Assembly: GCA_051362555.1 (NCBI GenBank)
Contig: CM120640.1
Coordinates: forward strand, 13,702,001 to 13,766,000
From: Lingula anatina
Taxonomy: Eukaryota; Animalia; Brachiopoda
DNA: 64,000 nt
Direction of reading: 5' to 3'
Below are positions 1-64,000 of the stretch, one piece after another. Each line of letters opens with the position of its first letter. Positions within the stretch are counted from its first letter, which is position 1. A model generated the notes under the pieces. The model saw nothing but the letters and a program-made list of their open reading frames with translations, was not told the origin of the DNA and searched no databases. A program made the translations under genes and the position numbers.

Positions 1-117
1 TAGTCCATTAGATCTTACATCCATTTAATTGATCACTTCTTTACATGAAAAATAGTCAAGCCTCTCTGTATGCATGCCTGCCATTTCTATAATAAGGTCT
101 TTCCATTATCTTTTTAG

Positions 118-392
118 ACCGCTGGTGCGTACTGGGGCATAAGGGCGAGTGTCGGTACGTTGAGTATGGTTGTGAAGGAGGCCATTTTTTAACCGGGAAT
201 GAATGTGCTGGTGGTGATAAGCGACTGTGCTGTGTCCGAGACACATTGACCGATACTGTCCATAAAACCACACCAAGCAAATTGTCGACAGTGAAGACAC
301 CGACGACGGAGACTGACGATGCAGTGACATCGTCGACGGAGACTGACCTGGACGATAGCATGACATCGACTGAGACCGAGACCGAGACTTAG
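118..392 (+). CDS. Terminal exon of a gene starting upstream of the window: six-cysteine beta-defensin-like domain plus Thr/Asp/Glu-rich tail
   Basis: Acceptor ttatctttttag|AC at 117/118. Frame reads RWCVLGHKGECRYVEYGCEGGHFLTGNECAGGDKRLCCVRDTLTDTVHKTTPSKLSTVKTPTTETDDAVTSSTETDLDDSMTSTETETET* with TAG at 390-392. Cys spacing is C-x7-C-x6-C-x10-C-x7-CC. Not in the ORF track, which shows only antisense ORFs here. Confidence 0.7.
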
Positions 393-1308
393 ACACGAGA
401 CAACAAGGATATGGGTTGAAGACCTCGAAGACGGAAACTGCCGATACAATGGTATCGACAGTGGAGGCTGGCTTGGTTATCAAACAGCAAGTCAATAGAC
501 CATATTTTGCTGAGATAATTTTACAAAAATTGACCTTATATAATCTGCCGTATTTGTTGTGTATTTCTTATGATCAACTGTAGGAGTGTTATAAATCGTT
601 CATGGACATCGTATCGAAATTTTGAATCTGTGGGGAATAGCCTTCCTGTATATGTTTTGTCATTTGGGGTACGAAATAAAGATAACCATGCAGATTTACA
701 TGCTTCATATTCTTCTGAATTTATTTTAAACAACGGCTTCTAAACAATACGAGTAAACTACAAGCGGAGAATTACGTCTATTTTAACATGGCCATGCTAT
801 GTACAGTGCGAGGTCCTTTTTCATGTTATTGCTACATTGTACCAACATTGTTATACAAAGGCAACCACATTTTCGAAGGGTTATTTAGTAATGGTAGGTT
901 TACACGATTTACTACAATAATCGATACATGCAACAGTTATACACCTTTCAAATACAGCCTAATTCTTTCATTCCTAACTTTTAGTGGACCTGTTGAAAGA
1001 CAAATATGACAAAACACTTGCACAAGCGATAAATATGTAGTGGGTCTCACATTGAGGTCCCCATATTTTATATATATATTTGCAAGAAACTATAAGCGGA
1101 TCTTTAATGTTTGAAATTATTATCCACACATCAAGCAATGTTTGCAAACGGAATTTCTATCATTATCCTACGTGTACCAAAGAAAACATCCCAACTATCC
1201 CAACTATCCCAACCTTGACTGGTCTTCAAACAAAAACGTTTTCTTCTTTCTTCGGGGTATAAGCCGATTTTTATTGGCCTTTTTTTTTCGAAGCGCCATC
1301 AAGTTTTA

Positions 1309-2739
1309 TCACGGGTGATTTGTTAATATTGTGACATAAACAGCAACAGTTATGAGCAAGAACAGAAACAAGAACACACGATCTATGACCATGGCAACTA
1401 TACGCCATTCCATTTCTGATTGTTCATTGAAAGCCTCTCTGGTGCTTTGCGCGAACGCCAGTGCGCGTTGATCTTCTGTGTCATTACGATCCAAATAAAT
1501 GTTTTTCTGGTTTTGATTAGCTGTCGTTTCCACAGAATGTGCATCCTTATTGAAATTGACCAACATGAAGTTTTCTGCGCCAGCATGGTCTTTGGAGGCA
1601 ACGTTCGCATCCTAGATTCATTAAAGAATTGTTAATGATAGAAACTCATCAATTGTGTTACTTTATGCTCTATACAGAAATTACAAATGGGCAGAAAGAT
1701 AACAAAATAGGTCGGAATTGTTTTCTTATCTAAGACGCCTTTGAAATATTTAACGAAAGTGATGTAATAAAGCTATAGTTACGTAAACACAGTTATACAT
1801 ACTTTTAGCTTCCCAAAATCAGCACCAAAAAGGGGAAATAATCGGCATGATTGTCTATGCAAAAAAAAGCACATGTTCAATAAGTACCTTGATTTGTAAA
1901 GTGTTGTGGCTCAGCCGCAAGGTTTTTAACGCTGCATGGTGCATACACACGATCCTAGATAGAAACAGCGTCAAATGGCGCAACCACCTCGGCACTTTGT
2001 TGTGATGCACACCTCGGAAATGCATGTTCAGAACGATAACAGTCATTGCCAGCGAGGAGGCCAGTAGAAATATTGTGGCTCCAAAGAACATCCCTGCAAT
2101 GAACACGTGTGACAATTGTTTAATAACTTTTCTAATGCATTATTAACACCGTTCTATTACCAACTAATTGATCTTTTGCAATGGCCTATCAATATTAGAT
2201 TTTTAATTTCCTAAAAGACTTGACTGTGCGTGCGATAGAGAGAGAGGGAGAGAAAGAGAAAGAGATACCTACCCACAAGTGGCACGACCTCTGAGGTGGG
2301 AGGCATGCTCTCGGCTATTACTAACAGAAACACTGTCATTGCCAACAATACTGTTACCCCCAATGACACCTTCTCTCCACTTTCTGGAGGCAGATAGAAT
2401 CCCAGCATAGTCACCGCAGTTATGACAATGACCGGGAGAATAAGATTATAGGAGTAATACAGAGCTTTCCTCTTGATTTGGATGTGAAAGGTTACCGAGG
2501 GGTAAGGTTCGGGACAACAAGAATAGACCTTGACGTCACGTTGGATCGGTATACCTGAAATGTAACGATTTTCACATCATACTTGGACCTATTGGAAAGC
2601 ACTTATTTTTTACAAACATATACAGTAGTTAATTCTTCTATTTACAAAAACCAAAGACTCTTAAAGCTCATGTGGGTTAATAATTCTTGTGTGATTCTAT
2701 GTATGTATTTTTTTACGTCTTTCATCCTTGAGGTGTCAA

Positions 2740-2774
<35 letters not shown>

Positions 2775-3124
2775 ATAGGCCTAAGGTAAACGTTAAATTA
2801 AAATTTCGGGACGCCACACTTACTTAAAAGTTCCCATTCCCCATTTTCTACGTAATTTGACGTATCTCCCTCCGCACTGGCATTCATAATGTCAATTTGG
2901 TAACCATTATACACCCAGGAGGCGAATTGCAGGGGACAACTTTGATGATCAAATGGAAAGTAAGTCACATCAATACTACAACTGCTTTTTAACATGGCAG
3001 GCGTCATCCAGTTCACGTCGCCGTCATAGGTCACCTTCGCCTTCGTGTCTCGCCGTAAGGAGTATGTACTTGCCGCACTGAAAAAGTATAGGAATGAGAA
3101 ACGAGCTGCATAGAATTTATATTA

Positions 3125-3172
<48 letters not shown>

Positions 3173-6100
3173 GTGCATTATGAATATTGTTATAGTTCAT
3201 TATGATTAAATTTATTTACGTGAATGTGCCAAATTACGAGACTCACTGTATCTGTATTATGCAATTCACAATGAACTCCAAAATGTTTATGTTGAATGAT
3301 TAATAAAGAGTTGAGTTCATCTGAGTTTTCACCTTTATAACAGTGTTGATGATAATCGCAATACTGAACACATCTAAATAGTAAGCGTTTCATGTCAAAG
3401 AAAGATTCTTGCACATCAAAGCCGCCACCATTCATCTACTGTGCAAGCAGATATTAACACCTTTGCCCATCGCTAACTACAATACTGGATCCAGTGCTTT
3501 GTGCTCTTTTCATTTGCCTATATAATATTTATATATGTACATATACACGTGAAAAGATGACATTCAAGTTATCGACGCTACAGGATAACTACAGGAGTTA
3601 TCTGTATCCCAGAGTATACACCTTGTTTACACACCTGTACTTAAAGGGGCATATAAAGCAAGAAAAAAACTCATCTTATTGTTGAGATCATGATATCGAT
3701 TTTATATAAAATAAATGTATTTTAAAATATTAATCATCAAATTCAGAACAAACTAAATCATTCGAAAAAATTAAAGAACAGGGCGCAATTTTAACTTCTT
3801 CACAGCGACCTTCCATATCTACGTGTCGTGCAAATTAGATCAATCCATAGAGACCTCAGGATGAGATAATCGTGGGTTATTTATTCAACTTTCATAAATT
3901 TATTTTTATTAATTTAGCGCGTGTTTAGCGTTGAAATTAGTATAAATCTTGCTTATACATAGATTGAGAATAAAAAAGTGGTATTTTCGTCAATGTCATC
4001 AAACCGCTTTATATGCCCGTTTGAAGTTTAAAATAAGAATCAAAGTCAGGATTGCATCGATTGGTCTCCTAGCAAAAAAAAAAAAGAAGAAAAAAAGTAC
4101 CACAGCAAATAGCCCATTTTTACATGTACTAAAACATTCGAGCATAAAAATACACCTGTTGAAATGTCTAGAAAAAACACGAAAATACACTTATTACTGT
4201 TTTATGAAATACATACGTAAAAGCCCTAAAAAAGAAACGATTGCAAAAGTGTTAACAAATTGTCAAAATATGTCAAACTGAAAAGATCATCATGGTATTT
4301 ACATTAGCATTGGAGGGGATAAGGAATTTCACTTTTTTAACAAAAGGCAAACTGTACGCGTTTGGCAATATCCCCAAATCATATTTTATGTCAATATTAT
4401 ATCTTCTTCTGTAATGTCGGAGCTTCTTAAAACTTTAAAATTAGAATTATAAACCCCCTCAAATAAAAGCACCTCTTGAAATGTTTTGACGCATTGTGGC
4501 CAAAATAATTCATGATCATTCTCTGCAGAACCAAACCAATTTTCTTAAAAGTTTTTCAAAGCATTCAGTCCAGATGCAGAGACGGGTCGAGCAATGATTC
4601 GTGAGCAAGATAAATTACCGTTTTTATTAGTCTGGGAAAATAAGGCTTAGCGCGAAAATCCCGGATAGGGTACCTTTAAATAACTTGGTCTGAAAATAAC
4701 CTGTGAGTTTGCCAGGGAGGAGTAATGGCTCTCTTGTGAGTTAATGGGTGTGTTTTCTATGAACTGGTTTAAAATTTACGTATGGCCCATCCTGTATAAC
4801 AGCTTTTATACCGCTACTAACATTACGAGCTAGAGACGTGTACATAAGTGGCAATTTCTGCACATGAATAAACCTAAATTAAGCATGAATATTTTATACA
4901 GTCTTTCGAAAACAAAAGGCGGACAAAAATTGCACTTGTCTGTTGACTGCTTGCACAGGCTATTTTTCCTGGAAACAACAATTCATTATTAATCCTAAGG
5001 GACACACTTCACCCATAGGAAAGACTAATTTCTAATTATTCTTATTAGAAATTTTTGTCATTCATGACACCAATCTATTTCTTGGAACCAAAGACATTTG
5101 ATAGTTAAGTGCACATCGACAATGGGACTTGGATATGCCATTGCTTTAAATGGTTATGTTTCAATGCAACACTGTTTGGTGGCAGGGAATGCAGCACCCC
5201 AAAGCGTTTCACTGAAAAAATGACATTTGACATAGATCTCGCGATTGTCGTAGATCGAAATTATATTAAAACAAATTTAAACTGAAGCACATGTGCTTTG
5301 CTATCAGTGATTATATCGACGTCCGGTGGCTATTTATTAAAAAAGTCAAAATCTTCCACAGCATTGGGACCGATGGATGAAGCTGAACACTACAGACGTT
5401 TAAAGATGCATACAAAGTCAATTTTTGTCACAAAAAACGACCAAATGCCAGCATATAGTTTCTAGTAGTATAACTAAGAGAATTACCAAAAGGCATTGTT
5501 TAATTTTACCCGAAAATGATGTGTGAATGAATTTTTCTGCTAGCATTCTATGCTGTATGTCAATGGGGCAGAAAAGTAGGTCACGAAAGTAGGTTAAATT
5601 TCCGACCAAAAATTTAAAGAAAGGAGCAGTCTAAAGCTCTTTTATGGCTGATCGAGTGATCTATTCAGTTTACCCCTTGGCATGCCGAATTTATTTGAGT
5701 CGTATAAGAAACTAGTAAAAGTGGTTTACATGTGTTACTGTGAATCCACGCTCCACCGATGCTCGGTTCGTATGTACCTTTAACTGATTGCTAAAATAAT
5801 AGCCCTTAAAAACTGTGATCACATCTGTATGGTCGAAATAAATAATATAACAGATTTGCCAGGTCTTGCACACTATGCTGTAGTGGAATGTATTTTAAGT
5901 TAAGGTAATAGTTGACCGTGCGAGTGATTGGGCATTCGCGTAAAGTAACAACTTCAGAACCCTTGCAAGTATGCGATGAGGTGGTTATCTCAATGGAAAT
6001 CTTCATTCAAATAGTGACGAAATACATAAACAGACATTAAAAGCACTGGAAATGAAAATACAAGTGGGGGGATTCTAATGGAAGAGCATTCATAACTGGA

Positions 6101-8849
6101 TTACGTGGATTCAACTAATATGGTGTGATACATCCAACTAAAAAAAATTTAAAAATGCAGTGTCAACAATATGTGCAGTTAATGATCAGTACCAGGAAAA
6201 AACACACAAACGCACTTCTATTAGTACACGAAATATCCTATGATTTCTACCAGGCAGATGTAAACTTACGTTCCATACACCGTCTTACATGTTATCGACA
6301 TACTTGTTATAGAGCATGATATCAGGGATCCAGAGGAGAGCCACGTCCAACACGACTTCAGTCAGACCACTGTAGTTTGCGGGATCCCACGTCAGTTTGT
6401 TATCCCACCATTTCTGAAAACATGAGAGTTGAAGTAGATTGTGATTTTTAAATCATATTAACCATTTCATGGACTTGATAATTGAAACGTGGTGAAAACT
6501 AGTCTGATTTGGGCAAAAATGGAGAATATACAAAACAGGGGAGTTCAGGTGACTGTGCAGTAAACGGATTAATAAATTTTTCATTAAAAAACTATTGCGT
6601 TTAACCAGCTTATTTATGATTCAGGTACGCGCTGTACGCTATAAGACATACAGATGTTAAATGGCAAGAATGTATACACACCATATGCCATTACGTGACG
6701 TAAAGTGGTAGTCCATAAGTGTCTCAAATGATATGTGCGGTTCTAAACTCATTTATAACATAAACGCAAATATTGCCAGGGAAGTTGTTTGAATATTGGG
6801 ATAGTTTTGCATAGAACGCTGCAAACTGGCGTCGTTACAAGGCACACAGATAATATTTCTCCTCCCACGGGTGATGATAACTTAGGTTAAAAAGTGCGAT
6901 AAATACTTTTTTAGCGAAAAAAAAATGGAATAATGTCGTTTCATCCCTTCACACCTGGAAGTGGTTTCAAGCTTACTGTTACGATCGATAGGCTACATTG
7001 TTTGCCATAAGCCTGGAGAAATCGCGGCAGTTGATAAAATGCCAGAGACCGCCTAGTTACAATACAATTACGCAAAGCGAAACGAATAAAACCATGCTTA
7101 TAAGTGCTCGTGCTAATGGCCCTAATTGCTCTGTTCGATGTCAGTAACATCGATAATGCATAAACCGTTAAAACTTGGGGGGTTGTTTGTTAACCGCCGG
7201 AAAATGCACTGAAAGCATAGTCCAACCGATTTTCTTGTTTCTAAGATAGAGCTGTTAGTAGGCTGATGAATTTTAGAAACACAAAGAACAGATTTATTTT
7301 AGCTAAATTTGCCGTGATTTAAACGGCAAGTAAGCCTATACCCAAGCAGGTATCATAAGTTCAAATAAAATGCTTAATTAGACAAACTGAGAGATAAAAG
7401 TAGCATTCTATGTAGGCCTATGCCCAGTTTGTGGGCAAAGAAGACCATTTTTGCAAAGCAACAGTACGCAAATTACTCGGAAATTTATAATGTTATGACA
7501 GTGTAACAGCTGGATTTACAGTTTAGGTAGCAGGTTGTTTTCCGAAGTTAAACACACACATACTGGCTCGCTAACAGTAATGCTCAATCAGACTGTTCCA
7601 TTAGACTCGCTCAAGCACGTTCATTAGGCAAACAAAAGTGAATCCTAATAGATATTACACACAAAATTAAACGCTTATCATGCCCTATATTGATTTGTAT
7701 TAGCTTTGGTTATTTCGAAAGGGCTCTCCCAAATGTCCCGATCGCTTTTCAAGGAAAAAATTAATGGCAGCGCTCTTTGTATCAATAGACTGGTAAAAAG
7801 CCATTAGTTATGAGAAACACTCTAGTCTCAGAAGATTACATTTCATCGACTTCACCCAATAGAAGCATCATTTTGTGATCAATGTCGTTTGAAAAATAAC
7901 CAATAAGGTCTAACGCCATGGCTTCTCAAGATAAAGTTTGGCAATTCTGTAATAAAAACCCAGCCGCATTTGGCATGCGCACGCAGACACACCCGACCAC
8001 ATACTATTACCAGGACTGTAGTTCAATTTCCTAACGCTTGTGGAACGAATTTTTGGAAGACAAAGAATATTTGAAGGCGATTTCTAGCTGTCATATGCTT
8101 TGGTCATTGTTATCGCAAGAAAATGGCCTTTTATATCAACTTTATGCAATTCTGACTTATTTTTCATAAAGCGGTAAGAGGCAATTGCGCATATAGACAG
8201 TTAAAAGGGGCATGGTGTCAACTGCTATCTTAAAACTTAACACATATCAAGTGAATCTATCTCCAGAGGCGGCTGTGTTGGTCATCATGGTCATTTATCG
8301 GTCGATACAAGAAGAATTTAAGTAAAAGCTAGTATCTGCAGAGACATTTGCAAATGCTTTACATTACTACAGAACATAGACACTTATGAGAGAAAACTGG
8401 AAAATAGTTCACACATTTAGAAAGGAAATTCCTACACATTTATTATTGTCTCTGTATAATGAACGTCTTTATATGCGGAATCTACTTATCTCCCTTATTT
8501 AGATGTTTCCGCTTCTTTTCTCTGTTACAGCTGTTTTACCCAGATATCATCACTGAAATTATACTAACTGGATCTCTCAACAGAAAATGTTGTTTCAAAT
8601 GTCAATGTTTGCCCGTCTTAAAAAACACCTATAAACATACATTTATGCCAATACTGATTTCAAGGAAACAATCTCAGACAGAAAAGTGTAATAATTTCTG
8701 TTTTCCACACGCAAACGGTCACTTGGCCTGTGAGAATCGAAAATTTAAGTGGGTTGGACATGGTGCTCACTTGAGTCATAAAAACAGACAAACAAACAAA
8801 CAAACAAAGCCAGTGACGTGATAATCAATTATATTCACGATGAACTTTA

Positions 8850-8889
<40 letters not shown>

Positions 8890-10826
8890 TTTTGAAAAAT
8901 AATGACGATAATGACGATGGTAAGAATGGGCATTGAAAACTGTCCATTTTTTCTGCATAAGAAACAGTTGCGCCATGTTCATATTTAAAGCAAAATTTAT
9001 TGTAATTTCTCCCAAGGAATATCTTTTAGAATATGAAGCGTTTTGACCATAGTGAAATTTTTCACGATTTGCTAAGTTTGCCAAAGAGGCTATTGATTAA
9101 GGTTCTTGTACTACCCTCTTTAATAAAGTGTAATGACCTTCAATAGTGCGACTAGTTAACAATTTAATCGTAACTTACCACTCGCATCCAAGCATTAGTA
9201 TGCAGGAGCTGGTTTCGCTCGTCCTGTAAACAGAATGCAGGAATTGAAAAAAAGTCTCTTTATTATCCAATTAGTAAGCCTACGTTTACTCATCAAATAG
9301 GTTAGAATAACCGATTAGTGAATGTTAGCTTATCGAAATAAAACCACTTGCTGAAAAACACATCGATCCATCAAACAAAGAGAAAAGTTAACTACTTGCT
9401 TAATGCTTTTTAAGTGAAAATCTATGAAAAAAATTCCATTTAAGGCATTTACCCTCAAACACATTTACTCGAAATCTGAATTGTATAATGATGTAACATA
9501 TCACATTTATATTTTCGATAAGTGTTAAATCTAAGATAAACAAGGTGCAATGTCATTGATGTGTCTAAAAGGGTTTTAATCTGTTGGTAAAGGATGCGAA
9601 ATAGTGCACGCAGTTTACTTATCTTCAGGCGTATTCATTACTAATTTTGTGTTCTTAGCTTTTAGCTAAATTAAATAATGTTAATGGTTCCCATTAATTC
9701 GCGATCAATCTGTAGAGTAGTTACTCATTCCAATGTATTTCCACAGCGCATACAGTTGCACGTTGCGCAGAATAGAAGCTCCTTGCCAATTTTTGCATCA
9801 TTTAAATGTTTTATCATTCAGAAATAAATTCAAGATATTTGCAAACTTTTACGTGAAAAAATGAAAAATCTATGTTGCAAAACAAAATTTGTATTTTAAA
9901 TTGAAATACTATCAAATAATGTCCAGAAAGTTGCGCTAATTGACGAACTCATTATAAACTTATGTTTCACTTTCTAATGAAATCGTTCAAATAGAAACTT
10001 CAGTTTTGCTTTTTTCTTGCTGTGAGAAAAAAATGAAACAAACTTCATAAAAGGGGTAAAAGTATTCAATTCTATACATATTTATATCTTTTTAAAATAT
10101 TTTTTTATCTTTTTGAATAAGAGCCAGTTGTTTGTCACATTATATTATAGGTACTTATGTACTTACTACGTCAAACAGCTGGTGAAGCGCCATGTCAAGC
10201 CTGACAGTCACATTGTCACTCGAGTTGGCCACGGGACGAGCGTTTTTGTCGTAGTCACTCAACAGTCGGTGAAGCAGAGCATGCTCCTCATCGGAAAAAG
10301 AAACGACACCTGAAATAAACAATTTACAATGATGCCATTATCATTTATACCTCTATTTGGAAGTAAGATTGGCTTTCAAAATTAAAAAAAGATCTTTGGT
10401 TAGCTTTTATATTTGGCATTGAAAATAATGTAGTTCAATAATGATAGAAATTAACACAGCGGTCTGGAGTACCGAATTAGCAAATGGAACCATTACATAA
10501 TATTAATCTCTCTAATACAAATGGAACCATTACCTTATCTCAAGGGACGAACTGGCTGTCAAGAGGATTTCTATAAATCATTAAATATTTAATAAGCACG
10601 GCTCTACACTGGTCAGACAATTCAAGCACGCAACCCATTTACAGATGATATAAGAACATGCCCAATACATTAAAGTAAAAAGATATGAGTGATAAAAAGA
10701 AAACGGTAGAAAAAACCCAAACAAACATATGCCAATTAAAACATGGAACCAGTACACACCTCTGATACAAATCACTGCAAATATCGTTCCAAACCAAGAA
10801 GCCGACGCCACTCCATGGAAGTACAT
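1309..10826 (-). CDS. Nicotinic acetylcholine receptor alpha subunit (alpha9/alpha10-like), 8 coding exons, 469 aa
   Basis: Exons (minus): 10826-10760, 10309-10167, 9223-9179, 6413-6304, 3077-2824, 2554-2273, 2093-1888, 1611-1309. All GT-AG with compatible phases, total 1410 nt. Signal peptide MYFHGVASASWFGTIFAVICIRG; WIPDIMLYN; Cys-loop CSIDVTYFPFDHQSC; loop C YSCCPEPY (vicinal Cys marks an alpha subunit); M2 GEKVSLGVTVLLAMTVFLL (cation-channel type); M4 EWRIVAMVIDRVFL. Confidence 0.95.
2738..2777. repeat. (AAAT)n microsatellite in nAChR intron
   Basis: Direct reading of the sequence. Confidence 0.9.
3125..3171. repeat. (ATT)n microsatellite in nAChR intron
   Basis: Direct reading of the sequence. 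Confidence 0.9.
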
Positions 10827-10893
10827 TGTGGAGTTGCTTCCGACACCTGGATCTCTGTTCTCCGTTAGACAGCAAAAGCTCTCACTGCTGCCC

Positions 10894-10900
10894 TTATATA
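10894..10900 (-). promoter_or_regulatory. Candidate TATA box (TATATAA) of the nAChR gene
   Basis: Minus strand reads gaggcTATATAAgggcag about 70 nt upstream of the ATG at 10826, in a locally GC-richer context. Confidence 0.5.
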
Positions 10901-13900
10901 GCCTCACTCTGCGACGCGCACTTGCTTTCGCCACGGCATCTGACAAGCGACCTAGTTCATACCAATACAATGTAATGTCACTTTGTGTCTAGGTTATTGT
11001 AAGAAGAGTCGTCGTTATTGTTTTAATGTTGTTCGAAAATGAAATCCGGAAGATGCACGTTAACTCAATGTGTATAGGTTGTTCATAGCGACACGTGGCT
11101 CTGTTTGTTTTGCAAGACATAAGCATCTCTTAAATAAATATGTCATGAATAGAGTAGAATTAAATGATACATACATTTGCAAAGACATGGATATAGTATC
11201 GTTTTTACAGATAATCACTATCTATTCCAAAGTATATTTGCATTGGTCAGATTGTTTACAGAAATAATACCATTATGGACTGGAAGGAAAGGAATTTATG
11301 CTCATGCTCTTTCATTTATCGTTCACATTTAAGTGTTTAAAATCAATTTATGGAAGGTTTTAACACCGCCAGCTATTACATACATATATCCCACGCCATC
11401 TGATGTATGTATTAAGATGCCCCAGACAGTATTTAATAAAATCGATTTGCATTTGTATATCAGAATGTTATATGCTCCCACGCATGAGGATGTAACATAA
11501 CATTCATTGTTTTAATCATCTGGCAGTCTATTAAGACTGGTAGTCTCTTTAACGATTTACTCCATTTTCCGTTTTTCAGTAGATAGATCCTTCACAAGGA
11601 AAAATGCCCCATGTAAGCAATTTTTTCATTGTGTTTAAAAATGTTTAAAAAATATCAAAACAAGTATAATTCATCCCCATAAGTATAATTAGAGATACAT
11701 AAGTGCAAATTAACGCATAAGTGAATATTTCAGCAAGATATGTAGTTTACGGTATTTAGTTCATGTTTTGAAACGATGCTTTTTAAAGAACGTTTATATC
11801 TTTATTCGTGATGTTTGCATATGGCATATTTTCTGGTCACTGTTTCATTTCAACATCTACTTTTTTATGTTTGTTTTTTATATGCATTTGCGTGTTTCTG
11901 TGAAACTGGTGATTTCAACATAAAAACATAATTTATATTTTGAATTAGCAGCTCTTGCTTAATCGTTTGCTGTTAACGTTTACACACCATCTAATCAGGC
12001 ATAATACTTTGATCACAACTTGCGCTAGGAGAACTTTTATATGCTGCGCTTTTATTTTATTAGAAATGATAACAGGACATAAGTAGAAGCATGAGTCAAT
12101 TTTCAAATAAAAGTAGCATGTCTGCAATATGATCCAATAATCCGTGCATCTTAGCGTGTTCAAACATTGTTCCAAAGTTTGTTAGAGATGCACGTTTCAC
12201 CATTGTATGTGTCGTTTTATGACTCGGAATGCTTTGGTTCGTCTCAACTGTAGCAATGGGCTGTAACACTGGATGCTGCATAACTGGTCATCAGACAAGG
12301 GATTTTTGTAGCACGGTAATGGGTGCAAATCTTATGAACTAGTTTAAGGTAAAACGTATTCAACTTATAGGTTTTTCAGCAAATAACGGTTATGAAATTT
12401 AAGTGATCTTCTGAAATTCGGGCACTGGCAGGCAAATCTACCAATTACCATGTACCGGACAGCCGATTTTTATTTTACTTCCACCTTACCAAACTCTACT
12501 ATCTACCAAAAATGTGAAATCAAATTATAAACTTACACGTAGTTAGGTCATTTGAAAGTATGTTTACGATTCCTTGTTTCCTATTTGTATATGACGATGT
12601 GCGTTTAATGTTTCTTAACCGAGCGTCATACACTATAGAACATTGGAACACAACCTTGGAAATCTTACTAAAAAACTTTCTAGTATTAATTCATTTCCTT
12701 TTTTTTTTGTTCAAGCATGTTCTTTATCAAAATTGAATTATACAAAGATAAAATGTTTAAAAAATGTCAAGGGGGGGGGGTCGAAGAAAAATGATTGGGG
12801 AAAAATTTCCATGCTGTCAAGTCTGTATCACCATAGACTGAAATCATGTTCCCGGGCTCAACTCTTTCCATGAACTCAGCAATGAAGCCTTAACATCTTT
12901 TTTAATTTTTATTTGTGACGAGCCAAATTCATTGCAATCTGTCGCCATTATGGACATCCGTGCTTAATTTCCTTTTTCAATATTTTTAAACAATTAATGC
13001 ATACTAAACACCGATTAATTGTAAAAACTTTGAAATATCCAAATGATATAACAGTGGTCAATCGCAAAACTCGCTTTATTTTAACACGGAAAAAAATCTC
13101 CATCAATTGGGCATAAAAAACAAAAATCATGCTTACCAAATTATTTTTACATTATCTCGTCATCACATCGGAGCCATACATCAAGTACGCAATAATATCG
13201 ACCATATCTTGGCAAATATCATCACTTCCCGTCAGTGTCAACAATATAGAGCACATTGCGATCAATACCAGCTAATGCGAAGAGTCGTCATAGAAAAGGT
13301 CGTGACACACTTCCTGGAATATTGCATAGATATATGAACGTTGAGGATCCAGCCCACTGATAGTTTAGGCAGCTACATGATTATGAAGACACCAAGAAAC
13401 ACTCAATCAAAGCTGCAAGTAAGTCATTTTAATTTTGGCTGTCGATAATAAACGTTAGCTTGTTTTTTTAAGATAAAATACCACAGTTATTTATTTGTTA
13501 TTGGGATAAGTTGTTCACAGCGAATCGCAGTATTAAAGGTTTCTTATAGCATATGTAGTATGGCATATTCAGAAACGACACTCCGCCTTTTAAGACCTGC
13601 CTGAGGTTCGTAATTAGTTGAATAACCAATTAAAGAGTATTAGATGACGTGAGTATGGATTTTCACATAAAGCCGGATAAAGCACAAGCAAGCTCGATTG
13701 ATTTGTTTTCGAGCGAGAAGGTGGGGAGAAGAAAACGTAATTAAATCATTGTACGTCTCATAGAACGGTTGTGAGTTGTGTACTGACGGGTATGCGTGGT
13801 ACTCTCGTCAAGGATAGGCCGGCTGGGTGATGAGGTAGTTATTGTGCAAAAAAAAAAATAATAATAATAATAAATAAAAAAATAAAAATGCCGTTGGAAC

Positions 13901-15755
13901 AGAGATGTCTACAGCTAGTGAACAGAAAGAGAAATATCTGTGAATATCTTGTGAAATTCAATCACTCTCTGGCCCCGGTTGAGGATAGGTATGTGATGCA
14001 CAAACACATCTTGGGTATGAGAACCAACTGGAAGCGTAGGTTCAAATGCGCAGTACCGATAGGATTGTGTGGTAACTAGAAGGCGAGGAATAACAAGATT
14101 TTGGTTGTATTTCACATTCAACATACCTTCTAGTATGTTCAGTCTTTTTAGGGCGATTGGAATTCTTTATGCACCAAAACAACTGGATATTGTACATTGC
14201 CTTAAACAACGCATTATATGAAGTGCTAGGTAGTTGCTGGTCATTGGAGACCGATTTTGCAGCTGCCGAAAACCGTGTAACACGCGTCCTTATCATAAGG
14301 TGGTGGTTTAATTGATTTACACGTTGTCCCTTGGAGGGTATTGTGCCTCATTATTGTCCAATATTTTTGTAGTCAATAGAAAATACATGCTATTCCTTGT
14401 AGTAATGAATTAATACAGAAAAAGATACTACTAAATAAACAATAAAGTTCAAGTTTCCAGGTAGAACACTGGATTCGAGCCAAAATGTTTCGACTAAAAT
14501 TTCATTATCCTTTGAATTCGTTATTTTATCCAAAAAATCCGTTATCATTTCTCTATACTAGATGAATATATAGGGGCTCAGGTTTCATTACATATCCAAG
14601 ATTCCAGAGAATTCGATTCGATTCGATTCCTCTGTGTACATAACATTATTTTTTTATGTTCCGATATTTAATAGTCTCAATTGCACTTGGAAATTCATAT
14701 CAAAACCTTTTCATGAAATTCAATACTATGCGTGTATGGAAAAGTTCTTTCTAATGTCGATATATTTAACGATATAATATTTAACAATGGCCGTCCCATT
14801 CCTGTGGTCTTACATTTTTGGTATCAGACTTTCTTATTTTGTATCTAAAGTTCAGTAAATTTTCAGCTAATATGAGGGGCTATCAGTGGGTCATTAGAGC
14901 TACTACCAGCTATGTACATGTATATAGCTTTCAAACAAATATATCACAGCCCCGAGGGAATATAAGAATAGGGTCCACTGAAAGAAAATAGGCCCCAATC
15001 GAGGCTGTGACCCATATGCAATCACTGATGATGGGTCTATCATTCCCCGAAGCTTCAAATTTCTGACAGGTATGGTTTAGGAGAAAATAGTAGGAATTAC
15101 AAATTGAAAAAAAAAATATCTACCCCCGCCCCACTGTGCACTATGTACAACCCTGACGACAGGTATATTAATTCCCAAAAGGTCTAGTTCCTCATTTTAA
15201 AAATTCACGAGGAGATAGATATTACGAACGCACGAGATAACATGATTTCGTTACTTTTGATACATTAGAGGCTGTTCAACCAACCGGCAGTTTTTGGGGC
15301 CTTCCAGTGAATTTAGGGTGTTCAAAGAATATACCATCATTTGCTGTTTTAATAATTTACTTAACTAGGAACTGACCAACACATAAATTTAGTAATTATG
15401 GTTTCGATCTGTTTCTTTGGTATTTTGTGCCTAAAATAACAGAACTAAAAGCTACGTTTAATATCGCCGGACAAATAAGGCACAAGTTTTTAACCAGCTG
15501 TCAACGTCACCTAACCTGTGCATCTAAACTACTTTGAATAATTTACATGACAAAGGGCTAAAAAAATTCTTTCGATGCAACACGTGTAAAAATGTTACCT
15601 GTTTAAATGATGAACACGGCTATAAATTACTCTTAATTTCTTCACGTTCTATTTAGTCACAGACCCGGATGCAATGCAAGGTTAGGTGTAAAACGTGAAG
15701 ATACAGACCAAAGGCATCAGCACACTTGATACTCTTTCACTAGCTTTACCTCAAG

Positions 15756-17519
15756 ATGGTTATAAGGTCCTTTTTTACTGCAGTTGTCATTGTGACAGGT
15801 AGGTAATTGGGGTATCTATGATACAAGCATTTTGAAGGAGTGCAAATGTATGACATTTTGCTGAATAATGAATTAACAACCAGTTAATCGAAATTTCCTT
15901 GAATGTCATATTTTGTTACATTACAAGTGGTGATACAATGACGGACAGATGCCATGGCCACTCGAGAGTGTATGATATCACTTTAAGAGCTCTGTTTGAA
16001 ATACGTGCCCACGTGTGCTTGAAATACGTCGAAGTGTGCTTAAATTTTTCTCTATATAGCCTAATGAACAGAAATAGAAATAGATCATATCATAGACTTA
16101 TAGATTTTATGGTATTCATCACCACGAGCGCCTTTATTAGGTTGTTACTACGAAGAGCTGAAAAGCATGGGACATTGGCAGTAATTTTCAAACCAGTTTA
16201 ACATTATCTAAAAACGTCTTTTTCTTAATTCGTAAGGGTACCAAAATATCGCTTTTCATTACTTTTCGGTATTTCGATAACTCTAAAAATGATTTCAACA
16301 TTTTGATATTAACTCTAGTGTAATCTGCTAAAATGCATACACTTTTAAGGGTATCTGGTGGCGACAACAAAAAGCATAGGGTCGAATCCAGTTGCATTCA
16401 CCACTGTTGCCACATCTACTGTCAGCTCTGCGGTCAGCCATGCTCAGCAGATTAATACTGCACAAAACAATATGACGACGACGACTACGGCCCCTAAAAG
16501 CATCAGTGCAGCGTTAGCTACAACGCCTACACTTATTGCGAATTCCGAGTCACCCACAACGACAAATGTAACCGTAACCAAGAGTGCTTTAGACACTTCT
16601 TCGAGGCCTGCCACAGACAAAAGTTCCAGTGGCACAGAAAACGATAGCGGCACAAAAACGGATCATGTTACAGTGGGGGGCAATCGTTCTATCTCTCTCG
16701 GTACCTCTGAGCCAACAGCTCCATCCCCAGCAGCATCTGGTTGCCCACCAAATGGTACAAGTAACGACCCAAAATGCAAGACTACAAGCACAATCCCCAG
16801 TACAAGTAACGATAACAGAACGGGAACGACCAGCGCTTTGACCAATTTGACACTATTGTCCGAGACCAGAGGAAGACCGACCACGCCGATCGTGAAGAAT
16901 CTCCAGCAACAGCAGTTAACAGATTACGAACACGCTGTTATTGGGTTAGCTGTCACATTGGCGGTTATTATGATCGCTGCAGTCGGCATGGTCATCCACA
17001 AGTGTCGCCGTTCAAACATGTAGGTACCCTGTATTAAATGCTCTTAACTTTAAAAACTAAAACTGAATTAGGGTTTAAACAACCACAGAGAGAGGAAGTA
17101 ACGTTTGTTTAAGATATTGCCTTATAACGCCTATTTGGTTTAAATAATACCAAACAAGTTGGTATGATAAGACACGGTTTACACTGTACATTTAACATCG
17201 TTATATTACAGGTACGGAGTTTCATACCCGGAAGAAGGGTCAAAAAGTCTGCGAGGGCAGTACGCGAGGTAAAAAGTAAAAAAATGTATTTAGCTTTGGC
17301 CATGTTCCTTAAAATTGTTGTTTATACGTGTCAGTTTCCTGATATAATTTTTCAATAACATTTTACTAAAAGCCGCTGATAACTACAGTAACATCAAATT
17401 CTTCACCAATCTATACCAGTCGGTCACCTATGCCTCTTTTTTAATTTTCCCCTTTTTGCCTGGATCAATTCTCTATCGTTCTATTGTTTTGCAGATTCTA
17501 CGATGACACTATACTTTAA
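15756..17519 (+). CDS. Type I single-pass Ser/Thr-rich mucin-like (sialomucin-like) membrane protein, 264 aa
   Basis: Exons 15756-15798 (MVIRSFFTAVVIVT-G, signal peptide), 16350-17019 (S/T-rich ectodomain with several N-x-S/T sequons, two Cys, TM AVIGLAVTLAVIMIAAVGMVI followed by HKCRR), 17212-17268 (YGVSYPEEGSKSLRGQYA), 17495-17519 (RFYDDTIL*). Phases are consistent; total 795 nt. Confidence 0.8.
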
Positions 17520-18965
17520 TAGGACCAAGAAGGCAACGGGAAAACAACTACGTGGAAAACTGCGATGTGTGGTGTTGGGGAAAAATCATCTGCAAGGGTC
17601 AGTAAAAAAGCACCTATGGGACGAGCATATCAAAAGACGTTTGGGGAGCACATAGACTACATGAAATTAGAAAGTTTAATCTGTGGACTATCATATTTCA
17701 AGCCTGCCTAATAACCTTTCCAGAACATTTGTACATGGCATGAATGCATATTTACGATATGCCTTCCAATGAACTTGTGTTGAATATTTACTGTAACAGT
17801 TGAATCTCTTATCAAAACGAGGGGGGGGGGGTCATAAATGTGTTTGTGTGTGTGCGTGTGGAGTAAAATAAAGTCAAACAAGGAAATATAACCCAAACTA
17901 AAAACAAAAATGCGTGACTAAGCCCATATATTTTGGTACAAATGCCTCTATAAATATTAAAGTTAAAAGAGGTTAGTATATTGAATTTTTTGTTGCAGTG
18001 CACTCCTTTTTGTTTCTTTTCTCGTTTTTTACTAGTATGTGCATATAATTTGTAAAACGTCTTTTATTTAGACATTGCAAGATAGGTTTGTTTTCTAGTG
18101 AAAATTAAACATATACACATCCATTAATCAAACTTAGTTGTGAGTATAAATTAATTTCTAGGAATAATGTTCAGTACTTAAAAATTTAACTCGTATCAAC
18201 TTTTTACCCAAATGAATACCATGTGATAATACTATAGAAAAATGTGCCACCGAGGCAATTTTTACATCTTTTAATGGCAGTTCCTCCAGGGCACCAGTAT
18301 AATTGTTTTTCAGTTTTTTTAGCGTCTTCTATATCATTTGTTTGTAGAATATCTCTTGCCAGACAACTGAAGGCTTTAATATCTTATCTGGTTTTCAAAT
18401 TTAAATTTCAATCGTTTAAGCAATCACATACCTTTTATTATTGTCTATGAAACTATAGCATTAATACATGGGGACATGAAAAGTTATTACAATATTATTG
18501 ACTTATCTGATTCATTATCCAAGATTTTATTCAAACAAGAAAAGAAATAGAATTAAATGAAAATAATTTGCTAGCAGTCGTTTCTCATCCCATGTAATAA
18601 GAAGTATGATAACCAGGTACAGTTAAACAAGAAATCTTAATAAACAGAGATATTTTGTCCATACATGAATTTTTTCTTTTTACATGGACTGTGTTTTTTT
18701 AAATCACAAATGCATTTAAATAAAGACATAAACATCTTCAACAATCTCTGAGTCATTTAAAGAAAGAAATCACTATCATTGCACATTTTCTCATGATAAA
18801 GTGCTAAAAATCATGAAGTCAACTACTTTACACCAAGCATAGAAAAAAGTGGTAATTTGAGGTTAACAAACAACAGAAGGATGGTCAATTTGTTTCAGAA
18901 AATAATCTATGTTGAAAAAGTTATCCATTCCAGTGTTACTGCAAGGAGGCCTTTGTAAATATCCC

Positions 18966-18996
<31 letters not shown>

Positions 18997-19425
18997 TTCT
19001 ATATAAATACTGTATTTTTGGGGGAGAGGCCACCATGAGTAGTACTCACTCTTATTACCACTGATACACTAGTGTCAAAACTGGATTCTGTCATAAATCT
19101 CAGGAAAGCAACATTAAAAATAAAGATATTATATAAACATAACAAACAAGTTTATTTTAATAAAAAAATAATAATAATCCTAATAATACCTAAGTTAAAT
19201 AAATAAACTAAAAAAACAAATATGCCCTGGTTGCATACCCCCAAAGCTGATAACACTAGTATTTGAGATCATTGGTAAGTCTGCAAAAGTAAGTTTTAGT
19301 ATAGATAAATATCTCCTTAAAATCAAAAGTATACAAATCAGTCATCAATACATCTATTAGTAATAAATAACTATATCTATCTATGATTTTCACTTTCATT
19401 TGACTACTGTAATAAATGTCTAACT

Positions 19426-21523
19426 TCAAAGTTCCAGCACTCCTCTCTGTTTCAGCAACACATCTAATTCACATTCTAACTTCTTATTTGTTCCTCTCAA
19501 GCCTTTAATAACATTAGCAGACCACTGAAAATATTCCTGCACTCTGTTCTCTGTCCAGCCATTAGGAGTACATCTGTTAAGGTCACGGAGATTATACAAT
19601 TTATCTGCTAGTTTGACCAGTTTTGCTTTGGGACTAGAGTGTGGGGCATGTTCAATCTGCTGGAGTTTTCGCTCTGCTTTGGGAAGAGATTTGTCATCAG
19701 TCACCTCTCGAACTATATCTGAAAAAAAAAAAAAAAGACAGACAGTTACAGAAAAATCATTCCTGATGTGCTACAAATTCATTGTCAGCTTCATTTCCAC
19801 TGTTCATCTTCACCTACAATATTTTAGATACATGTATACATTAACAAACTTAAACCAAAAATGTATATATTCATAGAACAGGTACACAAGTACAAAACAG
19901 GACAATTATTTAGTATGTCCAGTTTCCCATTCATGTTTAAATTAACCTAACTTCATTGTAAACCAATAAATACAACAAGAATGTCCATCAATAAATTTTC
20001 CATTTAATTTTAAATGACTCAAATTAGTCCCCATTTTAAATCCGTCTTAAGAAATTCAAAAGACACTAAAATAGTTTCCATATGCACCCCCCAACCCTCA
20101 ATGGTTGCGACCCCTATGCCTATACATCCCTTTTCTTGTATCAACAGTTTGTTTAAAATTATCCATTCCAGTATTAATGCAATGACCATCTAAAAGGGTA
20201 AATGGAAGGTTCCACTTTCAAAAAGACAGTGAAATTGGAGCACCACTGGTGAAGGTGGTGCCAGGGGAGCGGAGTCTGACAGTTTCTCAGCTTAAAACAT
20301 ACTTGTGACTGCACTCCCAAAGGTCTCCTCTAGTTCCTTAAATGTAGTTTTTGTGTCTTCCACTGTATCATGCAGTAGAGCAGCCTGAGGAAAAAAATTT
20401 GGATTGATAAACACACATACACACACACTAGGCATTATTATACAGAGAGTAATTTGTTCTTTGTAGGCAGTTACATTAATGCCAAACCATCCATCCATTC
20501 CAATAAAGGAGCTTGATAGGTTACTAAGACATAATAAAACACTATTATTTCCTTTTTAAAGCCCACAATTCAAAATTCACTTTAGTTTTCAATGATACTT
20601 GTATTTCATATATTAGAAAATTTCATTCACTTTGGTAGCATGGGTATTTTATTTCAGTCAAAGAGCATGTACCTAATTGTCACAGTCAGTATTAACGTAC
20701 CTGTATAACATCTAAGTCTGTTATATCAGCTTCTTCTGTGAGAATGTAAGCCACCCCTAAAATGCAAATTATCCATACAATTTATAATTTAATATAATAT
20801 AACTTAATTGAAGGGAAACCAACTCTACATAGAAGATTCAACATTCCACAATAAATACATTGTATTAACCACATACAGAAATATTATAAATTCCATTTTA
20901 CTACCAGGGGGTTATGACAATTACTCTGTTTGCTGTCATACCATGTGGAACTTCAAAGGCTACCCTTCAAAAACCACACTTAAAAAAACCCAATCAACTA
21001 ACTCTGAATGTTGGAATGGATTAACCACTGGAAATGGGTAAATGAAAATATAGTCATTTACCCCTCATTTTCAAAAAACGACCCCCCCCCCTTTGAAATT
21101 GCTCGCTACGGGCCTGTAATTAATCATTTTTTTGCAGCACATCTAATCATACTTATAATATTCAAAGAATATGCAGATCAATAGTACAAAAGTAATGTCA
21201 GCTTTCATTACAATTTTGCATCATTCATTACATCTCTGATCGTGTCGACACAGTAATTATTTACCACGGTGGGCTGACTTTAAAAAGAATGCTGACTAAA
21301 CATACATGTAATGCCATCTTGCTCTTATTCACTGTTAGAGTGTAGATCTATTAATTTTAATCACGTCTGCGATGAAATGCAGGCGTAGATCTGACTACTG
21401 GTACAAACCTATGGGATGGTTGATGTATGGGGTTTGCTCTCGGTCCTTTCGTCTTTGTTTACTGTGTTTGAGAGCGGCAAAATTAGTACATTTGATCAAA
21501 ATCTGTGCTGGTACCCGATCCAT
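19426..21523 (-). CDS. HDDC3: HD-domain hydrolase MESH1 (metazoan SpoT homolog; ppGpp/NADPH phosphatase), 181 aa
   Basis: Exons 21523-21409, 20756-20701, 20384-20303, 19718-19426; 546 nt. Motifs FAALKHSKQRRKD..TPYINHPIGVAYIL, AALLHDTVEDT, VREVTDDKSLPKAERK, KLVKLADKLYNLRDL. Confidence 0.95.
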
Positions 21524-21739
21524 TTTATGATAGTTTGCTTCGGTTGTGTTTTGTCTCAACTACAGCATGCAGGTCACCACAGTAACGTGGATAGTTTGTT
21601 CCATGTAAGTTTTCCTTCAAATTACAATATAAAACTGAGCGAAGGGTACAAATATATTGATCAACTGACCCTTCGAACCGTGATATACGAAAAGGACCGA
21701 CGTAAGAGGGAGAAAATAAACGCAACGTACGACAAGCTT

Positions 21740-21997
21740 CCTTACCCTTGTGTGGAACTCGTTTTCAACCTTATCCACGAAGCTGTATAACGTTTTTTTT
21801 TGTCCAACAACGAGGCAGCATCTCGGAGACAAAAAATCACGCTCAATCCGAGAGAAAACGAGAGTTAGTTAGTTCTAGCTTAACTTCCGGGTGTCGTATC
21901 TGTGTATAGAAATTAAGATGCCGATTAGCACGATGCTCACTGCGAATAACTTGGTCTCCCATATTCCTTAGCAGTCTTATCCAGTATATAGGTAAGT
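21740..21997. promoter_or_regulatory. Putative bidirectional promoter between HDDC3 (-) and Src-family gene 1 (+)
   Basis: CpG-containing segment with ETS-type ACTTCCGG at 21883-21890. It is flanked by oppositely oriented strong donors: + strand ag|gtaagt at 21991/21992 and - strand gg|gtaagg near 21745. This fits divergent non-coding first exons. Confidence 0.5.
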
Positions 21998-24506
21998 GTA
22001 AATGCTATGTCTAAAATCCAAGGTTAGAGGAAGATAACGAACGCAGGAGCACGACGTCAAATGCCTCCACCTGTCTCGAGTCGCACTCCCAGCATTTGCG
22101 GCTATTGCCACTGCACTCGGCAATGTTAGCTTACTGCTGCCCACCCCGACTTACATTTATGTTACTTGGGGATTGAAAGAGCTACTTATGGGACCAGTCA
22201 TGAGGTTGTGCATATTTTTTCAAGGAGATGCAGAGGGTTTATGAAGTGAACTGAAACAAAATTGTTTTAAGTGGTTGAGTAGTTATCAAATTACCCTTGT
22301 TTCGATACAGTTCCTACCCTAGCCATTGTGGGAAACCACATTTCAGTTTGCTAAATCACAAGATTTTCTTTTGAAATACTGCCAGCACCAGTGCAGCCAC
22401 TGTCCTGTGTACCTTGTCTTGGGTTCTATTTTTTAAAGCCAGTTTATCATCTGAGGTAATAACTGTAGCTTACATGGAATACATTTCAGAATATCAAAAA
22501 ATAAAAATGATTTTCTGATATTTTGGTCACAAATAGGAAGTGATGATATCTTCTTTTTAACTGATCTGGAGTTTAATTAGGATTGAAAATTCAAGAGTGT
22601 TGTTACTTGAATACTTTTACGTATTGATTTTTTTTAGCTTGGACAAAGTAAGAAGAGCCCCACTATTTAGTGGTAAGGTTTAAAAAGCCTTGAGAAGCAC
22701 CCTATAGAGCAGTATGGTATAAAGATGTTATCAGCATTAAACAAATTAGTGGCGTGAAAGCTCATGGCAATGTAATAATTTTGTCTTCAGTTTTTCTGTC
22801 CTGTTCTGTCTGCCAAACAAATGAACTTGAGGCGTTGTTTAAGAAGAGTAAAGGCACCAGTCTCTGGTTTCCTAGTGTAGTAACTTCACCTAGAATGATA
22901 TGGCTTCAATAATCTTATATGATGTATCTGACCCCAAATAACAGGCCTACCCAACTACCAGACTCGGCACTGAATTATCCCGAATTTACTGGTAGATCAG
23001 ACCACACCACCCGTTTTCAAGGTGTGCGTCAGTACACATTTCGCAGTATCATACCCGGGAACAAATTTTGAGATGAGATGCACTACTTTCCAACCCCGCT
23101 GAGAATCATCACTATCACATTGCGTACTAGGCAAGTGCGGTGGAAATGGAAATCTAATGAGGGCCTCACTGCCTACACAACATCATTCTAGTTGAAATCA
23201 CTGCTAGTTGGCAATAAGAGAAAATACTAGTAACCACATTGCAGAAAATTGTTTTTTTTTCTCATATATATGTTTGGTTGTAGTAACTTTGGTCGTCTTG
23301 ATATTATACCTTTTGTTGAACATCTGGTTTTAAAGCAGTTTTAACAGAAAATGAGGGACTTTTGCAGCATTCCCCATACCATGTAACTTTGTGATATTCA
23401 ATATCTTTTCTAAATTAATTTGTATGGTGACTTTGAGCAAGTAAATTAGTTTGGCAATTGATTTACTTATTTTGATATATTCCTTACATGAAGCTTAATG
23501 CCTTCCAAATATTATTAGAGCCAAGCTTATCGCTGTGGTGAAAATTTGCTATAATCTAAAAATTAAAGAACTGGAAGTTTTATTAAAAAAAGATAATAAA
23601 TAACTCAATAAATTTCCAAATGAATTAATTTGAATAGTATAGAGGCTGATGAAAGTCACCACATAACTTTATTTTGATTGAAAATTATACCCCCCCCCCC
23701 ACTTTCACTCTCTAAGGAAACGAGTCTTTTTCATATTTAAACTGAAAACATGCACAGAAAAAAAGGAAATAAGCATTACATTAACTATCCACTTATTAAT
23801 TGGAAGTGTACCACATGGCTGTTGGGTTGTGATAATTCAAATTTTTTTCATGTCAAGTAAAAATTGCCTTCACTGCCAAGAAGAAACTTTTGAGCATGTA
23901 AGAGGGATAATAAGAGGAAAGCAGCATGACAATAATTACAAAAAGTGGGGTTTATATTATACAGGCCATCTGGTAAATGTTGTAAGGCCATACGCGTGGA
24001 TAACAGCAAACTGGTTTTCTTTTTCCTTTTTCTCCTGTTTTAGTAGTGGCAGTTGTAGTAGTAGTAGTGAAAGGTCCTTGCACATTGGAGGATTTGTCAT
24101 GTTTTCAGGCAATTCAGTGTAAAACAGATCACATAAAACAGAAAAAGAACAACACTAACATCAGGTTTTGGCAAATAATGTATACCTTGTATATTTAAGA
24201 TAAATCATTGAGACACCATTCAGATATCTTCTCGACAACAGTGAGACTTTTCATCCATTAATAGATCCCTTTAAAATTGCATGGTGCATGGTTATAACTT
24301 ACACGTTAAATATTTGTTATAAATACAGAAATGTGCCCTAGTTTAAGTTTCTCTCATTGATCTGTATTATAAATGTTCTTCAAAAGCATTGTAACAACTA
24401 TTGAACTGGGTACGAGTTAGTGGGGCTGATGAAAATATGAAAATGTTCACCCTTAGAATTTTGAACAAGGAGTTTTAATGTAGATCCAAATATTGATTTA
24501 AAAAAA

Positions 24507-24528
24507 TGTGTGTGTGTGTATGTGTGTA

Positions 24529-24578
<50 letters not shown>
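24507..24578. repeat. (GT)n microsatellite
   Basis: Direct reading; interrupted near its start. Confidence 0.9.
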
Positions 24579-24579
<1 letters not shown>

Positions 24580-27120
24580 TGTATAGCTGAAGTATAAATG
24601 GATAATTAATATTATGTCAAGAGGCAACTATATATGCAAAAGGTTAATATATATGAATTTTGGATTACCCTTGATATATTGCACTGGGATATCTATTCTT
24701 TTGTCATTTAAATTGTTTGTACAGAGCCTGCTTATTATGTATAACATTAGATAAAAAAGATTTTGCATCAATAAAGACTGTGGGAAGTTAGATAAGGGGC
24801 TCAGTTAAAGGCCCTAGTTTTGATGGATGAAGATAATGTTGAATTTAAATATGTGCATTTCTGGTTTTATTACCTTAGCCTTTGCAATAGTATTTAATCT
24901 TTATTGCATGCTCCTCTGGAGATAGAATGTTAATAACCTTGGGATATCTTTGTAAGCACATCGAGAACTCCATTAAATTGAAGTAGACACACTGTAATTT
25001 TTTTAACCTGTAGTTGTTTTCCTGATTCATTGCTGTACGTCACAAAATGCCATTCCAGAGTTCATCCAAATACAGTTTTCAGTGTAAAACATTTATAATG
25101 ATATAAAGTTGTGCTATCATTTTAAGGTGGCACTGGTTAAAATTGACTATCCTGTCATGTAAACATTTTGATAGCCATTCTATGGGATCGTAGGATCTGC
25201 ACCTTGTTTAGTTAAGTCAGTTAATTTGGTTTAATTGTGAGCCTGGAGCCAGGGAGCTCTGAGTGTTTCTCCAGTTGTATGGAAAAGAAGAAACATCTCA
25301 TCAATAGGGTGAAGGAGAATTTTTCTTATTGAGCTACAGCTCATGGTTTCTAGTACAAAATCAAGCAGTTATAAAATAAGGGTTTTACTCAAAATAGCAT
25401 TGTTTGACAAATATATTATAAGGATGTTTAAAAAGACTGCCTGTGTCTAGTCTCCTACTCCTATAATTATCTCTGTAATGATTTATATTTTCTTGACAAC
25501 TGTATCATGGGACTTCAGTTGTACTTAGAAAATTTGGCATTCAATCCATATGTTTGGAAACTATGTTCAGTTTATTGCTGGAAAGGTATGTGTACACACT
25601 TTACTTGTAGGTGTCAGTGTATGATTCATCATGGTTTGTGGAATTTTTTCAAAGGAGACAAGGTGGAATTGATAAGTATTGTTATTTGCTTATACCCACT
25701 AGAAGCGGGGAAACTTTAGGTGTAAAATGGTAATGATTTACAATGGTCTGTTGACCTTACTTATATCTTATGTCATTTGTGCTGAATTTTAGATACAATG
25801 TAGATGTTCATGAAGTAATTTTGAAAAATGGTAGAACTTATTATTGCTGGATACTAAATCAAACCTCTGATGAATTTGTTATGATGAGTCACCAGTCCGA
25901 ACAGTCTATCACTAAGAGACCTGGATTCCATTGGAGAAGAAATCTTAGTCTTTGATGGCTTTATTCTAAAAAATCTTGTCTGGTTAAATTGTGATCAGAA
26001 AGAATATCAAAGACTGTTTATGCATTATTTTACAGCCCAAGAAGTAAGTCCCAAGACCAAAACCTGTATCTTAAAATGGAGTTCTCCTCAATTTTCTTTA
26101 TATATGTTAGCTGTCTTTGGTGAGATGACTACCTTACTTTAAGTGGGCTAATAATTTGTAAAATAGCCTGAGACTGCTATCGCTCAGAAGACTTGGTGTA
26201 GTCAGCTGCTAGTGTTTTGAAGACTTAATGCAATCAGCTAGAGATAACCCTGTATCTGAGGTAACAGGTCTCATAAACGATAATTGCGGTTTCTGATTGC
26301 GTATGCTGAAATAATGACTCAAACCACAACTTCATGATGCTAATGAAAAAATAGTGGTTCTCATCTATCACATAAAATATCACAAAGTTTTTGGCCAGGT
26401 TTTATACAGATTTTATACTTTTATCTTGCTGTTTAAATACAGATTTTTTTCAACCCAAACTATTTTCAGTGTCCTCTTGAGAATCTCTAACATGCACAGA
26501 ACAAACAGAACGTGTAGGTAAATGGATACATGGTTCATGAAATTATGGTTTGGGTCGTTAATTTAGCAAGGACCCGCATTATTTCAAATTGTGGCTGACT
26601 ACTAGGGTTGGACAGGGGATGATGAATATGATTATTTTTTTGTGATATTGATATAGGCCATTTATCTTTCATTTTATGTTTTAAACATTTAATTGTTGTC
26701 AAATAAGTTCAACAAGAAGAAATCCATGCACTTAGAATGCATTTGAAATCCTATCATTTGCATCTTTAAGCATGCTTAAAATTTTTGAGTTTTGTAAAAT
26801 GTGGATATGGTATTATGATTCAAAATAGTAATAGCTTTATATTTGTTTTGCTGGTGTCCAAAAACTGTTTTTTGATAAGAACTAACATATCGCCTGTAAA
26901 GCTAGAGGTCTACAAAGGAACACTACATCACTGTTGCTTGCCTCTTTTAATACTATTCCAATCAGCACACTCTATATTGATGACTTGTCCTGCTTCTGCA
27001 GCACTGAGAAGTATTCTATAACAATTGATCATGTGTCTCATGCTTTTTTTTTTCAGGGCTACCGAGTAGTTGCAGATATTTTCATCTCTATATAATATAT
27101 ACGTGTATGGTAGGAGAATC

Positions 27121-40450
<13,330 letters not shown>

Positions 40451-40881
40451 ATGAATTAGTAGGCTTGATATAAAGGCAAGGATATTCTTAGTGTCAGTTG
40501 AAATATTATGTGTTGCTTTGTGGTGGTAAAAGGATTGTAAAGCCTAGATTATAGAACTTGTGGGATCATTTAAAGTGTAAATAACAAGTAGCACAATTTT
40601 TGAATTCATTAAATACAGTAGATAATAAGAAATTAAATGTTTTAGCACAACCATGTAACAAATTGATATTTGCTTATTGCTTCAAAGTAGCTATGTGACT
40701 TTCATTTATTTTCATTATCTTTTATGGCTATATTTATGTTTTACTAACTAACCCTCAGGAATGTGTTTTCCGCAGTGGTTGCATTCTCCTTGCACTGCTT
40801 TTACTTGAGAATGTGAATAGTGGTGTAATTACAAAGAAGAATGTAGATAAAAGTTGCATAATACCTACATTTGTTTTTTAG

Positions 40882-41177
40882 GACTAAAAAATAAAGAGGT
40901 AATGAAACAAGTGCAGCTTGGGTACAGAATGCCCAAACCTACCTCTCCGGAGTTCACTGTACCGAATGCCTTGTACGACAAGATGCTGGAGTGCTGGAAG
41001 GCGGACCCTGAAGAAAGACCATCATTTCATGAGCTCTTTGCTTATTTCACAGACTATGCTATTGACATGGGGGAAAACGAAAATGGTGATGAGGAATACA
41101 GAGGTCCTGAGGATTTTGGACATGATTACGCTGAAACCCCGGAGGAGGAGGAGATAAATTTGGGGCTAACTTACTGA
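40882..41177 (+). CDS. Src-family kinase 1, alternative distal last exon 10b (545-aa isoform) with divergent acidic tail
   Basis: Acceptor ttgttttttag|GA is phase-compatible with the exon 9 donor (CCA G|gt). Reads GLKNKEVMKQVQLGYRMPKPTSPEFTVPNALYDKMLECWKADPEERPSFHELFAYFTDYAIDMGENENGDEEYRGPEDFGHDYAETPEEEEINLGLTY*. Open frame, clearly paralogous to exon 10a. Confidence 0.82.
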
Positions 41178-44100
41178 ATAGTAGTCAATATGCCTTTATT
41201 GCTGACTGTGGTAAGCAAATGCCACTAAATAACATGTAATGTGTGTTATACCCTGTCTTGACAGTTGTGAAAACTTGCCTTGCATGTATTTTGCCTCTGT
41301 ACAATGCATTGCTGAACAATTACAATTATTGCATTCACAATACAATATTCAATTAATAACCATTTGGAGTTTAGACAAATGAGGAACACCATGATTTTCT
41401 GAGGTATCCCATTGAAGTTTTGCTACTTGAGACAAATAAATTCATAATTTATTGATATTGTTTTGAGTATCCTGTGGTCATTTGAAGTGGCAAAAGAGGC
41501 AGGTCTTTTTATCAAAATACATCAATTTTGTTATTGATAAACATGATACATATTACATGAATTGCCATGCTTAAAGCAATTTAAACTGCATAGGGTACAA
41601 CTAGCATTTAAGTTTGGCGCAGGGTCTTAAAATTTATTTCATCTATCTAAAGAACATTAAAATGTGTTTGGATAAAGGGTCTTGAATGATTGGAAAAGAC
41701 TCCATTAATGGGAAGACTACATTGATATTGGGAGTGAAGCAAATGTTTAATAAAGGCAATCAAAATCTGTTTAAACCTTGGTGCCAGTAAATTGCCCCCT
41801 TTATCTGTATAAATAGCTTGTGAGTAATTGCTTTGAAGAACGGGTTAATTGCATTTGAGTGAGCTTTCAAAATGTAAAATTGTTTCTAAGATTAGATATT
41901 ATTGCGGTAACCGCTCTGATGTTGCTTGAATGTTAGTTTCATTTCATGTCCAATGCATTGAAAATGAAAGCTAAACCCTATCTTTAGTAGTTACTTGTAA
42001 CTTTTCACATTAATTTGGTAAAATAAATCATTTTACGTGCAAATGCAGCTGGATTAAATTTAAAAGCAAGGCATTATTTGTGTTCTTTCCACATGTTTCA
42101 GATAAAAGTTTTGGAGATGCCAGATTTTTGAATGTTTGTTGTTATTTTGATAAAAACAGTCCACATTTTGCTGAACTTTCAGAAGTTAAAAGCAGCCTTA
42201 TAATTCTTATTTGGTATGCTAGAAACAGTGATAGAGGTTTCCCAAAACTGATATAAGGCAACTGTTATTTCTGTGGTACATAAGGCACGGTTTTCTAAAG
42301 GTGCACTGTAGGGATAACAGAGCAGTTTTTCTTTGCGTTTATGCATAATAGCAAACAGTAAGAAGTACAAGAATGCATGTTTTTATATAACATTGACAAA
42401 ATAGATTTGATAGAATGCCAACAGGAATAATGAAGGCAAGTAGGGATAGTTGTATCATATTTACATCCTGTATCCACTGATTTGAACTGTGTATTTCTTT
42501 CTACTTAAAGCTTTTGTATAGTATTTTGTACATAATAAATTTTATGAACTCTGCTTGAGTAAAATGTTGAGAGAATATTGACATTTAGTTACCTATGTAT
42601 AAACATATATCTATATCATTTCTTATATATTTTATATATTATAAACAATATTATCCACTTGTAATGTTTGTTAGTATTTGTAATGCATTGTACAAAAGTG
42701 ACACTTTAACATTGCATATACATATATTTACATGGAATATGTTTTGTTAATGCCTCACAAAAAAATCTTCAACATTGTATTGCACTTCTGTGTGTGTTGT
42801 CCTGAAGACAGGAGTGTGTGAGGAAACTGTCTGTCCAAAACTTCTTAATAGCAAACTGGACTATCACCTGGATAAGCCATTGCTTTAACACTGGCTGAAC
42901 ATACACATTTTTGTTATAGCTAATGTAGTATCTGTGAATTTTGTTTTCTGTATTGTGGACCATTTGTGTGTTTGTTTGGTACAAATAACTTACGGAGTTT
43001 TTCTGGTAATTTGTGGTACAATTAAGAAAGATTGCAGTGGAGATGGAGTAGTTCTTGTGCTGCTCTGCAGCATGCTGGCAGTACTTACTTCTGTGTAAAT
43101 GTGGCATTGTGAATTGAAGTGTCTAGAAAGTAACACTGTCCGTCAGCATTGTCAAAATTACTTATTTTGCTGCAGTTGGTATAATTTTATTGTATATTTA
43201 TGTTAAATATACAGATACATGTACTTGTAGTATTGATTTTACGCAAGTAGGTTGGAATGGAGAGGGCTCAAGAAATTAGTTTCTTGTAAGCTTTCTTATC
43301 ATTGTTTGTAAAAGTCATTTCTGTTTTCACCAAGTGCAATTGGAACTGTTCATAAATCCTAAATTAGCTGCAGCTTTATTCATTGAGAAATCCTATCCGA
43401 GCTGTTTTGATTTTTCATGTTTCTATGTAAAAGAAAAATTTTTTTGTAAATTGCATATTTTGAAAATTTGATTGTGGTCTTACAGTATACAGACACATGC
43501 ATGAAACTGTCTTATGTTTTTATGTTCAAAGTAATAAATAGATGCAAAGTATTATTGTACATACTCTTCTATACAGGATAAACATATTATTCAGGAACAT
43601 TGTATACTCATACAGTCAAGTTTCTGGTCTCTTCCCTAGACCACATCATTTGTTTATCTTTCCAGATTTAACTCCAAAATACATTGACTGGCTTTTATTG
43701 AAAGTTTTTAATAGCAGTAGGAGGAACAAATACCTTTTTGATATCCTGGATTATTCACCAATAGATGAAGGTCATATAACTAGATGAAATTTAAGAATCA
43801 CTGTTTGTGTATGTAATGCCAAGTCTAATGACAAAAAAAAAAAAAAAAAAAAAAAAACAAATTAATTAATTAATAAAAAAAATTAAAAAATTAAAAAAAA
43901 TAAAAAAAAAATTGAAATTTGTTTTGAAACTGAGTTTAGAATGATTTTAGATGTCCCTGCAGAGGGCCCTTCTTACTCATATATTGTCACCCAAATTTAT
44001 AAGCCATAGCACAATGTTTGATTAATCTGGATTGTAACATCACATAGATAATAACTGAGATTACTTGAAGGATGACAAGATGTCTCTTTTCTGATGAAGT

Positions 44101-45213
44101 GATAGGAAAAAAGTGCCATGTCATCAATACTTGTCACTTTTTATCGTGCTGAAACTAGCCATGTTTCATGTGAAAAAAAAAAGCGTTTGCATATAATGAT
44201 GTAGTCTAAACTATTGCTTTTGCTGTGCAAAAAATATTTGGGCATCACTAAAACATTAATTTCGACAAGTGCTCATATTCCAAGTACAGTATTTTTCAGA
44301 CACACCAAATATGTTCATTTGTTTTTCTTTCTTATTTTAGATTTTATGTTTCTGGGTGGCAAAATTCACTCGAACACATTATTGATCAATTTTCAAAGTT
44401 CGAAATATTTGAAGCGCGAGCACACTTATCACTCGCATTTTTGTGGTTTGGAGGTCGTAAATTTCCAGAAAAAAATAAATTAATTAATACATAGGTGCTT
44501 TTCTGTCCTCTATGTTGTATACATGTATATTATTAATGAACATCAAAGTAAATAAAAATACAGTAGGCTTAAATGTTATAAGTATTAAAATTTTATTTTG
44601 ACTCCCTCGATCTCCCCTTTTTACTTCCTTTCACTATTTGTATTGGGACCGCCAGGGAGCGAGACACGCCGACGTTACTTTGTTGAAGAAAAATAGTCAA
44701 TAAATAGACACAATTAGAATTGTCTGTAAGAATTCGTAATAACATAGATCTATTACCTACGTATACATCAGAAAGAATTCACAGTTTAGATTACAAGACG
44801 TTGTATTGCTGAGCTAGTGCTCTGTGTTACTTGATTAATTATTGCTCCCTTATGTTAGGATAGGTGGCGCATAAATCAGTTTTGTGCGGCTATGTGTTGA
44901 TACTTCCTGGTTCTGCTTCACGGGAAAGTTTCGGGCAAATGTACTGTCGTCTTCTAACCATCTCCTGCGTCCTTGAACATGTCCGGTACGACGTCTAGGT
45001 GAGTATATACGATAGTTGGGACGTTTGAGGTATTTTATAGTGTATAAGATAAGCATTATGATAACTTTTTGTCTGATTTATCAACTTTCAACTTTAACGT
45101 TATAGATGTTCTCTTACAAGCTTTTCACAAGTTAACCAACTTTTGATGAACTAAAAAGAATGTAGTCACTGACCATTTACAGCAGTTACATATTTAAGGT
45201 ACATAGAAAATGA

Positions 45214-45216
<3 letters not shown>

Positions 45217-45279
<63 letters not shown>
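45217..45279. repeat. (TA)n microsatellite in first (5'UTR) intron of Src-2
   Basis: Direct reading. Confidence 0.9.
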
Positions 45280-45283
<4 letters not shown>

Positions 45284-45961
45284 GTTAGCACTATTCTAAC
45301 ATCGCTTAATTGTTTTCAGTTTTACTAGAAAGTGTTTTAATAATTAATTGATGCGATAGAAATAAATCATTTCGTGAAAACTGGGAAGTCAGTGGATACC
45401 TGGTACATATACCCTTTCCAGATTTTTTTATGACAACAAAATTCCAAGTTTTAATTGGCACAATTTCAATTAAATGCCTAACATTTTTGTTGATTGAAAA
45501 ATGGCGTTAATTACTAGTACATATATTATATATTCCACTTAATACAATGTATATATGTAGACTAAATATATATTTTATTTACATTTGATAATTGAATCAT
45601 CTCTTGGTGCTTTTCTTGTTTGGCCCAATGAGCTAGATATTACTGTATTAGACCTACCATTGTGGAAAGAAAATGTTTTTGCTCCATGGCTAGCATTAGC
45701 ACTTACTGCATGGAAGTGGTACTAGTATATGAGAAGCTAGCATGTACAGTAATTCATTCTGAAAAGTCACAGGAGGGCTGTTGAATTATGTAATCAATGT
45801 AATAAAACCTGACATGTATCATTGTGGTGCATATAGTGTATTAGATCACAGAGAATATGAATATAAGGTAGGGCAGATGTTATCTTCATAATTTATATGA
45901 GGACAATATATGAAGATGTTTTTAAAAGAAGCGATTATTAAATTGCACAGAATTTCATGTA

Positions 45962-45964
<3 letters not shown>

Positions 45965-46014
<50 letters not shown>
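45965..46014. repeat. (TA)n microsatellite just upstream of the acceptor at 46041/46042
   Basis: Direct reading. Confidence 0.9.
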
Positions 46015-46015
<1 letters not shown>

Positions 46016-46179
46016 TATTCATTCTCTCATTTCTTTTCTAGGTTACCCTCCCTGTGAAGGAGAATTTAGAAGGAACATACATGAGTCTGAAGATACCAAT
46101 AACCACAGTGATATAAAAAAGAGAAGGAATTACTAGATTATTATATTGCCATATATATGGGCTAACACTTTTTAAAAAA

Positions 46180-53660
<7,481 letters not shown>

Positions 53661-54222
53661 TACATTGATACATTACATACAGGTGCTGATCGGATGTTCT
53701 CAAGTCCTGTGTTGTCCAGAGCTATAATGATTGTTGCTTTTGTTCTGCTTGCTATGTTTAGTCTTTGTAGGTTGCTGTATGCATTTTTTTCTTTTGATTC
53801 TATCTATGTTTCTAGGCTGGTGCTTGATGGTGTTTATTGGTCTTTTTTGCTTCATTTTATTGCTTTTAATAGGTATTTTAATAATCTAATCTGTTGTATT
53901 TGTAGCTGAACTGTGCTTGGATTTAACCCATGCTTAAAGATTCTGAGTGAAACAAAAATATTAATATGCTGCAGCTCATTATTTTATATGCAATGCTTCT
54001 AATTCTTTTGTAGAATATGTTTTGTGAAGTTAAATACTAAGAAATTATTTTAGCATTGATTCTTTATGTCAGTTATGTTTGCATATTTTTCACAAGTAAC
54101 TTGTATATACTGTTGCATGAGTATATCATGAAAAATCGAGTGTGATTGAGTAAGTTATATTATTACATGTTTATATGTACAACTGTATATATTATTAAAT
54201 TTTTTGGTATATATAATTATAG

Positions 54223-54431
54223 GTATGAGTAACCGAGATGTCCTAGATCAAATTGAGCGAGGCTACCGTATGCCCAAGCCACCAAAATGCCCAGACAGCC
54301 TGTATGAAACCATGCTGCTGTGCTGGAAATCTAATGAAGAGGAAAGACCTACATTTGAGTTCCTGCAGGGCCATTTTGATGACTTTTTCATCTCCACTGA
54401 GCCCAGCTACAAGGAAGCTGACAATGACTAG
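54223..54431 (+). CDS. Src-family kinase 2, alternative distal last exon 10b
   Basis: Acceptor ataattatag|GT. Reads [69 protein letters not shown]. Same length (209 nt) and phase as exon 10a. Confidence 0.85.
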
Positions 54432-57400
54432 ATGCCTCAATGATTCATCTTACTAAAAATGTCAAAGACTTGCCCTTAATGATTCTTTAAGACTGATGAA
54501 AGATACAGGACCATACTGGAAACCTTTGAAATCAGATGGATGAATGTTCATGTCAAGATCATGATACATTCCAAGATATTCAATTCACTAGATTACTATC
54601 CCTCTAGGGCAAACAACAATTAGCTGATTACTTTTTGATTGTGTTGTGTTTTTTTAATTGACATGTTACAACAAACTCCACTGGTTACAGACCAGTCATT
54701 GTGATACCCACTCATGCCCGAGTGAATTTGACAAACATAGTATTATACATGTACAATGACACTAGTTCCCACTGAAATTATGTTCAAGTAATTTGGCTTT
54801 ACCCTTGTCAAATAGTCTGCAATGCTGAGTACTGCTTTATATTTATTAAACTTGCTTAGCCAAGCCTGTTAAAAATTTAAGTTGACTCGAGGCATCTTAA
54901 AAGCCCTTTACCTCGTTTCTTTGGTCTTTTAAACCTAAACCCAAGACCAGGATCTGATTGCCTTGACACTGATTTCTACTCACTTTGACAATTGTATGTT
55001 TCTTTATTGAGAAAACTATGTTCAAGTGGGCATATCATTTATAAATGGCTGAAAGACAGCTATTGCATTGTAAACTTTACATAGTTGGCTATCTGAGTTA
55101 TTGATGGTTAGCCAAGCCCACTTACATTTTTTGTGTGAAACAAGTTGATAATAGAGAGATGGGCACACAATACCACAAATTTTGGTTCAGTCAGGCCTTT
55201 TTAATTCCCATAATTTTTAAAATCTAATTAAGTGTTTAGATGTTAATTAGATTTGTATTTAAAATCTGAGTACAGTAGTTTTAGTGTACAATTTAATCTC
55301 AGCTGGACTGAATACTAAGTTCTTGTTGAAATTCCCAAAATATTGCTGTGCAAGGCATACTTTTCTAGATTTTCGTGCAATGAAAGTATATTCCATGATT
55401 TCAATTATGAAGTGTAGGTATATTTTACCAATATTCAGTTTTACAATTATTTTAGATTATTTTAGTTAAGTGTGATTCTACGCTTTTAATCTTTAATGCA
55501 TTGTCTACTGTAATTGCAAACCTTTAATTAATGTTGGAAAATGTCAATATACTTTTTTTTATTCTTCATCTCTGTTTCTTACTATAGTCAGCATTGATTT
55601 GAAGTTTTTAGATGTGTAACAAATACATCTGTGTCAACTCTTGAAATAGATGACTTGTACTGCAGAAGTAAAAGAACAAATTATATTCAGGTTTGATAGC
55701 TAATCCCAGATTATATGTTAATCAGGTTGTTTTATATCAACTGTTATTAAATCAGAATTAGATTCCTTGACAATAAAAGTAAAGAAATATGCACAGTATA
55801 TTCATTATATGTCAGTGATTTGTTAAAGATTGGATATTAGTTTTAATCAGTATATGTTTAAGGCTTTGGAAGATTCAGAAGGTAATTATATAAGTGGACT
55901 GTGACAGAAGTGGACTCCACCCCCCTCCCCCAATTACGTGCTATAATGTGTAGGGGAAGTAAGGAGGAGGGTACATATTTGATCCATCTAAAGTATTAAA
56001 ATGGTCATATGAAATATACGAATTCAAATGTAAAGAAAAAATATATATATATTACATATATAATAAGTGCACTACAGATATAATTACCTTGAGAAAAATC
56101 AAATTTAAGGCTTATTTAAAGGCAAAATTTTCTATAAATTGCTTATACATAACTCCTCGCCTTTTACAGAAGCATTTGATTGCACCAGTAGTTAAAAATT
56201 ATAATTTTGTAGACTGGGCCTTAAAAACAAATACACCATATTTTTGTGCTTCCAACATTATTATTTAAATTGTTAATCTAATTTAGCATTTTTTAAGTGT
56301 TTAGTAGATTAGTCTATTGCTAAGCTTGTTTTATAGAAACATTCCAAGCTCTAAACCAAAAATTTTTCTATGTGGTTATAATTATTGTTAACCATTTTGA
56401 ATAGACAGATTACATTATTGGTTATTTTGACAGATTTTGGGTCTACAGAGGAGTTACTGAACAGATTTAGGGAGTCTTTGAGATTTCATTTCATAATTAA
56501 TAGTGTAATTTTGCCTTCCTTTTAGGAATCTGAACATTAAGTTGGAGATTCTGAAGTTGCAAACTTTCTTGCAAATGTTCTATATACACTAAGTTTTTGC
56601 ATTCTGCAGTATTCTATGCAGTTTACTGACAATCTTTATTAGTGACTTCTACAGTCCTCCAACAAAGACCATCTTATGTCAGCATTTCATATTTGTTAAT
56701 TAAACAACTGTACCTTATGAAATAAAATGTTAAAATATGACTAGCCATTTTGTAATATTTCAATCTTCAAAAAGGAACCTAAATTTGTGATCTATAATTT
56801 AGGTTATCACACCTTTACCCTAGGGAATACATTTGAGTAAAATCATGGAGTCTTATCACCTTATTGATTTAATTTTGTAATATACAAATAGGAGGTTACC
56901 AGCTTTGTTTTTGTGAGAGACCATCTGAAAATTTTACATAGAAATATATGGAAAATTCACAAATAAACTATTTCAGAAATTCACCCAAAAATGTAAGAAA
57001 AAATATTTTAACTAAGGAAGTGAATTTTTCTAGATGAGTTTTTTTACCTGCAATTTTAAATTGTATGGGAAACATTAAAATGGAGAAATTGGGTAAGTAT
57101 TGACCTTAAAGAATTCCATTTCAATCAAAAAATGTAATAGATAGGGGGGGTCCACTTCATGTACGTGAGCTTGAGACTATCTGAAATATTTTATCTGTAA
57201 TTCAACACCATACAGTGTGGAAGATTCACCAGAATTCAAAAGCATGAAAAACAGAAGTATTGATTCAGTATCTTTTGCTGCAGATTACAGAAAAGAAAAA
57301 AACAAGATGGCTTCGCCTTGGACTCTTTTTACCCAGTATTACCAAACAGAGGATAAGGTACACTTTTGATGGTTTATTGCCCTATTGTACTGAAAATAAA

Positions 57401-58270
57401 CCTAAGTAACATATTGATAAATTCTGTTGTCTTTGCTTTATCAAATTCATCCAATTTTTTCTTCCTCCACTGCTCCTCATTTTATACTATTTTTACATCA
57501 TAAAATTTTTCTTCCCTTCAACATTACATTAACTTTGTATGGCAACTTACAATACTTGTATTGTTGTTTATCAAAAAAAAAAAAAATTATTATTAAAAAA
57601 TCAAGTGATTTATTTTTATTGTTTTAAAACTTATTTTATTCTCGTTATAATACCTCGATTATGATTGCATTATTAATAAAATATTATTCTTGTATTACTG
57701 AAGTTTTGTTACCGATTTCTTACTTCTCAAGCACCCATTTTGTACATTATGACTATAGATAGTGTGGAATATTAATAAAAAGAATAATACTGACTAGAAA
57801 AAGACGTATAACTATATCTGGCTAAACTTTAAAACTGGATATTGATTAAATAATGATTATATTGCATCAATTGCAAGCAATTTAAAAAGCAATACGCTGA
57901 TGATTTTTTAAAAATTCATTCTTTGATTATAAGGCAGACTGCAAAAAGACAAAAAATTGCAACAAATGTCATAAAATCGACAAATGGTTACATTCAATTA
58001 CACAATCTTAAGGATAAGTTAGCCTTTAAAAGTTTATATCATACACAAATGCCCCACCTTTCCATGAGGTAAAATTCTAATTATACTGATACATGTATAA
58101 AATAGATATATATTCATATTTCAATGGCATACAAGACTATTTTGAGCACAATCACATAATTTAGAAAAAGTCCGTTTTCTTTACTAATCAAAACAAACCC
58201 ATGTCAGGATTTCATTCATAATGAACATTAAGTATATTTCTAACAGTGTACTTGAGACATGGAACATTTC

Positions 58271-61200
58271 TCATTCTACGTTCTTCTTCTCCAAGCATGA
58301 GGTTATAGCAGTTCTGATGACTGGTTCTTCTGCCAGATGCTTCTGGGCCTCCAACAATGAACACTTTAAGATGGCACAGACCAGCGCAGTGGGTACAACC
58401 TGAAGAAAGACAGAGAACGTCATAATTCTGATTCATATACCTCCAAGCAAGATATACTCACAAGCTTGCCATTGATTTTCCATACTCCTACTCAAATGAA
58501 TGTTTCTTGATATATTATAACACACACAACTGCTTAGCAAATACAGCAAACCATGCTTCTGTTCCATTAAAAAATTCATCTGGCTAAATCTTAAACATGG
58601 CTTGCAGATACTTCTTCGTTATGATGTTGCTGTGATGAAGTGAAAACAGTGAAGTGAAACAGTCATAAGGTATGACAAAAGTATGAATCTAATCTGCACA
58701 TTAATCATTGACATTTTGGTAAAATGTGGCTCGTTGGATACTAAAGTTACAAAATATAAATTGCCTCAGTGATAAAAAAGACCACCGATTTGTGAAAACC
58801 TTGTATGACAGTAAACATAGTTTGATTGTATGTATACAAAAAAAAAAAACAAAAACAAAAAAAAACAAACATAGCTTCATTACCTTCTCCTGTGATGTAG
58901 CCTGTAAAATATGCTGACTGACATTTGCAGTGGTTTGCTGGCCAGTCAAAACATCTGTGCCATATATGGACTTAAGAAGGTACTCCTGGGCATCTTCTTT
59001 ATTGCAACCAGAAAATGTCTGTAATGGAACAGATTGCATCATGTCTTCTGCAGTCAAAGAAGCAAATAAAAGCAATATTTGACAGAAGTATTTCATTTTA
59101 GTGAATATATTGGTTATTTTTTTCGGGAAAAAAGAGTGACTTTATAAAAGTACTTTTATTCCTTATTATACTATTATTCTACTATCAATTACCATACAAG
59201 AGTTTTCAAAAACTCATAGAACAATTTTAAGATTGATTTCGAGTGGAGGTTTAATTGAATTTCTGATTGTAACAAAAAGAATATGCTTTCAAAGTAGGTG
59301 AGCATCAACTAAACATTACTACTACACGTAGTAAGATCACCTGCCTGAATAATTTTTTTTTCATTTTTTACCTACCTCAACAATTCTAACGGCTCTATGA
59401 AACAGCTTGTTGTTACTAAAATAAAACCATCCATAATCAGTTAAACAACATAACAAGCAAGCACATTACAGAAATACGACAAAAGACTTCATTAGCAGAA
59501 ATCAGTTAGTGCAACCAAAACGTGTTACATTATACTTAAACGTAGCATTACATACAGTTTTCTATAGATCAAAACTACACACAAATGACCTTTAAAGCTT
59601 TATTGCTTTTCTAAATCCTACAAGTACAATTAATACTTACAAAAATACCTGCACTAATGAAAAGCCACTAACTCTGATGCAGGGAAACCATATCACTGAC
59701 AGGATGCACATTGTTGCTCTTATTATTTACATATGAATTATGCAATTCAAACGCCCATCCATCTCAATTCATTCTGCAACAAATATGCTGTTTAAGTTAC
59801 TGCACTGAAAAGGAGTTCTTATAAATTCCTTATATTAGAGTTATATATTTCTCAGCATTTTCCACCTGTGCCTTACCTGACCCTAAGGTCCACCATATAA
59901 TTCTGGTAGACTTTCCCCTGCAGTATGTGTGCCCCTGTGGTGACAGCATTACACACCCATTTGGTGGCTATCTCTGCAAACAACTTGAAACTGAGGTCTA
60001 AGTGCTCTGGGCCAAAAAGCTCCTGGATCTGAATCCACGGTAACTGAACTGTAATTTTATTTGTGGTCTTTGGCACCTGGAAAAGTTGATGATAATAATT
60101 TTATCTCTGCCTCATAATTTGTACCAAGATTATTTTCTTACAAAAAATAAAGGTGGGTACTAGATCCTCTGATACCCCAAATATGGGTTAAATTACCAAA
60201 TGTGAAAATATCAATCAAAACATTTAACATTAATATTTGGTTATGTACTGTAGATAACACACAAAGCTCAACAAAATACCTCTTTCATTTTTTCCTGCCC
60301 ACTTTGTGCATTATTCATAATGTGTATGACAGCACTTTCTGCTGGCCCATTCTGCACAGTAGCCAACAGTGGCAAAAGGGAGGTATTCATAGCAGAACCT
60401 GGTAGTTTAAATTGCATTGAAAAGATCTCACACTTTAATGTTTTAAATTTTAAGTAGGCTTCAATTTAACTACCATTGTAAAAGAATTAAGTTCTAAATT
60501 CTTTGGCCAAAGTGAAGTTTTGCAAATAATAAACTATTTATTTAAAAGACAAAAATTACAACTTGTTTAAATGACAACAAAAAGATATCATGCTTTAATG
60601 TATTAAATCTAAAATATTTCAATACAACAAGCATTGTCCAAGTAAGTAAAGTACTTGAATAAAGTTTCTTCAATCATTTTTTGATCAAAGAGAAGTTTTG
60701 CAAATGATCAAGTACATTGTATTTATTTAAGACAAAAAATGCCAACTTGTAAGAAAACAACTTAAAGAAAGCAGCAAATAACAGGTAAATCTCTTCTCAC
60801 CATGGTTGATGAAGATCACAATATCAGAGTTCTGAAGGTTAGGCAAGATGGTTGACTGAAAGTCATCTACTGCTATGGAGAAATGCCTTCCCTGTAACAA
60901 TTGACAATATCTGATCACATCCAATTATATACCCTAGTTTACTGAGCCAAAACAAATGACACCATATCTACATTCCTGCAAATTAAATATTCAGGGTCTT
61001 TCATTCAATGCAAAAATTTACATTCTACTTCCAAAGAGTGATTCAGAATATCTACAAATATATCAAGTCTTTTTTTTTCAAATACTGATTAATAGATAAA
61101 AAAATAAACAAGAAAACTTGAAATGGAAACAACTGAGTAAACAAAATAATATTTCTTTTTAAACATGACAACTTTAGTAAGAGTTATCAAAATGGATTTT

Positions 61201-63679
61201 AAGAGCCAACTTTCTGATTTCCTTACTAAAACTGATATGTTGCCTTCTTGGTTTCTTAGTTCATCAAATCCCCCTATTAGAAACCCCCTTACTCCATCTA
61301 GTGCTGAAACAGAATATAGTAAAGGATATTTGGATCATACAAATCAAGAATGATAAGAAACACATTGTATTCATGTAGATTTCACATTAAATTTTAAGCT
61401 TTCCTTACGGAAAATATAATAGGAGAGAATCCAAGTGCTTAATCTAACACAAAATAATCTTAAAGTAAAATGGAGTGTTACACTCACAAGTCCCAAAGGT
61501 TGGAGGACATTCAGATGCATCTATCATGGCAAGAATTCCAAGGCTGTCAGCACCAACGTAGTAAATGTGGCCATGTTTCCGCAAGCTGAAAAAAGTACAA
61601 AATAAATGAATAAAACTATCTGCATCTTCTTTTTTATTATTATTATTACATGACCAACACAGAAATACATATTCCACATTTAGAAGTGTGATACATGTAC
61701 CTCAATTTGAAATGAAACTCAGAAATATATTAATCATCTACTAATATACTTTTGGGGATTTCCTTGAGGAAAATAAATGCACTTCACTAAAAGCTGACAA
61801 CAAGCATTACTACAATGAACCCTAGAAAATAATCCGTAAGTATAAAAGAGTAAAAAATCCCACTGACCACTGTCCTGCTAGATTGATAACAGCACCTATG
61901 TATTGTCTACAGTGACCTATGGCCTCATTCACTGTGAGGTATGTTTCAAGAAACTGTTTGGTATTCCTAAAGGGGGAGAAAAGACTTCTTATTGATAATT
62001 ATAATTCTACAGTTAGTTCAACAACCAGGGCAAGTGTAATAAAATAATGATGAACAAAATCCAATTATGTGAAGTGTGTAGTAACTTAAGATCTGCAAAG
62101 TTTTTTTTTTTCAAATAACAAAAATCATTACAAACTTAACAAATTAATCCCTTATCGCGAGCATACCTGAGCTGTTTTTCTTTAAAGAGACTGAAACCCT
62201 GAGCAAACATGACATCTAACAGAATTTTGGTTGCAGTTCCACCCTTCATGCGACTAGATCCTGTTATAGGTTCTGGCTAAAAGAGAAATCCAGGCAATTA
62301 AGTAAAAACACCTCATTTCTGCCATCTACATGTAGAAACATTAAAAATTAAGATATTTAATGACAAACCTTTAGAAACTAAAATCCTAAGATACGATACA
62401 TTTGTCTGGGTTTTAGGGTAAAATAATCCTTGTTTTTAAATCTCTTAACAAGAATAATCACTTATGCAAAAATTGATAGCTTAAATGGGTTTTTATTCTG
62501 CAGATTATTCAAAATGATTTGACTCTACCTACCCCAATTATAGGATTTATGATGCAACAGTTTTTTGTCTTCTGCAGGTTTTCTAGACGCTTACACACTA
62601 CAGCAAGAGAAGTATGAAAATGTCACAGTTAAATGGTTGCTTCAGTCTTATAAAACTGCCTTGCCAGAATTTCAAAGATGATGTGTGCGAACTTCTTCTT
62701 TTTAAAGTACAATGTATTTGCCTGCTTTTATCTCGCCAATAGTGAAATAGAAACATTAAACAATTCATAACAATTTTGCTTAGTATATAAATGAAAGAAC
62801 ATGTGAAGAAATACAGTGTAAGTTTTGTATTAACTATTTTCATTGCTTGAAAACAAACCTTCCAAAATCGTTTTGCTCCAGTTTTCAATAGGCAAATTCC
62901 TAAAATATTAAACATGGAATTAAACACACTATAAAAAATATATCAACCATATAAGTAACTGTGTGATATACAGTGGGCTCTGACATTGGAAGTTATGTTA
63001 TCCATCATAACTAAATAAAACTCTAATGGTTATAATCAATGGTTTACTGAACCAAATTCATCTAAATCACAACCATGAATTGACCAGGCTAAAGTTTCCT
63101 TTATAAAAAAGTTCTCACTTTGCTAAATCCACTGGGTTAAAGCCCATAAGTACAGGAATGTAAGTATCCAGGTTGTCCATACAGAAGTCTAGCTGACCAG
63201 CCACAAATGATGCACTCAGTCCACATGTAATACCAATGTACAAGACTTTCTTCTTGCCTGCACATACCTGTCAATTTACCAACAGACAAGGCCTTTTGGG
63301 GTAAATTTAAAAATGTACATGTCAAAAGTTAATTTTAGATCATGTTATTAATCAATAATGTGTTCTGATTGAGAACAAAATTTATAATTTACTTATCTTT
63401 TTTTTTCAAATGTCAGTTCATAATTATTCTAGTCAATTGATTACTTGCTACTAGTTTATTTACAATCAACTATTTCTTGCATAGCTGTTTCCTAACATTA
63501 CAAAAAGATAAAAACAAATAAATAAATAAAATAATGATAAATAATCTTTTAAAACCCTTTAATATATTTTTAACTAAGTATCAGTAGTACATAACAAGCA
63601 AGAAATAAATACTTCTTGCAACTTCTTTGCTCCAAGCACTGGATCATCTTCTGGCGCTTCCTGAGAGGTGAACAAAGCC
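58271..63679 (-). CDS. GCKR: Glucokinase regulatory protein homolog (SIS-domain, MurQ-related), 5'-truncated by the window edge
   Basis: Exons (minus): 63679-63613, 63267-63119, 62899-62859, 62597-62533, 62276-62167, 61966-61868, 61585-61488, 61303-61227, 60891-60801, 60398-60280, 60076-59877, 59415-59376, 59018-58884, 58399-58271; phases are consistent. Motifs matching vertebrate GKRP as I recall it: GITCGLSASFVAGQLDFC..PVLMGFNPV, GPEPITGSSRMKGGTATKILL, GHIYYVG..LGILAMIDASECPPTFG..VRGFLIG, ATKWVCNAVTTGAHILQGKVYQNYMVDLRVSNNKLFHRA, VVPTAL. Confidence 0.88.
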
Positions 63680-63853
63680 CTAAAACATGAGAGCACAACT
63701 AATAACTAACAAAATATGGAAAACTTGCCAGACTTTCTTTCAGTTTTTCACAGTGAGCACATAAAAACCTACTTGGAAAATTGTTTGAGCAATTAGTGAA
63801 ATTCTTAAAATAAGTAATTGGAAGGGAGTTGCATAAAACATTTATAATAATTA

Positions 63854-64000
63854 CAGGGGCGGATTTAGGCCATCTTCTGAGTCTTCTGGAAGACGGTCAG
63901 ATTTTCAAGTTTACATTGACGGGTATCTAATTTTTACTGTCGGAAGACGGACAAAAATGGAGGATATATCAACAAAGATAAATTGGAAGACTGTCAAAAT
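63854..64000. mobile_element. Possible left end of a short DNA-transposon/MITE in a GCKR intron
   Basis: Abrupt GC-rich CAGGGGCGGATTTAGG start resembling the termini of non-autonomous DNA elements, with an internal repeated GGAAGACGG. The other end is not in the window. Confidence 0.3.

What the first reader, a model, noticed from the sequence alone, without database searches (positions are those of the whole stretch)
40882..41177. Src-1 exon 10b replaces the canonical Csk tail with a long acidic, multi-tyrosine tail
Seen: 10a ends [17 protein letters not shown], with Tyr 8 residues after the DY. 10b ends TDYAIDMGENENGDEEYRGPEDFGHDYAETPEEEEINLGLTY: no TEPxY motif, first Tyr 14 residues after the DY, 25 extra residues and three tail Tyr. 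GDEEY resembles the acidic context preferred by Src-type kinases and this enzyme's own loop (DDGEEENVY). Established: loss of the tail Tyr deregulates v-Src. Inference: 10b may be a Csk-insensitive or constitutively active isoform, or an autophosphorylated SH2-docking tail.
Basis: partly seen in the sequence, partly recalled or inferred. Interest (0 to 1): 0.72.

Follow-up and report, generated by a model that had tools for sequence, protein, structure and literature searches.

The report
Minor Src isoform with displaced brake
In the brachiopod Lingula, a Src kinase gene has a second copy of its last exon that is mostly read as untranslated message but enters the coding frame in about one splice in ten, giving a variant whose off-switch tyrosine is likely shifted out of place and which is predicted to be harder for the Csk kinase to shut off, although the exon varies so freely between populations that it may matter little.

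Summary
The gene is the Lingula anatina Src1-type kinase, and both isoforms are already in RefSeq (10b = XP_013406797.1). RNA reads from 8 runs change the picture: 111 of 123 exon-9 junctions go to 10a, whose stop is followed 25 nt later by a GC-AG intron into 10b, so 10b is mostly 3'UTR; 12 of 123 skip 10a and code the acidic tail. The tail tyrosine is probably displaced, not lost: its context YRGPED matches what follows Tyr527 in orthologs (0 of 5000 shuffles), so the 25 extra residues are likely a 6-residue insertion plus a 19-residue extension. The Csk-docking Tyr511 is Glu, so weaker Csk control is plausible but untested. In a divergent population 10b has 13 replacement/4 silent changes (10a+exon 9: 1/6; p=0.009) and the last Tyr is His, which argues against a conserved three-tyrosine dock. 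The duplicated-last-exon layout recurs in neighbouring Src-2 and in 8 of 80 other loci, nearly always with Tyr527 in register; 10b is the outlier. Verdict: real, minor, weakly constrained variant; moderate interest.

The parts
27121..27295 (+). Src-1 first coding exon (MGNC..., predicted myristoylation/palmitoylation start)
   Evidence: matches the N-terminus of P0206
38053..38230 (+). Src-1 exon 8: [11 protein letters not shown] and acidic activation loop with the autophosphorylation-site Tyr
   Evidence: (joints 37782-38053 and 38230-38552)
38552..38683 (+). Src-1 exon 9, last constitutive exon; its phase-1 donor goes to 10a or 10b
40230..40475 (+). Exon 10a: stop-containing cassette; canonical tail with Tyr527, stop 40448-40450, then 25 nt of UTR up to a GC donor
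   Evidence: 111 reads exon 9-10a and 105 reads 10a-10b in 8 of 8 runs
40476..40881 (+). GC-AG intron behind the 10a stop (AAG|GCAAGG ... TTTTAG); a minor GT donor at 40458|40459 has 3 reads in one run
   Evidence: the tool reports the joint as 40473-40880 with 3 letters of play, I placed it 2 bases right at AG|GC
40882..41177 (+). Exon 10b: duplicated last exon; 3'UTR in the major mRNA, coding when 10a is skipped
   Evidence: 12 direct junction reads in 4 of 8 runs; RefSeq X1 and X3 end with it
41070..41087 (+). Six codons (GENENG), the likely insertion that moves the tail Tyr from 527 to 533; probably duplicated again in the divergent population
   Evidence: inference; 'goes back 18' joint in 23 reads of X7, X8, X9 with short sides of 21-25 letters
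41097..41099 (+). First tail Tyr (Src numbering 533), context YRGPED, likely homologue of Tyr527
   Evidence: no variant listed
41172..41174 (+). Last tail Tyr; His in the divergent population
   Evidence: 41172 T>C in 38 of 38, 47 of 47 and 25 of 25 reads of X7, X8, X9
41178..43560 (+). Shared long 3'UTR; read depth ends near 43585, AATAAA at 43533 (end approximate)
53452..53682 (+). Src-2 first copy of the last exon (Tyr527 in register, stop 53658-53660, candidate donor CAG|GT 22 nt later)
   Evidence: splicing not tested with reads
54223..54431 (+). Src-2 second copy of the last exon (Tyr527 in register)
   Evidence: splicing not tested with reads

Best explanation
Exon 10b is a tandem duplicate of the last exon of the Lingula Src1-type kinase that is read as 3'UTR behind the 10a stop in most transcripts and enters the coding frame in about one splice in ten, giving a minor, fast-changing isoform predicted to fold and likely to be only weakly held off by Csk. 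Shown: the two splice paths and their ratio, the displaced first Tyr (533), His/Glu/Asp at the docking positions 510/511/518, and the excess of replacement changes. Inferred: the first Tyr is the old Tyr527 pushed out by a 6-residue insertion, with 19 residues added past the old stop; the junction 25 nt behind the 10a stop is too close to trigger nonsense-mediated decay (recalled 50-55 nt rule); skipping 10a swaps helices G-I and the tail, so Csk docking and tail register are both degraded and basal activity would be higher; selection keeps the frame and the fold but not the tail sequence.
For: Junction counts 111 / 12 / 105 over 8 runs from 3 studies, Wilson 95% interval 5.7-16% for skipping. 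Tyr at 527 in 97 of 103 parsable SFK clusters and 41 of 42 of the subfamily; position 511 is never acidic in those 42. YRGPED identical to the post-Tyr527 residues of a gastropod ortholog, 0 of 5000 tail shuffles reach the score. 13 replacement/4 silent changes in 10b against 1/6 in 10a plus exon 9, Fisher p=0.009; not different from neutral, p=0.76. All three length variants in 10b keep the frame (18, 6, 3 nt), while 0 of 11 indels listed in the 3'UTR are multiples of three; none of the changes hits a column invariant in alignment A1. AlphaFold: 10b C-lobe pLDDT 95-98, as for 10a. Docking triad from PMC10016382 passages.
Against: No protein or activity data. Tissues of the runs are unknown and only 6-30% of each run was read, so a tissue with high 10b use would be missed. 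The variant tables are truncated (154 and 20 rows not shown) and counts are small; the kinase-core part of 10b alone gives 6/4 (ratio about 0.37, from site counts), i.e. some purifying selection. 10a itself lacks Glu510 (Ala, as in 19 of 42 orthologs), so the vertebrate docking rule may not carry over. Asp518 is kept in 10b and a flexible acidic linker might still reach Csk and the SH2 domain. Two of the three in-frame indels lie in a GAG run where slippage gives multiples of three anyway. The YRGPED match was noticed before it was tested.
Confidence: 0.5

Rival explanations
1. A regulated splicing switch: in a particular tissue or stage 10a is skipped on purpose to make a Csk-resistant, switched-on Src, and the rapid change of 10b is adaptive.
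For: The layout (stop cassette, donor within 50 nt of the stop, second copy) recurs in Src-2 and other animals, two of them as spliced mRNAs. The open frame survived a long branch (0.9 against 0.13 for 10a). Tail 7 replacement/0 silent changes. Skipping 10 of 73 in study P3 against 2 of 50 in P1+P2 (p=0.12).
Against: No run has skipping above 2 of 7 junction reads; 7/0 is not a significant excess over neutral; in other animals the second copy keeps Tyr527 in register, so the general switch is not a Csk-escape device; no 10b-like tail among the best 150 of 667 HMMER hits.
Confidence: 0.2
2. 10b is regulated normally: Csk phosphorylates Tyr533, the longer linker still reaches the SH2 domain, and the isoform differs only in substrate docking or partners.
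For: Tyr533 with its YRGPED context is likely the homologous site; the Tyr is unchanged in the divergent population; Asp518 kept; Csk tolerates changes around the Tyr (PMC10016382); a 2-residue shift occurs in L055.
Against: Register 527 is kept in 97 of 103 clusters; Tyr511 is Glu; the residue after Tyr533 and the linker length vary between populations; recalled, not read: insertions of 2-4 residues at Src 518 partly activate c-Src (Cobb et al. 1991).
Confidence: 0.15
3. 10b is a decaying copy: skipping of 10a is splicing leak and the product is irrelevant.
For: Overall replacement/silent ratio 0.79, indistinguishable from neutral; absent in 4 of 8 runs; no ortholog with this tail found.
Against: At 45% identity to 10a the exon still has no stop or frameshift and keeps all 9 invariant columns; the frame is intact in both populations; about 10% skipping is well above typical splicing noise (general knowledge).
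Confidence: 0.15

Closest known systems
RefSeq XP_013406797.1 (isoform X1), XP_013406798/9.1 (X2), XP_013406800.1 (X3), 'tyrosine-protein kinase SRK2-like', Lingula anatina
   Same: Identical proteins; X1 and X3 end in 10b, X2 in 10a.
   Different: Automatic annotation only; it does not say that X1 is the minor form or what the tail does.
Aplysia Src tyrosine kinase 1 and the mollusc/annelid/bryozoan Src1 clade
   Same: Same clade in the kinase tree, 100/100; HRDLRAAN and the insert after GYRM.
   Different: 41 of 42 subfamily clusters have Tyr527 in register; none of the isoform sets listed showed an alternative last exon.
Spongilla srk1/srk4 (Ottilie et al. 1992, PMID 1378585)
   Same: Recalled: one Src-related gene with tandem, alternatively spliced C-terminal exons. 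Only the reference line was seen.
   Different: Text not held; whether a tail Tyr is displaced or the second exon serves as UTR there is unknown to me.
Tandem duplicated exon substitutions (PMC9741552), e.g. FYN exon 7 pair; 77 of 236 human events swap C-termini
   Same: Homologous exons in tandem giving alternative protein ends (passages).
   Different: Here both exons sit in the major mRNA; exclusivity is only at protein level, and the swap covers the Csk-docking helix and tail.
v-Src and SRMS (kinases without the C-terminal regulatory Tyr)
   Same: Predicted weaker Csk control (PMC3492796 passages; SRMS abstract starts).
   Different: 10b keeps tail tyrosines, the first likely the displaced Tyr527; it is a minor splice form, not a separate gene.

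Membership tests
Src-family kinase | N-terminal Gly2 acylation signal | tested here: met
   MGNC start at 27121; acylation itself not tested
Src-family kinase | SH3-SH2-kinase order and fold | tested here: met
   Pfam list of P0206; model of the 10b isoform matches c-Src 1FMK, rmsd 2.1 A, 53% identity
Src-family kinase | Activation-loop tyrosine | tested here: met
   ENVY in exon 8, aligned with orthologs
Src-family kinase | Regulatory Tyr at position 527 (10a isoform) | tested here: met
Src-family kinase | Regulatory Tyr at position 527 (10b isoform) | tested here: not met
   first Tyr at 533, likely displaced homologue
Src-family kinase | Csk docking residues Glu510/Tyr511/Asp518 | tested here: inconclusive
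   10b His/Glu/Asp, 10a Ala/Tyr/Asp; 510 is variable in the subfamily
Src-family kinase | Inhibition by Csk | not testable with these tools
   needs a kinase assay
Spiralian Src1 (Aplysia Src1) clade | Kinase-domain tree placement | tested here: met
   13-row clade, 100/100
Tandem duplicated exon substitution | Homologous tandem exons in the same phase, both used in coding frame | tested here: met
Tandem duplicated exon substitution | Mutually exclusive in the mRNA | tested here: not met
   105 reads join the 10a UTR to 10b
v-Src/SRMS-like tail-less kinase | No C-terminal regulatory tyrosine | tested here: not met
   three tail Tyr, the first in a Tyr527-like context

The most novel reading that the evidence does not exclude
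Many invertebrate Src genes carry a hidden switch, a stop-containing last exon followed by a spare copy parked in the 3'UTR, that swaps the whole Csk- and substrate-docking end of the kinase by one skipping event; Lingula has turned the spare copy into a natural, splice-controlled Csk-escape (v-Src-like) isoform used in a specific tissue or stage.
Probability: 0.2. Interest if true: 0.72.

Novelty: new variant of a known kind. Interest (0 to 1): 0.4.

Why it matters
Tight Csk control of Src kinases is held to be a general feature of animals (PMC3492796 passages). A natural splice form that loosens it would be an exception and a clean two-isoform test of how tail register and helix-I docking set Csk recognition. 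The wider layout, a second last exon kept in the 3'UTR and seen here in both Lingula Src genes and several other animals, means automatic annotations can present the minor form as the main isoform (here X1), and it offers an unstudied way to retune Src C-termini. The low use and weak constraint of 10b limit how much biology this one exon is likely to carry.

Tried and rejected
No whole genome is held. The run search listed no indexed RNA holder; raw-read runs with the same species label were laid instead. Word-index search with 10b among longer proteins found nothing at E<=0.001 (weak, it also missed the identical RefSeq X1). HMMER over 1.84 billion representatives: 667 hits, the best 150 read, none with a 10b-like tail; two unnamed ORFs with non-canonical tails (P0060, P0082) fall in an unresolved group with 10b in a 59-column tree, probably long-branch attraction, so not counted as orthologs. 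That tree cannot say whether 10b arose from the Src-1 or an older duplication; the shared 4-residue insert of 10a and 10b points to Src-1. AlphaFold is uninformative on tail docking: both tails have pLDDT <50, and the match to closed Src is expected from training. No complex prediction was run. Rfam: 0 matches in 36000-58000. Rejected: separate poly(A) sites for 10a and 10b as the main mechanism (depth falls to near 0 in the intron and 105 reads splice on); homology of Tyr533 to the terminal Tyr of 10a (also position 533; not excluded, but the downstream YRGPED context favours displaced Tyr527). Positive selection on the tail: not shown (7/0). Literature searches listed no paper on duplicated last exons of spiralian Src genes; the library lacks most subscription journals, and Ottilie 1992, Levinson 2008 and Cobb 1991 were not held. 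Earlier scan notes gave nothing relevant.

Full report
Observation. The window holds two tandem Src-family genes on the + strand. For the first, exon 9 ends at 38683 in phase 1 and is followed by two homologous terminal exons, 10a (40230, 72 codons, stop 40448-40450) and 10b (40882, 97 codons, stop 41175-41177). A constitutive exon matches a Lingula anatina RefSeq protein at 100%; isoform X2 (520 aa) ends in 10a, and X1 (545 aa) and X3 end in 10b. In a kinase-domain tree of 23 rows (one of 24 intended rows, Macrostomum, could not be parsed and was left out) Src-1 falls in a 100/100 clade with Aplysia Src1 and mollusc, annelid and bryozoan proteins, and Src-2 in a separate 99/98 clade.

How it is spliced. 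Raw reads of 8 of the 9 listed RNA runs (3 studies, 6-30% of each run read) were laid on the locus. Exon 9 joins 10a in 111 reads (8 of 8 runs) and 10b directly in 12 reads (4 of 8 runs): 12 of 123, 9.8%, Wilson interval 5.7-16%. In 105 reads (8 of 8 runs) the 10a 3'UTR is spliced to the 10b acceptor from AAG|GCAAGG, 25 nt behind the 10a stop, and 3 more reads use a GT donor at 40458. So 10a is a stop-containing cassette; 10b and a shared UTR to about 43560 are in nearly all mRNAs, and 10b is translated only when 10a is skipped. That the 25-nt distance avoids nonsense-mediated decay is inferred from the recalled 50-55 nt rule. In one search the direct joint was flagged 'between: not known'; it was a clean GT..AG joint with up to 71 letters on the short side. 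The tissues are unknown.

What the tail is. Among 120 clusters, 103 had a parsable terminal RPxF motif (17 dropped); 97 of these have their first tail Tyr at Src position 527, as do 41 of 42 in the Src-1 subfamily, 10a included. 10b has it at 533. The residues after it, RGPEDF, match what follows Tyr527 in orthologs: YRGPED is identical in a gastropod protein, the closest relative ends YRVPDKF, and 0 of 5000 shuffles of the 10b tail reach the score against 40 ortholog tails (the test followed the observation). The simplest history is a 6-residue insertion before the old Tyr527 and a 19-residue extension past the old end, which adds up to the 25 extra residues. A 'goes back 18' joint at 41070-41087 in 23 reads of X7-X9 suggests the same six codons are duplicated again in that population (short sides, 21-25 letters).

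Csk. Passages of a review (PMC10016382) report that Csk still phosphorylates Src when the six residues round the tail Tyr are Ala, and needs Glu510, Tyr511 and Asp518. The missing TEPxY is therefore not the argument. 10b has His/Glu/Asp; position 511 is Tyr, Phe, Ser, His or Thr and never acidic in 42 subfamily members. Against this, 10a also lacks Glu510, like 19 of 42. Together with the shifted register (recalled and not read: small insertions at residue 518 partly activate c-Src, Cobb et al. 1991), weaker Csk control is likely but unshown. AlphaFold folds the 10b C-lobe at pLDDT 95-98 like 10a; both tails are below 50, so it says nothing on docking.

Constraint. Runs X7-X9 carry the same species label but differ from the window at many fixed sites; L. 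anatina is reported to diverge among localities (PMC8146825, abstract). In the listed rows, 10b has 13 replacement and 4 silent changes, 10a plus exon 9 have 1 and 6 (Fisher p=0.009); 10b's ratio is 0.79 and not different from neutral (p=0.76). The tables were truncated (154 and 20 rows hidden). The core shows 6/4 (about 0.37) and no change in the 9 invariant columns; the tail shows 7/0, the last Tyr becomes His, the residues after the first and second Tyr change, and the Glu run varies by 3 or 6 nt. The first two Tyr have no listed variant. All three length variants keep the frame, against 0 of 11 listed UTR indels. The exon is thus kept open and foldable but its tail is not conserved even at this short distance, which argues against a fixed three-tyrosine docking code.

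The layout is general, the odd tail is not. Src-2 in this window also has two last-exon copies, both with Tyr527, and a candidate donor 22 nt after the first stop (not tested with reads). Of 80 metagenome loci fetched with a last-exon alignment, 8 hold two copies; many of the 80 are short, cDNA-like or redundant, so this is no prevalence estimate, and L010/L015 are close relatives. L018 and L055 are spliced mRNAs in which copy 2 begins directly behind the stop of copy 1, the same arrangement as the major Lingula mRNA; L024 and L073 are of the insert-bearing Src-1 type. A donor-like site lies within 50 nt of the stop in 6 of 8 genomic first copies, against 1 of 10 second copies and 7 of 40 single copies (p=0.002; the rule was set with the window's sites in view). 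Of the 20 copies, 18 have Tyr527, one has 529 and 10b has 533.

Comparison. C-terminal swaps by tandem duplicated exons are a known class (77 of 236 human events; FYN has an internal pair; PMC9741552 passages), and I recall alternative C-terminal exons in sponge srk1/srk4 (only the reference line seen). Searches listed no paper on this layout in spiralian Src genes or on this isoform; subscription journals are mostly absent from the library, and no supplements were read.

Verdict. A real, already annotated, minor splice form with a displaced regulatory Tyr and degraded Csk docking, under weak constraint: new variant of a known kind, interest 0.4. The bolder reading, a regulated Csk-escape switch built on a widespread hidden spare exon, is not excluded (0.2) and is directly testable by tissue-resolved junction counts and a two-isoform Csk assay.

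Noticed in passing
window 46181-54431 (+): Second Src-family gene (Src-2) directly downstream, also with two last-exon copies, both canonical; candidate donor 22 nt after the first stop.
   Followed up: partly
L018:497-915, L055:1920-2338: Spliced Src mRNAs of other animals with a second last-exon copy directly behind the first stop; the L055 copy has its Tyr shifted to 529 and Arg at 510.
   Followed up: partly
L073:3639-4131: Second last-exon copy of a Src-1-type gene appears to be split by an extra intron.
   Followed up: no
window 38168-38230: Src-1 has an acidic insertion in the activation loop; similar insertions of varying length occur in many subfamily members.
   Followed up: partly
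window 39273-39319 and 43093-43137: 47-nt direct repeat (87%) shared by intron 9 and the 3'UTR; small repeats at about 36800-36900 and 39967-40016 draw reads from elsewhere.
   Followed up: no
window 2214-2576 (-), 19429-19770 (-), 16349-17020 (+): Exons that look, from recalled motifs only, like a nicotinic acetylcholine receptor subunit, an HDDC3/MESH1-like HD hydrolase, and a Ser/Thr-rich single-pass membrane protein.
   Followed up: no
proteins P0060, P0082 (unnamed ENA ORFs): Src-like last exons with long non-canonical tails lacking Tyr527; genomic context could not be fetched.
   Followed up: partly
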